Assembly (NCBI GenBank): GCA_900316585.1
Contig: ONDM01000006.1
Span: forward strand, 307,578-371,577
Origin: an uncultured Prevotellaceae bacterium
GTDB lineage: Bacteria > Bacteroidota > Bacteroidia > Bacteroidales > Bacteroidaceae
DNA: 64,000 nucleotides
Reading direction: 5' to 3'
Shown: one piece after another, positions 1 through 64,000 of the stretch
Layout: the number at the start of each line of letters is the position of its first letter
How positions within the stretch are numbered: position 1 is the first letter of the stretch
The notes under the pieces: generated by a model
What the model was told of the DNA's origin: nothing
What the model saw: the letters and a program-made list of their open reading frames with translations, nothing else
Database searches by the model: none
Position numbers and translations under genes: made by a program

Positions 1-1
1 T

Positions 2-733
2 GATTCTGTTCATAATGGTTATATTGAAGCATGTACTAGAGATTGGAATACAAAAGATGACATGCGTCTTTCAGATAAAGACCAGAATTTTCCAAAATCC
101 CAAAATACTCATTTGCATATTATTGAACCATATACTAATCTATATCGGGTATGGAAGGACAAACGTTTGGAAAACGCATTACGTAATTTGATTGATATTT
201 TTATTAATAAAATATTAAATCCCAAAACACACCATTTAGATCTTTTCTTTGATAAAGATTGGACTAGGGGAGGTGGAACTCTTGAGAGTTATGGTCATGA
301 TATAGAGTGCTCTTGGCTGCTTCATGAAGCAGCACTGGTTTTAGGAGATAAGGAAGTCTTGGCAAAAGTTGAACCCGTTGTTAAGATGGTAGCCAAAGCT
401 AGTGAAAAGGGCATACAACCAGATCATAGTATGGTCCATGAGGCAAATCTAGATACGGGCGATGTAGATTCAGATAGGCATTGGTGGGTTCAAGCTGAGG
501 CTGTTGTTGGTTTTCTGAATATTTTTCAGTATTTTTGTGACGAGAGGTCACTTCAAATAGCTTTAGGAGTTTGGGCATATATAAAAGATCATTTAATTGA
601 CTACGAAAAAGGAGAATGGTTTTGGAGTTGTGATGCCAATGGGGTTGTTAATAGAGTTGAAGATAAAGCTGGCTTTTGGAAATGTCCTTATCATAACTCA
701 CGTATGTGTTTGGAAATAATGGAAAGATTTTAA
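2..733 (+). CDS. AGE-family epimerase (N-acylglucosamine 2-epimerase / cellobiose 2-epimerase-like), 5'-truncated by the window edge
   Basis: The reading frame is open from base 2, with no stop before the first ATG at 62. AGE-type (alpha/alpha)6 motifs are present: GHDIECSWLL, RHWWVQAEAVVGF, FWKCPYHNSRMC. Confidence 0.75.
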   Translation, partial: DSVHNGYIEACTRDWNTKDDMRLSDKDQNFPKSQNTHLHIIEPYTNLYRVWKDKRLENALRNLIDIFINKILNPKTHHLDLFFDKDWTRGGGTLESYGHDIECSWLLHEAALVLGDKEVLAKVEPVVKMVAKASEKGIQPDHSMVHEANLDTGDVDSDRHWWVQAEAVVGFLNIFQYFCDERSLQIALGVWAYIKDHLIDYEKGEWFWSCDANGVVNRVEDKAGFWKCPYHNSRMCLEIMERF

Positions 734-745
734 ATTTAAAATGAC

Positions 746-2161
746 ATGAAGATTTTTTCAGTTTTAACGCTGGTTCTTTTGGCTCTTAATTTGCCATTAC
801 AAGCTAAAGTTGAATTGCCTGAGCAGATTTGCTCTCATATGGTAATACAACAGCAGACGAAAGCAAAATTATGGGGATGGGCAAGAAATGGTGCAAAGAT
901 TGACGTGACAGTATCATGGAATAAAGAAATATATACAACAAAAGCTGATAAGACAGGCCGTTGGGAGGTTTTTATTGACACTCCAGCGGCTAGTTTCGTT
1001 CCTCAACAATTAACGATTTCTGATGGTGAGCCCATAGTTTTGGATGATGTTTTGGTTGGTGAAGTATGGCTGGCTAGTGGGCAGAGTAATATGGAAATGC
1101 CTTTAAGAGGCTTTTGGAATTGTCCTGTCGAAGAATCTGCTCAGACTATTGCATTGTCAGGTCAATATAGAGACAAAATACGTTATCTTACTATTGAAAA
1201 GCAGGAATGTTTTACACCACAGGATAAGGTTAAAGGATCATGGAAAATCTGTACACCTGAAAATGCAATAAGTTTTGGGGCCACAGCTTTTTATTTTGCT
1301 GAAAACCTGACACGTATTTTAGATGTACCTATTGGCATAATTAATAATGCATGGGGTGGAAGTAAGGTCGAAGGCTGGTTGCCAAAAGAGGTCTTAAAGG
1401 AATATGGTGAACCATATACAGAAGAGGATATATTAAAGATAGATCAAGGCTATCATCGTCCTGAAATCATGTATAATGGTGTGCACAACCCTATAGTAGG
1501 TTATACAATTAGAGGGTGCATTTGGTATCAGGGTGAGAGCAATGTAGGTTTGGATAAGACATTTGTAGAACGAATGTCTAAATTGATACAATTGTGGCGT
1601 AAGGAATGGAATCAAGGTGATTTTCCTTTCTATATGGTAGAAATAGCTCCTTACGAATATGGATGGGATCCTCAAGCTGCAAGGTTGAGAGAGGCACAAC
1701 ATAAAGTTTGTGAAATTGTTCCAAATACAGATATTATCAGTACTTCAGATTTGGTTTATTCCGACGAGATTAGTCAGATTCATCCCAGACAGAAAGCAAA
1801 GGTTGGACAGCGATTGAGCTATTTGGCTTTGTCTGGAACTTATGGTTTAAAAGGATTCCCATCTCACGGACCTTCATTTAAGTCTATGGAAGTGAAAGAT
1901 GGTAAAGTAATTCTTCAGTTTAATAATATAGATGACGGCTTTGACACCTTGAATACAGTAGAAGGTTTTGAAGTGTGTGGAGATGACCATAAATTTGTGA
2001 AGGCACGGGCTAAATCTACTGGGAGAGAAATTGAGCTAATAAGTGAAGAAGTGAAAACCCCAATAGCTGTACGTTATTGTTTTCATAATTTTGAGATTAG
2101 CACAATAGGTGGTGCTAATGGTCTTCCTTTGGTTCCTTTCCGCACAGATCAATTTGAATAA
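746..2161 (+). CDS. sialate O-acetylesterase-like carbohydrate esterase (SGNH/DUF303 type)
   Basis: N-terminal signal peptide. The GEVWLASGQSNME block carries the catalytic Ser, and IWYQGESN is present. The start lies 13 nt after the upstream stop. Confidence 0.8.
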   Translation: MKIFSVLTLVLLALNLPLQAKVELPEQICSHMVIQQQTKAKLWGWARNGAKIDVTVSWNKEIYTTKADKTGRWEVFIDTPAASFVPQQLTISDGEPIVLDDVLVGEVWLASGQSNMEMPLRGFWNCPVEESAQTIALSGQYRDKIRYLTIEKQECFTPQDKVKGSWKICTPENAISFGATAFYFAENLTRILDVPIGIINNAWGGSKVEGWLPKEVLKEYGEPYTEEDILKIDQGYHRPEIMYNGVHNPIVGYTIRGCIWYQGESNVGLDKTFVERMSKLIQLWRKEWNQGDFPFYMVEIAPYEYGWDPQAARLREAQHKVCEIVPNTDIISTSDLVYSDEISQIHPRQKAKVGQRLSYLALSGTYGLKGFPSHGPSFKSMEVKDGKVILQFNNIDDGFDTLNTVEGFEVCGDDHKFVKARAKSTGREIELISEEVKTPIAVRYCFHNFEISTIGGANGLPLVPFRTDQFE

Positions 2162-2176
2162 ACTTACAGAAATGCC

Positions 2177-3463
2177 ATGAAAAGAATTATCTTACTTTTA
2201 TTATCTGTTTTTTTATGTGTGGCAGGTTTGTATGCCCAGTATAATTCAGATGAGGTTCGTGTAATTGTTACTCCTGATCACCCAAATTGGGATTACGAGT
2301 GTGGAGAGAAAGCTGAGTTTACTATTCGGGTTGTTAAATCACAATGTCTGGTTCCGAATGTGGCAATTGATTACGAAATGGGGCCACTCATGTATCCTGA
2401 TGAGAAAAAGGAGAATGTTGTCTTAAAAACAGGTGAACAGAAGCTTCATAAGATAACAATGAAGATTCCGGGCTTTTATCGTTTGAAGGTTACTGCAAAA
2501 GTGAACGGTAGGGCTTATTCTGGTTTATGTACAATTTCTTTTGACAAAGATAAGATACAGCCTGTGACTCAATTACCATCTGATTTTTGGGAATTTTGGA
2601 AAAGTTCATTAGATGAAGCTAGGAAGATTCCTTTGGCTCCCCAAATAGAGTTACTTCCAGAAAGGTGTACATCAACAGTTAATGTTTATCATATCTCATA
2701 CCAGAACATCCGTCCAGGCAGTCGTACATATGGTATTCTATGTGTTCCAAAGAAGCCGGGAAAATATCCAGCATTATTTCGAGTGCCTGGTGCAGGAATA
2801 CGCCCTTATAACGGAGATATAGAGACAGCATCAAAAGGTGCCATAACCTTGGAAATAGGAATCCATGGTATTCCAGTAACTTTCTCTCAAGATTATTATG
2901 ATAAACTCTTCAACGGAGCATTGAATAGCTACTGGGAGATGAATATGGACAATAAGGATGCAAATTATTATAAGCGAGTCTTTATAGGTGCAGTTCGCGG
3001 AGTGGATTTTATCTGTTCCTTGCCAGAGTACAATGGAAAGGCTTTAGGAGTTACAGGCAGCAGTCAGGGTGGAATGTTGTCTTTGGTAACAGCAGCTTTA
3101 GATGATAGAGTCACTTTTATAGCTGGAATTCATCCAGCTATGTGTGACCATTCAGCCTCTTTGAAGAAGCAGGCATGTGGATGGCCTCATTATTTTTATC
3201 AGCAGGAAAATCCTGATCCTGTTAGGGTAAAAGTGAGCCAGTATTATGATGGCGTAAACTTTGCTAGATATATTAAGGTGCCAGCATGGTTTGCGTGGGG
3301 ATATAATGATGATGTGGTGTCACCTACAAGTATGTTTGCCATGTATAACATCCTTCAGTGTGAAAAGGAATTTCATCCCTATTTGGAATCAGGGCATTGG
3401 TGGTATTGGGAAGAGTATCAAGATTGGTCCAATTGGCTTTATCGGCAAATGGGGTTAGAATGA
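2177..3463 (+). CDS. acetyl xylan esterase / cephalosporin-C deacetylase-like alpha/beta hydrolase (CE7-like)
   Basis: Signal peptide and a GSSQGG nucleophile elbow. An N-terminal beta-sandwich extension precedes the hydrolase core. Confidence 0.7.
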   Translation: MKRIILLLLSVFLCVAGLYAQYNSDEVRVIVTPDHPNWDYECGEKAEFTIRVVKSQCLVPNVAIDYEMGPLMYPDEKKENVVLKTGEQKLHKITMKIPGFYRLKVTAKVNGRAYSGLCTISFDKDKIQPVTQLPSDFWEFWKSSLDEARKIPLAPQIELLPERCTSTVNVYHISYQNIRPGSRTYGILCVPKKPGKYPALFRVPGAGIRPYNGDIETASKGAITLEIGIHGIPVTFSQDYYDKLFNGALNSYWEMNMDNKDANYYKRVFIGAVRGVDFICSLPEYNGKALGVTGSSQGGMLSLVTAALDDRVTFIAGIHPAMCDHSASLKKQACGWPHYFYQQENPDPVRVKVSQYYDGVNFARYIKVPAWFAWGYNDDVVSPTSMFAMYNILQCEKEFHPYLESGHWWYWEEYQDWSNWLYRQMGLE

Positions 3464-3471
3464 TAATTCAT

Positions 3472-3504
3472 AAAAAAAGGTTCTTCATCGAAGAACCTTT
3501 TTTT
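3472..3504. terminator. bidirectional rho-independent terminator between convergent genes
   Basis: aaaaaaaggttcttc / gaagaaccttttttt forms a perfect 15-bp stem with a 3-nt loop, flanked by A and T runs. Confidence 0.8.
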
Positions 3505-3515
3505 ATGAATCAATT

Positions 3516-3890
3516 TTACTTGTTTTCTTTAAAATACTTAACGGCAGCTTTTACGTTATCTATAACTGCTTTAGATGTGAATGTCGCACCAGTGACTGCA
3601 TCTACATTATTTGTCTCCACATCTTTGATCTTCATGCCAACATATTTTGCGATTAGTCCATCATAAACCATCTTCATGTATTTTGGCCCTTCTTGATTTC
3701 TAGGAACTTCAATGTCTGAAATCTGATTACCTTCAATAGATACTACAAGTGGAGTAGTTCCTTTATAACCTTTAGTGTTGCAGAGAGTCTCTGTGTTAAT
3801 CTTATAAACTTTACCTTCCTTAGTCATTTGAGCATTTGCTGAAATCGTGCAGAAAAATGCAATGACTGCTAAAACTAAATACTTCTTCAT
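3516..3890 (-). CDS. small secreted FMN-binding-domain protein
   Basis: Signal peptide (…TISANAQ). DAVTGATFTSKAV resembles the FMN_bind flavinylation motif. A TACTTTTG -7 box lies upstream on the minus strand. Confidence 0.6.
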   Translation of the reverse strand: MKKYLVLAVIAFFCTISANAQMTKEGKVYKINTETLCNTKGYKGTTPLVVSIEGNQISDIEVPRNQEGPKYMKMVYDGLIAKYVGMKIKDVETNNVDAVTGATFTSKAVIDNVKAAVKYFKENK

Positions 3891-4008
3891 TTTTCTATTG
3901 TTTATTGTTTGTCTTTTATTTTGATTGCAAAAGTAGTTAAAAGATTAAATATAGAGGATAATTTTAATTATTTTTAAATTAAGGTGTTCTGTAGAATTAT
4001 TTGAGGCT

Positions 4009-5394
4009 TTACAATTGAATTTCAACTTTCACCTTTCCAGAAAGGCTTGCAGGAATGAATGGACTTGAACTCTTTCCGTTAATCTTGCAATTTACCACTC
4101 TCTTTCCATGTCCTTTTATTGTAATGCTTAATTCCATATTACGGTACTTTATACCTTTCAACTCGATTTTTTCTCCATTTTCCATACCCATAGGGGCTAG
4201 TTGTATACCCGTTTCCTGGAAGTCCATTCCAAAAATATGATCAATGAAATTGCGGATATATCCTGTGGCACACCAAGTCTGGTGATCTTTTGTATCCCAT
4301 TCATGCCCGCATTGATATCCACCAGAAGGAATGCCATCAATGGTGTAAATTTCATAGAAATTATTCTTTCCGTTATTGATAGCTAGGTTAGCCAAATTAC
4401 GCATTTCAAACCAAAAACGGTCGGTAACGCCATTTCTAGCACAAGCATCAGCATAAAACATGTTTACATGTGGCCATACCATATCATTGTGTCTACCTGG
4501 TCTTGCACGTGAATTTCTGGGGAAGCTAGGATAAACAGCTGTGATTCCATACTGGCTAATATGCGCATTACGGAGTACGTCGGCTGCCTCTTCCTCAGTT
4601 AATACTCCAAACATGCAGGCAAATGAGATACCCAAACCTTCCTGATAATCATGGATGTTACCTTTCTGGTCAATTAAATATACCAATTTATGCTGCTCTG
4701 GTCTATAGAAAACTTCACGGATCCTATTCCGAAGTTTTTCAGCTTTTTGGTTGTATTCATCAACTTTGCTCTTCTCAAACTTTTGTGCCATTTGGGCTAG
4801 TATCTTATAGCACTCATAATAGAGACAGTTTGTGCTCAAACATTTGATGCTATAATAGTTGTGCTCAAGAACGCTGCCTTGGTTTGCTTTCGATTTGTCG
4901 TAAATGGGTTCGTCATATGCTTCAATGCCATCTTGATAGACAGCAGGTCCCATGAATAGTTGGTAATAATTCTCGTAACAGTAATCTTCAAGTTCTCTCA
5001 TGGTACGTTTACTACAAGGATATGCGTCTTCCAAAAAGACAAAATCTCCTGTAACCAAATAGTGTTTCCAAGCACCTATGACCCAAATAATCTTATCCCA
5101 GTATTGGTGTCCGACATGGTCTTTGTTCACTGTTACACTCCATAAAGAGTTCAGTGCAGTTTCAGGACGGAAAAGTGAGACTGCATTCCAACAGTTAATC
5201 GCACAGTCGCGAGTCCATTCGCCACCATATCCGGCCCCAGCTTCAATAATACCATCGTGTGTGTTATTGTCAATAGTCCAAACTGCTAAAGAGAAAGCAT
5301 TATCCAACAGTTCTTCACCTGTAGTTAAACTTTGAGCTTGTGATGGAAAGAAAAATCCAAGAAAAGTCACAAGGGACAACAATACTCGTTTCAT
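4009..5394 (-). CDS. putative (alpha/alpha)6-barrel glycoside hydrolase (amylo-alpha-1,6-glucosidase/GH63-like fold)
   Basis: I moved the start to the internal ATG that gives signal peptide MKRVLLSLVTFLGFFFPSQAQ. That start is 8 nt downstream of the GH3 stop. GGEWTRDCAINCWN-type motifs are present. The family assignment is tentative. Confidence 0.5.
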   Translation of the reverse strand: MKRVLLSLVTFLGFFFPSQAQSLTTGEELLDNAFSLAVWTIDNNTHDGIIEAGAGYGGEWTRDCAINCWNAVSLFRPETALNSLWSVTVNKDHVGHQYWDKIIWVIGAWKHYLVTGDFVFLEDAYPCSKRTMRELEDYCYENYYQLFMGPAVYQDGIEAYDEPIYDKSKANQGSVLEHNYYSIKCLSTNCLYYECYKILAQMAQKFEKSKVDEYNQKAEKLRNRIREVFYRPEQHKLVYLIDQKGNIHDYQEGLGISFACMFGVLTEEEAADVLRNAHISQYGITAVYPSFPRNSRARPGRHNDMVWPHVNMFYADACARNGVTDRFWFEMRNLANLAINNGKNNFYEIYTIDGIPSGGYQCGHEWDTKDHQTWCATGYIRNFIDHIFGMDFQETGIQLAPMGMENGEKIELKGIKYRNMELSITIKGHGKRVVNCKINGKSSSPFIPASLSGKVKVEIQL

Positions 5395-5402
5395 TCTTTT
5401 TT

Positions 5403-7709
5403 TTATTTTATTTTCTTTAATACATTGTTGACCTTCCACGCCTGTGCATTTTTCTGTGTATAAGCGCCAGTGCCTCGAACATCTTCAATATTTGCTGCGA
5501 AATAGACCTTATAATCACCAGCTGCAGTTTCCCATTGTGATGCGGCCTCATTGAAGCTTGCCAGAGAATAAGTATCTACATTGAAAGTTAAGGTTTCGCT
5601 TTGTCCAGGTTGTAAAAATTTAGTTTTTCCGAAACTCTTTAATTCACATGCAGGTTTATCCAAACCGCCAGCTGGAGCTGCTACGTATAGTTGTACAACT
5701 TCCTTGCCAGCCACTTTACCTGTATTTGTGACAGTAATTGTGGCAGTAAATCCATCTTTAGTTGCTTTTACTGTTGGATTGCTGTAACTGAATGTAGTAT
5801 AGCTTAGGCCATAACCAAATGGGTAGCTTAATTTCACGTCTTTAGTGTGATAGTAACGATATCCTACATAGATTCCTTCATCATAATTGGTAAAATGCAC
5901 ATTTTTGCGTTCAGGCTTAGGTGTCATTGCATACTTACCCATAGCAGAAGGACCTGTATAGTCATAAGGGAAGTTGTCATAAGTATTGGTGTCAAAATAA
6001 GTAATAGGAATTGACATCGTTAACTTACCACTTGGATTTTCTTTACCAGAAAGAACATCCATAACTGCATTTCCTCCTTCTTGTCCTGGGAGCCAACAAC
6101 AAACCACAGCATCTGCAATGCCCTTTAAAGGCTCAACCTGAGTTGCACCACTGATATTTAGTATGACGATAACCTTTTTACCCGCTTTGTGAAATGCAGT
6201 AGAAACTTTGTTCAACATATTCATTTCAATGTTGGTAAGAAGATAATCGTCAAATGCATGTCGGTCTAGACCTTCTCCGTTACTTCTTCCCAGTGTAATT
6301 ACGGCAAAGTCATCCTGACTGGCACTTTCTTCAATCAGTTTGTCATTAATGCTGACTTCTGAAAGGCTTGTGCGGCCCAAATACGCATAAATAGGATTCT
6401 TAGCAACCAATGCTTCTATAGATTTTGCGACCTGTTCTGTATAGAATTCAGAAAGTTTGGAGTTTACATTATATCCGTAGCTTCTCAAACCATCCAAAAG
6501 ATTAACCGTGTATGCTTTGTTAACACTTCCAGAACCAGTGCCACCCGCTATAAAGTCATAAGAAGATATACCGAAAAGGCCTACATTCTTACCAGTTCCT
6601 GAAAGAGGAAGGGTATTATCTTTATTTTCTAATAGAACAATACACTCTGTAGCAGCCTGACGTGCTACTTTAGCATGTGCCTCTAAGTCTGGTTTGTCAC
6701 TATATTTGTAACCATGGAACCTTGGGCTTTTAACGACAATTCCTAAGATTCTTTCTACACTATTATTCAAATCATTTTCAGAAAGAGAACCATTTTTGAT
6801 GGCTTCCAGGACTTCATTGTATTGCTGGTCAGATCCAGGTGTCAGCAAATCATTGCCTGCCCAAATCTCTTTCTGGGTGTTACGAAGACCTGCATATGCC
6901 CAATCACACATGACATAGCCCTCGAATCCCCACTCGTTGCGGAGAATGTCTGTCAGAAGCTCACGGCTCTCCATGCTTTGTTGTCCGTTGATAGCATTAT
7001 ATGCAGTCATGACAGTCCACGGTTTAGCCTCCTTGATTGAGATCTCAAATCCTTTCAGATATAGTTCTCGTAAAGCACGTTGTGAGAGTCTAGAATCATT
7101 ATCCTTACGATTCGTTTCTGCATTGTTTACTGCGAAGTGTTTGACACTGGTACCTACACCTTGACTTTGTACGCCACGTACATAAGCAGCTGCAATCTTG
7201 CCAGATATATATGGGTCTTCACTGTAATACTCAAAATTACGTCCACAGAGAGGGTCACGATGTAGATTCTGTCCGGGCGCCAGAAGAACATCTACGCCAT
7301 ATTCTAAAACTTCATTGCCAATAGATTTTCCTACATTTTCAACTAGTTCAGTATTCCAACTGCATGCCAGAGCTGTACCAATTGGAAATGCTGTACAGAA
7401 ATATGTTTGATCAGTGCCATCTCTTCTAGGGCTGATACGAAGTCCAGCAGGCCCATCAGCCAATACAGAAGGAAGAATGCCCAGTCGCTCTATCATGGCA
7501 GTTGAAGCTGCAGAACCGGGAACATATAGCGTACTGTTTCCATATCCTGTAAAAGCACTGCTGGAACAGCCAATGACCATCTTAGCTTTTTCTTCAAGAG
7601 TCATGGCTTTTACAATCTCCTTAATGTTGTTTTCGTTCAGTTTCAGTTGGGCATTAATGTTGATGCCTGCCAAACAGAATAAACTTAGAGCAATTAAAGT
7701 CTTTTTCAT
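5403..7709 (-). CDS. glycoside hydrolase family 3 beta-glucosidase/beta-xylosidase
   Basis: The start is set at MKKTLIALSLFCLAGININAQ, with a TATCTTTG -7 box at 7738-7745 on the minus strand. GH3 motifs are present: PAGLRISP, KHFAVNNAETNR, VMTAYN, VMCDW. The C-terminus is Fn3-like. Confidence 0.9.
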   Translation of the reverse strand: MKKTLIALSLFCLAGININAQLKLNENNIKEIVKAMTLEEKAKMVIGCSSSAFTGYGNSTLYVPGSAASTAMIERLGILPSVLADGPAGLRISPRRDGTDQTYFCTAFPIGTALACSWNTELVENVGKSIGNEVLEYGVDVLLAPGQNLHRDPLCGRNFEYYSEDPYISGKIAAAYVRGVQSQGVGTSVKHFAVNNAETNRKDNDSRLSQRALRELYLKGFEISIKEAKPWTVMTAYNAINGQQSMESRELLTDILRNEWGFEGYVMCDWAYAGLRNTQKEIWAGNDLLTPGSDQQYNEVLEAIKNGSLSENDLNNSVERILGIVVKSPRFHGYKYSDKPDLEAHAKVARQAATECIVLLENKDNTLPLSGTGKNVGLFGISSYDFIAGGTGSGSVNKAYTVNLLDGLRSYGYNVNSKLSEFYTEQVAKSIEALVAKNPIYAYLGRTSLSEVSINDKLIEESASQDDFAVITLGRSNGEGLDRHAFDDYLLTNIEMNMLNKVSTAFHKAGKKVIVILNISGATQVEPLKGIADAVVCCWLPGQEGGNAVMDVLSGKENPSGKLTMSIPITYFDTNTYDNFPYDYTGPSAMGKYAMTPKPERKNVHFTNYDEGIYVGYRYYHTKDVKLSYPFGYGLSYTTFSYSNPTVKATKDGFTATITVTNTGKVAGKEVVQLYVAAPAGGLDKPACELKSFGKTKFLQPGQSETLTFNVDTYSLASFNEAASQWETAAGDYKVYFAANIEDVRGTGAYTQKNAQAWKVNNVLKKIK

Positions 7710-7737
7710 AGTGTTTTTATTATAGATTATTTTGCTG

Positions 7738-7795
7738 CAAAGATAGCTAAAAATCCGAAGATGTTTGTCAGTTCTCCATAAAATGTATATCTTTG
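7738..7795. promoter_or_regulatory. divergent promoter pair (two opposed TATCTTTG -7 boxes)
   Basis: caaagata at 7738-7745 is TATCTTTG on the minus strand and serves the GH3 gene. tatctttg at 7788-7795 is on the plus strand, 20 nt before the ATG at 7815. Both match the Bacteroidetes sigma-A -7 consensus TAnnTTTG. Confidence 0.6.
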
Positions 7796-7814
7796 GAGCC
7801 AAATCAATATACTT

Positions 7815-8918
7815 ATGTCAAGCAACATCAAGCGAATTGTTCTCACTGGAGGACCTTGTGCTGGTAAAACCACAGCTCTTGTTCGTGTCATAGAGCATTT
7901 CTCAAACCTAGGTTATAAAGTTTTTACTGTTCCAGAAGTTCCTACTATGGTAACTCAAGCGGGTTGGAATTATCTGACTACAAATCATGATTTTTATTAT
8001 GAGGGAGAGAAGACCATTCTGGAGCTTCAGCTAAAATTGGAGGATTCCTTTTATCATTTAGCAGAAACCATTAAGGAACAGCCATGTGTGATAATATGTG
8101 ACCGAGGCGTTTTTGATATCAGTGCATACATCAGTCCAGAGATGTGGAAAGAACTTGTTGACGGAGTTGGTGAGACCATGAGTGGTCTAAAGGCACGATA
8201 TGATGCAGTACTTCATTTGGTAAGTGCAGCAGATGGTGCAGAACAGTATTATACAGTTGCGAATAATGCTCAGCGTTATGAGCAGGCTGATGAGGCAGGT
8301 CTTCAGTTGGCTCGTGATTTAGACAAGAAAGTCATTGCTGCTTGGAAAGGACATCGGCATCTCCGTGTTATCAACAATGGTGAGGATTTCGAGCGTAAAA
8401 TGCAGCGTGTGTTGAAAGAAATAAGTAAGGTCTTGGAACTTCCATCTGCTATTGAAGAGGAGCGAAAGTATTTGGTTGAACTTACAGGGAATGTCCAGAA
8501 TGCTATTGAAAGTGACATTAGTCAGACATATTTGGTGGCTGACCCTGGTTGTGAGGTTCGAGTTCGTCGTCGTAGTTGGGGTGATGGTACTGTAGTGAAT
8601 GTGCATACAACTCGCAAGCGTGTTTCTGACAGTGAAGAAATCTATGTGGAACGTCAGGTTGAGAATGCACTATACGAGTCTTTGCTACAGCAGGCTGATC
8701 CTTATCGTCATACTATAACTAAGCACAGAAAAAGTTTCATTTGGAAAGGACAGTTTTTCGAGCTAGATGCTTATGAAGGTAATCTGAATGGACTTGTTAT
8801 ACTTGAGACAAAAGGTATGGTAAAGCATGAAGAGGTGAAGTTCCCTCCGTTTATTAAGGTAATAGAAGATATTACGGGTAATACGAATTATTATAATTAC
8901 AATTTGAGTTTGAAGTAA
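7815..8918 (+). CDS. P-loop NTPase (AAA_28/NadR-kinase-like) fused to a C-terminal CYTH (triphosphate tunnel) domain
   Basis: A Walker A motif (LTGGPCAGKTT) is at the N-terminus. An ExExK signature (IEEERKYLV) starts the C-terminal roughly 155-aa domain. Confidence 0.65.
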   Translation: MSSNIKRIVLTGGPCAGKTTALVRVIEHFSNLGYKVFTVPEVPTMVTQAGWNYLTTNHDFYYEGEKTILELQLKLEDSFYHLAETIKEQPCVIICDRGVFDISAYISPEMWKELVDGVGETMSGLKARYDAVLHLVSAADGAEQYYTVANNAQRYEQADEAGLQLARDLDKKVIAAWKGHRHLRVINNGEDFERKMQRVLKEISKVLELPSAIEEERKYLVELTGNVQNAIESDISQTYLVADPGCEVRVRRRSWGDGTVVNVHTTRKRVSDSEEIYVERQVENALYESLLQQADPYRHTITKHRKSFIWKGQFFELDAYEGNLNGLVILETKGMVKHEEVKFPPFIKVIEDITGNTNYYNYNLSLK

Positions 8919-9018
8919 TTATACTTTTGAGAGTAGATAGATATAAAATAACCTTTAATTTTTAAGCCTATTTATTATTAATTTAAAAAACAGACATTAA
9001 TTTAAAGAAACATTTTTA

Positions 9019-9933
9019 ATGAAGAAATCTTGTTGGGTTAGTGCAATAGTTATTGCAGTTTTAACCGCATCTTGTTCTTCCACTGTGACTGATGATTTTG
9101 ACTCAACTGAAGTTGAAAGTCAAGTAAAAGATTTGACATTCTCAGTCAAGGGCAATGATTTCCAGATTGATCAAAGCTCTCTTACTCGCGCAGCAGCATC
9201 AGACGTGCTGAAAACTTTAGATCTGGCTCTTTATATCCCACAATCTGATGGTACTTACTCTAAGTATGCCGAAGTTCAAACTTCATCCACTGATGAAAAT
9301 TTTGGGACAATAACCATACCTAATGTAGCTTATGGAACTTATAAAGTAGTAGCTGTTGGTAATGCGACGAGCTCATATGGTGGGCATGCTACTCTTTTGG
9401 ACCCTCGGGCTATTACTTATGAGGAGGAAAAAGTCCCAATGGTTTACTATGTCTTCCAAGACGTTATCGTATCTTCCAGTACGGGGAACGTGGCACTTGA
9501 GCTAAAGCCAGCTGTGGCATCATTCAAAATGGTTATGCAGGGTGCTGTCCCTGAAAATGTTGCAAAAATGAAATTCGATGTCACTCAATGCTCAAACTCA
9601 TTTGATGCTTCAACAGGTTTGGCTACAGAAGGGAAAATTCAGGATTATTCTATATCTTTTGATTTTTCATCAAATGTGGTGGGAAAACAAAACATTAGTG
9701 CTCGTTTGAATGTATTTCTTTCTGCAGAAGATTATTCTTCCAATTCACCTGTTACTATCAAGGCTGCGGCTTTGGATGCAAATGGGAATGAGATAGTTTC
9801 CTATGATTTTGCTTCAGTTCCACTTCGTATAGGTTATATAACAACTTACACTGGAAATTTCTTTCAGGATGACGAGGTAGGATATTCTATTACTGTAGAT
9901 AACAACTGGGGTAATATCTCTGGAACATACTAA
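9019..9933 (+). CDS. fimbrillin-like (type V pilus family, FimB/Mfa2-like) lipoprotein
   Basis: Lipobox LTASC followed by acidic residues. Length and beta-rich composition are typical of Bacteroidales fimbrillin-fold proteins. A TACTTTTG -7 box lies at 8922-8929. Confidence 0.45.
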   Translation: MKKSCWVSAIVIAVLTASCSSTVTDDFDSTEVESQVKDLTFSVKGNDFQIDQSSLTRAAASDVLKTLDLALYIPQSDGTYSKYAEVQTSSTDENFGTITIPNVAYGTYKVVAVGNATSSYGGHATLLDPRAITYEEEKVPMVYYVFQDVIVSSSTGNVALELKPAVASFKMVMQGAVPENVAKMKFDVTQCSNSFDASTGLATEGKIQDYSISFDFSSNVVGKQNISARLNVFLSAEDYSSNSPVTIKAAALDANGNEIVSYDFASVPLRIGYITTYTGNFFQDDEVGYSITVDNNWGNISGTY

Positions 9934-10002
9934 TAACCGATAGAGTGAAGGGTAGGTGATGACGGCTTAAGAGCCCTTCTTCTGTCATAATCAAGAATAA
10001 AC

Positions 10003-11343
10003 ATGAACGTAATCAATAAAAGCAGTTTAATACTGTTTAGCTTGTCTATGCTCTTTTTCGCAGGAAGCTGTACCACTGTTGATTTTGACGAAGTAATCGA
10101 AAGTGGAGAGAGCAGTAAGAGTAACCTGAAGATAATGACTCGGAGTTCTAATGCAGATGAACTTAATTATCCGGTTATTATCTATGCTTTTAATGAAGAT
10201 GGCGTACTAGAAGCAGAACAGGAATTGTCTTCTTCAGGTGAGAACCTTTCATTAGCATTGAATGAGGGACTTCATCACCTGGTGGCTTTATCAGATTATT
10301 CTGATTATACGATTCCTCAAAGTAAAAGCTATGAGAGTCTCATATCCATGCCAGAGGTGAATTATAGTAAGTCTGCCTTACGGATGGGAGCAGCAGATGT
10401 AAATATGAGATCGGGAAGTCAGACGACTAATATCAGTCTTTCATATGCAGTCTGTTCTATTAACCTTTCGCTTTCTAATGTTCCTTCCGACGTTAAGTCG
10501 GTAGCAGTAACTTTGTCAAATTTACATACAGCAAAGTCATTTAGTGGTAAAGATGCAGGAACTGAGACCATTACCGTGAATTGCAGTAAAGATAATGGAA
10601 TTTGGACTACAGGAAATTTCTATGTTTTTGGTAATAGCTCTAGTAGTTTGGTTCTTAGTATTTCTTTAACATCGTCAAATGGTACCAGTACTTACGGATA
10701 TACTTATAACACATCCTTGAAACCGGGTGTGCCATATCAGTTTAAAGGTTCTTACACTGAAGGGTTATCTGTGAATGGTAGTATCAATTTTGGTGGTTGG
10801 GGTGATTCTGTAGTGGCTGAGTTCAATTTCGGTCCTGGTTCAACCTCTGGGAAGTCTGATAAAGTAGAGCAGATCTCAGTAGCATCAATTCCTCAAGCTA
10901 AGACAATTTGGAAAGGTCATGTTGTGGCATGTGTGCAGAATCAGACAGAGACAGATGCAGATTTAATCTTGTTGAGCTTAAATGAATGGGCGGGAATGAC
11001 ATCCACTTATCATGCTACAAATCCAATGGCAGCACAATCTGTAGCAGATTCTTATGTTGAGACAGATATGGATAATTGGACTGTTCCAACAAAGGAACAA
11101 GCTTCTATCTTGAAGGGGTTATATTATGATGAAGAACTTTCCTCTTTAAATGCAACAATTGAATCTGCAGGTGGAGTGACTTTGTCTGTTGAAGACGAAA
11201 AGGGTTCCAATGTACGTTATCTTTGTGAAGATGCAACTTACACTTTTGTTTTCAAGAATAATTCAAGTATAACAAAAGCAGGGGCCACTGTTTCAACTTA
11301 CCATTTGCGTTTGGTAAAAGTAGTACATGTATCAACTGAATAG
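10003..11343 (+). CDS. lipoprotein with a fimbrillin-like N-terminal region and a DUF1566/FISUMP-like (lectin-fold) C-terminal region
   Basis: Lipobox FAGSC. The C-terminal segment DNWTVPTKEQASILKGLY resembles the W-x-[LV]-P-T-x-x-E motif of DUF1566-type domains. Confidence 0.4.
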   Translation: MNVINKSSLILFSLSMLFFAGSCTTVDFDEVIESGESSKSNLKIMTRSSNADELNYPVIIYAFNEDGVLEAEQELSSSGENLSLALNEGLHHLVALSDYSDYTIPQSKSYESLISMPEVNYSKSALRMGAADVNMRSGSQTTNISLSYAVCSINLSLSNVPSDVKSVAVTLSNLHTAKSFSGKDAGTETITVNCSKDNGIWTTGNFYVFGNSSSSLVLSISLTSSNGTSTYGYTYNTSLKPGVPYQFKGSYTEGLSVNGSINFGGWGDSVVAEFNFGPGSTSGKSDKVEQISVASIPQAKTIWKGHVVACVQNQTETDADLILLSLNEWAGMTSTYHATNPMAAQSVADSYVETDMDNWTVPTKEQASILKGLYYDEELSSLNATIESAGGVTLSVEDEKGSNVRYLCEDATYTFVFKNNSSITKAGATVSTYHLRLVKVVHVSTE

Positions 11344-11381
11344 AAAAAAGAGTGTGCTGCGTTAACAGCACACTCTTTTTT
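11344..11381. terminator. bidirectional rho-independent terminator
   Basis: aaaaaagagtgtgctg / cagcacactctttttt forms a perfect 16-bp stem with a 6-nt loop between convergent genes. Confidence 0.85.
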
Positions 11382-11431
11382 ACTTATAATTGCTATTCCA
11401 TTCATTCTTTCAAGTATGAATATTCATATAG

Positions 11432-13969
11432 TCAAAACAATTTTTCATTGTTTATCCTGAATAGATTGTAACTACCCAATAAAATCTTATTCAACCTAAG
11501 TTGCAGATAATCAGGATTATCTTTTATGAAATTCTTTACTTCGTTATAAGCTTCATTAGACCGGTGGTTACTCAGCAAAGAACTGCACCAGTTTCCAGGG
11601 AAGAAAATGTCTCCTGTTCTTTGGACTTCTTCTAGAGCATCCAATGCAGGACGTATGTATTTTACACTAAACTTCTCTCGAATCGGATGATTCAATAAAC
11701 TTAACACTTGACGTGACCATGGTTCTATTCGTCTGGCTTCTGGGTAGGTAATCAAACTGTTGAAAAGAGTGTCAAGAGCTATTGTGTCAGATATAGCAGC
11801 ACGACTGATGAAGTCAAATTGCCTTAAGCGGTCAGGGTCTTTAATCCTTTTCCTTTGAGAATTGAGAATCTCTTTACTCTTTTCTGGCTTTCTGATGGCA
11901 AGTTCATAGCTCATAGACATATAATCAGTAATGCCGAGTAACTCGTTACTTTCATTTTCCCAAATACTATAGATATGGTCTACCACGGTGTCAGAAATGG
12001 CATTTTTGTAGAGGAGACGAAGTAGCTGTACTCTAGTAGAATATAGTGGGTGGATTCCAGAAAGTTTCCACAGTTCATTTTCCTCTTCTGCTCTTTCTGT
12101 TTTTTGCAAATTGAGGAGTGGCTCCTGAAGGTATCCGATGATGGTAGATGCAGTGAGTGCATCCTTTTCCGTAACAAGTGCGTTACGTAAATTTTGAATC
12201 CACCTCTCATTACTGATTTTATTTGCAAGATAGTTTTCATGCAAGAGAGCCAGATAGGCATATTTACTTGTTTCATTGCTTTCTTCCATCCAACATTTCA
12301 GCAAACCGTCTAATTGCGCACGATTCAAGGTGATGAAGCCGTATCCTCTTCCATCTGAGTTAGGAAGTATCTGGGTATATTCGTATTCTTTTGGCAATGG
12401 TGTACTCCATTCGTTTTCAGTGCTGTTCAAGTGCACTGTAACAATGGTATCTGCATTAGTTGCCTTCAAATGGACTTGGAAAGACTGAGGCCAGTTGATG
12501 TCCCTATTGTAAGGATCATCTTGTGTTACTTCTAATTCTCCATTGTTCAGAGCTATCTGAATTTGAGGCATACCTTTTTGATTAACCCATACTTCACTGA
12601 ATGTTTTTAAGTCCTCTTCTGATTCTGCATTTAGAATTTGGATTAAATCATCCCATGTGGCATTACTATATTTATATTTGTTTATGTATTTTTGTATGCC
12701 ACGCTGAAAGGCTTCTTCACCCATTAGTTCCACCAGTTTCTTCATCATGACTGGTGCCTTGTTATAGATAATCTGGTTATAAATTAATCCAGCATTCTTC
12801 ATGTTGTCCAGATCTTGTCTGATGGCAGTACCACCTAATGTGTGATCCTCATTGAGAGCTGCTGCTGTATATGTTTTCATCCAGTTCAAGTCATGGTTGA
12901 TTTGTGGAAAGAGAGGGGTTGTGATGGCTGCTGCAAAATAGTTTGCAAACACTTCTTTAGTCCATACGTCATCAAACCAGTCCATGGTAACACAGTCTCC
13001 AAACCACATGTGACTGGTTTCATGTGCTATCAGTTGTGCACGGGACAGTTCCTCATCAGGAGTAGGGTGCTCATTCAGGAAAAGTCTGGTGTCATTGTAA
13101 AAAGTGGCACCGGTGTGTTCCATTCCTCCAAACTGGAATCCAGGAAGAACCACGAAATCATATTTGGCAAACGGATAGGGCATTCCAGTGAAGTCTTCCT
13201 GCCATTCCAAGGAATAGAGTACTTGCTGGAAAATTGTTGGCAGTTGTGCTATTCTTTTAGGGTCTGTTTCCCTACAGTATGCTCCAATCGTTCTTCCGTT
13301 TTCGGTATAGGTGTAATGCGAGAATTTACCTGCTGCAAAAGCAAAGAGGTAGGTGCTTAGTGGCTCAGTCTGTGCAAAATGCATGACTTTGCTTGTCTCT
13401 AGCGTGTCGATTTTCTGGCAAAAAGTGTTGGTTACAGCTTCCCATTCAGTAGGAATTTCAAGGGTTAGGGTGAACAAAGCCTTCAAGTTTGGTTGTTCCA
13501 TACATGGAAAGGCAGTTCGGGCACGGTCTGGGACAAAGAGGGTATACATATAGTCCTCATTTCTGTTGAGGCTCTGATTACCTGCCGTAAAATTGATAAT
13601 CACCTGATTTTGCCCTTGTAGCATGTGCCTCTCTGGCAGAATGATGTGCTCTTTTTCAATTTTGCAGTCGACCTCATTCCCGTTAATCTGTACTGTTTTG
13701 ATCTTTTCTGGATTTTCACGGAAATCCAAAACTACTTCCTGTGCCTTATCCAACTGAAAACAAATGGTGTCAATGCCTCTAATATCCTGGTTCTTTTCAG
13801 CAGGAATGACAAACCCTAAATTATACTTCAGTTCATGAATGGTAGCCTTTCTATGTTGGGCAAGTTCCAAGGATACGCCTTCATCATAGAAATGACTGTC
13901 TTCTATAGATTTGCTGCAGGAGCAGATAAATGATGCTATCGCTCCAAAAATTAAATAATGTAGTTTCAT
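11432..13969 (-). CDS. M1-family zinc aminopeptidase (lipoprotein)
   Basis: GGMEHTG exopeptidase motif and HETSHMWFGD zinc site with a downstream E. The start is set at MKLHYLIFGAIASFICSCS. The TACATTTG -7 box at 13977-13984 (minus strand) lies inside the longer tracked ORF, which argues against the longer start. Confidence 0.9.
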   Translation of the reverse strand: MKLHYLIFGAIASFICSCSKSIEDSHFYDEGVSLELAQHRKATIHELKYNLGFVIPAEKNQDIRGIDTICFQLDKAQEVVLDFRENPEKIKTVQINGNEVDCKIEKEHIILPERHMLQGQNQVIINFTAGNQSLNRNEDYMYTLFVPDRARTAFPCMEQPNLKALFTLTLEIPTEWEAVTNTFCQKIDTLETSKVMHFAQTEPLSTYLFAFAAGKFSHYTYTENGRTIGAYCRETDPKRIAQLPTIFQQVLYSLEWQEDFTGMPYPFAKYDFVVLPGFQFGGMEHTGATFYNDTRLFLNEHPTPDEELSRAQLIAHETSHMWFGDCVTMDWFDDVWTKEVFANYFAAAITTPLFPQINHDLNWMKTYTAAALNEDHTLGGTAIRQDLDNMKNAGLIYNQIIYNKAPVMMKKLVELMGEEAFQRGIQKYINKYKYSNATWDDLIQILNAESEEDLKTFSEVWVNQKGMPQIQIALNNGELEVTQDDPYNRDINWPQSFQVHLKATNADTIVTVHLNSTENEWSTPLPKEYEYTQILPNSDGRGYGFITLNRAQLDGLLKCWMEESNETSKYAYLALLHENYLANKISNERWIQNLRNALVTEKDALTASTIIGYLQEPLLNLQKTERAEEENELWKLSGIHPLYSTRVQLLRLLYKNAISDTVVDHIYSIWENESNELLGITDYMSMSYELAIRKPEKSKEILNSQRKRIKDPDRLRQFDFISRAAISDTIALDTLFNSLITYPEARRIEPWSRQVLSLLNHPIREKFSVKYIRPALDALEEVQRTGDIFFPGNWCSSLLSNHRSNEAYNEVKNFIKDNPDYLQLRLNKILLGSYNLFRINNEKLF

Positions 13970-14091
13970 GGTTACGCAAATGTACGATAATAAATTGTAA
14001 ACACCAATAAATGGAGGATTTTTAGTTTTCACGGTGAATAGAAATTACACCTGTTTCCATCTTTTGCAATTCGGTTGCATAAACTTTGTCT

Positions 14092-14099
14092 TACCTTTG
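14092..14099 (+). promoter_or_regulatory. -7 promoter box (TACCTTTG) for the metal ATPase
   Basis: Matches TAnnTTTG and lies 27 nt upstream of the ATG at 14126. Confidence 0.5.
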
Positions 14100-14125
14100 T
14101 AGCGAAATTAGTAAACGTATATAAT

Positions 14126-16060
14126 ATGGAGCATCATCATAGTCATGAGCATCACCATCACCATGAAGAGGGTGAAGAGGGTTTAAAAGGAAAGATTATT
14201 CTTATTGCAGTCACCATAGTACTGCTTATAGGGGCAGTTCTTATAGAGAAGAATTTCAATTTGCCAACTTGGCAATTGTTGCTTATTTATTTGGTTCCAT
14301 ATCTTTTAGTGGGGCATGATACGTTGAAAGAAGCTGTGGAAGGAGTTCTCCATGGAGATGCTTTCAATGAAGATTTCTTAATGTCTATTGCTACAATTGG
14401 AGCCTTGGGTATTGGTTTTTTTGAAGGTGCTGAGAATCAGTTTCCTGAAGCAGTTTTTGTGATGTTATTCTTTCAGATAGGAGAGTTGTTTGAAAGCTAT
14501 GCTGAAGGCAAAAGTAAGGACAGTATTTCTCACCTGATGGATATCCGTCCAGATGTGGCAAACGTGGTAAGAAACGGACAAGTTCTCTCAGTTTCTCCCG
14601 ATCAAGTAGAAGTTGGTGAGACAATTTTGATTAAACCGGGTGAAAAAGTACCATTGGATGGATTTGTGGTTGAAGGCAGCACTTCATTGAATACAGTAGC
14701 TCTTACAGGGGAGAGTATGCCCCGTGACATAACTGTAGAGGATGAGGTGATATCCGGCTGTGTGAACATATCCGGTGTGATAAAGGTTCGTACCACCAAG
14801 AGTTTTGGTGAAAGCACAGTATCTAAGATTATTGACTTGATGCAGAATGCCAGTGAACATAAATCCAAGAGTGAGAATTTCATCTCCAAGTTTGCACGGA
14901 TCTATACACCTGTTGTGGTGTTTGCAGCTATAGCTGTGGCACTACTTCCTCCTTTATTCTCTGGAGATTTCACTGGGAATTTCACTACCTGGTTCTACAG
15001 GGCATTGATGTTTCTGATATGTTCTTGCCCTTGTGCCTTGGTTATCAGTGTTCCATTGGCATTTTTTGGAGGCTTGGGTGGTGCATCCCGGAAAGGTATC
15101 TTGGTGAAAGGCTCTAATTATCTGGAGGAACTTACAAAGTTGGATACGGTAGTCTTTGACAAGACAGGTACCCTGACTCACGGACAGTTTGCGGTAGTAG
15201 CTGTTCATCCAGATAAGTTCAGTGAACATCACTTGCTCCATCTGGCTGCTCATGTGGAGCATTTTTCCACACATCCCATTGCAGCAGCCCTTCGTGATGC
15301 ATTTCCGGAAGAAGCCACTGATGGATGTGTGGTGAAAGATGTGGAAGAAGTGGCAGGACATGGCATTCGTGCTCTTGTCGGAGATGATGTTGTCTGTGTG
15401 GGAAATCAGAAGATGATGGAAAGCATTGGGGTAGAATGGAAGAATTGTGAACATGTCGGCACGATTATCCATGTAGCCATTAACGGTGCTTATGCTGGTC
15501 ATATTGTCATCAGTGACAAGATAAAAGAAGACAGTGCTGAAGCTATTGAAGAACTTCACAGATTAGGTGTAAGGAAGACTGTCATGCTGACTGGTGACCG
15601 GAAGGAAGTGGGAGAATCCGTTGCTAAGGAATTAGGGTTGAGCAATTATTATGCTGAGCTTCTTCCTGCTGATAAGGTAGAGCATTTGGAGCAGTTATTG
15701 AAGGAGAAGCCAGCAGACAAATATTTGGCATTTGTAGGCGATGGCATCAATGATGCTCCTGTACTAGCTCGTGCTGATTTGGGCATTGCTATGGGAGGAT
15801 TGGGTAGTGATGCTGCTATAGAGGCTGCAGATGTGGTACTTATGGACGATAAGCCATCGAAGATTGCTACAGCTATAGGCATTGCCAAAAAGACGTTGAG
15901 CATTGCTCGCACCAATGTATGGTTTGCTATTGGTGTGAAGATAGCAGTGCTGATTCTTGCTACACTTGGTTTGGCAAATATGTGGATGGCAGTCTTTGCA
16001 GATGTAGGTGTTACCGTTTTGGCTGTCTTGAATTCCATGAGGGCTTTGAGGGTGGATTGA
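14126..16060 (+). CDS. heavy-metal (Zn/Cd/Co-type) translocating P1B-type ATPase with a His-rich N-terminus
   Basis: Starts MEHHHSHEHHHHHEEGEEG. Carries the CPC transmembrane motif (CSCPCALVIS), DKTGTLT, HP (STHPIA) and GDGINDAP. The tracked TTG start at 14075 is rejected in favour of the ATG at 14126. Confidence 0.9.
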   Translation: MEHHHSHEHHHHHEEGEEGLKGKIILIAVTIVLLIGAVLIEKNFNLPTWQLLLIYLVPYLLVGHDTLKEAVEGVLHGDAFNEDFLMSIATIGALGIGFFEGAENQFPEAVFVMLFFQIGELFESYAEGKSKDSISHLMDIRPDVANVVRNGQVLSVSPDQVEVGETILIKPGEKVPLDGFVVEGSTSLNTVALTGESMPRDITVEDEVISGCVNISGVIKVRTTKSFGESTVSKIIDLMQNASEHKSKSENFISKFARIYTPVVVFAAIAVALLPPLFSGDFTGNFTTWFYRALMFLICSCPCALVISVPLAFFGGLGGASRKGILVKGSNYLEELTKLDTVVFDKTGTLTHGQFAVVAVHPDKFSEHHLLHLAAHVEHFSTHPIAAALRDAFPEEATDGCVVKDVEEVAGHGIRALVGDDVVCVGNQKMMESIGVEWKNCEHVGTIIHVAINGAYAGHIVISDKIKEDSAEAIEELHRLGVRKTVMLTGDRKEVGESVAKELGLSNYYAELLPADKVEHLEQLLKEKPADKYLAFVGDGINDAPVLARADLGIAMGGLGSDAAIEAADVVLMDDKPSKIATAIGIAKKTLSIARTNVWFAIGVKIAVLILATLGLANMWMAVFADVGVTVLAVLNSMRALRVD

Positions 16061-16125
16061 TATATTTATTTAAATAAAAAGCAAGAAGAGAAGCCACCTA
16101 ATTGTGCATATTCTGAATTTTATAG

Positions 16126-16133
16126 TAACTTTG
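16126..16133 (+). promoter_or_regulatory. -7 promoter box (TAACTTTG) for the lipoprotein/TonB-receptor cluster
   Basis: Matches TAnnTTTG and lies 21 nt upstream of the ATG at 16154. Confidence 0.55.
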
Positions 16134-16153
16134 CACCATTAAACCAGTAATGT

Positions 16154-17296
16154 ATGTCAAAGAAACTATATAGCTTTATTTTATTGCTATGCATGTTGGT
16201 GGTGTCATGTTCCGGTGGAGGAGATGATATAAATCCTACTCCGTCTCCAACTCCAACTCCTACACCCACTCCTGATGTTCCTACATCAGAAGGGGTGTTC
16301 ATATTGAACGAGGGCAATCTGAATGCTGGCAATTCCACCCTGTCTTTTTATAACCCTTCAACCAAGGTGGTGAAAAATGGCATATTTTCCTCTACTAATA
16401 GCCGTAAGCTGGGAGATACAGGGCAGAGCATGACTCTTTATAAGGGAACCTTATGGATAGCTGTGGAGAATAGTGGCATCCTCTGGGCCATTGATGCTGA
16501 GACTTTTAAGGTAAAAGGACAGATAGAAGCCAATGGTGATGACAATGTCATGCATAATCCTCGGTACATTCATTTCTTGAGTGATACGAAAGCATATGTG
16601 ACCGACCTTTACTCTCCTTATATTACCATCATCAACCCAGAAACTTATAAGAAAACGGGGAATATTCCTACAGGGCAGACTGCCATGTATGACTATGCTT
16701 CTACAGAACAGATGGTGCAGTATGGTGATTACGTCTTTACAAATTGCTGGAGTTATAGCAATAAGCTTCTGGTCATTGACAGCAAGAAAGATAAAGTGGT
16801 GAAAGAAATAGAGCTGACCACCTGGCAGCCTAAGTCTCTCGTACTGGATGCTAATGGTAAGATTTGGGTTATCACAGATGGTGGCTATTCCTATGGAGGA
16901 GAGAGTTTCAGTGACAATGTGCCTCATTTGTATAAGATTAATGCAGCAACTTTTGAAATAGAATCTGATCAGATTCTGGATACAGATGAAGCCAATGTAC
17001 AGTTGGCCTTGAATGGGGACAGAACCACACTCTACATCTTGAACAATGATATTTTCCGCATGAGCATCAATGATTCTCAGATGCCTGTATTTCCATTTAT
17101 CTCTGCACCATTGGACAATAATGGTAGGCGTCATTATCTTTATGGGTTGTCTGTCAATCCTAAAAACGGAGAGATTTATGTTGCAGATGCCATAGATTAC
17201 AGTCAGAGTGGTGTGTGCTACCGATATAGTTCAGATGGTGAGCTAATTGATAAGTTCAGGGTGGGTATTAATCCCAATCAATTTGTATTCAAATGA
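16154..17296 (+). CDS. surface lipoprotein, YncE-like beta-propeller (DUF5074-type) with a Pro/Thr linker
   Basis: Lipobox VVSC followed by GGGDD. A TPSPTPTPTPTPD linker follows. Repeated blade-like segments (…LWIAVENSG…, …IWVITDGG…, …IYVADAID…) are present. Confidence 0.55.
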   Translation: MSKKLYSFILLLCMLVVSCSGGGDDINPTPSPTPTPTPTPDVPTSEGVFILNEGNLNAGNSTLSFYNPSTKVVKNGIFSSTNSRKLGDTGQSMTLYKGTLWIAVENSGILWAIDAETFKVKGQIEANGDDNVMHNPRYIHFLSDTKAYVTDLYSPYITIINPETYKKTGNIPTGQTAMYDYASTEQMVQYGDYVFTNCWSYSNKLLVIDSKKDKVVKEIELTTWQPKSLVLDANGKIWVITDGGYSYGGESFSDNVPHLYKINAATFEIESDQILDTDEANVQLALNGDRTTLYILNNDIFRMSINDSQMPVFPFISAPLDNNGRRHYLYGLSVNPKNGEIYVADAIDYSQSGVCYRYSSDGELIDKFRVGINPNQFVFK

Positions 17297-18786
17297 AAAA
17301 GTTTCTGCTTTTGTTCATAGGTGCCGTAGTTCTTTTTTCCTGTAAGGATGATAAGGAAGAAGAAATGGGCCTTCCACCAGTGATTAACTTGGAAGAAAAT
17401 CGTTATTATGTAGAAGTGGGTGCCAGCCAGGTGATTTCTCCTACTTATGAGAATACCGACAATGAAACGTTGTACTTATGGACTAGGGACGGGAAACAGG
17501 TAGGACATGAACCGACCTACACTTTTAAAATGTCCACAGCAGGAACCTATTATCTGAAGGTGTCTGTGACCAATAAATACGGTTCTGCTTCAGCAGATAT
17601 CAGGGTGGAGGTGATGGAGGCAGAGAAAGACCCGGAAGAGGGCGCATATATTCCTGAACCCTCTACAGATTTCTCATGGGAATTCCCTGCAACAGAGATT
17701 AACATGGCTGAGGGAAGAACTTATAAGGTGAAGGCATATTTCATACAGAATGATAATCAGGCAAGCTATACCTGGACACTGAATGGGGTTACAGTCAGTG
17801 AGGCTGCTACTAAGGATGAAAAACCTGTGGAGTATGTTCTTTCTGGATTGTCACGAGGTGATTACGAATTGGCATTGACCATGCAGAATGAAACGGAATC
17901 CCATACTCAAGTGTTTAATGTCCATGTCTGCCCTCCTGAAGGAACCTATAGGCGTGGCACATCCTCTGCCAGCCAGGCTATGGTGAATAAGGTTTATGAG
18001 TACATGCCAGCCCCTGGGCATCAGGTCAACGGTTATAGGATAGTAGGTGATTTCGGTCCAGATGGAATGACAATGAAGCAGGCATGTGACAGCGTCTATG
18101 CTCATTTCCAACGACAGTGGATGGTTTCTTTGGGTGCTCAAGGTGGTTACCTGATAGCAGGTTTTGACCACAGCGTGGAGAATTCCGGTGGTGACTACGA
18201 CCTGTGCATCAAAAGTAATCCATACAGTTATCAGAACGAGCCTGGCATTATTTGGGTAAGTCAGGATGAGAACGGTGACGGTCTTCCCAATGATACATGG
18301 TTTGAATTGGCAGGCTCTGAATATAATACAGAGAATGAGATTTTGGAATATGCCATTACTTACTATAAGCCAATAGAAGGGAAGAAACCTATTTATTGGG
18401 TTGATAATCAGGGTAATCATGGAGTCGTACCTCACATGGATTATTGGAATCCCCATCCTTCGTATTGGCAGGATTGGGTAGAAGGGAAGCAGAAAACTTA
18501 CTTTGGCTCTTTCCTGAAGAACTATGTAACTTATTCAGGAGGGGTAAGCGATGAACCCGCATTTGAATGGGGATATGCTGACCAGGCGGGTTCAGACTAT
18601 TTCAACGGGAAGATTGGTAATAGTGGCTACTTTAAAATCTCAAATGCAAAGACTTGGGATGGTAAGGATGCCAGCCTGCAGTATATCGATTTTGTGAAGA
18701 TACAGACAGCACAGGCTGCTTATACGAATAATTTGGGAGAAGTTTCCACAGAGGTATATTATATTTCGGATTTTCACTTAGAATAA
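17293..18786 (+). CDS. surface lipoprotein with two PKD/Ig-like repeats and a conserved roughly 280-aa C-terminal domain
   Basis: The ATGA start/stop overlap with the upstream gene suggests translational coupling. Lipobox LFSC is followed by KDDKEEE, which resembles a Bacteroidetes lipoprotein surface-export signal. There are two Ig-like repeats of about 85 aa. Confidence 0.55.
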   Translation: MKKFLLLFIGAVVLFSCKDDKEEEMGLPPVINLEENRYYVEVGASQVISPTYENTDNETLYLWTRDGKQVGHEPTYTFKMSTAGTYYLKVSVTNKYGSASADIRVEVMEAEKDPEEGAYIPEPSTDFSWEFPATEINMAEGRTYKVKAYFIQNDNQASYTWTLNGVTVSEAATKDEKPVEYVLSGLSRGDYELALTMQNETESHTQVFNVHVCPPEGTYRRGTSSASQAMVNKVYEYMPAPGHQVNGYRIVGDFGPDGMTMKQACDSVYAHFQRQWMVSLGAQGGYLIAGFDHSVENSGGDYDLCIKSNPYSYQNEPGIIWVSQDENGDGLPNDTWFELAGSEYNTENEILEYAITYYKPIEGKKPIYWVDNQGNHGVVPHMDYWNPHPSYWQDWVEGKQKTYFGSFLKNYVTYSGGVSDEPAFEWGYADQAGSDYFNGKIGNSGYFKISNAKTWDGKDASLQYIDFVKIQTAQAAYTNNLGEVSTEVYYISDFHLE

Positions 18787-18796
18787 TAAGCTTTTA

Positions 18797-18840
18797 TTCG
18801 GGAGGTAAAAAATTCTCCTTCGGGAGAAATATTTTTCTCC
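18797..18840 (+). repeat. tandem 22-nt repeat, each unit forming a small stem-loop (TTCGGGAG-N8-TTCTCC)
   Basis: ttcgggaggtaaaaaattctcc (18797-18818) is followed directly by ttcgggagaaatatttttctcc (18819-18840). The repeat lies in the 64-nt gap before the TonB-dependent receptor gene. Confidence 0.6.
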
Positions 18841-18850
18841 TTCTAGGAAA

Positions 18851-20881
18851 ATGAAAAAAGGTATTTTGACAGGATGCGTTTTGTTTCTTTGCATTTCAGC
18901 GAATGCTCAGAAAGTTGACAAGGATCTTCGCTTGCAGGAAGTGGAGGTTACGGCAAAACGTCCCTTGAAAAATACTGGCATAGAGAAAACCCAACTAGAC
19001 ACGTTGGTGCTTCATGATAATATAGCTCTTTCCATGGCTGATATCTTGCAGCAGAGCTCTACCTTGTTTATCAAAAGCTATGGTAGAGCTACGGAATCCA
19101 CGGCAGAGTTCCGAGGCACATCTCCAAGTCATACGCAAGTGACATGGAATGGTATGAAAATCAATTCTCCTATGATTGGTACAGTGGATTTCAGTACTAT
19201 TCCTGCTTATTTTATTGATGAGGCCAATCTGTATCATGGTGCGTCCAGCATCACGCTGAGTGGTGGTGGCTTAGGTGGTGCAGTGGAACTGAACAGCAAG
19301 CCTGCCCGTGAAGATGGATTTAACATTCAGACAATTTGGGGATTGGGTTCTTTTGGCACACGTGACCAGTTCTATCATGTTACATATAAGAATAATCGCT
19401 GGAACCTTTCAACCCGTTTTGTGGATTCCCGTGCAGATAATGATTACAAATACACCAATTACGACAAAATGGTGGATGTACGTGATGATGTTGGGAACAT
19501 TATTCGTTCCTATCATCCGGTGGAGAAGAACAAAAGCGGCTATTTTCATGACACTCATGTCATGCAAGATATTTATTATACGTTGAGCAATGGTCACAAA
19601 ATGGGTGGCTCTATTTGGTATACCCAGACAAAGCGAGGACTGCCTTTCCTTAGCGTGGATTACAAAGACGATACGGATTTCACCAATGAACAGAATCATC
19701 ATACTTTGCGAGGTGTGTTGAGCTGGGACTGGAATAATGAGTTATGGAAAGTAGGGGCAAAAGGTGGCTATACCTACAATGATGTGGCCTATGATTATTT
19801 CACAACTCGTAGTGGGGAAAGAAACGATATCACTAGCTCTCAAAGCTATACCAACACTTATTTTGGCGAACTGAATGCGGAATTCATTCCTAGTGCCAAG
19901 TGGGTTTTCAGTGCAGATCTGACTACCTATTATCATCATGTGAAAAGTGCTGACAGGAGTCCATTCCATATCGGTGATAATTTTAATATCGGACGTCCTG
20001 AGTATACGGGTAGTGTCTCTGCCCGTTGGAGACCTTATGAGCCCTTGTCTTTTGCAGCAGTTGTCCGTGAGGAAATTTATAAAGATGATGTAGTACCTGT
20101 GATACCTGCTTTCTTTGCGGAGTATGTGGCTTACAAACCGTTGAATTTGGTTCTGAAAACGAGTGTTGCCCGAAATTACCGTTATCCTACATTGGACGAC
20201 CTTTATTTCCAACCTGGTGGAAATCCGGAGTTAGGTCCGGAAAGAGGTTTTACCTATGATTTCGGTGCAGAATTCAATTACATTCGTCCTTTCGGTAATA
20301 TAAAAGGAAATGTGTCTTTCTTTGATTCGCATATTAAAGACTGGATTTTGTGGACTCCTAATACCCGTGGTTATTGGGAACCCAGCAATGTAAAAGAGGT
20401 TCATAATTACGGAATAGAGGCAACCATGAGTTCTGTGTATAAAATTAATAAAGAATGGAATGCGGAACTGATGGGACATTTCTCTTGGACTCCATCAAAG
20501 AACATGGGTGAACCAATGAATTCCAATGATGAGAGTTATGGTAAGCAACTCTGTTATGTACCTGTCTATTCTGCTGGTATAAATGCACGCATCCGTTATA
20601 AGTCTTGGATGCTCAACTGTAAATGGAATTTCTATAGTGAACGTTTCACCACTACCAGTAATGAGGTAAACTACATCACGGGCAAGCTGGAGCCATATTA
20701 TATGACAGATATCAGTTTGGAGAAGTCATTCAAAGCAAAGTTCTTCCATGCCAGTATTAAACTACAGGTAAACAATCTATTCGATAGAGAGTACGTCACT
20801 GTTCTTTCTCGTCCGATGCCCGGTCGGAATTTTGAAGTCTTTATTGAGCTGAAACCTTTGCTGAAGAAGAAACGTTTGTGA
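18851..20881 (+). CDS. TonB-dependent outer-membrane receptor (small, BtuB/FepA-size, not SusC-like)
   Basis: Signal peptide and a TonB-box-like LQEVEVTA. Plug motifs (FRGTSPSHTQVTWNGMKIN) and beta-barrel repeats are present, with a near-terminal RNFEVFIELK strand. Confidence 0.9.
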   Translation: MKKGILTGCVLFLCISANAQKVDKDLRLQEVEVTAKRPLKNTGIEKTQLDTLVLHDNIALSMADILQQSSTLFIKSYGRATESTAEFRGTSPSHTQVTWNGMKINSPMIGTVDFSTIPAYFIDEANLYHGASSITLSGGGLGGAVELNSKPAREDGFNIQTIWGLGSFGTRDQFYHVTYKNNRWNLSTRFVDSRADNDYKYTNYDKMVDVRDDVGNIIRSYHPVEKNKSGYFHDTHVMQDIYYTLSNGHKMGGSIWYTQTKRGLPFLSVDYKDDTDFTNEQNHHTLRGVLSWDWNNELWKVGAKGGYTYNDVAYDYFTTRSGERNDITSSQSYTNTYFGELNAEFIPSAKWVFSADLTTYYHHVKSADRSPFHIGDNFNIGRPEYTGSVSARWRPYEPLSFAAVVREEIYKDDVVPVIPAFFAEYVAYKPLNLVLKTSVARNYRYPTLDDLYFQPGGNPELGPERGFTYDFGAEFNYIRPFGNIKGNVSFFDSHIKDWILWTPNTRGYWEPSNVKEVHNYGIEATMSSVYKINKEWNAELMGHFSWTPSKNMGEPMNSNDESYGKQLCYVPVYSAGINARIRYKSWMLNCKWNFYSERFTTTSNEVNYITGKLEPYYMTDISLEKSFKAKFFHASIKLQVNNLFDREYVTVLSRPMPGRNFEVFIELKPLLKKKRL

Positions 20882-23390
20882 CAATTCTCAAAATTTCCGG
20901 GACAATAAAGACAAGTGATGTGCTACCGATAATAATCAGCCATTGCTGGATACTTAATGGATGAACGGTAAACATCTCACCTCCGAAACTCACGATGAAA
21001 ATCTGACCTAGTAAAATTATAGCGGTAATTAGCCAGAATCCTTTGCTGAAGGAACTTTTCAGATTGTGATGTATTATATCCAGGACAAGTGAACTGTCGG
21101 TGTGAAAATAGCGTACGTTGAACAGATTCCAGAATTGCAGCATTACAAACCAAGTAAAGAATTTGCTATGTTCCTCTAATGAGAAATGCGCATAGTGAGT
21201 CCACATATAGAGAAGGAAGGCGGTGAAAAGCAACCCACCTAAAAGTATATATTTCATCATGCCTTTATCAATGATATGGCTATTTACCTTTCTTGGAGCT
21301 CTATCTAGTTGTCTAGGGTCAGCAGGGAGGGAACTTAATGCCATGGCTGCAAAAGTGTCCATAATTAAGTTCACCCAAAGCATTTGTGTTACAGTAAGTG
21401 GAGATTCTTTTCCCCAAAAAGCTCCAACCAGTACAATGATGCAGGCACATAGATTGATAGTCATCTGGAACACGATAAAGCGTTTGATGTTCTGATACAG
21501 GGAGCGTCCGAACATGATGGCTTTATTTATACTTGAGAAAGAATTGTCCAAGATGGTAATGTCGCTGGCTTCCTTTGCTCTTGCTGTTCCACTGCCCATG
21601 GAGAGTCCAATTTGTGCTTTGCTCAAAGCTGGTGCATCATTAGTTCCGTCACCTGTGACTGCTACCACTTCACCAGTTTGTTGCAGCAGGGTAACCAGTC
21701 TTGCCTTGTCTTCAGGACGTGCTCGGGAAATAAGCTTGAAGTTAGGATTCTTGACCAGTTTGATGGCATCTTCGTCAGAAAGAGCTGCGAAATCAGGACC
21801 GGTAATGATTACGGCATGATCATCTACCAGACCTATTTGTCGTCCGATTTCGGCTCCTGTAAGTGGAGAGTCTCCTGTAACAATGATGACACGTACTTTG
21901 GCTCTGTCTTTACAGGTGTGAATTGCTTCCTGAACATCATCCCGAAGGGGATCAGCAATGCCTACAATGCCAATGAATACGTTGTCTACGGCAAATCCTA
22001 GAGTACGATATCCTTTTTGCTGATAGCTGGATAAAGTTCTGAGAATATCTTCTTTTCTTTTATGTCCGGCAATCCACTTACACATGCCCAAAATGCGTTC
22101 TGGTGCACCTTTATAATAGCTCACGGAACCATCTTTTGTCTGAATGGTAGTTTCCATGTATTTGTATTCAGTGGAGAATGGCTTCCTGGATAGGATTACA
22201 GCATGTTTGCGCATGTTGTAATAGTCTTTCTTCTCTTTGTGAAGCCATTTTAGGAGCGCACCTTCTGTAGGGTTGCCAATGACTTTTATTTTTCCATTGT
22301 CAAACTCTAAGTCTGCAGTACTGTTTAGTGCCATGCTATGGTAGATCAGTTCTTTGTCGTCAGTGTAGAACTGTGAATCCACTACAGTCATCTGGTTTTG
22401 TGTTAATGTACCGGTTTTGTCTGTACAGATGACAGTTGTTGCTCCCATAGTCTCACATGCATGTAGTTTCCTGACCAGGTTATTTTCCTTTAGCATCTTG
22501 CGCATGCTGAGGGCTAAACTTACAGTAATGCTCATAGGTAGACCCTCAGGAACTGCTACAACAATCAAAGTGACAGCAAGCATTATGCTGTTCAAGATGT
22601 ATTGAAGGGTATGGATTATGTCTTGATTATCACCCATATCTGTTATGAAATAAATCATCATTCGACCGATGATAATCAGAATGGCGATAATCATGCTGGC
22701 TTTAGATATCCAGGAACCTAGTTGGTCAAGCTGCAGGTTTAATGGAGTCTTGACATTTGTACCTTCACGAGTTTTCTTAATGCCTTTTCCCTCTTCAGTA
22801 TCCAGTCCAATAGCAGTAACTTTCATTAAAGCAGTACCTTCCAAGATAGTGGATCCTCTTAGCAGGAAATTAGAAGGGTAGGTTGCTTCTTTGCTGAATA
22901 AAGCTTTATCTGTAGTTTTGTTAGCCCATGGTTCCCCTGTGAAATTGGATTCGTCTACTCGCAGAGAAATAGAGCGTATAAGTATACCATCGGCAGGGAT
23001 TTCATCACCACTTTCCAACTTGACGATATCACCAACTTCTACGTCGCATTTTGGAATTTCCGTAATGTGCTGCTCATCTGTGCCATCTACATTTCGGAGT
23101 ACCTTGACGGGGACAAAATCATTGACTGTATTAAGAATTTCAAACTCCTTATTAGCTTTGACTTCAAAAATAAACCCAATGCCTGTAGCTAAAATTAAGG
23201 CAATGAATACACCTAAAGGTTCAAGCATTGTCTGGTAGCTTGAACCATGTATAATTTCATAAATGCTGATGCAGACTGAAAAAATGAAGACAATGAGAAG
23301 AATTAAAATGATGGGGTCTTCAAATTTTTCAAGATAGCTTTTCCAAAGTGGTTTCCGTTCTGGTGGTGGAATAATATTTTGTCCTTTCAT
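20841..23390 (-). CDS. P2-type Ca2+-transporting ATPase (PMCA/SERCA-like)
   Basis: Motifs VAVPEGLP, CTDKTGTLT and TGDGTNDAPAL, with 10 predicted TM segments. The ATG at 23390 is preferred over the tracked TTG at 23420. TAACTTTG boxes lie upstream on the minus strand. Confidence 0.9.
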   Translation of the reverse strand: MKGQNIIPPPERKPLWKSYLEKFEDPIILILLIVFIFSVCISIYEIIHGSSYQTMLEPLGVFIALILATGIGFIFEVKANKEFEILNTVNDFVPVKVLRNVDGTDEQHITEIPKCDVEVGDIVKLESGDEIPADGILIRSISLRVDESNFTGEPWANKTTDKALFSKEATYPSNFLLRGSTILEGTALMKVTAIGLDTEEGKGIKKTREGTNVKTPLNLQLDQLGSWISKASMIIAILIIIGRMMIYFITDMGDNQDIIHTLQYILNSIMLAVTLIVVAVPEGLPMSITVSLALSMRKMLKENNLVRKLHACETMGATTVICTDKTGTLTQNQMTVVDSQFYTDDKELIYHSMALNSTADLEFDNGKIKVIGNPTEGALLKWLHKEKKDYYNMRKHAVILSRKPFSTEYKYMETTIQTKDGSVSYYKGAPERILGMCKWIAGHKRKEDILRTLSSYQQKGYRTLGFAVDNVFIGIVGIADPLRDDVQEAIHTCKDRAKVRVIIVTGDSPLTGAEIGRQIGLVDDHAVIITGPDFAALSDEDAIKLVKNPNFKLISRARPEDKARLVTLLQQTGEVVAVTGDGTNDAPALSKAQIGLSMGSGTARAKEASDITILDNSFSSINKAIMFGRSLYQNIKRFIVFQMTINLCACIIVLVGAFWGKESPLTVTQMLWVNLIMDTFAAMALSSLPADPRQLDRAPRKVNSHIIDKGMMKYILLGGLLFTAFLLYMWTHYAHFSLEEHSKFFTWFVMLQFWNLFNVRYFHTDSSLVLDIIHHNLKSSFSKGFWLITAIILLGQIFIVSFGGEMFTVHPLSIQQWLIIIGSTSLVFIVPEILRIVTNVSSSAKVSAQ

Positions 23391-23479
23391 CTGGGAAGGT
23401 TTTCTTTTATTTTTTGGCAAAGTTACTGAATTGTTTTATTTTTGCAAAGTTATTTTAGAGATTTGATATCAGATAAGGT

Positions 23480-24484
23480 ATGAAGGTTATTAAAGCTATT
23501 TTTACTCTATTCTTCTTGTTATTATGTTTGAGTAGTAAAGCGCAGACTCAAATCAAATTGAAATTTGCAACGCTTTCAGAGGCACAGTCTTTTATATCTG
23601 CAGATGATCATTATACAAAGGGCTTAAGTCCTTTTGATATTGATTCTAGAGTGGGTAAGGTAAATTCTACAGTTCAGGAACTGAAAGAACTTCAGAAGGC
23701 AGAGTGTAGAGAATGGTTCCAATCCGAAATTGATACCATCTACAAATCTTTCAAAATAATAGAGCAGCGTTTAGTAGAAGGAGGCTATAATATCCCACTT
23801 CCCACGGAAGTTGTTATGATAAAGACGACTATGCGTGAAGAGGGTAATGCGGGAGCTTATACTCGTGAGAACCAAATTTATGTGGGATCTGGTGTTGTTG
23901 GTCTCAGAAAAATGAGAGATGGCACAGAACTCCCTATACCATCAGCAGAATCCCTTTGTTCTTTGATGGCTCATGAACTTTTTCATGTTCTGACTCGAAA
24001 TAATTTGAATTTTAAGTCTGCTATGTATCGTATTATAGGGTTTACTCGTCTTGAGAAAGAGATACAGTTCCCAGATGATGTTCTGACTTTGCGTATTTCT
24101 AATCCGGATGTAAGTTGCTATGATAGCTATGCCAATATCACGGTAAATGGTGTTAAGCAGAATTGCACAATGATTAATGTGGCAAACAAGGCTTATGAGG
24201 GAGGTTCTTTTTTCCGGTACCTAAAAGTTGGTTTTATTCCATTGGATAATAATTTCACTCCTATAGTGAAGGATGGTAAAACGGTCATTTATGATTTGGA
24301 TGATGCTACTGATTTCTATAACCTTGTTGGCCGGAATACAGGATATGTGATAAACCCTGAAGAGTGTCTTGCTGATAATTTCTCTATTGCGGTGAACGGG
24401 TTTCAACCTAGTCCACGTCGTCAGGAACTTCCCAATCCGGAAATCGTAGAAAAGATTCGTGAAGCCTTGAAAATCAGATATTAG
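23480..24484 (+). CDS. secreted hypothetical protein with an HExxH motif (possible zinc metallopeptidase)
   Basis: Signal peptide …CLSSKAQ and a single MAHELFHVLTRNN motif. I recognised no family. Confidence 0.45.
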   Translation: MKVIKAIFTLFFLLLCLSSKAQTQIKLKFATLSEAQSFISADDHYTKGLSPFDIDSRVGKVNSTVQELKELQKAECREWFQSEIDTIYKSFKIIEQRLVEGGYNIPLPTEVVMIKTTMREEGNAGAYTRENQIYVGSGVVGLRKMRDGTELPIPSAESLCSLMAHELFHVLTRNNLNFKSAMYRIIGFTRLEKEIQFPDDVLTLRISNPDVSCYDSYANITVNGVKQNCTMINVANKAYEGGSFFRYLKVGFIPLDNNFTPIVKDGKTVIYDLDDATDFYNLVGRNTGYVINPEECLADNFSIAVNGFQPSPRRQELPNPEIVEKIREALKIRY

Positions 24485-24492
24485 CAGACTTC

Positions 24493-25368
24493 CTACATGG
24501 TATCTCTGAATTCTGAAGGATTCACATTGACCATTTTCTTGAATAGGGCACTAAAATACTCTGGATTCTTGAACTTCAGTTGATAACTTATTTCTTTAAT
24601 TGGAAGTTCAGAGCTTCGTAATAATTCCTTTGCTCTGTGCAATTTCAAACTGATGTAATACTTGGCAGGAGATAGCCCTACATATTTTTTGAAGACTCTT
24701 CTGAAGGTTGTATAGCTTAGATTTAAGCGTTTTGCCACATCCGGCATATTTAAATCATCTTCTATATGATCTTGCATGTAGGTTCTTGCGCTTCTGATAA
24801 CTTCTGGAGTTTCTTTCTCTCCAGACATGGAATAGTTTTGGTTAATCATAAACAGCAATCCCAATAAGTGGTTCACTATTCCAGCGAGTAATTGTTGGAA
24901 AAACGCATCTTGACGGGTAGCTACGTCAAGTGCCTGTTTATATAAATCTACAATGGTACTGCTCTTACCTATTTTATATACTGGGTGATCAGGAGAAAAG
25001 AATCCAGCCTGCACGCGTGCATCGATGTTCACACCTCTAAATCCTATCCAGTATTCATCCCATCCTATTTCTTTCAATGGGTAATAAGTATGCCATTTTC
25101 CGGGAAATAGCAGGAACATGTTTCCTTCTTCTATCTGGAATTCCTGTCCTTGGTCATTTTTTAACAATCCTCTGCCTTTTGTTATATATAGAAGTTGATA
25201 TTCCTGTAAAAGCCGTCCTTTTTGTGGATTGAACATATGTTCTTGGTTATGATAGCTAGGAGGGTAGTTCTCACCGGGTTTGATGCTTTGGTATCCTACT
25301 GAACAGACTACTAATCCCCAAAGATAATCACGTTCATTTTCTGTAATATATTTAATAGGTTTGTGCAT
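24493..25368 (-). CDS. rhaR: AraC-family rhamnose-responsive transcriptional regulator
   Basis: N-terminal cupin-like sugar-binding half and C-terminal dual HTH (…LSPAKYYISLKLHRAKELL…). The gene is divergent from the rhamnose catabolic genes. Confidence 0.8.
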   Translation of the reverse strand: MHKPIKYITENERDYLWGLVVCSVGYQSIKPGENYPPSYHNQEHMFNPQKGRLLQEYQLLYITKGRGLLKNDQGQEFQIEEGNMFLLFPGKWHTYYPLKEIGWDEYWIGFRGVNIDARVQAGFFSPDHPVYKIGKSSTIVDLYKQALDVATRQDAFFQQLLAGIVNHLLGLLFMINQNYSMSGEKETPEVIRSARTYMQDHIEDDLNMPDVAKRLNLSYTTFRRVFKKYVGLSPAKYYISLKLHRAKELLRSSELPIKEISYQLKFKNPEYFSALFKKMVNVNPSEFRDTM

Positions 25369-25455
25369 AATATATTATGAATTAGATATAGGATAATAAT
25401 TAGATTTAGGTTTATTTTGCAATATTAGTTATTTTTATTGTAATTTCATTTTGAT

Positions 25456-25553
25456 TTGGTCATTAATTTATTGTTTCTTGGTCAAAAAACATAGGTTTGC
25501 TTAAAATAATTGCATTTTGGACAAATCTAACATCCTTTTGGTCAAAAAACATA
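25456..25553 (+). promoter_or_regulatory. putative RhaR operator: two pairs of direct TTGGWCA half-sites
   Basis: TTGGTCA occurs at 25456 and 25478 (22 bp apart). TTGGACA at 25517 and TTGGTCA at 25538 are 21 bp apart. A 16-nt exact repeat TTGGTCAAAAAACATA occurs at 25478-25493 and 25538-25553. The proximal site ends 24 nt before the -7 box TATCTTTG at 25577-25584. Confidence 0.65.
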
Positions 25554-25611
25554 AGAGAATTAGTAACTATATACATTATCTTTGCAATGTAATCTAAAAT
25601 TGAATAGTACT

Positions 25612-27075
25612 ATGAATTTCTTTGCAGTTGATTTAGGTGCAACTTCTGGCAGAACTTTATTGGGCTCCTTGACTGAGAATGGTTTGGAACAGCGTGAGTT
25701 AACACGTTTTGCCAATACTATAATTCAGGTAAACGGTCATTATTTCTGGGATATCTATGCACTTTACAATGAAATTATTAAAGGTTTGAAAAAAGTAGCT
25801 GAAGAGGGAATAACCATTCAGTCTATTGGTGTCGATACTTGGGGCGTTGATTTTGTCTGTGTCGGTAAGGATGGACAACTTTTGGGTAATCCATATAGCT
25901 ACCGGGACCCACATACTTTTGGAATCATGGAAGAGTATTTTAAATTGGTTCCAAAAGAAAAAGTATATGAAAAGACTGGTATTCAATTCATGAATTTCAA
26001 TAGCTTATTCCAATTGGCAGCATTGCGAAAAGAAAAAAGCTCCATATTGGAAGCAGCTGACAAAATACTTTTCGTTCCAGATTGTCTAAGCTATATGTTG
26101 ACGGGGAAGATGGTAACGGAATATACCATAGCTTCAACCAGTCAAATCCTGAATCCTGTAACAAAGGAATTGGACAAGCATTTATTAGATGCTATTCATG
26201 TTCGCCAAGATCAGTTTGCTCCTATTGTATTCCCAGGAACTCAGGTTGGCGTCTTGACACCAGAAATTCAGCAGATAACTGGATTGGGAGCTGTTCCTGT
26301 CATTGCTGTGGCTGGACACGATACAGCTTCTGCTGTAGCATCTGTTCCTGCAATGAATGCTAATTTTGCTTATCTTAGCTCTGGAACTTGGAGCCTGATG
26401 GGAATAGAGGCTAACGAACCTATTATTAATGAAAAGAGTTATGAGGCTAATTTCACTAATGAGGGTGGAGTAGAGGGAACTACCCGTTTCCTAAAGAATA
26501 TATGTGGCATGTGGCTGTTGGAACGTTGCCGAAAAGAATGGAAAGAGAACTATGATTATGGTTCATTGATTGAAGCTGCTATGAAAGTTCCTGCATTCCA
26601 GAGTCTGATTAGCCCAGATTCTCCATGTTTTGCCAATCCAGTCAGTATGATTGAAGCCATTCAGAATTATTGTAGGGTAACAGGTCAATATGTTCCTAAG
26701 ACTTATGGGGAAATCACTCGTTGTATTTTTGATAGTCTGGCACTACGTTATCGTCAGGTCATGAATCTTCTTCGTGATATGGCAGGATTTCCTATTGAAA
26801 GATTGCACATTATTGGTGGTGGCTCTCGTAATCAGCAGTTGAACCAGTTTACTTCAAATGCTGTGAGTATGCCTGTTACAACAGGCCCAGTGGAAGGTAC
26901 AGCGATTGGTAACATCATGCTCCAAGCCAAGGCTGCAGGTCTAGTAAATACAATTGGTGAAATGCGCCAGCTTATCGCTAATTCTATTGAGACCCAAGAA
27001 TATTTGCCTCAGGATGCAGAGCTTTGGGACAAAGGATATGAGAAATATTTGAGTGTTTATAGAGAAGATATTTAA
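25612..27075 (+). CDS. rhaB: rhamnulokinase (Bacteroides rhaK)
   Basis: FGGY-kinase N-terminus FAVDLGATSGR. The tracked TTG start at 25582 lies inside the -7 box, so the ATG at 25612 is used. Confidence 0.9.
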   Translation: MNFFAVDLGATSGRTLLGSLTENGLEQRELTRFANTIIQVNGHYFWDIYALYNEIIKGLKKVAEEGITIQSIGVDTWGVDFVCVGKDGQLLGNPYSYRDPHTFGIMEEYFKLVPKEKVYEKTGIQFMNFNSLFQLAALRKEKSSILEAADKILFVPDCLSYMLTGKMVTEYTIASTSQILNPVTKELDKHLLDAIHVRQDQFAPIVFPGTQVGVLTPEIQQITGLGAVPVIAVAGHDTASAVASVPAMNANFAYLSSGTWSLMGIEANEPIINEKSYEANFTNEGGVEGTTRFLKNICGMWLLERCRKEWKENYDYGSLIEAAMKVPAFQSLISPDSPCFANPVSMIEAIQNYCRVTGQYVPKTYGEITRCIFDSLALRYRQVMNLLRDMAGFPIERLHIIGGGSRNQQLNQFTSNAVSMPVTTGPVEGTAIGNIMLQAKAAGLVNTIGEMRQLIANSIETQEYLPQDAELWDKGYEKYLSVYREDI

Positions 27076-27102
27076 TTAGAAAAACAATTTAATAATAAAA
27101 TT

Positions 27103-28356
27103 ATGAAAGAAGAATTAGTTAAAAAAGCGTATGAAGTAGCAAAAGAGCGTTTTGCTGAAATTGGTGTAGATACAGAAAAGGTATTGGCTCAGTTGCAAGA
27201 TTTCCATTTGTCAATGCATTGCTGGCAGGCAGATGATGTGAAGGGTTTTGAAGTCCAAGCAGGTTCACTCAGTGGTGGTATCCAAAGTACAGGTGATTTC
27301 CCAGGGGCAGCTCGGAATATTGATGAACTCCGTGCTGATGTATTGAAGGCAAAAACTTTGATTCCTGGTAATCATCGTCTGAATTTACATGAAATCTATG
27401 GTGATTTTAAAGGTAAAGTTGTGGATCGTGATGAAGTAACCATAGATTATTTCCAGAGTTGGATTGATTGGGGTAAGGAGACAAATACCAAGTTGGATTT
27501 CAATTCAACATCATTCTCTCATCCTAAGAGTGGTAATCTCACTTTGTCTAACCCTGATAAAGGCATTCGTGATTTCTGGATTGAGCATACCAAGCGTTGT
27601 CGTGATATCGCAAATGCAATGGGTGAGGCTCAGAATGATCCTTGTATCATGAACCTTTGGGTACATGATGGCTGCAAGGACCAAAGTGTAAATCACTATT
27701 TGTATCGTAGTTTGCTGAAGGAATCATTGGATGAGATCTTTGCTAAGAAACAACCATGTATGAAGGATACTATAGAAGGTAAGGTTTTTGGTATCGGTTT
27801 GGAAAGCTTCACTGTAGGTTCACATGATTTCTATACTGCTTATGCAGCTTCCCACAATATGATGCAGACTATTGATACAGGTCACTATCATCCATCAGAA
27901 ATGCCTGGTGATAAAGTTAGTGCTTTATTACAGTTCCTTCCAGAACTGATGCTGCATGTTAGTCGTCCTGTACGTTGGGATTCTGACCATGTAACCATCA
28001 TGGATGATCCAACTCAGGATTTATTCTCTGAAATTGTTCGTGCTGGTGCTTTGAATCGTGTACATTATGGTTTGGACTTCTTCGATGGTTCTATCAATCG
28101 TATTGGTGCTTATGTTATAGGTTCCCGTTCAGCACAGAAATGTATGCTTCGTGCACTTCTGGAGCCAAAGGAGCGTATTTCTAAGTTGGAATTGGCTGGT
28201 GAAGGTTATAAAGTACTGGGCCTCATAGAGGAACAGAAGGGTATGCCATGGCAAGCTGTTTATGATGAGTTCTGCGTACGCAATAATGTTCCTGTAGGTG
28301 AGGACTATATGAAGGAAATTGATGCATATGTGGCAGAAGTAATTTCTAAGCGTTAA
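27103..28356 (+). CDS. rhaA: L-rhamnose isomerase (Bacteroides rhaI)
   Basis: Length of 417 aa and typical RhaA motifs (HCWQ…, DTGHYHPSE). Its position in the rha operon also supports the call. Confidence 0.9.
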   Translation: MKEELVKKAYEVAKERFAEIGVDTEKVLAQLQDFHLSMHCWQADDVKGFEVQAGSLSGGIQSTGDFPGAARNIDELRADVLKAKTLIPGNHRLNLHEIYGDFKGKVVDRDEVTIDYFQSWIDWGKETNTKLDFNSTSFSHPKSGNLTLSNPDKGIRDFWIEHTKRCRDIANAMGEAQNDPCIMNLWVHDGCKDQSVNHYLYRSLLKESLDEIFAKKQPCMKDTIEGKVFGIGLESFTVGSHDFYTAYAASHNMMQTIDTGHYHPSEMPGDKVSALLQFLPELMLHVSRPVRWDSDHVTIMDDPTQDLFSEIVRAGALNRVHYGLDFFDGSINRIGAYVIGSRSAQKCMLRALLEPKERISKLELAGEGYKVLGLIEEQKGMPWQAVYDEFCVRNNVPVGEDYMKEIDAYVAEVISKR

Positions 28357-28358
28357 TT

Positions 28359-29387
28359 ATGATAATCATTGGTTTGCTGATTATAGCGATAGGCGCATTC
28401 TTCCAAAGCAGTTGTTATGTGCCTATCAATAAAATCAAAGCTTGGAGCTGGGAGAGCTATTGGATTGTACAGGGTGTTTTTGCCTGGCTGATTTTTCCTT
28501 TCCTGGGAGCTTTGTTGGCAGTTCCGGAAGGTCACAGTCTGACTGAACTTTTCAGTAATGCTGATTCGTTCAGTCTTTGGATGACCATCTTATTTGGTGT
28601 GCTTTGGGGAGTTGGAGGCTTGACCTTTGGCCTTTCCATGCGTTATCTAGGTGTAGCATTGGGCCAATCTATCGCTTTAGGAACATGTGCTGGCTTGGGA
28701 ACTATTATGGGTCCTGTTTTGCTTAACATCTTTTTCCCTGAGTTGAATGCTTTGTCTTCATTAACATTTGCAGTTATTTTGGGTGTGGTAGTTACTTTAT
28801 TGGGAATTGCCATTATTGGAATAGCTGGTTCTATGAAGAGTGCATCTCTTTCTGAGGAAGAGAAGAAAGCTGCTGTTAAGGATTTTAATTTCCCTAAGGG
28901 CTTGGCTATTGCATTATTGGCAGGTTTCATGAGTGGCTGTTTCAATGTCGGTCTGGAATTTGGAAAGGAAATTAATTTTCCTGAAACGGATGCTATGTTC
29001 AAAACTTTACCTGCTACCTTTCTAGTTACTTTGGGCGGTTTCTTGACTAACGCTATCTACTGTTTTTATCAAAACTCAAAGAACAAAACCTGGAGCGATT
29101 ATAAAATGGGTAGTGTGTGGGGAAATAATTTAGTTTTTTGCTGCTTAGCAGGTGCTCTTTGGTATAGCCAATTTTTTGGATTGTCATTGGGTAAAGGATT
29201 CCTCACAGAATCTCCTACTTTGATGACTTTGGCATTCTGTATATTACAAGCTCTGAATGTTGTTTTCAGCAATGTTTGGGGTATTATCTTGAAAGAGTGG
29301 AAAGGCTGTAGCAAGAAAACTATTGTGGTTCTTTTGATTGGATTGGCAATACTTATCATTTCAACCTTCCTTCCTCAATTGATATAA
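28359..29387 (+). CDS. rhaT: L-rhamnose/H+ symporter (Bacteroides rhaP)
   Basis: 342-aa protein with 10 TM segments. The start lies 2 nt after the rhaA stop. Confidence 0.85.
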   Translation: MIIIGLLIIAIGAFFQSSCYVPINKIKAWSWESYWIVQGVFAWLIFPFLGALLAVPEGHSLTELFSNADSFSLWMTILFGVLWGVGGLTFGLSMRYLGVALGQSIALGTCAGLGTIMGPVLLNIFFPELNALSSLTFAVILGVVVTLLGIAIIGIAGSMKSASLSEEEKKAAVKDFNFPKGLAIALLAGFMSGCFNVGLEFGKEINFPETDAMFKTLPATFLVTLGGFLTNAIYCFYQNSKNKTWSDYKMGSVWGNNLVFCCLAGALWYSQFFGLSLGKGFLTESPTLMTLAFCILQALNVVFSNVWGIILKEWKGCSKKTIVVLLIGLAILIISTFLPQLI

Positions 29388-29431
29388 TTTGATTATTTAT
29401 TGTCGTCAAGACTGTTTAATAGCATAAAACT

Positions 29432-30262
29432 ATGAAATCAATACTAGATGGACGTCCAGCTTTGAAAATTGAGATCGACAAGGTGGCTGAAGTCGCAGGC
29501 TATCTTTGGCAGAAGGGATGGGCTGAGCGTAATGGTGGTAATATCACAGTAAACATATCAGAATATGTAGATGATGAGATTAAATCACTTCCTGCTATTT
29601 CTGAGGTAAAACAGATAGGTGTGACATTACCTAATTTGAGAGGATGCTATTTCTATTGTAAAGGCACTGGTAAACGTATGCGTGATTTGGCACGTTGGCC
29701 AATGGAGAATGGTTCTGTAATTCGTATCTTGGATGATTGTGCCAGTTATGTGATTATTGCAGATAATCCAGTGCTGCCAACTTCTGAGCTTCCTTCTCAC
29801 TTATCTTTGCATGATTATCTGATTGGTTCAGGCACAGATTATAAGGCATCTTTGCACACTCATCCAATAGAACTGGTTGCTATGAGCCATAGCCCGCGTT
29901 TCCTGAATGCAAAAGAAATCACACGTGTGCTTTGGTCTATGATACCTGAAACTTTGGCTTTTGCTCCACTTGCATTAGGTATAGTCCCTTATGAGATGCC
30001 ATCTTCTGTGAAGTTGGCAGATGCTACATTGGAGCAGGTAAAGAACAATTATGACTGTGTACTTTGGGAGAAGCATGGTGTTGTAGCTGTTGGTCCAGAC
30101 ATTATGCAAGCGTTTGACGTAGTTGACGTTCTCAATAAGAGTGCTAATATTTATATGTGTGCGAAGAACATGGGATTTGAACCGGAAGGAATGACCGATG
30201 AGGCCATGAAGGAAATACAGGATGTTTTCTGTCTTCCAAAGGTTCGTCCTATCAAGAAATAG
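29432..30262 (+). CDS. rhaD: rhamnulose-1-phosphate aldolase (class II aldolase)
   Basis: Class II aldolase/adducin-type motifs (ERNGGNITV, SLHTHP). It is the last gene of the rha operon. Confidence 0.85.
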   Translation: MKSILDGRPALKIEIDKVAEVAGYLWQKGWAERNGGNITVNISEYVDDEIKSLPAISEVKQIGVTLPNLRGCYFYCKGTGKRMRDLARWPMENGSVIRILDDCASYVIIADNPVLPTSELPSHLSLHDYLIGSGTDYKASLHTHPIELVAMSHSPRFLNAKEITRVLWSMIPETLAFAPLALGIVPYEMPSSVKLADATLEQVKNNYDCVLWEKHGVVAVGPDIMQAFDVVDVLNKSANIYMCAKNMGFEPEGMTDEAMKEIQDVFCLPKVRPIKK

Positions 30263-30300
30263 ATATAATAAAAGGGGTTCCATTAGGAGCCCCTTTCTTT

Positions 30301-31530
30301 TTATTCTATAATTCTTGGTTTCCCTTTTAAAGGCTTAAATACTTTTATAGAAACTTTACTACCATTCTCCCTTTTACAGATAAAAAGGTAATTGATTCCA
30401 GCTACAACTTGGGTTCCTACGGAGAGAGGTATAAGTTTCTCTTTGTATCCTTTGGTGGCTTCATTAAATACGTTTAAATCTTCTTTTGTTACAGTACGTT
30501 GACGAGTGAAGGCACCTACCAAGTCCGATTGTTCATCAATAAGTTTCTTAACTTCTTTGAATATTCCTACTTCTTCGGTTAAATAACCTGTATTTTTCTC
30601 ACGATATAATACACCACGGAACATCCCCCCACTATTAAAAGGCATGGTGTAGTTACCTTCTTTGTCTACTGCAATTAACCCTCCATTGCCTTCTTCAGAA
30701 TTCAATTCTTGGAAGATTATTTCATTGGCAGCTTCATCAATTGGTTGTTTCATAAACTTTACGCGAAAATTGAGATTGCTGGATACTGCATGTCTGATAA
30801 AATATTCCCCATGTCCAGTACAGCTAATAGCGCAACCAGCATTGTCTGCATAGGTACCTGAACCAATAATAGGTGCATCACCAATTCTTCCATACTTTTT
30901 CCCTAGCATACCACCTGTACTTGTACCAGCTGTTAAATTGCCATCTTTATCTAATACTACGCAACCTACTGTTCCATTTTTTTTACTTTCTTCCTTAAAT
31001 TTTTCTACCCATTGCATGGTTTTTGGAGTGGCAAAATATAGATTATCATTAACCGTTTCAAGCCCATTTTCAGCAGCGAACTGATCGGCTCCATCACCAG
31101 AAAGCATGACATGTGGTGTCAGCTTTTTTACTGCATAGGCTGCATTGATAGGATGCTTTATATGCTTGACTCCAGCAACAGCTCCTGCACTTAAATCTTT
31201 ACCTTCCATGATGCAGGCATCCAGCTCAAATTGACCAGCAGCACTTACTGTTGCACCAATGCCTGAATTGAACAATGGGTTGCTTTCAAAGTAATTAATG
31301 ACAGCTAAAACCACATCAGCACCTTTTCCTGTAAGTTGCATTTGCCTTTCCCCAATCTGAAGAGCTGAATCTAATGCTGCATAATACATGTCTCTTTGTT
31401 CAGGATGATCTTGCAATGCAGTCATTACTCCTGCACCCCCGTGAACTAATATAACATATTCTTTCTCTTGTGCAGGAACGGGCAGTAGGAATGCACCCAT
31501 CATTAATAATGTAAATAATATTTTCTTCAT
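30301..31530 (-). CDS. exported isoaspartyl peptidase / plant-type L-asparaginase (Ntn hydrolase) fused to a C-terminal stefin-like cystatin domain
   Basis: Signal peptide. Ntn motifs are present: HGGAG, NGTVGCVVLD (autoprocessing Thr) and GTSTGG. The last 83 aa (nt 30304-30552) carry QVVAG (nt 30397-30411) and KVFKPLKG. Confidence 0.8.
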   Translation of the reverse strand: MKKILFTLLMMGAFLLPVPAQEKEYVILVHGGAGVMTALQDHPEQRDMYYAALDSALQIGERQMQLTGKGADVVLAVINYFESNPLFNSGIGATVSAAGQFELDACIMEGKDLSAGAVAGVKHIKHPINAAYAVKKLTPHVMLSGDGADQFAAENGLETVNDNLYFATPKTMQWVEKFKEESKKNGTVGCVVLDKDGNLTAGTSTGGMLGKKYGRIGDAPIIGSGTYADNAGCAISCTGHGEYFIRHAVSSNLNFRVKFMKQPIDEAANEIIFQELNSEEGNGGLIAVDKEGNYTMPFNSGGMFRGVLYREKNTGYLTEEVGIFKEVKKLIDEQSDLVGAFTRQRTVTKEDLNVFNEATKGYKEKLIPLSVGTQVVAGINYLFICKRENGSKVSIKVFKPLKGKPRIIE

Positions 31531-31619
31531 GATATATATAGTTATTTCTGTTTTGTTGATGGTTCTATTATAATTGCCTGTCTAAATAAAAATGAAACCC
31601 CTTATAATGTCTTATGAAA

Positions 31620-31711
31620 TGTATTAATAAACTTAGTACGTGAAGATTACTAATCTTAGTCGACCAAGATTAGTAATCTTAGTGATGTAAGATTAGTAAT
31701 CTTCAGTACAT
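31620..31711. repeat. four tandem 23-bp units, three containing a perfect 15-bp palindrome AAGATTA-S-TAATCTT
   Basis: Palindromes lie at 31643-31657 (centre C), 31666-31680 and 31689-31703 (centre G), spaced exactly 23 bp apart. A degenerate upstream unit lies at 31620-31642. The array sits in the 350-bp divergent intergenic region. Confidence 0.85.
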
Positions 31712-31880
31712 AATCAAATAGGCATTATTGCTAAAGAATGGATACTGCAAGTAGTAAAGGTGCCAGGCCTATTATTTTGTTTTTTCTCAATATCGTTAAT
31801 TTATGTCTATTTAGTTGCGAATTTAAATGAATTTGGCCTTAATTCAAAAGAATTGCTTAAATTTGTGGAAAATTTACACC

Positions 31881-33041
31881 ATGACTTACAATTTTGATAA
31901 CGTTCCAAGTCGTTGGGACACGAATTCCTACAAATATGACAGTTCACCGGACCATGAGGTTATACCTTTATGGGTAGCTGACATGGATTTTCCTACAGCA
32001 CCTGTGGTTCAACAGGCTGTGCAGAAAAGAGCTCAGCATCCTGTTTTCGGTTATGTGAAGGTTCCTGAGAGTTTTTATCAAAGCACTATTAAGTGGTTTA
32101 GCTACAGGCATGGTTGGATAATTCCCCGTGATTCCTTCATTTATACTAGTGGTGTTGTACCTGCTATTTCTGCGATTATTCAAGGTATTACAAAGCCAGG
32201 TGACAAGGTTTTAGTACAGACCCCTGTTTACAATTGTTTCTTTTCTAGTATCCGTAATAGTGGATGCGTTTGTGTGGATTCTCCATTGGTCTATGAAGAA
32301 AATACTTATCATATTGATTTTGATGATTTTGAGAGAAAAATATCCGATCCGTCAGTCAAGGTCTTTTTGATGTGTAATCCTCATAATCCTGCTGGTAGAG
32401 TTTGGACTCCTGAAGAGTTGAAAAGAATAGGAGACATTTGTTTAAAACACGATGTTTTCGTGATTTCTGATGAAATCCATAATGAATTAGTTATGCCAGG
32501 GTATAAGTATACGCCTTATGCCAGTTTGTCCAAAGATTACATGGAACATAGTGCAATTTGTATTTCACCAAGTAAATCTTTCAATATAGCAGGTTTGCAA
32601 ATTGCCAATATAATCATAGCAAATAAGGAAATTAGGCAGTTGGTTGACAAAGCAATTAATATTAATGAAGTTTGTGATGTCAATCCTTTTGGTGTGGTAG
32701 CCTTGCAGGCTGCTTATACTTCAGAGGGTGAGGAATGGTTGAAACAACTGAATTGTTATATTGCCAGTAACTATGAATTGCTTTGTGAATTCTTTAAAAA
32801 GGAATTACCTGATTATCATGTGACAAAATTAGAGGGTACTTATTTGGCTTGGATTAATATACAAGCAAGTGGTGAAAGCTCAGAGCACATGGAAGAAAGG
32901 TTATTAAGAGATTATAAAGTTTGGATTAATTCAGGCATAATGTATGGAACAGAAGGCTTTATTCGGATTAATTTGGCTTGTCCACGAGCAACTTTGATGG
33001 AAGGCTTGAAACGAATTAAAGCTGGTTTGACCCCCAAATAG
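31881..33041 (+). CDS. PLP-dependent C-S lyase (MalY/PatB-type cystathionine beta-lyase, aminotransferase class I/II fold)
   Basis: The start is set at MTYNFDNVPSRWDTNSYKYD, which is typical of PatB. A TAAATTTG -7 box lies at 31858-31865. The PLP-lysine block is SPSKSFNIAG. Confidence 0.8.
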   Translation: MTYNFDNVPSRWDTNSYKYDSSPDHEVIPLWVADMDFPTAPVVQQAVQKRAQHPVFGYVKVPESFYQSTIKWFSYRHGWIIPRDSFIYTSGVVPAISAIIQGITKPGDKVLVQTPVYNCFFSSIRNSGCVCVDSPLVYEENTYHIDFDDFERKISDPSVKVFLMCNPHNPAGRVWTPEELKRIGDICLKHDVFVISDEIHNELVMPGYKYTPYASLSKDYMEHSAICISPSKSFNIAGLQIANIIIANKEIRQLVDKAININEVCDVNPFGVVALQAAYTSEGEEWLKQLNCYIASNYELLCEFFKKELPDYHVTKLEGTYLAWINIQASGESSEHMEERLLRDYKVWINSGIMYGTEGFIRINLACPRATLMEGLKRIKAGLTPK

Positions 33042-33068
33042 CGAAATTCATAATTAAATAATAATAAA

Positions 33069-35042
33069 ATGGAAGAAAATGAGAAACCTGTAGGTCTCCC
33101 TGAAAATGCAATGCGTGAATTGAAAGAGGGAGAAACTTACGAGCCGCTTATGCCGGCATCTTCAAACCCCAAAGAAGTGACTTTATATTCTGTCATTTGG
33201 GGGTTGCTTATGGCTGTACTATTTAGTGCTGCAGCTGCTTATTTAGGATTAAAAGTGGGTCAGGTGTTTGAAGCTGCCATACCTATTGCCATAATTGCTG
33301 TAGGAGTATCATCAGCTACTCATCGGAAAGGAGCATTGGGCGAAAATGTCATGATCCAAAGTATTGGTGCATGTTCTGGTATGATTGTAGCAGGTGCTAT
33401 TTTCACTTTACCTGCACTCTATATTCTTCAGGCTAAATATCCAGAATTAACTGTTAACTTTTTGGAGGTGTTTATATCTTCATTGCTTGGTGGTATTTTG
33501 GGTATTCTATTCTTGATACCATTCCGAAAGTATTTCGTGAAGGATATGCATGGAAAATATCCATTTCCAGAGGCTACAGCTAGTACACAAGTTATAGTAT
33601 CTGGAGAGAAGGGTGGTGATCAGGCTAAACCTTTGTTGATTGCTGGTATTCTTGGTGGCCTTTATGATTTTGTCATTGCCACTTTTGGTCTTTGGAATGA
33701 AACAGTGACTTCGAGGATGGTTGGCTTTGGAGAAACAATTGCAGAGAAAGCTAAATTAGTATTGAAAGTCAATACAGGTGCTGCAGTCTTAGGAATGGGC
33801 TATATTGTCGGTTTCAAGTATGCACTGATTATTTGTTTGGGCTCTTTGGCTGTATGGTGGATTATTGTTCCTTGTATAGCTCTTATTTGGCCAGAGATGG
33901 AAATTGCAGATGGGGTCATTGCTGGAACAGCTACTGCAGAACAGATTTTTACATATTCTAAAAGTATTGGTATTGGTGGTATTGCTATGGCAGGTATCAT
34001 TGGTATTATTAAGAGTTGGGGTATTATAAAAGGAGCTGTTGCTTTAGCTGGTAGAGAGTTTGCAGGAAAGAAGGTAGATTCTAATGAAGTTATTCCAAGA
34101 ACTCAGCGCGATATCCCAATGAAAGTTATTGTCATCGGTTTGATTGCAGCTTTAGTTGTAACTTTCTTATTCTTCCAATTTGGCGTTATGGGTAAGGTAT
34201 GGCTTTTCAGTATAACAGCCATTTTGGTGTTAACTATTATTGTATTCTTGTTTACAACAGTGGCTGCCAATGCGATTGCTATTGTTGGTTCCAATCCTGT
34301 TTCAGGTATGACCCTGATGACTTTGATCTTAGCTTCTGTTATTTTGGTTGCGATAGGTCTAAAGGGTACAGCTGGTATGGTGGCAGCTTTGATTATGGGT
34401 GGTGTTACATGCACAGCTTTGAGTACAGCAGGTGCATTTATTACCGACTTGAAAACAGGGTATTGGTTAGGTAGCACCCCTCAAAAACAGGAAACTTGGA
34501 AGTTCTTGGGCGTTTTAGTTTCTGCTGCAACAGTTGCTGGTGTTATTATGATTTTAAATAAAACATATGGCTTTACAAGTGGTCAGCTTGCAGCTCCTCA
34601 GGCTAATGCGATGGCTGCCGTTATTGAACCACTAATGAGTGGTCAAGGTGCTCCATGGTTGCTTTATGGAATTGGTGCTGCTATAGCAATTATCCTTACC
34701 TTGTTTAAGGTTCCAGCGTTGGCATTTGCACTAGGTATGTTTATACCTATGGAATTAAATATCCCTCTATTAGTTGGTGGAGCTATCAACTGGTATGTAA
34801 CATCTAGAAGCAATGATTCAGAACTGAATAGAGCTCGTAATGATAAGGGTACCTTGATTGCAAGCGGTTTTATCGCAGGTGGTGCTTTGATGGGTGTTGT
34901 TTCAGCTGCACTTCGTTTTGCTGGTATCAGTTTTGATTATGTAGCATGGTGGGATAACAACTGGAGTGAAGTTATTTCTTTAATCATGTATATTTTAATC
35001 ATCGTTTGGATGGTTCGGTCTACTTTGAATGCAAAGAAATAG
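33069..35042 (+). CDS. OPT-family oligopeptide transporter
   Basis: 657-aa polytopic membrane protein. OPT-type motifs are present: GLKVGQ, ITDLKTGYWLG, GFIAGGALMGV. Confidence 0.85.
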   Translation: MEENEKPVGLPENAMRELKEGETYEPLMPASSNPKEVTLYSVIWGLLMAVLFSAAAAYLGLKVGQVFEAAIPIAIIAVGVSSATHRKGALGENVMIQSIGACSGMIVAGAIFTLPALYILQAKYPELTVNFLEVFISSLLGGILGILFLIPFRKYFVKDMHGKYPFPEATASTQVIVSGEKGGDQAKPLLIAGILGGLYDFVIATFGLWNETVTSRMVGFGETIAEKAKLVLKVNTGAAVLGMGYIVGFKYALIICLGSLAVWWIIVPCIALIWPEMEIADGVIAGTATAEQIFTYSKSIGIGGIAMAGIIGIIKSWGIIKGAVALAGREFAGKKVDSNEVIPRTQRDIPMKVIVIGLIAALVVTFLFFQFGVMGKVWLFSITAILVLTIIVFLFTTVAANAIAIVGSNPVSGMTLMTLILASVILVAIGLKGTAGMVAALIMGGVTCTALSTAGAFITDLKTGYWLGSTPQKQETWKFLGVLVSAATVAGVIMILNKTYGFTSGQLAAPQANAMAAVIEPLMSGQGAPWLLYGIGAAIAIILTLFKVPALAFALGMFIPMELNIPLLVGGAINWYVTSRSNDSELNRARNDKGTLIASGFIAGGALMGVVSAALRFAGISFDYVAWWDNNWSEVISLIMYILIIVWMVRSTLNAKK

Positions 35043-35050
35043 TAACACCT

Positions 35051-35100
35051 AATAAACAGTAAGCCCCGCAAGTCTTTGACTGCGGGGCTTACTGTTTATT
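35051..35100. terminator. bidirectional terminator (perfect 20-bp stem)
   Basis: aataaacagtaagccccgca / tgcggggcttactgtttatt with a 10-nt loop, between convergent genes. Confidence 0.9.
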
Positions 35101-35109
35101 AAAGGTAAG

Positions 35110-36321
35110 TTATTTTTCTTTTATTATATTGAATTTATTATTTATCAAAGCCTCTTTTATTTCTTCAATATGATTAATGTCACGAGTTTCCATTGTTATT
35201 CTTAGGACACATGAATTAACATTAATGTCGGAATTGGTACGTTCATGACTGATGGCTGTGATATTAGCTCCACTTTTTGCTATTAATGTTGCGATATTAA
35301 CTAGTTCACCTGGGCGGTCCTTAATTTCAAGTGCTACAGTAAATTGACGTCCGTTCATTTGTAAGCCACGGTTTATAATTCTATTAAGTGAAGTTACATC
35401 AATGTTTCCCCCAGAAACTACACATACAGCTTTTTTACCTTCCAATGGAATATGGCCAAACATGGCAGCGGCAACAGAAACAGCTCCTGCTCCTTCTGCA
35501 ATTAGTTTGTGCTTTTCCAGTAAAAGCAGAATAGCAGCACATACTTCATCATCAGAAACAGTGACAATTTTGTCTACCCATTTTTTACAAAAATCATAAG
35601 TGTAGTTACCTGGTTGTTTTACAGCAATTCCATCAGCTATAGTGGAAACTTTTACTAAACTTTTTATTTGGTCATGTTCCAAACTCTTCACCATACTTGG
35701 AGCACCTTGTGCCTGTACTCCATATACTTTAACATTCGGATTCAATTGCTTAGCAGCATAAGCAACACCACTTATCAGACCACCACCTCCAACAGGAACA
35801 ATGATTGCATCCACATCGGCCATTTCATTCATTATTTCCAAGCCGATGGTTCCTTGACCTGCAATAACCTTAATGTCATCGAATGGGTGAACAAAGGTCA
35901 TATTTTTTTCGTCTTTTAGTTCTAGTGCACGTTTATAAGCATCATCATATACTCCAGGAACTAAGCAGATCTCAGCACCGTAACTACGAGTTGCCTCAAC
36001 TTTGGAAATAGGAGCACCTTTAGGCAGACAAATGGTAGCTTTAATACCATAAGCTTTTGCAGCCAATGCTACTCCTTGAGCATGGTTACCAGCAGAACAG
36101 GCAATAACTCCATGTTTTCTTTCTTCATCTGATAGTTGAGAGATCATGTAGCTGGCACCTCGTACCTTGAATGAACCTGTTACTTGCAAGTTCTCAGGTT
36201 TTATATAAATCTCACAATCTTTGCGTATAGATGGGGAAATTACCAGATTTGTCTTTCGGATAATGGATTTTAAAGCATATGAAGCTCTATATATTTCGTT
36301 AAGGGTTAATTCATTTTCCAT
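35110..36321 (-). CDS. ilvA: threonine ammonia-lyase (serine/threonine dehydratase) with a C-terminal ACT-like domain
   Basis: PLP-lysine motif GSFKVRGA and a GGGGL loop, plus a C-terminal ACT-like segment. The start is set at MENELTLNEIY, with a TACCTTTG -7 box at 36339-36346 on the minus strand. Confidence 0.85.
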   Translation of the reverse strand: MENELTLNEIYRASYALKSIIRKTNLVISPSIRKDCEIYIKPENLQVTGSFKVRGASYMISQLSDEERKHGVIACSAGNHAQGVALAAKAYGIKATICLPKGAPISKVEATRSYGAEICLVPGVYDDAYKRALELKDEKNMTFVHPFDDIKVIAGQGTIGLEIMNEMADVDAIIVPVGGGGLISGVAYAAKQLNPNVKVYGVQAQGAPSMVKSLEHDQIKSLVKVSTIADGIAVKQPGNYTYDFCKKWVDKIVTVSDDEVCAAILLLLEKHKLIAEGAGAVSVAAAMFGHIPLEGKKAVCVVSGGNIDVTSLNRIINRGLQMNGRQFTVALEIKDRPGELVNIATLIAKSGANITAISHERTNSDINVNSCVLRITMETRDINHIEEIKEALINNKFNIIKEK

Positions 36322-36403
36322 GTTTTCAAAATTTGGTGCAAAGGTACATGTTTTCATCAATAAAATGATGGAATCCTCTAAAATCTTTGTAAATTTGTGT
36401 CCC

Positions 36404-37795
36404 ATGAAATCGCCATTAATTCATAGTTTACCTATTGAAACACTCCAGTTTGATACTCCGGATTGTTTTACATATCCGTTTTATTACCAGCCCCATCCTC
36501 TTTGTATTGCTGCTGCAGAATGTGTAAAAGCTGAACTTAGCAATTTCCCGGAGTGGAATATTGAAAAAGAAAGTGGCAAGATGTTTGGTGTCTTGGTTGT
36601 TTTAGACACAAAAACTGGAGAACGAGGCTTTCTAGCTGCTTATTCAGGGAATATACAAGGGCGGAATGATTATCCTTATTTTGTGCCTCCTGTTTTTAAT
36701 CTTCTGAATCCGTTAGGCTATTTTGTAAAAGAAGAAAAGGCCATTTCTGAGATTAATCATCGCATCGCCAGTCTTTCTGATACAGATTCAATTATTAATA
36801 GTTTGAAAAATGAAAGAAAGTCTCGTTCTCATGCTCTTCAGCAATGGCTTTTTCAGCACTATGTGGTTCAAAATGCCATGGGCGATAAACGGAGTATCCT
36901 TCAGGTCTTTGAAGGAAAAATCCCTCCTGGTGGTACTGGAGAGTGTTGTGGGCCAAAACTTCTTCAGGCAGCCTATAAATTAGGTTTGAAGCCCCTCTGT
37001 ATGGCTGAATTTTGGATGGGGAAGACACCAAAGGATGAACTGCGAATTGAAGGAAATTTTTATACAGCATGTCGTAGCAAGTGTAAGCCAGTCCTTACAT
37101 ATATGATGAAAGGCTTAAAGATTGAAGATAATCCTTTATTGCAGAAAAACCGAGAAATGGTTGCTCTCTTGAAAATTATTTATGAAGATGAAGCTATTGT
37201 TGTAATTGATAAACCTTCAGGTATGTTAGCTGTGCCAGGCAAGGATGATGTGCCATCTGTCTATGATGTTATCAAGGAAAAGTTTCCTAATTTAAGCGGC
37301 CCCATTATTGTACATCGTTTGGATATGGATACTTCAGGTTTGATGGTCTTGGCAAAGAATGAACATGTATATAGAGAATTGCAACGTCAATTTGTAGGTC
37401 ATGAAGTAGAGAAACACTATGTAGCATTATTGGATGCCAAAAATTTAAATCCTGTAGAAAAAGAAGGTACAATTAAACTCCCACTTTGCCTGAATCCAAA
37501 TGATAGACCACGACAGATTGTAAGTGAACAATATGGTAAATATGCAGAAACACATTATGTGTTAGGTGATTATAATTCAGAGGGCTATCTGAGAGTGGAT
37601 TTCTATCCAGCTACAGGACGTACTCATCAGTTGAGAGTACATTCTGCTCATAAATTAGGCTTAAATGCACCTATTGTTGGTGATAATTTGTATGGAAACT
37701 GTGCACAAAGATTATATCTTCATGCACAAGATATCAAATTCACTCATCCACTAACAGGCGAAAAGGTTACTTTTACTTCTGCTTGCCCTTACTAA
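36404..37795 (+). CDS. RluA-family pseudouridine synthase with a roughly 250-aa N-terminal extension
   Basis: Catalytic motif HRLDMDTSGLMVLAK and C-terminal GRTHQLRVH. The tracked start at 36221 overlaps ilvA, so the ATG at 36404 is used. That ATG is preceded by TAAATTTG at 36390-36397. Confidence 0.85.
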   Translation: MKSPLIHSLPIETLQFDTPDCFTYPFYYQPHPLCIAAAECVKAELSNFPEWNIEKESGKMFGVLVVLDTKTGERGFLAAYSGNIQGRNDYPYFVPPVFNLLNPLGYFVKEEKAISEINHRIASLSDTDSIINSLKNERKSRSHALQQWLFQHYVVQNAMGDKRSILQVFEGKIPPGGTGECCGPKLLQAAYKLGLKPLCMAEFWMGKTPKDELRIEGNFYTACRSKCKPVLTYMMKGLKIEDNPLLQKNREMVALLKIIYEDEAIVVIDKPSGMLAVPGKDDVPSVYDVIKEKFPNLSGPIIVHRLDMDTSGLMVLAKNEHVYRELQRQFVGHEVEKHYVALLDAKNLNPVEKEGTIKLPLCLNPNDRPRQIVSEQYGKYAETHYVLGDYNSEGYLRVDFYPATGRTHQLRVHSAHKLGLNAPIVGDNLYGNCAQRLYLHAQDIKFTHPLTGEKVTFTSACPY

Positions 37796-39212
37796 TTATT
37801 AGCATGCCAATGAAAGTAAAGGTAGCATTAAGAATCAAGATCTCATAGCTGAACTTATATCCATTGAACCATGTTACACTGTTCTTGTCCAAAATGAAAC
37901 AAAGAATAGGGGCGGAAATAGAAATAAATGGAAGCAGTTTGTCTCTAACTATAAATTTGGTGAATATGCCAAAGGCAAATAAGCCTAAAATAGGTCCATA
38001 CGTATAACTTGCCAATTTGTAAACAGCATCAATTACGCTGGTATTATTGAAAAGATTAAATGCGAAAATGACTATACCCATTACTATTGTTAGTGCAATG
38101 TGTACATGCTTTCGCAATTTCCTCAGTGCATTTTCTGTTTTATTTCTTGCGTGAAGAATATCTAAAGTAAAACTAGTCGTTAGAGCTGTTAATGCAGATC
38201 CTGCTGCATTATATGCTGCAGCTACTAGACCGATAATAAATAAGACACCTACAATTGCAGGTAAACCACCTTGAGTCGCTACAGTTGGGAATAACTCATC
38301 TTTTACAGCAGCAATTCCATGCTTTTCTGCATAGAGGTAAAGCAGTGTTCCCAAGAATAAAAAGAGAGCTATTACAGGTAATTGCATTAGACCACTTGTA
38401 ATCATGTTCTTTTGTGCATCTTTGCTATTACGACAGCTAAGATTACGCTGCATCATATCTTGGTCGAGTCCATTAGTGGCAATCATGGTAAAGATACCTG
38501 CTAAAAACTGTTTCCAGAAGAATTGTGGTGCATTGACATTGTTTAGGAAAACAAAATCATGTTCATTCCAAACAGTACTGCATAAGCTGCTGAAATCTAG
38601 GTTCAAATCTGCAGCTATAAAGTAAATGCTTAAAACCACACTGATAATTAGACATGCTGATTTCAATGTGTCAGCCCAAATGATGGATTTTACCCCTCCT
38701 TGTGCTGTATATAGCCACACAAGAAACATGGAACATGCTATATTTAAAACGAATGGTAAACCTAAAGGACCAAACACCAGTAATTGTAATGTTAAGCAGA
38801 CAAGGTAAAATCTTACAGCGGCTCCTAACATTTTGCTAATGAAAAAGAACCAGGCACCTGTTTTATATGTTGTAATACCAAATCGTTGTTCAAGGTATTC
38901 GTAAATAGATGTCAGGTTCATTCGATAGAACAATGGAACTAGTACATATGCAATAAGTAATTGTCCTACAATGAATCCTAATACCATTTGTAAATAACCA
39001 TAATCAGCAGTCTGTACCATACCTGGCACTGAAACAAAGGTCACACCGCTGATCATACTTCCAATCATGGCAAAAGCGACCATATACCATTTTGATTGGC
39101 GTCCACCATTGAAAAATTCAGCATTATTCGAACCACGTCCGACCCACCAGGAAATTCCAAATAATAAACAGAAGTATGCTGCTATAGTAATAAGAACGGT
39201 TATAGGACTCAT
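37773..39212 (-). CDS. sodium:solute symporter (SSS) family transporter
   Basis: 479 aa with about 13 TM segments and SSS-type N-terminal motifs. An ATGA overlap with the upstream DUF1343 gene suggests translational coupling. Confidence 0.8.
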   Translation of the reverse strand: MSPITVLITIAAYFCLLFGISWWVGRGSNNAEFFNGGRQSKWYMVAFAMIGSMISGVTFVSVPGMVQTADYGYLQMVLGFIVGQLLIAYVLVPLFYRMNLTSIYEYLEQRFGITTYKTGAWFFFISKMLGAAVRFYLVCLTLQLLVFGPLGLPFVLNIACSMFLVWLYTAQGGVKSIIWADTLKSACLIISVVLSIYFIAADLNLDFSSLCSTVWNEHDFVFLNNVNAPQFFWKQFLAGIFTMIATNGLDQDMMQRNLSCRNSKDAQKNMITSGLMQLPVIALFLFLGTLLYLYAEKHGIAAVKDELFPTVATQGGLPAIVGVLFIIGLVAAAYNAAGSALTALTTSFTLDILHARNKTENALRKLRKHVHIALTIVMGIVIFAFNLFNNTSVIDAVYKLASYTYGPILGLFAFGIFTKFIVRDKLLPFISISAPILCFILDKNSVTWFNGYKFSYEILILNATFTFIGMLIISKGKQK

Positions 39213-40372
39213 TCTGGATAAATTAAATATGGTTTACGTTGTTTCTTGAATAATTCCACATCTTCTTTCCATGTGGCTTGAATTTGTACAGCAGTGAGCC
39301 CATCCTCAATCATTTTGCGTATATCTTTCTTTCCAATCAATTTTTCAAAAAAGTTTGTAAAGAACTTGTCACCTTGCTGGAGTTTGGTATAGGCATCAAT
39401 GAGATAACTTAAATCAATGTGCTTGTTGCGAAGTTCATCTATGTTAAGTCCGCTTAAATCAACTCCCCAACATAGCTTGTCTAATTGCGGAGGATTTTTT
39501 GCGCCATTTCGGCTGGTAACAGTGAAGCAGTAGTAACAGCCACCCATTTTAGGATGACCATATTGCTGAAATGGTTTATCAGTTCCTCGTCCTAGACTTA
39601 CTTCAGTAGCTTCAAAATAGCAAAGAGAAGGATAGAGGTAAACCGAGGTCATATTTGGCAGGTTTGGGGATGGAGGTACTGGAAGTTCATAAAAAGTGTG
39701 GTGGGTATAATTTAAACATGGTATGACTGTTAGTTTGCAGCAGTTTTTTTTATTGTTTATCCAACCTTCTGCATTGGCCATAACAGCAAGTTCTCCTAGT
39801 GTCATGCCATGTACAATAGGAATAGGTAAGCCACCAACTCCACTTTTAAGAGCCATATCTAATATAGGCCCGTCTACATAATGTCCATTTGGATTTGGTC
39901 TGTCTAACAATATGACTTCTTTATTCTTGTCTGCACAACGACTCATGAGTTGAATCATGGTAATATAGTAGGTGTAAAAGCGCAATCCTACATCTTGAAT
40001 ATCAATCACCAATACATCAAACTTATCCATAGAATCATTGTTGGCTCCTGCATTCTTGCCATCATAAAGGGATAGGATAGGCACTCCTGTTTCGGGGTCT
40101 ACACTGCTGCTTACATGTTCACCAGCATCTGCTGTACCACGGAAACCATGTTCAGGAGAGAATATGGCTGTTACGTTAATGTTGTTTTGCAGTAAAAGAT
40201 CCAAAACATGTTGACTACCTGCTATTCCTGTATGGTTGCTAAATAACGCCACTCTCTTGTTGTCTAGCAATGGTAGATAAACATCAGTTCTTTCATCGCC
40301 TAATTTAATCTGAGCCATGGACCTAGTTAAAAAAAGGCATATATAAACATAAATAAGAAATGTGCGTTTCAT
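39209..40372 (-). CDS. namZ: DUF1343 protein (NamZ-like exo-beta-N-acetylmuramidase family)
   Basis: Signal peptide. DUF1343-type motifs are present: VALFSNHTG, SPEHGFRG, LVIDIQDVG.RFYTY, DRPNP. Confidence 0.7.
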   Translation of the reverse strand: MKRTFLIYVYICLFLTRSMAQIKLGDERTDVYLPLLDNKRVALFSNHTGIAGSQHVLDLLLQNNINVTAIFSPEHGFRGTADAGEHVSSSVDPETGVPILSLYDGKNAGANNDSMDKFDVLVIDIQDVGLRFYTYYITMIQLMSRCADKNKEVILLDRPNPNGHYVDGPILDMALKSGVGGLPIPIVHGMTLGELAVMANAEGWINNKKNCCKLTVIPCLNYTHHTFYELPVPPSPNLPNMTSVYLYPSLCYFEATEVSLGRGTDKPFQQYGHPKMGGCYYCFTVTSRNGAKNPPQLDKLCWGVDLSGLNIDELRNKHIDLSYLIDAYTKLQQGDKFFTNFFEKLIGKKDIRKMIEDGLTAVQIQATWKEDVELFKKQRKPYLIYPE

Positions 40373-40405
40373 GTGTTATGAATTGGTGACACAAAAATAT
40401 ACAAA

Positions 40406-40439
40406 AAAAAGGTCTCATCAAAATAGATGAGACCTTTTT
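40406..40439 (-). terminator. rho-independent terminator downstream of the GH3 gene at 40457
   Basis: aaaaaggtctcatc / gatgagaccttttt forms a perfect 14-bp stem with a 6-nt loop. Confidence 0.85.
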
Positions 40440-40456
40440 CTAATGTGTATGGAGTA

Positions 40457-42760
40457 TTACTTTACAGTTAATGTTGCTGTTTTGACATCATTACTGTTTG
40501 TACCAATCATGATTTCGTAATCACCTGGTTCACAAACGAAGTTCAAATCATGGTCATAGTACTTCAGTTCTTCTGCAGTGATTTTAAATTCTACCGTCTT
40601 TGTCTCTCCTGGTTTCAGGTTAATCTTCTGGAATCCTTTCAACTCTTTTACAGGACGGGTGGAAGTGCTATAAATGTCGTGAATATAGAGCTGTACTGTT
40701 TCTTTACCTTCTCTATCACCTGTATTCTTAACAGTGATGCTTGCTGTAATGTTACCATTCTGATCCATTTCTTTGCCAGACAGTTTAATATCACCATATT
40801 CAAAGGTGGTATAGCTCAAGCCATAACCAAAGTAATATAGAGGTCCATTTTCAACATCCATGAAGCAAGATACGAACTTGCGGTATGGGTCAGTGTCTCC
40901 ATGAGGACGACCTGTGTTTTTATGGTTATAGTAAATCGGCATCTGGCCATTGGCACGAGGGAACGAAGTGGTTAATTTACCAGAAGGGTTCACATCACCA
41001 AATAAAACGTCAGCAATTGCATGTCCAGCTTCAGCACCTAAGTTCCAAGTATTAAGAATTGCATCACAGTTTTCATTTTCCCAGTTAAGCAATAATGGAC
41101 GGCCAGTTGTAAGAACTAAAACTAATGGTTTGCCAGTAGCCTTTAATGCTTTCAGTAAGTTTTCTTCTGCATCAGGCATAGAGATGTCAGAACGGCTAGA
41201 ACCTTCACCACTCATGTTGTTTAGTTCTCCTAAGCAAGCTACAACTACATCTGCGTTACGGGCAACTCTCACTGCTTCTGCGAGTAAAGTTGATTGTGGC
41301 AATGGATGTACAGATGGAAACTCCATATCTGGTCTGAACATTTTCATTAAACCATAAGTAACAGATTCTTCCTTAGCCTCATCTTCAAAAATATAAGATC
41401 CCTGTGCATAAGTTACAGAACCTCCTTCAAGTGCTTCTTTTACACCTTGTAAGATGGTAACATTTTCATCAGCCCGATGGCTCATTGCCCAAGCACCTTC
41501 CATTTCTTTTGCATTATCTGCAAATGGACCTATCAAAGCAATTTTAGCGTTTTTCTTCAATGGTAAAACTCCATTGTTTTTCAGTAGGACTTGGCACTCT
41601 TGAGCTATTTTGCGTGCAAATGCCAACTGTTCTGCATTACGGATTTCGACAGAATCTCGACCTTCCTTCAAATATTTGTAAGGATCTTCGAATAGGCCTA
41701 ATTTCCACTTTGCTTCCAAGATACGACGACAAGCCTTGTTGATATCCTCTTCAGAAACTTTACCTTCATCGTAGCTCTTTTTCAGAGTCTTAACAAAAGC
41801 ATCTGACCCCATGTCCATATCCAAACCTGCTTGGAGTGCACGACGTGCAACTTCTTGCTGGTCTCCAATACCGTGAGCAATGATTTCATTTACTGCTGTT
41901 GCATCTGAAACAACAAAACCTTTAAATCCCCATTGGTCACGTAAAACTTCGGTCAGCAGATAATGGTTACATGTAGCTGGAATACCTTCAAATTCATTAA
42001 AAGAACTCATATATGAGCCAGCACCTGCAATTGCAGCTTGCTTGTAAGGATTCATGAATCCATTTAATGCTTCTTGACGGCTTAAGAATACGCTGTTGTA
42101 ATCACGTCCTGCTTCAGCACCTCCATAAAGAGCATAGTGCTTTACACACACCATTACGCTATTATCTGCAGATAAGTCTTCACCTTGATATCCACGAACA
42201 TAAGCCTTGGCAATCTCACCACCTAAATATGGGTCTTCACCGCCACCTTCTACAATACGTCCCCAGCGTGCATCTCTACATATATCTACCATTGGGCTAT
42301 AAACCCAGTTGATTCCTACTGAAGAAGCTTCTTTTGCAGCCATACGTGCAGATTCTTCTACTAAATCCATATTCCAGGAATTAGAAATAGCCAATGGAGT
42401 AGGATAGGAGGTTTCAAAACCATGGATAACATCATTACCGAAAATCAATGGAATTTTATGCTTTCCTTGCATGGCAATTTCTTGTAATTGCTTAATCTGT
42501 TGCATGTTGGTAAATCCATAGAAAGCTCCCATGTTCCCTTCCTTTAATTGCTGGATAGCTTCTGCCTCTTCAGGAAGGGTGGCATTAGTCTGGAAGTAAG
42601 TCCAGTTTGATTTCAAGTTAAGCTGACCAATCTTCTCTTCGATTGTCATCTCACTCATCAGTTTGTCGATGAATTCGTTCATCTTGGCATCTTGACTGTT
42701 GTCTTTAGCGCAACTAAAGAATAATGCAGCCATGGAGATGGCTAGAATTGTTTTTTTCAT
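40457..42760 (-). CDS. bglX: periplasmic GH3 beta-glucosidase (BglX-like)
   Basis: Lipoprotein-type signal (FFSCAKDN). GH3 motifs are present: KHYALYG, FVVSDA, and a C-terminal Fn3-like domain. A TAAATTTG -7 box lies upstream. Confidence 0.9.
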   Translation of the reverse strand: MKKTILAISMAALFFSCAKDNSQDAKMNEFIDKLMSEMTIEEKIGQLNLKSNWTYFQTNATLPEEAEAIQQLKEGNMGAFYGFTNMQQIKQLQEIAMQGKHKIPLIFGNDVIHGFETSYPTPLAISNSWNMDLVEESARMAAKEASSVGINWVYSPMVDICRDARWGRIVEGGGEDPYLGGEIAKAYVRGYQGEDLSADNSVMVCVKHYALYGGAEAGRDYNSVFLSRQEALNGFMNPYKQAAIAGAGSYMSSFNEFEGIPATCNHYLLTEVLRDQWGFKGFVVSDATAVNEIIAHGIGDQQEVARRALQAGLDMDMGSDAFVKTLKKSYDEGKVSEEDINKACRRILEAKWKLGLFEDPYKYLKEGRDSVEIRNAEQLAFARKIAQECQVLLKNNGVLPLKKNAKIALIGPFADNAKEMEGAWAMSHRADENVTILQGVKEALEGGSVTYAQGSYIFEDEAKEESVTYGLMKMFRPDMEFPSVHPLPQSTLLAEAVRVARNADVVVACLGELNNMSGEGSSRSDISMPDAEENLLKALKATGKPLVLVLTTGRPLLLNWENENCDAILNTWNLGAEAGHAIADVLFGDVNPSGKLTTSFPRANGQMPIYYNHKNTGRPHGDTDPYRKFVSCFMDVENGPLYYFGYGLSYTTFEYGDIKLSGKEMDQNGNITASITVKNTGDREGKETVQLYIHDIYSTSTRPVKELKGFQKINLKPGETKTVEFKITAEELKYYDHDLNFVCEPGDYEIMIGTNSNDVKTATLTVK

Positions 42761-42845
42761 ATGATTATATTTAGATTAAAGTTTTTCATTGCAAATTTAA
42801 TTTTATTATGTGATAAATTCAAATTTTGTGGTTATATTTGCGTCA

Positions 42846-43199
42846 ATGAAAATAATACGGAATAAATATTTACCTATTGGGAAAAACTTTTGGGCCATAA
42901 ACATCCTCGGCATAGTATTTACCAAGGGTAAGTTAAGTCGTATATCTGAAAACCATGAGTATATTCATACGCTTCAGCAGAGGGAAATGCTTTTTGTCTT
43001 TTTTTATCTTTGGTATATAGTTGAATGGATTTTCCGTTGGATACAGTTCCGAGACAGGGAAAAGGCTTATTATCATATATCCTTTGAGCAAGAAGCTTAT
43101 TGCAATCAGAGGAACTTGCTTTATCCTCAGCAAAGGATTTTTTTCGCATGGACAAAGTATTTGAAAAGGAAGAGACATAAAGAAAGCCGCCAGTTATAA
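42846..43199 (+). CDS. small hypothetical membrane-associated protein with an HEYIH motif
   Basis: The ATG at 42846 follows TATATTTG directly. NHEYIHTLQQREM is followed by a hydrophobic/aromatic helix and FEQEAY. Confidence 0.4.
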   Translation: MKIIRNKYLPIGKNFWAINILGIVFTKGKLSRISENHEYIHTLQQREMLFVFFYLWYIVEWIFRWIQFRDREKAYYHISFEQEAYCNQRNLLYPQQRIFFAWTKYLKRKRHKESRQL

Positions 43200-43215
43200 A
43201 TCTGGCGGCTTTCTT
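43180..43215. terminator. bidirectional terminator (14-bp stem) whose loop contains the stop codon of the 42846 gene
   Basis: aagaaagccgccag / ctggcggctttctt. The TAA at 43197-43199 lies in the 8-nt loop. Confidence 0.8.
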
Positions 43216-43229
43216 GTTATTGTGAAGGG

Positions 43230-46200
43230 TTATTTGTTATCAATCTGCTTGAGCAGTTCTTTTACAGAAGTTTCAAGTTGGGCATCTTCTCCTTCAACAA
43301 CCTTTGATGGATCATTAAGAATTAAGATGTCTGGTTCTAACTGAGTGTTTTCCAAATATTGCCCGTTCTCTTGGAGGTAGCCTATGATAGGTATACCATA
43401 AACTAATGTCGGATCTTGTGTTGTAACCCAATTCACGGTGGTCATAGTTCCTGGGACAGGGGCGCCTACAACCTTGCCTAATTTCTGATGCTGATATACC
43501 CATGGGGTTCCATGAGCATTACTATAATTGGCTTCACAGGTAATCATTATTGTTGGCTTATTCCATCGTCTGCTTGGCATGTCACAAGTTTCTTCACCAC
43601 GGTCTATTTGGGTTAAGTACTTGTGACCGCTTACTAATATTTCGATGTCTTCGTGTAAACGTCCACCGCCATTCCATCTAGTATCGATAATAACACCATC
43701 TTTCAGATTATATTTACCAAGCATGTCACTGTATGCCTGACGGAAACTTGCATCTGACATGGATTGTAAATGCACGTACCCTAAGCGCCCATTAGATAGT
43801 TTGTCTACTTTTTCTGCATTCTTTTTTACCCAACGGTCATAGAGCAGAGAGTTAACCTGTCCGGAAGTGATAGGAAGGATTACCTCATCCCAACGTTGTT
43901 TGGTTGTTGGATCATAGATAGAAACTAGGGTTTTCTTTCTGCTAATACCATTCATCAGTTGTGCGATATCTGTGTTGGCCGTAATTTCTTCTCCATTGAT
44001 TTTTTCGATGATATTACCTGCTTTTAATTTAGAACTAGCACGATCAAATGGACCACCTGATAAGATTTCGTCAACCTTCATGCCAGCCTTTTCCCAAGTC
44101 ATGTCAAAGAGTAATCCTAAATTTGCAGTTGAATCATCACCTGCATTTCCACGAGGTGAATAGCGGCCACCTGTATGAGAAACGTTTAATTCGCCTAACA
44201 GCTCAGAAAGCATTTCTGCAAAATCATAGTTGTTGTCAATGTGTGGTAAGAACTTCTTATAGTCGTTGACCATAGAATCCCAGTCTATGCCATGCATATT
44301 GGTGTTATAGAATCGAGTCTTTTCAGACTGATACACATTTTGCAATAAATACTCACGTTCCTTGGTTAGATCTTGTTTCATTTCTGCTGAATAGCTGATG
44401 TTCTCAAGCTTTTCACTTTTACCGTCCATTTTTTTCATGTCACGGCTTCCAAGAATATAGATATTACCATCCTTGTCCATCTCAAGTGATGCCCAGGATG
44501 TATTCATCTTATGCAAAAGTTTTGTTTCATTTTTACGTAAACTGATTTTCCAAAGGTCTGCCCCTCTTTCAAAAGACGCAAAATAATAAAGATTTTCACC
44601 ATCTTTTGACAGAATCGTACTACCAAGACTGCTGGAATTCGGTGTCAAGCGAACTATTCTATCTTGAATACCCTTGGTTTCAACAACAATATCTTTTGTG
44701 GATGGAGCTTCGGTTTTATTTGTTACATCTTTCTTCTTGCTGTTTTTTTCATCAGCTTTCGGAGCCTCCTTCTTTTGGTCTTTTTCCAATTCTTTTTGCA
44801 GCTGATAGTCTTCTTCACTTAAACGGTATTTGTCATAGGCATCCTGATTCATAAATACTAGAAAGGCATCTTCTTCAGAACCCCAAGATGCATGGTTTCT
44901 CATACCGTATCTTTCATTGTTGAAAAGGATTGCATTTCCATCTAAAACCCAGCGAGGGCTACTGCTTGCATAACCACTTTCCGTAATATTGGTCATTTGT
45001 TTACCTTGTGCATCAATAATAGCAATGTCATAATATGGATCGCGTTTGTTTCCAACCATCTCCAACGTAAACCATTTGCTATCTGGACTCCAAGAGTAAT
45101 CAAATCCACCACCAGTAGTCATCCAGGTCTTATTATCAGTTATTTGACGAGTCTGTTTACTTTGAAGATTATATACCATTAAATTCTTTCTGTTTTCAAT
45201 GAATGCAAGTTCCTTACCATCAGGGGAGAACTGTGGATAATCGCGTTCTGCATTTACATTGTGTAGAATAGGTTCCTCAGTAATCAAGGTCGCATTAGGG
45301 AAGTTGGGATCTTCAGTTCTGGTAATAGTTGCTTTATATAATTGCTTAACACCACCATCTCTTTCACTAGCATAAATCAAGGTCCTGTTGTCAGTACCCC
45401 AAGCTACATGATATTCTGCAGCAGGAGTGTGTGTAATCTGTTTTGTAGTAGCAAAAGCAGTACTGGTTACAAACACTTCACCACGTTGAACGAAGGCTAT
45501 CTGCTTTCCATCTGGAGATACAGCACCTTCAGTTGCTCCATTGGAAAAACGGAGAGTCGCAACTGTCACTTCATCGTCCTTAGTAAGGGAAATGTTTACT
45601 TTTTTTGCATTTCCATTCAGAGGTTGAGTGTAAATTTCTCCGTCGAAAGTATAGCACATAATATCATTATTGCTGATGCTCAGGAAACGTACCGGGTGCT
45701 TTTTGTAGTTGGTGACAGCTTGAATTGAGCTAGGATTATTCAATGGGAAACTATAAACATTGAATGTGCCACCATTTCGTTCACTCAGGATATATACAGT
45801 TTTTCCATCAGAGGAAATGGCCGGATTCCTATCTTCTCCAGCTTTGTTGGTTAAATTTGTGTATTGCTTTTTTTCTGTATCATAGACCCATATATCACGA
45901 GTTACTGATGAGGTATGGTGCTTACGCCATTCATCCTCCATTCCTTTTTGGTCTTGATATAGGATTTTCTTTCCGTCAGGAGTGAAATGTAACATTTCCA
46001 TAGCATTGCCCAGGCATTGAACAGAGCGTCCTCCTAGTACAGGGACTTTATAGAGCTCAGTCAGTCTACGTGTAGGGAATAATGCGCTAGTAAACTGATC
46101 TTGAATGTTGGCAGAAAAAAGAATATGTTTTCCATCAGGGGTAAAAGTAGAAGGAATCTCGGAGGTGGAATTGTAAGTCAATCGGGTTGCATCACCACCT

Positions 46201-46520
46201 TCTGACGACATTACAAAAACATCAAAGTTCCCGTGACGGTCTGATGCAAAGGCTATCTGTTTGCCATCTGGACTCCAAATAGGAGTAGATTCATAAGTAG
46301 GTTGTGTGGTCAGACGAATAGCTTGACCTCCATTTACAGATACTTTGTAGATGTCACCTTTGTAACAGAAAGCAATCTGCTGGCCATCAGGTGAAATCAT
46401 TACATCACGTAACCATAATGGGGTTACATTGGCTGCTGCTCGACTTTCCATAGGAGTAGTGAAAGCTACTGTGCTTAAGGCAAAAGTGGCAACAATTTTG
46501 GTGAAATTGATTTTGCTCAT
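43230..46520 (-). CDS. tricorn protease homolog (TolB-like beta-propellers + PDZ + S41 peptidase domain)
   Basis: 1096 aa with a signal peptide. Repeated SPDGK..AF propeller blades are present, followed by a C-terminal PDZ-like region and an S41-like region (…DTRWNGGG…). Confidence 0.8.
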   Translation of the reverse strand: MSKINFTKIVATFALSTVAFTTPMESRAAANVTPLWLRDVMISPDGQQIAFCYKGDIYKVSVNGGQAIRLTTQPTYESTPIWSPDGKQIAFASDRHGNFDVFVMSSEGGDATRLTYNSTSEIPSTFTPDGKHILFSANIQDQFTSALFPTRRLTELYKVPVLGGRSVQCLGNAMEMLHFTPDGKKILYQDQKGMEDEWRKHHTSSVTRDIWVYDTEKKQYTNLTNKAGEDRNPAISSDGKTVYILSERNGGTFNVYSFPLNNPSSIQAVTNYKKHPVRFLSISNNDIMCYTFDGEIYTQPLNGNAKKVNISLTKDDEVTVATLRFSNGATEGAVSPDGKQIAFVQRGEVFVTSTAFATTKQITHTPAAEYHVAWGTDNRTLIYASERDGGVKQLYKATITRTEDPNFPNATLITEEPILHNVNAERDYPQFSPDGKELAFIENRKNLMVYNLQSKQTRQITDNKTWMTTGGGFDYSWSPDSKWFTLEMVGNKRDPYYDIAIIDAQGKQMTNITESGYASSSPRWVLDGNAILFNNERYGMRNHASWGSEEDAFLVFMNQDAYDKYRLSEEDYQLQKELEKDQKKEAPKADEKNSKKKDVTNKTEAPSTKDIVVETKGIQDRIVRLTPNSSSLGSTILSKDGENLYYFASFERGADLWKISLRKNETKLLHKMNTSWASLEMDKDGNIYILGSRDMKKMDGKSEKLENISYSAEMKQDLTKEREYLLQNVYQSEKTRFYNTNMHGIDWDSMVNDYKKFLPHIDNNYDFAEMLSELLGELNVSHTGGRYSPRGNAGDDSTANLGLLFDMTWEKAGMKVDEILSGGPFDRASSKLKAGNIIEKINGEEITANTDIAQLMNGISRKKTLVSIYDPTTKQRWDEVILPITSGQVNSLLYDRWVKKNAEKVDKLSNGRLGYVHLQSMSDASFRQAYSDMLGKYNLKDGVIIDTRWNGGGRLHEDIEILVSGHKYLTQIDRGEETCDMPSRRWNKPTIMITCEANYSNAHGTPWVYQHQKLGKVVGAPVPGTMTTVNWVTTQDPTLVYGIPIIGYLQENGQYLENTQLEPDILILNDPSKVVEGEDAQLETSVKELLKQIDNK

Positions 46521-46602
46521 ATTGTTTATATGTTAGTATTAATTGCGCAAATTTAATCAAAAAAACAGAGAAGGGAAGTTGATTCTGACAAAACCTTCCA
46601 AT

Positions 46603-48267
46603 TTATTGCAAAAAGATGGTTAAAATGACTTGTGCAATAATAACACGGGCAAACATGCCAACTGGGTATACTGTTGCATAACTTACAGATGGACTATCAT
46701 TGGAAGTTATAGAATCAGCATAGTTTAGTGCCATTGGATTAGCCATGCTTCCACAGAGCATGCCACAGGTATGGCCAAAATCCAACTTGCAAGTACGCAT
46801 GGCAACCCATCCCATGACTAAGACGGGAATTATTGTGATGGAAAAACCTGTGCCTATCCATAGCAGTCCTTCTGGGCGCATTACTGTCTCTATGAAATTT
46901 GCTCCAGAATCTAAACCAAGACAAGCTAAATACAAGGAGAGACCTATACCACGAATCATAAGGTTGGCACTGCGGGTTGAATAAGTTACGAGTTTAAACC
47001 GTGGACCGTATGTGCCTATTAGCAAGCCTGTAATAATAGGTCCACCTGCCAGACCTAATTTGATTGGAGTGCTCATGCCAGGAATGAAAATAGGGATAGA
47101 ACCTAGAATTAAACCTAGAACGATGCCTATAAATATAGCTCCTAAATTTGGATCTCTTAATGATCCATTAGCACTGTCAAGCTCTTTTTCTACCATAGCA
47201 ATTGATTTGGATTCTCCCACTACAGTAAGGCGGTCGCCTAATTGTAAAACCAATCCGGGGGTTGCCAACAGAACAATTCCATTTCGAGTAATTCGTGTAA
47301 CTGATATTCCGAAATGATTTCTAAGTTTAAGTGAACCTAGTTTTTTCCCATTAAAGATCGGTCTGGTTATTATGATCTTTTTGGAAATGATATCATTGTC
47401 AATTGCATTCCAGTCAATGTCATCCTTATTCCAATCTCGTTGGTCTTGTTCTCCAAATAAGATAGTTAGTGTTTGAACGTCTTTCTCTGTCGTAATTACT
47501 AAGATACGGTCATCCTTCTTTAATTCTGTTTCTGAAGAAGGAATTTGAACTTTCCCATTTCTCCAAAGTCTGGATATTATGAATTTGCATGTAGTGTTCT
47601 CTGCTACTTTATGAATTGGCATGTGGAAGATTCCTGGATTGCACACTTCAAAACTTGCAATGAATGTATGGTTATGGTCTTCGTGTTCATGAATCTCCAG
47701 ATCCTTAGGCTTTACAATAAACTTATCTATGATTACTATAGCAAGAATTACACCAACGACACCAAGAGGGTAGGTTATTGCACAACCTAATGCAGCTCCA
47801 CTAGAAGAAACTCCAAACTGTTGAAGCGTTTGCTGTGCTGCAGCCAATGCAGGAGTGTTAGTTACAGCACCGCTTAATATGCCTATCATGTCTGAAATAT
47901 GGATGTTGGTCGCATATGTTAATCCTACAGCCATGATAGAGCCTAATAGGATTACCCCCATGCCTAAAATGTTAAGTTGGATACCCTCTTTTCGAAAAGA
48001 GCCGAAGAAACCTGGCCCAACTTGCATTCCTAATGCATATACAAAAATGACCAAACCAAAGTTTTGGGCAAAAGTCAACATGCTATGATTGATGGAGAGA
48101 CCTAATTGGCCAAAGAAAATACCAACGAAGAATACGAAAGTGACTCCTAGTGAAACACCCCATACTTTAATCTTGCCAAGGCCTAGTCCACAAGCTATGA
48201 TAATGCTTAGGATAATAACAGCCTGTAAGGAAGACTCTTCTAAAAATAGATTGGATAACCAACTCAT
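46603..48267 (-). CDS. YidE/YbjL-type putative transporter (AAE family) with two central RCK_C/TrkA-C domains
   Basis: Duplicated TM halves flank two TrkA-C-like segments (…DRILVITTEKD…, …GDRLTVVGES…). Confidence 0.8.
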   Translation of the reverse strand: MSWLSNLFLEESSLQAVIILSIIIACGLGLGKIKVWGVSLGVTFVFFVGIFFGQLGLSINHSMLTFAQNFGLVIFVYALGMQVGPGFFGSFRKEGIQLNILGMGVILLGSIMAVGLTYATNIHISDMIGILSGAVTNTPALAAAQQTLQQFGVSSSGAALGCAITYPLGVVGVILAIVIIDKFIVKPKDLEIHEHEDHNHTFIASFEVCNPGIFHMPIHKVAENTTCKFIISRLWRNGKVQIPSSETELKKDDRILVITTEKDVQTLTILFGEQDQRDWNKDDIDWNAIDNDIISKKIIITRPIFNGKKLGSLKLRNHFGISVTRITRNGIVLLATPGLVLQLGDRLTVVGESKSIAMVEKELDSANGSLRDPNLGAIFIGIVLGLILGSIPIFIPGMSTPIKLGLAGGPIITGLLIGTYGPRFKLVTYSTRSANLMIRGIGLSLYLACLGLDSGANFIETVMRPEGLLWIGTGFSITIIPVLVMGWVAMRTCKLDFGHTCGMLCGSMANPMALNYADSITSNDSPSVSYATVYPVGMFARVIIAQVILTIFLQ

Positions 48268-48417
48268 ATTGATTACAAAGATAAGGACATTTGTTTATAT
48301 AAATGTATTTTTCTTGAAAACTTATTTGCATGACGAAAAAAATAGTCCGTTTTTTATCGAATTAAAAAAATAATGACTAAATTTGTCATAGAAATGTGAA
48401 CTTTTTAAAACTAACCT

Positions 48418-48888
48418 ATGAAAAAGATTTTACTAGTGCTGGTTTTGGCTTTGTTTGCAAGCTCCTACATAATGGCTCAGGATGACAATGACCGTCGACC
48501 TCAAGGTGGGTTTAGAGGTGCTCGTATGAATCCTAAGGAACGTACTGAACAGATGATTAAGGAACTTGAGCTTAATGAGACTCAGGCTGCTCAGTTCCGT
48601 GTCGTCATGGAGGAGCAACAGAAAGAGATGCAGGCTCAAATGGAAGCTGCCCGAAAAGAGTCTACCGGAGAGCGTCCTACAAAAGAACAGATGGAAAAAA
48701 TGAGGGCGAAGTTTCAAGAACAGCAGCAGGCTATTAATATCGTTCTTCAGGTTATTCTAACAGAAGAGCAATTTGCAAAATATCAAGAAATGAATCAACG
48801 CCGTGGACCAGGCAGACGTGGAGGACAAGGTGGCCCTCGTATGGGAGGGGAAGATGGTGTTGGCGGTTTCCGTGAGCGTACTGAATAA
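48418..48888 (+). CDS. periplasmic Spy/CpxP-like (DUF4890-type) protein with a Gly/Arg-rich tail
   Basis: Signal peptide and helical LNETQAAQF / LTEEQFAKY repeats. The tail reads RRGPGRRGGQGGPRMGGEDG. A TAAATTTG -7 box lies upstream. Confidence 0.5.
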   Translation: MKKILLVLVLALFASSYIMAQDDNDRRPQGGFRGARMNPKERTEQMIKELELNETQAAQFRVVMEEQQKEMQAQMEAARKESTGERPTKEQMEKMRAKFQEQQQAINIVLQVILTEEQFAKYQEMNQRRGPGRRGGQGGPRMGGEDGVGGFRERTE

Positions 48889-48903
48889 TGTTCTGAATTA
48901 TTT

Positions 48904-49719
48904 ATGTTGAAGATTAACCGTAGGCATAATCTTAGGGACTTAGGTGGATTTCCTGTTGGAACGGATCAAATGATACGTAATGGTGTTTTGTATCGTTCGG
49001 GCAACTTGGGTAATTTGTCAAAGAAAGATTCTCAAAAACTGATAAATGCAGGTATTTCACTGATTATTGACTTACGTACTCCAATAGAAGTTCAGGAAAA
49101 TCCGGATGTTAATCTGCCGGGTGTGACTTATATCTATACTCCTTTCCTTATGGATTCGACAGTGGGTATAACACACCAGACTGGTTCCAATCCAGTAACG
49201 ATTGTGAAAAAAATGCGACATGATAAGCAGGCTTTGCTGAACTTGCTTCCTGATATGGAGGAACTATATTTGAAGATGGTTTCAGATTCTGAAACTAAGA
49301 AGCAAATAGGTAAAGCATTGTCTGCATTAATAGATGCCGTTTTGGATGGTAAAAGAGTATTGTTCCATTGTACAGTAGGAAAGGATAGAACGGGAGTTTT
49401 AGCTGCTTTGGTTCTTAGTATTTTAGGTGTAACTAGGACTGATGTGTTAAAAGATTATATTAAGACAAATAGGTCTGCATATACTGGAGCCGTAAAGAAA
49501 GGGCTGGTTATTGGCGCATTAACTCACAGTTTCTCTATGGGACTGGCAGCTTATCAATTGTTTATGGCTCAGCAGCGTCATTTAATTAAGACTATGAGCA
49601 CTATCCGTAAAAAATATAAGACAATTGAACAGTTCGTAACTGAGGATTTAGGAATTGAGAATGAAAAGCTTAATAGATTTAAGGTATTAATGACAGTTCC
49701 TCTCATAAAGAAAAAATGA
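48904..49719 (+). CDS. tyrosine-protein phosphatase (Y_phosphatase3 family)
   Basis: CX5R active-site loop HCTVGKDRTG. The start lies 15 nt after the upstream stop. Confidence 0.75.
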   Translation: MLKINRRHNLRDLGGFPVGTDQMIRNGVLYRSGNLGNLSKKDSQKLINAGISLIIDLRTPIEVQENPDVNLPGVTYIYTPFLMDSTVGITHQTGSNPVTIVKKMRHDKQALLNLLPDMEELYLKMVSDSETKKQIGKALSALIDAVLDGKRVLFHCTVGKDRTGVLAALVLSILGVTRTDVLKDYIKTNRSAYTGAVKKGLVIGALTHSFSMGLAAYQLFMAQQRHLIKTMSTIRKKYKTIEQFVTEDLGIENEKLNRFKVLMTVPLIKKK

Positions 49720-49769
49720 AATTATATAATGTGATTAAATAATTAATAACCATTTAATTAATTAAAGCT

Positions 49770-50177
49770 ATGGCATACAAAATTATTGAAGTAGAAGGAA
49801 TCGGTGATGTTTACGCAGCTAAACTTGCTGAAGTTGGAATTAAGACCACAGATGATTTGTTGGAAAAGTGCGCAAGTGCTAAAGGACGTAAGGCCGTTGA
49901 AGAGTCAACTGGCATAAGCCACAAATTGATTTTGAAATGGACTAATCATGCAGACTTGTTCCGTATCAAGGGTATAGCTTCTCAATTTGCTGAATTATTG
50001 GAGGCTGCTGGTGTAGATACTGTCAAAGAATTCCGTCACAGAGTACCAGCTAATTTGCAGCCAAAGTTGGTAGCTGTTAATGAAGAGAAGAATCTGTGCA
50101 ACCGTGTTCCTTCTGTTACTGAGTTGGAGAAGATGATCGCTCAAGCTAAGGAATTAGAACCACTGATCTCTTACTAA
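49770..50177 (+). CDS. DUF4332 (helix-hairpin-helix-like) domain protein
   Basis: IEGIGDVYAAKLAEVGIKTTDDLL and IKGIASQFAELLEAAGVDTV are two HhH-like repeats. Confidence 0.6.
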   Translation: MAYKIIEVEGIGDVYAAKLAEVGIKTTDDLLEKCASAKGRKAVEESTGISHKLILKWTNHADLFRIKGIASQFAELLEAAGVDTVKEFRHRVPANLQPKLVAVNEEKNLCNRVPSVTELEKMIAQAKELEPLISY

Positions 50178-50180
50178 TGA

Positions 50181-50228
50181 TTTAGACATAAAAAGAGCCG
50201 GGAATTTCCGGCTCTTTTTATGTCTAAA
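50181..50228. terminator. bidirectional terminator (perfect 21-bp stem)
   Basis: tttagacataaaaagagccgg / ccggctctttttatgtctaaa with a 6-nt loop, between convergent genes. Confidence 0.9.
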
Positions 50229-50236
50229 GATTCTTA

Positions 50237-51580
50237 TTACTTCATGGAGAGGAACACTTCACTTAATGAAGGATGAGCATGGATAGTCTGAAGAAGTTCT
50301 TTGAATGGTATTTTATTCTGCATCATGATAGCAATTTCATGAATCAAATCTGATGCATGTGCACCCAAAATATGTGCTCCGACAATTTGTCCATTTTCAT
50401 CTACTAAAACTTTTACAATTCCCTCTTCTTCATTCATTGACAAGGCTTTACCATTAGCGCGGAAGAATGATTTATAGGTTTTGTAAGTGATTCCTTCCTC
50501 GGTTAATGATTCTTCTGTTTTTCCAACCATTGCAGCTTCAGGATTTGTGAAAACTGCAGATGGAATAACCTTTAAAGAATCTGCATAGTGAGTGTCATCT
50601 CCTAAAATGTGTTCTAAAGCTGCATAGCCTTGGAATGTGGCAGCATGAGCCAGTTGGCAGAGACCATTGATGTCGCCTATTGCATATATGTTCGGAACGT
50701 TAGTCTGCATATGGTTGTTCACTTTTATACCTTTAGGTGTATAATCAATGCCTATGTCATCTAGATTAATACTATTCAAATTCGGTACTCTTCCTACTGC
50801 CATTAATACCAAATCGGTTTCTATGCTTTGGCTTTTCCCTTTTTCCTCGAATTCAACATTTAAACATTCTCCTGGATGGATAGCTTTGGCTGCTGAACTA
50901 AGATGGAAACTGATACCTTTCTTTTTTAGTGTCGTACGTAATCTCTTGGCAATATCTCTGTCAAATGGAGGCAGGATCTCTTTGCAAAATTCTATAACTT
51001 CAACATTAGAACCGAAACTGTTGAAAATACTGGCAAATTCCATTCCAATCACGCCACCTCCAATAATACAAAGTCGTTCTGGAAGTTTCTCCAAATTTAG
51101 CATTTCTGTAGAGGTTACTACACCTTGTACATGAGCTCCTTCTATCGGAAGGAATTTAGTGATGCTACCTGTTGCTATAATAATGTGTGAAGCTGAGTAT
51201 TGTTCTCCGTTGACTTCCACATGATTTTTATCCAGTAATTTTGCTTCACCATGGACAAGAGTAATTCCAGGTGACTTCAGTAGCATACCGATTCCATTCT
51301 TCAGTTTTTCAACTACTTCATTTTTCCTTTCAATGGCTGATTGGAAGTTAAAATTTACATCACCTAAATTTATTCCATAAGTAGCTGCATCTTTTGCATA
51401 ATCCAGTATTTCTGCATTCCTGCAAAGGCATTTGGTTGGAATACAACCAGCATTCAGACATGTTCCTCCTAATGCTTCTTTCTCTATTATAACAGTGTTT
51501 AAGCCTTTTTCTGCAGCCCTAGAGGCGGTTTCGTAACCGCCTGGGCCTGCACCTATGATTATTAAATCAGTTTGAATCAT
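50237..51580 (-). CDS. lpdA: dihydrolipoyl dehydrogenase (L-protein / E3)
   Basis: FAD-binding GAGPGG, redox disulfide GGTCLNAGCIPTK and C-terminal HAHPSLSE. There is a 4-nt overlap with gcvPB. Confidence 0.9.
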   Translation of the reverse strand: MIQTDLIIIGAGPGGYETASRAAEKGLNTVIIEKEALGGTCLNAGCIPTKCLCRNAEILDYAKDAATYGINLGDVNFNFQSAIERKNEVVEKLKNGIGMLLKSPGITLVHGEAKLLDKNHVEVNGEQYSASHIIIATGSITKFLPIEGAHVQGVVTSTEMLNLEKLPERLCIIGGGVIGMEFASIFNSFGSNVEVIEFCKEILPPFDRDIAKRLRTTLKKKGISFHLSSAAKAIHPGECLNVEFEEKGKSQSIETDLVLMAVGRVPNLNSINLDDIGIDYTPKGIKVNNHMQTNVPNIYAIGDINGLCQLAHAATFQGYAALEHILGDDTHYADSLKVIPSAVFTNPEAAMVGKTEESLTEEGITYKTYKSFFRANGKALSMNEEEGIVKVLVDENGQIVGAHILGAHASDLIHEIAIMMQNKIPFKELLQTIHAHPSLSEVFLSMK

Positions 51581-53055
51581 AACATCTTGAATGTGAATTT
51601 TGGTTCCTTTACTGCTTTCACATCATCCAGTCTGCGGATAGGTGTATGATGTGGAGCTGTTTTAACCATTTCGCGTTCTGTCTTTGCTTCTTCAGCTATT
51701 TTCTTCATAACTGCGATGAAGTTGTCCAATGTGTCTTTACTCTCTGATTCAGTTGGTTCTATCATCATAGCCTCATGGAACAACAATGGAAAGTATACAG
51801 TAGGAGCGTGGTAGCCGTAATCTAGAAGCCGTTTAGCTACATCTAAGGTCTTCACATAGTCTTCTGTATGATCTCCTCCATATTCAGTTTTCAGTCCATC
51901 AAAGACGAATTCATGTTTGCACAAGCCTTCTATTGGTAATTGGTAGTGGCTTTTTAGACTTTCTTTGATATAGTTGGCATTTAGTACACTAAGCTTACCT
52001 GCCATTGGAATATTATCCTTTCCCATTGTAAGCAAGTATGCGTAAGCCCTGATAATAACAGCAAAGTTTCCTAAGAACAACGAAATGTTACCAAGTGATT
52101 TGGGGTCATTTTGCAGTTCATATTCATCCTTATTCTTATTATAAACTACTTGAGGATTAGGAAGTAAATGCTCTAATCCTTTGCGTACACCAACTGGTCC
52201 ACTACCAGGACCACCACCTCCGTGTGGAGTGGAAAATGTCTTATGTAGATTTACATGACAAACATCAAATCCCATGTCACCAGGACGGCAGACTCCAAGA
52301 ATTGGATTAAGATTAGCTCCATCGTAATACATCAGGCCTCCACATTCGTGGATTAATTGAGCTATTTCTGGAATCTCAGTCTCAAATAGACCTAGCGTAT
52401 TTGGGTTAGTCATCATCATTCCTGCTATGTCTGGACCCAACAAAGGTTTCAGGTCTTCCACATCCACACGTCCATTATCTTTGCTATTTACTTGAATTAT
52501 CTGGAATCCGGCAACTGCAGCTGATGCTGGGTTTGTTCCATGAGCAGAATTTGGAACTATAATTTTAGTTCGGGCAAAATCTCCTCGCTGATGGTGATAT
52601 TCCTTAATTGTAAAGAGACCTGTAAGTTCACCATGTGCACCAGCATATGGATTTAATGTGAAGCGGCTAAGGCCTGTAATTTCAGATAAGAATTTTTGTA
52701 CCTCATCATATAGTTTCAAAGAGCCTTGAACAAAATTTTCAGGTGTGGATGGGTGTCTATTAAAGCCTGGAAGGGAACATAACTCTTCGTTCAGCTTTGG
52801 GTTGTATTTCATTGTACAACTGCCCAATGGATAGAAGCCTGTATCTACACCAAAGTTATTGTTACTCATATTGGTGTAATGGCGCACTACTGTTAGCTCA
52901 TCTGCCTCTGGTAGGATAGTCTTTGTTACTCTTCTTAATTCACTAGGAATATCATTTAAAGTATAACCGGTTATTTCGGATTTAGGTAAAGAGTATCCTT
53001 TACGTCCCGGTTTTGAGAGCTCAAATACTAGCTTTCCATAAAATGTATTATTCAT
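51577..53055 (-). CDS. gcvPB: glycine dehydrogenase (aminomethyl-transferring) subunit 2
   Basis: Typical GcvPB N-terminus (…FELSKPGRKGY…) and PLP-lysine region NLHKTFSTPHGGGGPG. There is a 4-nt overlap with gcvPA. Confidence 0.9.
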   Translation of the reverse strand: MNNTFYGKLVFELSKPGRKGYSLPKSEITGYTLNDIPSELRRVTKTILPEADELTVVRHYTNMSNNNFGVDTGFYPLGSCTMKYNPKLNEELCSLPGFNRHPSTPENFVQGSLKLYDEVQKFLSEITGLSRFTLNPYAGAHGELTGLFTIKEYHHQRGDFARTKIIVPNSAHGTNPASAAVAGFQIIQVNSKDNGRVDVEDLKPLLGPDIAGMMMTNPNTLGLFETEIPEIAQLIHECGGLMYYDGANLNPILGVCRPGDMGFDVCHVNLHKTFSTPHGGGGPGSGPVGVRKGLEHLLPNPQVVYNKNKDEYELQNDPKSLGNISLFLGNFAVIIRAYAYLLTMGKDNIPMAGKLSVLNANYIKESLKSHYQLPIEGLCKHEFVFDGLKTEYGGDHTEDYVKTLDVAKRLLDYGYHAPTVYFPLLFHEAMMIEPTESESKDTLDNFIAVMKKIAEEAKTEREMVKTAPHHTPIRRLDDVKAVKEPKFTFKML

Positions 53056-54392
53056 AAAGCTTTCATATTTTTAAGTTCGTTGACCAGGTTGTCTATCTCG
53101 CTTTTGCTACGTAATTCAGTGGCAGCAACAATCAGTTTATCTTCCGAACCTTCTGCTACTATACCTAGCAGATAGCCTTTCTCTGCCATTGCTAGTCGTA
53201 GGGATTTTAAATCTTTTCCTGTATATCGGAGGGTTACTTCATTTAAGAATGGTTTTCCAGGATATACATCTTCAAAAAGCCCTGTTTTTATTAGTTCCTC
53301 TTGTAGATAGTGAGCTGCAGCATAACTCTGTTCGTTTACTTCTTTGAGCCCTGATTCACCCATTAGGGAAAGATATGAAGCCACGAACAAACACATAAAA
53401 CCTTGAGCTGTGCAAATGTTTGAAGTTGCTTTCTCTCTACGGATATGCTGTTCACGTGCTTGCATTGTCAGTACAAAGGCTCTCTTTCCTTCTGCATCTG
53501 TAGTTGCTCCAACCAGTCTTCCTGGCATTTTGCGTACCAGATCCATGTTTGTGCAGAGGTAACCGATGTAAGGTCCACCATAGTTCATTGGTATTCCCAG
53601 ACTTTGAGCATCACCACATGCTATATCAGCACCCCATTCCTTAGGTGTACGTAGTACTCCAAGTGCTGAGGCTACTGTATTTATAACTAATAAAGTCTTG
53701 TGTGCATGGCAAATATCAGAGAGTCCAGAGAAATCTTCAATGATACCATGGTAGTTGGGCTGAGCAACCAGTAAACCTGCTACATCGTTGGCTGCAATCA
53801 ATTCATTTGCAATAGCCTTATCCATGACGCCGTCTTTCTCTGGTATTTCTATCAACTCCACCCCATGAAATTTGGCATAGGTTTCAACTACTCGTTTAAC
53901 TTCTGGATTGAAGGTGGATGATATTAATGCTTTATTGCGTTTTTTTGCAGCATGAATACACATCATCATGGCTTCAGCAGTAGCTGTGGATCCATCATAC
54001 ATACTTGCATTACTTAGATCCATACCAGTCAAGTCGGCCATCATGGTCTGGTATTCAAATATATACTCTAGTGTGCCCTGGGAAATTTCAGCTTGATATG
54101 GGGTGTAACTTGTGGAAAATTCAGAACGGCTGGCCAAATATGGAACAACGCTAGGAGTATAGTGGTCATATACACCTCCACCCGCAAAGCAAACCATCGG
54201 TTTGTTTTGTTCTGCCAGACTCTGGATAATCTTCCGTACTTCAATTTCAGATTTTCCTTCTGGAAGTTCCAAATCTTTTTTAAGCTTTAATTCTTCTGGA
54301 ACTTCAGCATACAGGTCTTCTAAACTGTTAACCCCAATGACATCCAGCATTTGCCGGATGTCATCGTCGGTATGAGGAAAATATTTATACAT
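53052..54392 (-). CDS. gcvPA: glycine dehydrogenase (aminomethyl-transferring) subunit 1
   Basis: Typical GcvPA motifs (YTPYQAEISQGTL.…). The start lies 2 nt after the gcvH stop. Confidence 0.9.
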   Translation of the reverse strand: MYKYFPHTDDDIRQMLDVIGVNSLEDLYAEVPEELKLKKDLELPEGKSEIEVRKIIQSLAEQNKPMVCFAGGGVYDHYTPSVVPYLASRSEFSTSYTPYQAEISQGTLEYIFEYQTMMADLTGMDLSNASMYDGSTATAEAMMMCIHAAKKRNKALISSTFNPEVKRVVETYAKFHGVELIEIPEKDGVMDKAIANELIAANDVAGLLVAQPNYHGIIEDFSGLSDICHAHKTLLVINTVASALGVLRTPKEWGADIACGDAQSLGIPMNYGGPYIGYLCTNMDLVRKMPGRLVGATTDAEGKRAFVLTMQAREQHIRREKATSNICTAQGFMCLFVASYLSLMGESGLKEVNEQSYAAAHYLQEELIKTGLFEDVYPGKPFLNEVTLRYTGKDLKSLRLAMAEKGYLLGIVAEGSEDKLIVAATELRSKSEIDNLVNELKNMKAL

Positions 54393-54394
54393 AT

Positions 54395-54772
54395 TTATTT
54401 ACAGATAGCTTCGTAATCATTTGCAGTCAACAGATTATCCAATTCTGAAGGATCAGCCAGCTTAACTTTAATGATCCAATTTTCAAAAGCATCTTGGTTA
54501 ATCAACTCTGGAGCATCTTCCAATGCATCATTGATGGCTACGACGGTTCCTGTTACTGGTGAGAACAGGTCGCTTGCTGCTTTTACACTCTCTACAGCTC
54601 CGAATTCTTCACCTGCAGTCACTTCATCGTCAACCTCTGGCATATCTACATATACCACATTACCCAATTGACTCTGTGCATAATCGGTTATGCCTACATA
54701 TCCGTATTCACCTTCAACTTTCACATATTCATGACTCTCGCTATAGTAGAGTCCTTCAATTACTTTTGCCAT
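54395..54772 (-). CDS. gcvH: glycine cleavage system H protein
   Basis: 125 aa. The lipoyl-lysine motif is VESVKAASD. Confidence 0.95.
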   Translation of the reverse strand: MAKVIEGLYYSESHEYVKVEGEYGYVGITDYAQSQLGNVVYVDMPEVDDEVTAGEEFGAVESVKAASDLFSPVTGTVVAINDALEDAPELINQDAFENWIIKVKLADPSELDNLLTANDYEAICK

Positions 54773-54791
54773 ACTTATTAGGTTTTAATTA

Positions 54792-55886
54792 TTATTTCAA
54801 ATGATATTTTTTATCGTAGAATTTCTTTTTCACTACTACGCCATTCTGTAGTTTGCGATGAATCTTAACTTGAACAGGTGTTCCCAGCTTGGCATACTCA
54901 ATCTTAACCAATGCCATGCAAACACTTTTTCCTGTAGAAATGGAATTATAGCCTGTGGTTACGGAACCTATAACTTCATCGTTTACTACCACTTCATATC
55001 CATGACGTGGGATGGCACGACCTTCTAACTCTATACCTACAATCTTACGGGTTAAACCTTCTGTTTTCAAACGTGTACAAGCTTCTTTCCCAATGAATTC
55101 ATCCTTGTCCAGTTTTACAAAAATGCCAAGACCTGCTTCCAATGGATTCAATTCATCGGTTAATTCATCACCGTAAAGTGGCAGACCAACTTCAAATCGT
55201 AAGGTGTCACGACAGCCAAGTCCACAAGGCTTAACTTGTTTGCTTTCCATAAGCTTATCCCAAAAGAGTTGGGTTAGTTTATGGCTGCAGTAAATTTCAA
55301 AACCGTCTTCACCAGTGTAACCTGTACGGGAAATAATGATTGTTTCACCATCGTATTCCAAAGTCTTGAAGGTGTAGAAAATTAGTTCTTTACAAGGAAG
55401 ACCGAGGACATTTTCTACTACAGTTTCAGAATTTGGTCCTTGGATTGCTAACTGTCCATAACTGTCACTTAGGTTTTGGGTATGAACATCAAAATCATGG
55501 GCATTGGAATAAATCCATGCGTAATCTTTGTCTGTATTGCTCGCATTGACGCATAAGAAGAATTTCTCGTCTCCCATTTTGTAGACTAGGAGGTCATCTA
55601 TGGTACCACCATTTTCATGGAGCATCATGCCATACTGAATTTTTCCGGCATCTAATTCAGCGACATCATTGGTGAAGATGTGTTGAATGAATTTTTCAGC
55701 CTCTTTACCTTCAACGACTACTTCACCCATGTGACTTACGTCAAAGACTCCACATGATGTTCTGACAGAGTTGTGCTCATCTGTAATATCAGTGTATTGG
55801 AGTGGCATTTCAAAACCTCCAAAGGGCACCATTTTTGCTCCAAGCGCTAAATGCCTGTCGTAAAGACACGTTTTTTTATTATCCAT
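54792..55886 (-). CDS. gcvT: glycine cleavage system aminomethyltransferase (T protein)
   Basis: 364 aa. GcvT motifs are present: FGGFEMPLQY, VFDVSHMG, SRTGYTGEDGFEI. Confidence 0.9.
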   Translation of the reverse strand: MDNKKTCLYDRHLALGAKMVPFGGFEMPLQYTDITDEHNSVRTSCGVFDVSHMGEVVVEGKEAEKFIQHIFTNDVAELDAGKIQYGMMLHENGGTIDDLLVYKMGDEKFFLCVNASNTDKDYAWIYSNAHDFDVHTQNLSDSYGQLAIQGPNSETVVENVLGLPCKELIFYTFKTLEYDGETIIISRTGYTGEDGFEIYCSHKLTQLFWDKLMESKQVKPCGLGCRDTLRFEVGLPLYGDELTDELNPLEAGLGIFVKLDKDEFIGKEACTRLKTEGLTRKIVGIELEGRAIPRHGYEVVVNDEVIGSVTTGYNSISTGKSVCMALVKIEYAKLGTPVQVKIHRKLQNGVVVKKKFYDKKYHLK

Positions 55887-55914
55887 TTTAAATTTATTAA
55901 TAGGTTTGTCATTA

Positions 55915-56931
55915 TCAAGTAGAGAATAGTGTTTCTAAAAAATCTTCTTTTCGAAGATTCCTGATACATTTCTCTGGATTGTTCCTTTCTAAAGCCTCTT
56001 TTACACTTTCATACGTGAAATTGATTCCTTTCAGGGCATTATTAAATGCTGGAGTTGCACTTTCAAGTTCAAAGAAATCGCCAGAGAGTTCTGTCTTGTC
56101 AATCTGGCTTCCTTTCAAATGCAGTTTTATTTCTATTGTTCCACATCCTTCAATGTGTCTGCTTCTTTCTATATCAGCCTTAGAAGGACTCCCATAAAGG
56201 AAATCTGGACTATAGTAGTTCTGTTCCAGCTTTTCAATAATATGAATATCCTTTTCTGTCAATTCTACAGAACGGTTCGTGAGCATTTTCCTCAATTCTT
56301 TCCGAAGTTCAGAAACACTGATGCTTAAACTGTCTTTAAGGAACCCCACACGACTACGTATGCTTTGCACTCCTTTAGATTCCAACTTTTTAATGTCAGG
56401 ATTCAAAGCACCTAGCATATAATACATGTTTGTGTCATAGAGCATGGTACCATGAACTATATTCCGGTTCGTTAAGTGATAGAATGCATTGCCACAAATT
56501 TTGCCTTTTCCTTCCAAAATAATATCGTTTCGGCCTGATAGACTGACAGGTGCTCCTAACGCTCTCAAACCTTCCACCTCTGCAGTTGCATATTGTATGA
56601 AAAGCGGTTCTACTTTTCCTGAACGTGTCACCAAACTGACCATGATGTTTCCTTCGTCAGCATAAATAGCACCACCACCGCTTTTGCGACGAATAACATC
56701 GATATTATTTTCTTTGCAAAAATCTAAATTTATTTCTTGATGTGCAACTTGATTCCTTCCTATGACCACAGTGGGATGCAGACACCAGGTGAAAACATAA
56801 TCATCTTCTGGTAAAAACTGGGCCAAGTATTCTTCTGCAGCCAGATAAAAGGCTGCTCTCCTGAATTCTGTATCAGGAGGAAATACTACAAAACAGGCAG
56901 GAAAACAGGTCGTTTCCCAAAAATTTGTCAT
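55915..56931 (-). CDS. lplA: lipoate-protein ligase (LplA-type, with C-terminal accessory domain)
   Basis: Motifs VVIGRNQ, RRKSGGGAIYAD.GN and a conserved Lys region. It is the first gene of the gcv cluster, 28 nt upstream of gcvT. Confidence 0.8.
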   Translation of the reverse strand: MTNFWETTCFPACFVVFPPDTEFRRAAFYLAAEEYLAQFLPEDDYVFTWCLHPTVVIGRNQVAHQEINLDFCKENNIDVIRRKSGGGAIYADEGNIMVSLVTRSGKVEPLFIQYATAEVEGLRALGAPVSLSGRNDIILEGKGKICGNAFYHLTNRNIVHGTMLYDTNMYYMLGALNPDIKKLESKGVQSIRSRVGFLKDSLSISVSELRKELRKMLTNRSVELTEKDIHIIEKLEQNYYSPDFLYGSPSKADIERSRHIEGCGTIEIKLHLKGSQIDKTELSGDFFELESATPAFNNALKGINFTYESVKEALERNNPEKCIRNLRKEDFLETLFST

Positions 56932-57057
56932 TACATTTAGATTTACTCGGTAAATTTAGGGCATTTTTCGTTCAGAGCCAAAAGAACCAATGACTTTTTT
57001 ATCGGTTTTAAATGGTTTTAATTCTTATATAGCTATATAGCGTGACAAAATGAAAGA

Positions 57058-57099
57058 ACAAGGACAATTAAGAGGCTTTTACCAGTTAATCGTCCTTGT
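57058..57099 (-). terminator. terminator hairpin downstream of the GH3 gene at 57120
   Basis: acaaggacaattaa / ttaatcgtccttgt forms a 14-bp stem with one mismatch. A T-rich tract follows on the minus strand. Confidence 0.65.
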
Positions 57100-57119
57100 C
57101 ATATTGTTAATTTAAGAGC

Positions 57120-59450
57120 TTATTTTTGTGCGATGAAAGCTTTGGAAACATTTGAAGTACTTGCAGCTACATTTGCTTTAAGTTCTGCTTTGATGTCACG
57201 GCTTGAAGCACCAATTTTAATAATATACTCACCTGCATCAACCACCCATGCATTTTGAGCTTCATCGAAACTTGCAAGGTCTGTTGTCTTAATCTCCATC
57301 TTCAGACTTTGGCTTTCACCAGGTTTCAAAGATTTGGTTTTTGCAAATGACTTAAGTTCCTGAGCAGGCTTGTCCAAACTGCTAGCTGGTGCTGTTACAT
57401 AAACTTGAGCAATTTCCTTGCCTTCAACAGTGCCAGTGTTTTTAACGTCAACAGTTACGATCAGTTTGTCGCCCTCTGTAGTCACAGCAGGATTACTGTA
57501 CTCAAATGTCGTGTAGCTCTTTCCATATCCGAATGGATAGCTGACAGCCATTTTTTGAGTGTCGAACCAACGGTAACCTACATAAATACCTTCTTCGTAA
57601 ATGGTATAGTCTACATTCTTGATAGCACCTTCAGTCTCGGGAGTCTTTCCTTCAATAGGGTTCTTACCCATGGCCATAGGTGCATCAACATTGATTGGGA
57701 AGTTTTCAGAAGACTTGTGGTCCTTGAAGTTTACAGGCCATGTCATCGTCAGTTTACCACTTGGATTTGCCTTGCCTGATAGAACGTCTGCTACGGAATT
57801 ACCTCCTTCTTGACCTCCTTGCCATGCACAAAGAATAGCATCAGGGATGTTCTTCCATGAAGCAGTTTCAATTACTCCACCAATGTTTAAGACTACGATA
57901 GCCTTCTTTCCTGCGGCATGTGCAGCAGAAGTTATTTTCTGAATCAGGGCTTTTTCAGTAGCATTCAGTTCGAAATCTTCAACTTTGCGGTCTCCACCTT
58001 CACCAGAAATACGTCCAATGGTGATTAATGCAACGTCAGCGTCTGCTATTGCGGCCTTGTAGTCAACCGTATTGACATCCAGTTCTTTTGCTACTTCTGT
58101 AAACATCAAGCCAGCCAAACCTTCAGGACGTGCTGCATCTAATCTCTTCTGCTCCTGCTCATTCCAAGCTAGATAAGCTTTCTGTAAGTCTGGATTTGTT
58201 TCAAAACCTGCATTCTTCAATCCATCTAACAATGATACTGTATAAGCACGGTTAACATCACCAGAACCCGTACCACCTGCAATCCAGTTATATGCTGTGA
58301 TACCAAACAGGGCAATTTTCTTGACATCTTTTAAAGGTAGAGCTGCATCCTTATTTTCCAGCAGAACCATACCTTCTGTAGCACTCTTGCGAGTAATCTC
58401 TGCATGAGCAGTCAAATCTGGTTTATTAGTATATTTGTACCCCTTGAAAGTTGGACTCTTAACTACCAGTTGAAGAATACGTTTTACGTTACGGTCAACT
58501 TCTGCAATGTCTAAAGTGCCATTGTTTACGCCATCAATAATAGACTGATACTGACCTTGACGACCTGGTTGAAGCATGTCATTACCTGCATGAACCTGAC
58601 GGGCACCATCAGTACCACCAAACCAGTCTGTCATCACTGTACCTGCATATTTCCAATCATCACGTAAGATGTTGGTCAGCAAATCCACACTTTCGCTGTC
58701 ATAGTCTCCATTGATGTAGTTGTAAGATGACATCACGGTCCAAGGAGCAGATTCTTTTACGGCAATTTCAAAACCTTTCAGGTAAATTTCACGAATGGCA
58801 CGGGTGGAGATTATTGCATTGTCACCCATACGATTAGTTTCCTGATTGTTGAATGCAAAGTGCTTGATGGAAGTTCCTACACCATTGCTTTGAATACCTT
58901 TTACGTAAGCAGCTGCAATTTTGCCGGATACAATAGGGTCTTCGGAATAGTATTCAAAATTACGTCCACACAATGGATTGCGATGAATGTTCAGTGCTGG
59001 AGCCAGCAGTACATCTGCACCATACTCCAAGACCTCATTACCCATGGCTTCACCTACTTTCTCAACTAATTCTTGGTCCCAAGTAGAAGCTAATAATGTT
59101 CCGATAGGGAAGTGAGTACAGTAATACGTAGCATTGTCATTCTCTCGTTTTGGCTGAATACGGAGTCCTGCAGGACCATCGCAAAGAGCAATAGCAGGAA
59201 TACCTAGGCGTTCAATGGCAGCAGTATATCCTGCAGCTCCAGGAACCTTACCTGAGTCTGTAGAACCTACTACAGGACGGTCTAGATCCACACCTGCCAT
59301 GCCAACACCAATGATGAGTTGTGCTTTTTCTTCCAATGTCATGGCTGAAATTATCTCATCGATGTTGTCTTCACGAAGTTTCAAATCTCCGGAAGAGCAT
59401 GAAGCTAGTAGCATACCAGCCACGGAAAGGGATAATAATAGTTTTTTCAT
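57120..59450 (-). CDS. glycoside hydrolase family 3 beta-glucosidase/xylosidase (paralog of 5403-7709)
   Basis: Lipoprotein signal LLASC. GH3 motifs are present: PAGLRIQP, KHFAFNNQETNR, VMSSYN, VMTDW. It is colinear with the first GH3 throughout. Confidence 0.9.
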   Translation of the reverse strand: MKKLLLSLSVAGMLLASCSSGDLKLREDNIDEIISAMTLEEKAQLIIGVGMAGVDLDRPVVGSTDSGKVPGAAGYTAAIERLGIPAIALCDGPAGLRIQPKRENDNATYYCTHFPIGTLLASTWDQELVEKVGEAMGNEVLEYGADVLLAPALNIHRNPLCGRNFEYYSEDPIVSGKIAAAYVKGIQSNGVGTSIKHFAFNNQETNRMGDNAIISTRAIREIYLKGFEIAVKESAPWTVMSSYNYINGDYDSESVDLLTNILRDDWKYAGTVMTDWFGGTDGARQVHAGNDMLQPGRQGQYQSIIDGVNNGTLDIAEVDRNVKRILQLVVKSPTFKGYKYTNKPDLTAHAEITRKSATEGMVLLENKDAALPLKDVKKIALFGITAYNWIAGGTGSGDVNRAYTVSLLDGLKNAGFETNPDLQKAYLAWNEQEQKRLDAARPEGLAGLMFTEVAKELDVNTVDYKAAIADADVALITIGRISGEGGDRKVEDFELNATEKALIQKITSAAHAAGKKAIVVLNIGGVIETASWKNIPDAILCAWQGGQEGGNSVADVLSGKANPSGKLTMTWPVNFKDHKSSENFPINVDAPMAMGKNPIEGKTPETEGAIKNVDYTIYEEGIYVGYRWFDTQKMAVSYPFGYGKSYTTFEYSNPAVTTEGDKLIVTVDVKNTGTVEGKEIAQVYVTAPASSLDKPAQELKSFAKTKSLKPGESQSLKMEIKTTDLASFDEAQNAWVVDAGEYIIKIGASSRDIKAELKANVAASTSNVSKAFIAQK

Positions 59451-59830
59451 TTGATTTTATTTTTAGATTTTAATAAAGAATTTTCAAACGGCTACTAAGT
59501 TACAAAGAAGATGTTAGATGACAAAAAATTAGGGACGTTTTTACTCTTTCTGTTCCTATATTGACCAATTATTACTGTTACTTTTTGTAGTTTTAATTAT
59601 TATATTCATTTCGCTTCATTCACTTTCGCATGATTTCATGTGACTTGTTGTAATTGAAAATTATCGAAGAAGATTTAATTCTTTATCTATTATTTTAATT
59701 TTGTATTGTTTTTTTTTAGTAATTTCGTGCGTTGGATTTTTAAAAGGTCTGTTATTTATAAGAAATAATGGATTAAAAGTTTTATGATTTTGGGCATCCC
59801 TCACTGTGAAGTGGGGGATGTTTTATTAAC

Positions 59831-59866
59831 AAAAAGGAGATACTCAGTGAAGAGCATCTCCTTTTT
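59831..59866 (-). terminator. terminator immediately downstream of the GT2 gene
   Basis: aaaaaggagat / atctccttttt forms an 11-bp stem, with extra pairs in the loop. It begins 3 nt after the stop at 59869. A second hairpin, catccctcac / gtgggggatg, lies at 59794-59820. Confidence 0.75.
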
Positions 59867-59868
59867 CA

Positions 59869-60804
59869 TTAATTGAATTTCTTGATTCCTAGTTTTTCAT
59901 GAATGCCATCTTGATAGGCTTCCCACAAAACCTTAAGGTCTTTGAGTTTCCATGCTTTGCTGAATGGCATGCTGAATAGGGCTGGAATATAATAGCCTAT
60001 CAAACCAATGAAACTCCGTAGATATCTTACACTCCAGTTTTTTCCATAATGATGATTCATGTATGCTTCATTCCGCACCTGATAATAACGTTTCCATTTC
60101 TTCTTCTGGTTTTTAGTAGTCCAGGAATCATTACTGAAAAACTTGTGCTTATCCATAAGTGCACTTGGCACATAATAGAGCTTGAATCCTGCCAAATGTG
60201 TGCAAAGGCAATACTCGGTGTCATCACAGAATATGAAGAGATCTTTGTTGGGAAAACCGATAGTCTCCACTACTTTTCTGGAGATAAAAGGACCCTCAAA
60301 GTCACAACCTACAATTTCAATCGTTTCATTCAAGTCATGGCCTTTTATTTTCTTGCCATGCATGGAAGCCAGAGGATTCGTAAAGTTAAAGTGCTGGAAC
60401 TCATGGGTGAAAATCACTCCTTCTAACAACCTTCTTGGGCTTAATATTCCAAGTGGCTCATCTTTGTGTTTATTGACTTCTTCCAATAGCGAAAGCAGAC
60501 AATGCTGTTTAGGAAATACATCGTCATCCATGCACCAAATCCAGTCAGCTCCTTCTTCGTAGGCTTTCTTGATGCCAGTGTAGAAACCACCAGAACCTCC
60601 CACATTATCTTGATGTATTACTTCTAATCCAGCCTGTTCATCCAACCATTCATGGGTCCCGTCGGTAGAACCATTATTGATTACACAAATGTGACAATCT
60701 ATGTTTTCCGACTGAACCTGCTCTAGTGCGGCATGAAGGCATTGGATGCTCTTTTTTAGCAGTTCCAAACGGTTATATGTTACAACTATTGCTGTTATTT
60801 TCAT
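59869..60804 (-). CDS. family 2 glycosyltransferase
   Basis: N-terminal IVVTYNR…NNGSTDGT and a DxD motif (CMDDDV). Confidence 0.8.
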   Translation of the reverse strand: MKITAIVVTYNRLELLKKSIQCLHAALEQVQSENIDCHICVINNGSTDGTHEWLDEQAGLEVIHQDNVGGSGGFYTGIKKAYEEGADWIWCMDDDVFPKQHCLLSLLEEVNKHKDEPLGILSPRRLLEGVIFTHEFQHFNFTNPLASMHGKKIKGHDLNETIEIVGCDFEGPFISRKVVETIGFPNKDLFIFCDDTEYCLCTHLAGFKLYYVPSALMDKHKFFSNDSWTTKNQKKKWKRYYQVRNEAYMNHHYGKNWSVRYLRSFIGLIGYYIPALFSMPFSKAWKLKDLKVLWEAYQDGIHEKLGIKKFN

Positions 60805-60840
60805 TGGGTATGGCTCGCAAAAAAGTCTAATCGTAATTAT

Positions 60841-62007
<1,167 letters not shown>

Positions 62008-62014
62008 CTAGTTT

Positions 62015-62212
62015 TCACTCACTCTCAAGAACGGTTCTCATTGGGATGGAATCTGGCAGGGGAGTATATTCTACCTGTTCTTCCACCACTGAATCTACCA
62101 CTTCAGAGAGGTCATTTATTCTTGCCACTTGGCTGCTTGTAAAGAAATAGATACCGTAAAGTACCAAGATTACAGCCAATGCTATCATTGATTTTTTTAT
62201 GACTTTCTTCAT
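62015..62212 (-). CDS. small single-pass membrane protein (hypothetical)
   Basis: 65 aa with one N-terminal TM helix and an acidic tail. It is packed between neighbouring genes with gaps of 19 and 40 nt. No other support. Confidence 0.35.
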   Translation of the reverse strand: MKKVIKKSMIALAVILVLYGIYFFTSSQVARINDLSEVVDSVVEEQVEYTPLPDSIPMRTVLESE

Positions 62213-62231
62213 TTATTCTGCAAAGGTACAT

Positions 62232-62624
62232 TTATTTCATGCTGTCTACAAATTCTTTCGGTAGAATCACGTTTTCCAATGGTAAAGCCAACTTGAAAAG
62301 TGGACCTATCTCCTGAACGGAAAATCCTGCAATACCGCAAGCCACTTTAGTGACATAGAATTTCAGTTCCGGATGTGATTTGGCGCACGCAATGAAATTA
62401 TTCACTTTGCCTTGAATGTAGTCTAGTCCTCCCTCCATGGTTGGCAATGCATAGCATTTACCTGTCAAGCCTTCACCCACGCCCCATTCAGCGTCAAATT
62501 TTTGCCAAGCTGCTCTTGCTGCTCCACCACCATGCATCCCACGGATATTGCTGCCAAATACAAAAATCTCATTGTCTTTTAACGAAGTGATGAATTCGGG
62601 GGTATATTCTCTGTCGTATTTCAT
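62232..62624 (-). CDS. conserved Rossmann-like protein of unknown function (FVFGSN..G.HG.GAA motif; resembles a family often annotated as phage non-structural protein)
   Basis: The ATG at 62624 is preferred over the tracked TTG at 62702. On the minus strand, a TACATTTG -7 box lies between that TTG and the ATG. Motifs IFVFGSNIRGMHGGGAARAA, GKCYALPT and VACGIAGF are present. Confidence 0.45.
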   Translation of the reverse strand: MKYDREYTPEFITSLKDNEIFVFGSNIRGMHGGGAARAAWQKFDAEWGVGEGLTGKCYALPTMEGGLDYIQGKVNNFIACAKSHPELKFYVTKVACGIAGFSVQEIGPLFKLALPLENVILPKEFVDSMK

Positions 62625-62711
62625 AGTTGAAAATAATAGTAATGACTGGTTACATCGTGTTTTGCTACAAATGTAAGAAAAAAATATGAAAATATCAAAC
62701 AAAGTAAATAA

Positions 62712-62737
62712 ACGGGCCTTGGATTCCCAAAGCCCGT
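62712..62737 (-). terminator. terminator hairpin downstream of the gene ending at 62750
   Basis: acgggccttgg / ccaaagcccgt forms an 11-bp stem with one mismatch and a 4-nt loop. tttattt follows on the minus strand. Confidence 0.65.
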
Positions 62738-62749
62738 CTTGCTTACTGT

Positions 62750-64000
62750 TTATTTAATTTTGAATACTTTGTAAGAGTGTGGCATGATGGTCATGCTGAA
62801 TCTGTTTTCTTCAACCATGTTTCTGGAGCGTCTCATCGGAATGACTGGAGCTGCTTTGTCTTTTTCGAGGATTGCACCAGTGGTTACTTCTTCCAAGGTG
62901 TTGTAATCCTTGCCAAGAACTGCTTTGACATTTACTGGCTCGTCATTGAATGATTCTACGATGAACATGTCATTGTCGTAAACCATCAGAGCAACCTTGG
63001 ATGGGCCTTCAATTCTTACCTTCATGTCAGGTGACATGATGCGTCGGATGGTGTTCAGGGCAGCTTCTGGGAAGTCATACAGATTACCCTTGTCGTCTGG
63101 GATGGTCAGCACGTACATGTTTCCTTTGGCATAAGGAGCACGTAGAAGGATAGGGTAGCCACTGACTCCACCTGTGAGAGGCCTTCCTGCACTGACCATC
63201 TCCCATGCGTCATTGGTATGATAGAGTACCTGTGGAATCAAAATGTCTTTCTTGGTTTTTCCGTTATATCCCATATCATTTACGATGGCTCTCAAGTCAT
63301 TGCATCTCAGCTCGCTCACCTCTGCAATCTTTTCAGGGATGGCACTCAGCAGACTGCTGGTTATGATGACATCCTTGCCAGCCATCAGCTGTTTCTTAAT
63401 AGGTGCCATGATGTTAGGATCAGAGGCAGCCTGCTCGGTAAGCAGCACCATTTTCTGGTCAGTAGGGAAATAGGGGACCATATCCATCGGAAGCCCTATC
63501 ATACCCAGGTAATTCTGAAGGAAATCATCACCCAAGGAGTGGAATGGCTTGTAACTCTTGATTCCGATGGGCTTTCCTAGCATGGAGACAAACTTGTCTA
63601 TCTGCTCGAAGGCATATCCTGCAGCACGTGCCATGGTAGTAGGAGTGGTCATTCCCTTTCCATTCAGGTTCACAGGCTTCATCATTTCGTCATAGTTGAA
63701 GCTGGTGCCCTGTCCTTGCCATTTTGTACGGTGAACGGCTTCGTTGATAGGTACACCTATCAGCTGGTTGTAAGCGAACATATTAATCTCTGGTGCCTTG
63801 GCAAACATGGTCAGCCAAAGTTGTTCCACATAGCGGTCCATTCCCATTTCAATGCCTCCGGCATCTACCCATCCACCAAGGTTGTGCCCTTCTCTCAGGT
63901 TCTCAAAATAGCGTATGATGTTATAGCTCAAGTAATTCTGCAAGTGCTGGTCTCCTGCAGGGTTTCGGGTTTCAGTGCCTGTCCAGACTGCGTCAAAAAT
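62750..64000 (-). CDS. hypothetical protein, 5'-truncated by the window edge (function not recognised; possibly glycan-related)
   Basis: The tracked 'M' at 63943 is a TTG. The frame stays open to base 64000 (…IFDAVWTGTETRNPAGDQH-L-QNYLSY…), so the gene continues beyond the window. Confidence 0.5.
   Translation of the reverse strand: MFDAVWTGTETRNPAGDQHLQNYLSYNIIRYFENLREGHNLGGWVDAGGIEMGMDRYVEQLWLTMFAKAPEINMFAYNQLIGVPINEAVHRTKWQGQGTSFNYDEMMKPVNLNGKGMTTPTTMARAAGYAFEQIDKFVSMLGKPIGIKSYKPFHSLGDDFLQNYLGMIGLPMDMVPYFPTDQKMVLLTEQAASDPNIMAPIKKQLMAGKDVIITSSLLSAIPEKIAEVSELRCNDLRAIVNDMGYNGKTKKDILIPQVLYHTNDAWEMVSAGRPLTGGVSGYPILLRAPYAKGNMYVLTIPDDKGNLYDFPEAALNTIRRIMSPDMKVRIEGPSKVALMVYDNDMFIVESFNDEPVNVKAVLGKDYNTLEEVTTGAILEKDKAAPVIPMRRSRNMVEENRFSMTIMPHSYKVFKIK

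Follow-up and report, generated by a model that had tools for sequence, protein, structure and literature searches.

The window, by which we mean the whole 64,000-nucleotide stretch of DNA analysed here, carries on its minus strand a gene for a 409-aa precursor that joins an asparaginase of the Ntn-hydrolase type to a small C-terminal domain of stefin type (Table 1). Public annotation describes the protein as an isoaspartyl peptidase/L-asparaginase only, and at least 189 blocks of public assemblies hold contigs with the exact 409-aa sequence, in identical synteny. MBQ2508075.1, also 409 aa long and in the same 90%-identity cluster, carries the NCBI label 'Bacteroidaceae bacterium' MAG; the nearest species-level genome is the MAG 'Bacteroidales bacterium UBA4293'. 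Read from its sequence, the precursor opens with a basic n-region and a hydrophobic core, followed by V-P-A and then Gln21, before which the signal peptide would probably be cleaved. In the full-length structural model, the same region forms a helix at residues 2-15 followed by a low-confidence stretch. A GC-rich hairpin with an 11-bp stem, a probable bidirectional terminator with a T-run also in the minus-strand reading, separates the gene from a convergent rhamnulose-1-phosphate-aldolase-like gene.

Table 1. Coordinates of the asparaginase-stefin gene and its features within the window.
Feature	Position	Strand	Basis
Whole gene, 409-aa precursor plus stop	30301..31530	-	ORF list; signal peptide, Asparaginase_2 core, linker, stefin module
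Predicted Sec signal peptide, residues 1-20 (MKKILFTLLMMGAFLLPVPA, followed by QEKE)	31471..31530	-	Sequence reading
Ntn-hydrolase core (isoaspartyl peptidase/L-asparaginase, Asparaginase_2), residues 21-326	30553..31470	-	Pfam PF01112
Thr187 codon, predicted autoprocessing nucleophile and first residue of the mature beta chain	30970..30972	-	EcAIII beta-chain alignment
Linker, residues 327-336 (VKKLIDEQSD)	30523..30552	-	Ends of tail-less orthologues, low pLDDT
Minimal stefin-type cystatin module, residues 337-409	30304..30522	-	Profile, AF2, Foldseek, dN/dS
N-terminal trunk L337-V338-G339, first contact segment of the cystatin wedge	30514..30522	-	Family conservation
First hairpin loop Q374-V-V-A-G378 (QxVxG)	30397..30411	-	Sequence; between strands 367-375 and 379-386
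Second hairpin loop P400-L401-K402-G403	30322..30333	-	Alignment; HMMER against stefin A
Probable bidirectional terminator, GC-rich hairpin	30271..30296	.	Terminator-like site, 11-bp stem

The first-pass annotation of this DNA, made from the letters alone, had described a complete Ntn-hydrolase core, and the description holds. Pfam PF01112 (Asparaginase_2) matches residues 26-313 with E=5.2e-90 and 302 bits against a cut-off of 27, and the motifs HGGAG (30-34), NGTVGCV (185-191) and GTSTGG (202-207) are all in place; across 45 homologs, HGGAG, NGTVG and GTSTGG, together with the substrate-binding R215 and D218, are nearly invariant. The closest solved structure is the E. coli EcAIII precursor 2zak (E=6e-67). 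In the beta-subunit chains of EcAIII and its relatives (1jn9_B, 2zal_B and others), chain residue 1 aligns with query residue 187, which confirms, at the level of the alignment, T187 as the predicted site of autoprocessing. The match to the NCBIfam beta-aspartyl-peptidase equivalog NF007589 falls below threshold (255 bits, cut-off 567), and the core may act on isoaspartyl dipeptides, asparagine or glycosylasparagine.

Beyond the core lie 83 additional residues (327-409, nt 30304-30552), as the same annotation had noted, of which about 73 make up the module. Its further claim was that this tail is a stefin-like cystatin resembling human stefin A by eye. With Pfam PF00031 (Cystatin), the tail alone scores 19.0 bits (E=0.0017) and the full protein 15.5 bits, both under the gathering score of 22.2, and the best match of the tail among PDB sequences in a phmmer search is stefin A at E=0.02-0.03, in an alignment that bears out the one made by eye. 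Thus, single-sequence searches of Pfam, NCBIfam and the PDB give sub-threshold cystatin matches, and the result becomes decisive only with a family profile. A profile built from the tail and five homologs retrieved 24 PDB matches, all 24 of them cystatins, with the Fasciola type-1 cystatin 6i1m at E=2.9e-8 and human stefin A at about 1e-6. Identity between the module and eukaryotic stefins is 21-32%. The sub-threshold Pfam score is nevertheless one of the points that count against reading the module as an inhibitor, as are the modest Foldseek E-values given below.

The module also looks functionally maintained. Measured against relative L001, the dN/dS of the module is about 0.06, compared with 0.03 for the core, and by this estimate the tail is under purifying selection. 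Between fusion lineages, the cores are 84% identical and the tails 38%, and the motifs persist. The QVVAG motif, reported earlier at nt 30397-30411 of the minus strand (CAA GTT GTA GCT GGA) and found there as residues 374-378, is the sole Q-V-V-A-G in the six-frame translation of the window and one of only two matches to Q.V.G, so that the likeness to stefins exceeds what chance would give.

Lack of a significant profile hit and of a cystatin fold in the predicted structure had been named beforehand as grounds for refuting the assignment, and both the hit and the fold were obtained. The AF2 model of the tail (pLDDT 83, pTM 0.70) has the order beta-alpha-beta2-beta3-beta4-beta5, with a short strand at tail residues 19-20, a helix at 23-32, strands at 41-49, 52-60 and 66-74, and a short strand at 80-81. 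In protein numbering, the helix spans 349-358 and the three long strands 367-375, 379-386 and 392-399, while beta1 and beta5 are short, with only two residues each; the full-length model retains the same elements. The module is therefore predicted to adopt the cystatin topology of a helix on a five-stranded antiparallel sheet. In a Foldseek search of the PDB, the first 18 matches are stefins or cystatins without exception (TM 0.60-0.71, probability 1.00 for the first ten), including stefin B from its papain complex at TM 0.71 and an rmsd of 2.5 A; the best E-value is only 2.2e-3, E-values here being modest because the domain is small. Together, the profile match, the fold and the Foldseek ranking confirm the C-terminal tail as a stefin/cystatin-type domain fused to an exported Ntn asparaginase. 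The linker that precedes it is modelled with low confidence (pLDDT is under 50 over tail residues 1-12; in the full-length model, residues 331-340 reach 56).

An extension of about 80 aa at the C-terminus of exported enzymes, in Bacteroidota and Fibrobacter, phyla that use T9SS C-terminal sorting domains, might instead suggest a domain of that kind, and the sub-threshold Pfam score might suggest a chance QVVAG or an assembly or read-through artefact. All of these we regard as very improbable. T9SS sorting domains have an all-beta fold, whereas the predicted fold here combines a sheet with a packed helix and finds its matches among cystatins only; moreover, the module also occurs in N-terminal, tandem and stand-alone positions, and in signal-less proteins of Aeromonas and Flavobacterium. 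Neither Por_Secre_tail nor any other non-cystatin profile was found on the tail in Pfam and NCBIfam at E up to 10. An artefact is hard to reconcile with the recurrence of the identical protein across the public assembly blocks and with the low dN/dS. A T9SS domain, a PepSY/YpmB-like domain and a chance motif were rejected on the basis of the Pfam/NCBIfam searches, Foldseek and the six-frame motif count.

Of the segments through which cystatins contact their targets, the first two hold the best-conserved positions of the family. Figures for the family derive from sequences chosen by profile and pattern, and are therefore biased towards the motifs. The upstream glycine proposed earlier as a contact residue, G339, is present in 178 of 178 aligned domains (100%), preceded by L/M/I and then V/C/A, and its spacing of 9 residues from the helix start is that of stefin A. 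We take L337-V338-G339 to correspond to L-V-G of human cystatin C and to G4 of stefin A. In the first hairpin, the Q, V and G of QxVxG are each 100% conserved in 267 domains, with the retrieval bias just mentioned, and QVVAG is invariant across all fusion lineages and homologs. The second hairpin, characterised by L-P in stefins and P-W in type-2 cystatins, is less regular. HMMER pairs kvfkplkgk of the module with KVFKSLPGQ of stefin A, and P400-L-K-G403 falls 2 residues short of the consensus P-L-P-G-Q-G of the family, with Leu kept and Pro replaced by Lys; the same two residues are absent from about 35% of family domains. Across the family, N-Y is 94-95% conserved and the Leu of the second hairpin 90%. 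A Cys in beta3 is nearly invariant, its partner Cys is absent from the protein in the window, and a disulfide within the module is impossible because this Cys is the only one.

These same features bear on whether a genuine cystatin fold has been co-opted for a non-inhibitory role, such as stabilisation, oligomerisation, protein or ligand binding, or retention in the envelope. Attachment behind a variety of unrelated exported enzymes, at their C-terminal end, is what accessory or targeting domains typically show, the helix is trimmed, the second hairpin shortened and the last strand short, the near-invariant beta3 Cys lacks a partner here, and loss of inhibitory activity was a prevailing trend in vertebrate cystatin families (PMC2784779). 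Several members of the vertebrate cystatin superfamily have been co-opted in this manner and no longer inhibit. Yet the wedge residues, the Gly and QxVxG at 100%, are the most conserved of the family, which would be unexpected of a scaffold, and both stand-alone and cytoplasmic forms exist; a fusion to chagasin, a different C1 inhibitor, likewise argues for inhibition (PMC2784779). We consider a purely non-inhibitory role unlikely. The trimmed helix, second hairpin and last strand could in any case weaken or change binding.

The fusion itself is rare and undescribed. Among the 120 best asparaginase relatives, the tail is present in only three clusters, the others ending at about 330 aa, so the tail is not integral to this asparaginase subfamily, as the first-pass annotation had allowed it might be. 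Tail-less orthologues stop at ...GIFEELKNLK, near residue 331 and inside the linker. In a tree of the cores only, the four fusion proteins, representing four lineages, form one small clade, and judged from this tree the fusion arose once, by a single accretion. A junction-spanning profile search for distant asparaginase-stefin fusions returned only P0142, a fragment of the same fusion, and missed the known P0004-P0006; that search therefore does not exclude distant fusions. No stand-alone stefin gene, as a possible source of the fusion, lies beside the tail-less asparaginase at the one orthologue locus inspected (P0007, L082), and tblastn found no asparaginase gene at 79 other stefin loci.

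Much larger is the family to which the module belongs. A word-indexed search with the tail as query yielded just 3 homologs, an underestimate, because an exhaustive HMM search found 1,582 representative clusters in a sequence library without taxonomy. The same profile matched 310 loci in the genomes of bacterial species, and many of these belong to Bacteroidales of the gut or rumen or to Fibrobacter. Bacterial stefins thus make up a large family, most of which escapes standard annotation, and the earlier statement that stefins are 'overwhelmingly eukaryotic' was too strong, the more so as bacterial stefins were catalogued in silico in 2009 by Kordis & Turk, who proposed that they inhibit host proteases (PMC2784779). 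Our survey of domain architectures found the module stand-alone in 73 of 150 cases and in tandem in 36 of 150; its fusion partners are Flavodoxin_4, GH43, GDSL esterase, rhodanese, thioredoxin-like proteins, dockerin and chagasin; stand-alone homologs are lipoproteins, and cytoplasmic forms occur. The asparaginase is one of many unrelated exported partners, which gives no ground for expecting a functional link to asparaginase chemistry. A literature search, partial in its coverage, found no experimentally characterised bacterial stefin or cystatin, assays included.

Taken together, these observations are best explained by an exported asparaginase carrying a once-acquired stefin module that blocks foreign C1A peptidases, a reading to which we assign a probability of about 0.6. 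According to this model, the ancestor of one small Bacteroidales clade gained a C-terminal minimal stefin-type (MEROPS I25-like) domain. The precursor would be exported by Sec to the periplasm and then cleave itself between G186 and T187, leaving a beta chain (187-409) to which the module of roughly 73 aa is attached by a flexible linker, some 10-15 residues long. With the tripartite wedge presumably kept in L-V-G339, the Q374VVAG378 hairpin and the P400-L-K-G403 hairpin, the module would most likely bind papain-like (C1A) cysteine peptidases tightly but reversibly and inhibit them by keeping substrate out. The carrier enzyme, with its Thr nucleophile, would not be expected to be affected, and may serve mainly as an exported vehicle for the module. 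Two features of this arrangement count against the inhibitor reading: the linker is short for a dimeric enzyme of roughly 35 kDa, and the periplasm is no obvious place for meeting host or protozoal peptidases.

As to targets, the peptidases blocked are likely foreign, namely cathepsin-like enzymes of the host, of protozoa or of dietary plants, because no cognate peptidase gene was found and because the module sits on many unrelated exported proteins. The 64-kb window holds no C1, C10 or C13 peptidase gene, and no recurrent neighbour family was found at 80 stefin loci. Matches to 'Peptidase_C26' were considered as a cognate peptidase and rejected as GMP-synthase amidotransferase domains. Regulation of a bacterial cysteine peptidase (papain-like, C10, C11 or C25), the organism's own or a competitor's, in the periplasm or at the surface, would agree with the predicted periplasmic carrier and the lipoprotein nature of stand-alone homologs, and gut Bacteroidales encode many cysteine peptidases. 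Known bacterial protease and inhibitor pairs, such as streptopain-like enzymes with staphostatin-like inhibitors, are however usually encoded adjacently, whereas no peptidase gene is linked to the module at the 80 stefin loci or in the window, and cystatins are not known to inhibit C10, C11 or C25 peptidases. Even though cysteine peptidases are cited as the type that predominates among bacterial peptidases of the rumen (PMC6908469), we think a bacterial target improbable. The suggestion that C10 or C13 peptidases might be targets likewise gained nothing in its support, and the tail has no visible legumain-site motif.

A broader reading of foreign inhibition, which we offer only speculatively, is that anaerobes of herbivore and human guts (Bacteroidales, Alistipes, Fibrobacter) have expanded a stefin family largely overlooked by annotation and graft it onto abundant exported enzymes and lipoproteins as a shield against cathepsin-type digestive peptidases. 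If so, the peptidases would come from bacterivorous ciliates, from the host or from plant tissue taken in as food, and asparaginase-stefin would be one case of a general anti-digestion or anti-predation strategy. Such an envelope shield may be likened to periplasmic ecotin acting against neutrophil elastase; ecotin and chagasin provide precedent for periplasmic inhibitors of exogenous host proteases.

If the module is active, the protein would be an unusual enzyme-inhibitor chimera and among the first bacterial stefins amenable to experiment; the class was predicted in 2009. The wider pattern is perhaps weightier. Stefin modules number in the hundreds in anaerobes of the gut and rumen, are mostly invisible to Pfam and are in many cases fused to exported enzymes, which suggests that the use of inhibitors against papain-like peptidases is common among commensals. 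This would bear on how active host cathepsins are in the gut lumen and, in the rumen, on predation by protozoa and on nitrogen cycling; it would also matter to efforts to find compact natural inhibitors of cathepsins. There is also a point of annotation, in that such fusions are now labelled only 'isoaspartyl peptidase/L-asparaginase'.

Our findings can be set beside several known systems. Compared with EcAIII/IaaA and the other class-2 (plant-type) Ntn asparaginases (2zak, 1jn9, human ASRGL1 4o0c), the core is a full member that keeps all catalytic and autoprocessing motifs, but unlike them the protein adds a signal peptide and a C-terminal stefin module. With eukaryotic stefins (MEROPS I25A; human stefin A/B, 6i1m, Dictyostelium cystatin A2 8gqq), the module shares fold and topology, an N-terminal Gly after hydrophobic residues, QVVAG, an L-x-G second hairpin, the lack of a disulfide, and the strings TQVVAG-NY and KVFK-L-G in identical or near-identical form. 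It differs in having about 73 aa rather than about 98: some 7 residues are missing from the helix and 2 from the second hairpin, which also lacks Pro, and the last strand is very short. Furthermore, eukaryotic stefins are free proteins, whereas the module is the C-terminal domain of an exported enzyme. Classical type-1 organisation, a single domain of about 100 aa without a signal peptide, is thus not that of the protein in the window; the module is stefin-like in sequence and not classical in organisation, because it has about 73 aa, stands at the C-terminus of a 409-aa protein and is exported.

Multidomain cystatins offer a further parallel. Kininogens contain inhibitory cystatin domains within multidomain proteins, and in these as in potato multicystatin (4lzi, which is among the profile-versus-PDB and Foldseek matches of the module), cystatin domains with N-terminal neighbours still inhibit. 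Multicystatin, the kininogens, ecotin and chagasin/ICP are nevertheless inhibitor-only proteins, whereas the putative inhibitor described here is joined to an enzyme of unrelated catalysis. A last comparison is with the bacterial stefins of Kordis & Turk (PMC2784779), proteins of the same kind, with which ours shares its phylum, patchy spread, retained motifs and a precedent for gene fusion; one stefin-chagasin architecture of the kind they described, as Bacteroides fragilis CAH07101, was recovered here too. In contrast to their set, which covers about 17 genera and includes no asparaginase fusion, the family found here is far larger, and the partner of the stefin is a Thr-nucleophile hydrolase where that of CAH07101 is a second inhibitor, chagasin.

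The signal peptide, Ntn-hydrolase motifs, 83-residue tail and QVVAG that the first-pass annotation read in this gene agree exactly with the ORF sequence (table). Pfam recognizes Asparaginase_2 in the enzyme core (residues 26-313, E=5.2e-90); among solved structures 2zak, the precursor of E. coli EcAIII, comes closest (E=6e-67). Because the EcAIII beta chains, deposited separately, start aligning at query T187, this residue would be the autoprocessing nucleophile, and the extension would sit on the beta chain of the mature enzyme. We rejected an assembly artefact because contigs in at least 189 public assembly blocks carry the exact protein with the same synteny.

Features of the asparaginase-stefin gene, its product and its surroundings (window coordinates unless a locus is named)
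Feature	Nucleotides	Strand	Residues	Remarks
M1 aminopeptidase	11432-14032	-		866 aa, exported-type
334-aa ORF	23480-24484	+		between P-type cation ATPase and AraC genes
AraC-type regulator	24493-25368	-
Rhamnose-utilisation cluster	25582-30262	+		complete, convergent
Shared hairpin	30271-30296			between the convergent genes
Asparaginase-stefin gene	30301-31530	-		409 aa
Predicted signal peptide			N-terminus	MKKILFTLLMMGAFLLPVPA before QEKE; typical, from sequence
HGGAG			30-34	Ntn-hydrolase motif, from sequence
NGTVGCV			185-191	Ntn-hydrolase motif, from sequence
GTSTGG			202-207	Ntn-hydrolase motif, from sequence
83-residue extension	30304-30552	-	327-409	from sequence
QVVAG	30397-30411	-	374-378	CAA GTT GTA GCT GGA, from sequence
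Palindrome array	31643-31703			three copies
Tricorn-like/S41 protease	43230-46520	-		1096 aa, PD40 repeats, exported-type
Palindromes, orthologous fusion locus (L001)	2893-2930			two copies
Palindrome array, locus L081	2828-2888

Taken singly, the tail is a borderline cystatin match by sequence: it scores 19.0 bits against Pfam Cystatin (gathering score 22.2), has no match in NCBIfam, and finds stefin A as its best PDB sequence match at only E=0.02-0.03. The homologs collected for it comprise two more asparaginase fusions, P0005 and P0006, and three proteins of 91-132 aa in which the module stands alone; two of these three begin with a lipoprotein signal. A profile (A1) built from these five and the tail returned 24 PDB matches at E<1, every one a cystatin, led by the Fasciola secreted type-1 cystatin 6i1m (E=2.9e-8), with human stefin A at about 1e-6. 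AlphaFold2 modelled the tail alone (mean pLDDT 83, pTM 0.70) with disorder over residues 1-12. The first strand is short, a helix (23-32) then precedes three long strands (41-49, 52-60, 66-74), and the final strand is again short; this predicted order is the cystatin order. The full-length model repeats these elements (helix 349-358; strands 367-375, 379-386, 392-399) after a low-confidence linker. Foldseek ranks 1-18 against the PDB are all stefins or cystatins, with TM-scores up to 0.71 and an rmsd of 2.5 A to stefin B from the papain complex; the best E-value, 2.2e-3, is modest, as expected with a 70-residue domain. Its profile matches, fold and motifs place the module in the cystatin superfamily as a true, if trimmed, stefin-type domain that falls below the Pfam curated cut-off and lacks the classical type-1 organisation. 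The notion that the tail is a sorting signal, a chance motif or an artefact is effectively refuted.

The G-G-L-S trunk of stefin A aligns with L337-V338-G339-A-F of the module, nine residues separating the Gly from the helix start in both, and we take this L-V-G to resemble that of cystatin C. The first hairpin is made by QVVAG. The second, P400-L-K-G403, compares with S-L-P-G in stefin A and P-L-P-G-Q-G in the bacterial consensus. Unlike stefin A, the module has a helix about 7 residues shorter and a last strand of only a few residues. Its single Cys makes a disulfide impossible, and no legumain-site motif of the S-N-D type was seen after the helix on reading the sequence.

The tail is under purifying selection. 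Relative to the orthologous fusion gene of MAG UBA4293 (L001), the module has a dN/dS of 0.06 and the core one of 0.03, figures that are only approximate because dS (about 1-1.6) is close to saturation. Between our protein and P0006, the most distant fusion, core identity is 84% and tail identity only 38%; the junction, the C-terminal end, L-x-G, TQVVAG-NY, the Cys and P-L-x-G are kept. Across the 150 best family representatives, which contribute 267 domains, the N-terminal Gly and hairpin Q, V and G are 100% conserved; profile/pattern retrieval biases this set toward these motifs. The positions under strongest constraint in the family are exactly the protease-contact wedge, as would be expected for an active inhibitor; a cystatin fold co-opted without an inhibitory role appears unlikely beside this pattern. 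Most likely, the 409-aa precursor would be exported by Sec, cleave itself between G186 and T187 and assemble into an (alpha-beta)2 enzyme, whose flexibly tethered stefin wedge would block the active-site cleft of C1A peptidases.

The fusion is rare. Of the top 120 relatives of the whole protein, only three 90%-identity clusters span the tail; usual orthologues have 326-335 aa and end in ...GIFEELKNLK. Among 80 species-representative genomes with the module, only L001 carries the asparaginase fusion. In a neighbour-joining tree of the core, built with no bootstrap, the four fusion proteins form one clade whose sister is a tail-less orthologue, consistent with a single gain of the tail. No stand-alone stefin gene adjoining an asparaginase gene was found at the loci examined. 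Another asparaginase homolog, P0009, is unusually long (392 aa) because about 60 residues inside it are duplicated in tandem (DLTAGAVAGLKTVKNPINAAYAVKTKTPHVMLAGEGADRFAKSQGLEIVDNMYFATPKTLKWIED repeated); it has no tail, and the duplication may be an assembly artefact.

The asparaginase-stefin gene is monocistronic, divergent from an aminotransferase/OPT-transporter pair and convergent with the rhamnose cluster (FGGY kinase, RhaA isomerase, RhaT symporter, class II aldolase). At the locus of the P0006 lineage (L083), the gene right after the fusion is of the AraC family and the intervening rha genes are absent, which suggests that the rha operon was inserted or deleted at this spot. For the 334-aa ORF, Pfam gives no match at E<=1e-5. 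Between the asparaginase-stefin and aminotransferase genes, the divergent intergenic region holds a perfect 15-bp palindrome, AAGATTA[C/G]TAATCTT, in three copies at 23-bp spacing; it is unique to this array within 64 kb, and 0 of 100 shuffles reach three matches. Two exact copies persist at L001 with the same spacing despite near-saturated synonymous sites, and the palindromes probably serve a dimeric regulator as an operator array.

Neither a papain-like, C10 or C13 peptidase nor a second stefin module was found within the 64-kb window, nor any recurrent neighbour family across 80 stefin loci. The S41 protease and M1 aminopeptidase are implausible targets, as neither is a cysteine peptidase. 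Inhibition of endogenous bacterial peptidases seems improbable. Given the lack of a linked peptidase and the many unrelated contexts of the module, we favour foreign targets, with the asparaginase as carrier. Our analyses establish what the module is, its fold and motifs, the selection on it and its evolutionary history; we infer where it is located, what it targets and that it inhibits C1A peptidases. Kordis & Turk proposed that bacterial stefins target host cathepsins (PMC2784779). Bacteria-digesting rumen ciliates express C01A cathepsins highly (PMC6925433), which makes a role against predation conceivable, though speculative.

At E<=1e-3, an exhaustive HMM search returned 1,582 representative clusters, 447 of which reach E<=1e-10. 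The best 150 include 73 stand-alone forms, 36 tandem arrays (up to 14 repeats), 16 modules C-terminal and 7 N-terminal to another domain. Partners in 55 scanned fused proteins include Flavodoxin_4 (12), GH43 (4), DUF3828 (3), rhodanese (2) and an IseA-type endopeptidase inhibitor (2), besides GDSL/SGNH esterase, alpha/beta-hydrolase, thioredoxin-like/AhpC, SLH, dockerin and chagasin. The commonest, a Flavodoxin_4-type domain, occurs in predicted lipoproteins of Fibrobacter, Bacteroidaceae and Alistipes (L004, L005, L007, L010, L012, L015-L019, L021, L023, L033, L044, L058), in ORFs of about 266-301 aa with the stefin at the C-terminus. A genome scan gave 310 loci, of which the best 80 come mostly from gut, rumen or horse-faeces Bacteroidales, Alistipes and Fibrobacter and include Aeromonas and Flavobacterium forms of 90-96 aa without a signal.

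Neither the stefin class nor its occurrence in Bacteroidetes is new: an in silico study of 2009 already described bacterial stefins, among them one fused to chagasin in B. fragilis, with no mention of an asparaginase fusion (PMC2784779). No experimental study of a bacterial stefin turned up in the literature searched, whose coverage was incomplete. The asparaginase-stefin architecture is a new variant, overlooked because precomputed Pfam annotation gives the stand-alone homologs no domain and the fusions PF01112 only. Protease-inhibitor specialists would find the chimera noteworthy, and above all how large and promiscuous the gut-bacterial stefin family is. Very long proteins (P0138, P0145, P0162, P0183, P0217, P0220, P0262) carry 8-14 tandem stefin-like repeats, with 14 matched stretches in P0138 (1337 aa) and 13 in P0145 (1194 aa); potato multicystatin is far smaller than these bacterial or metagenomic 'multicystatins'.
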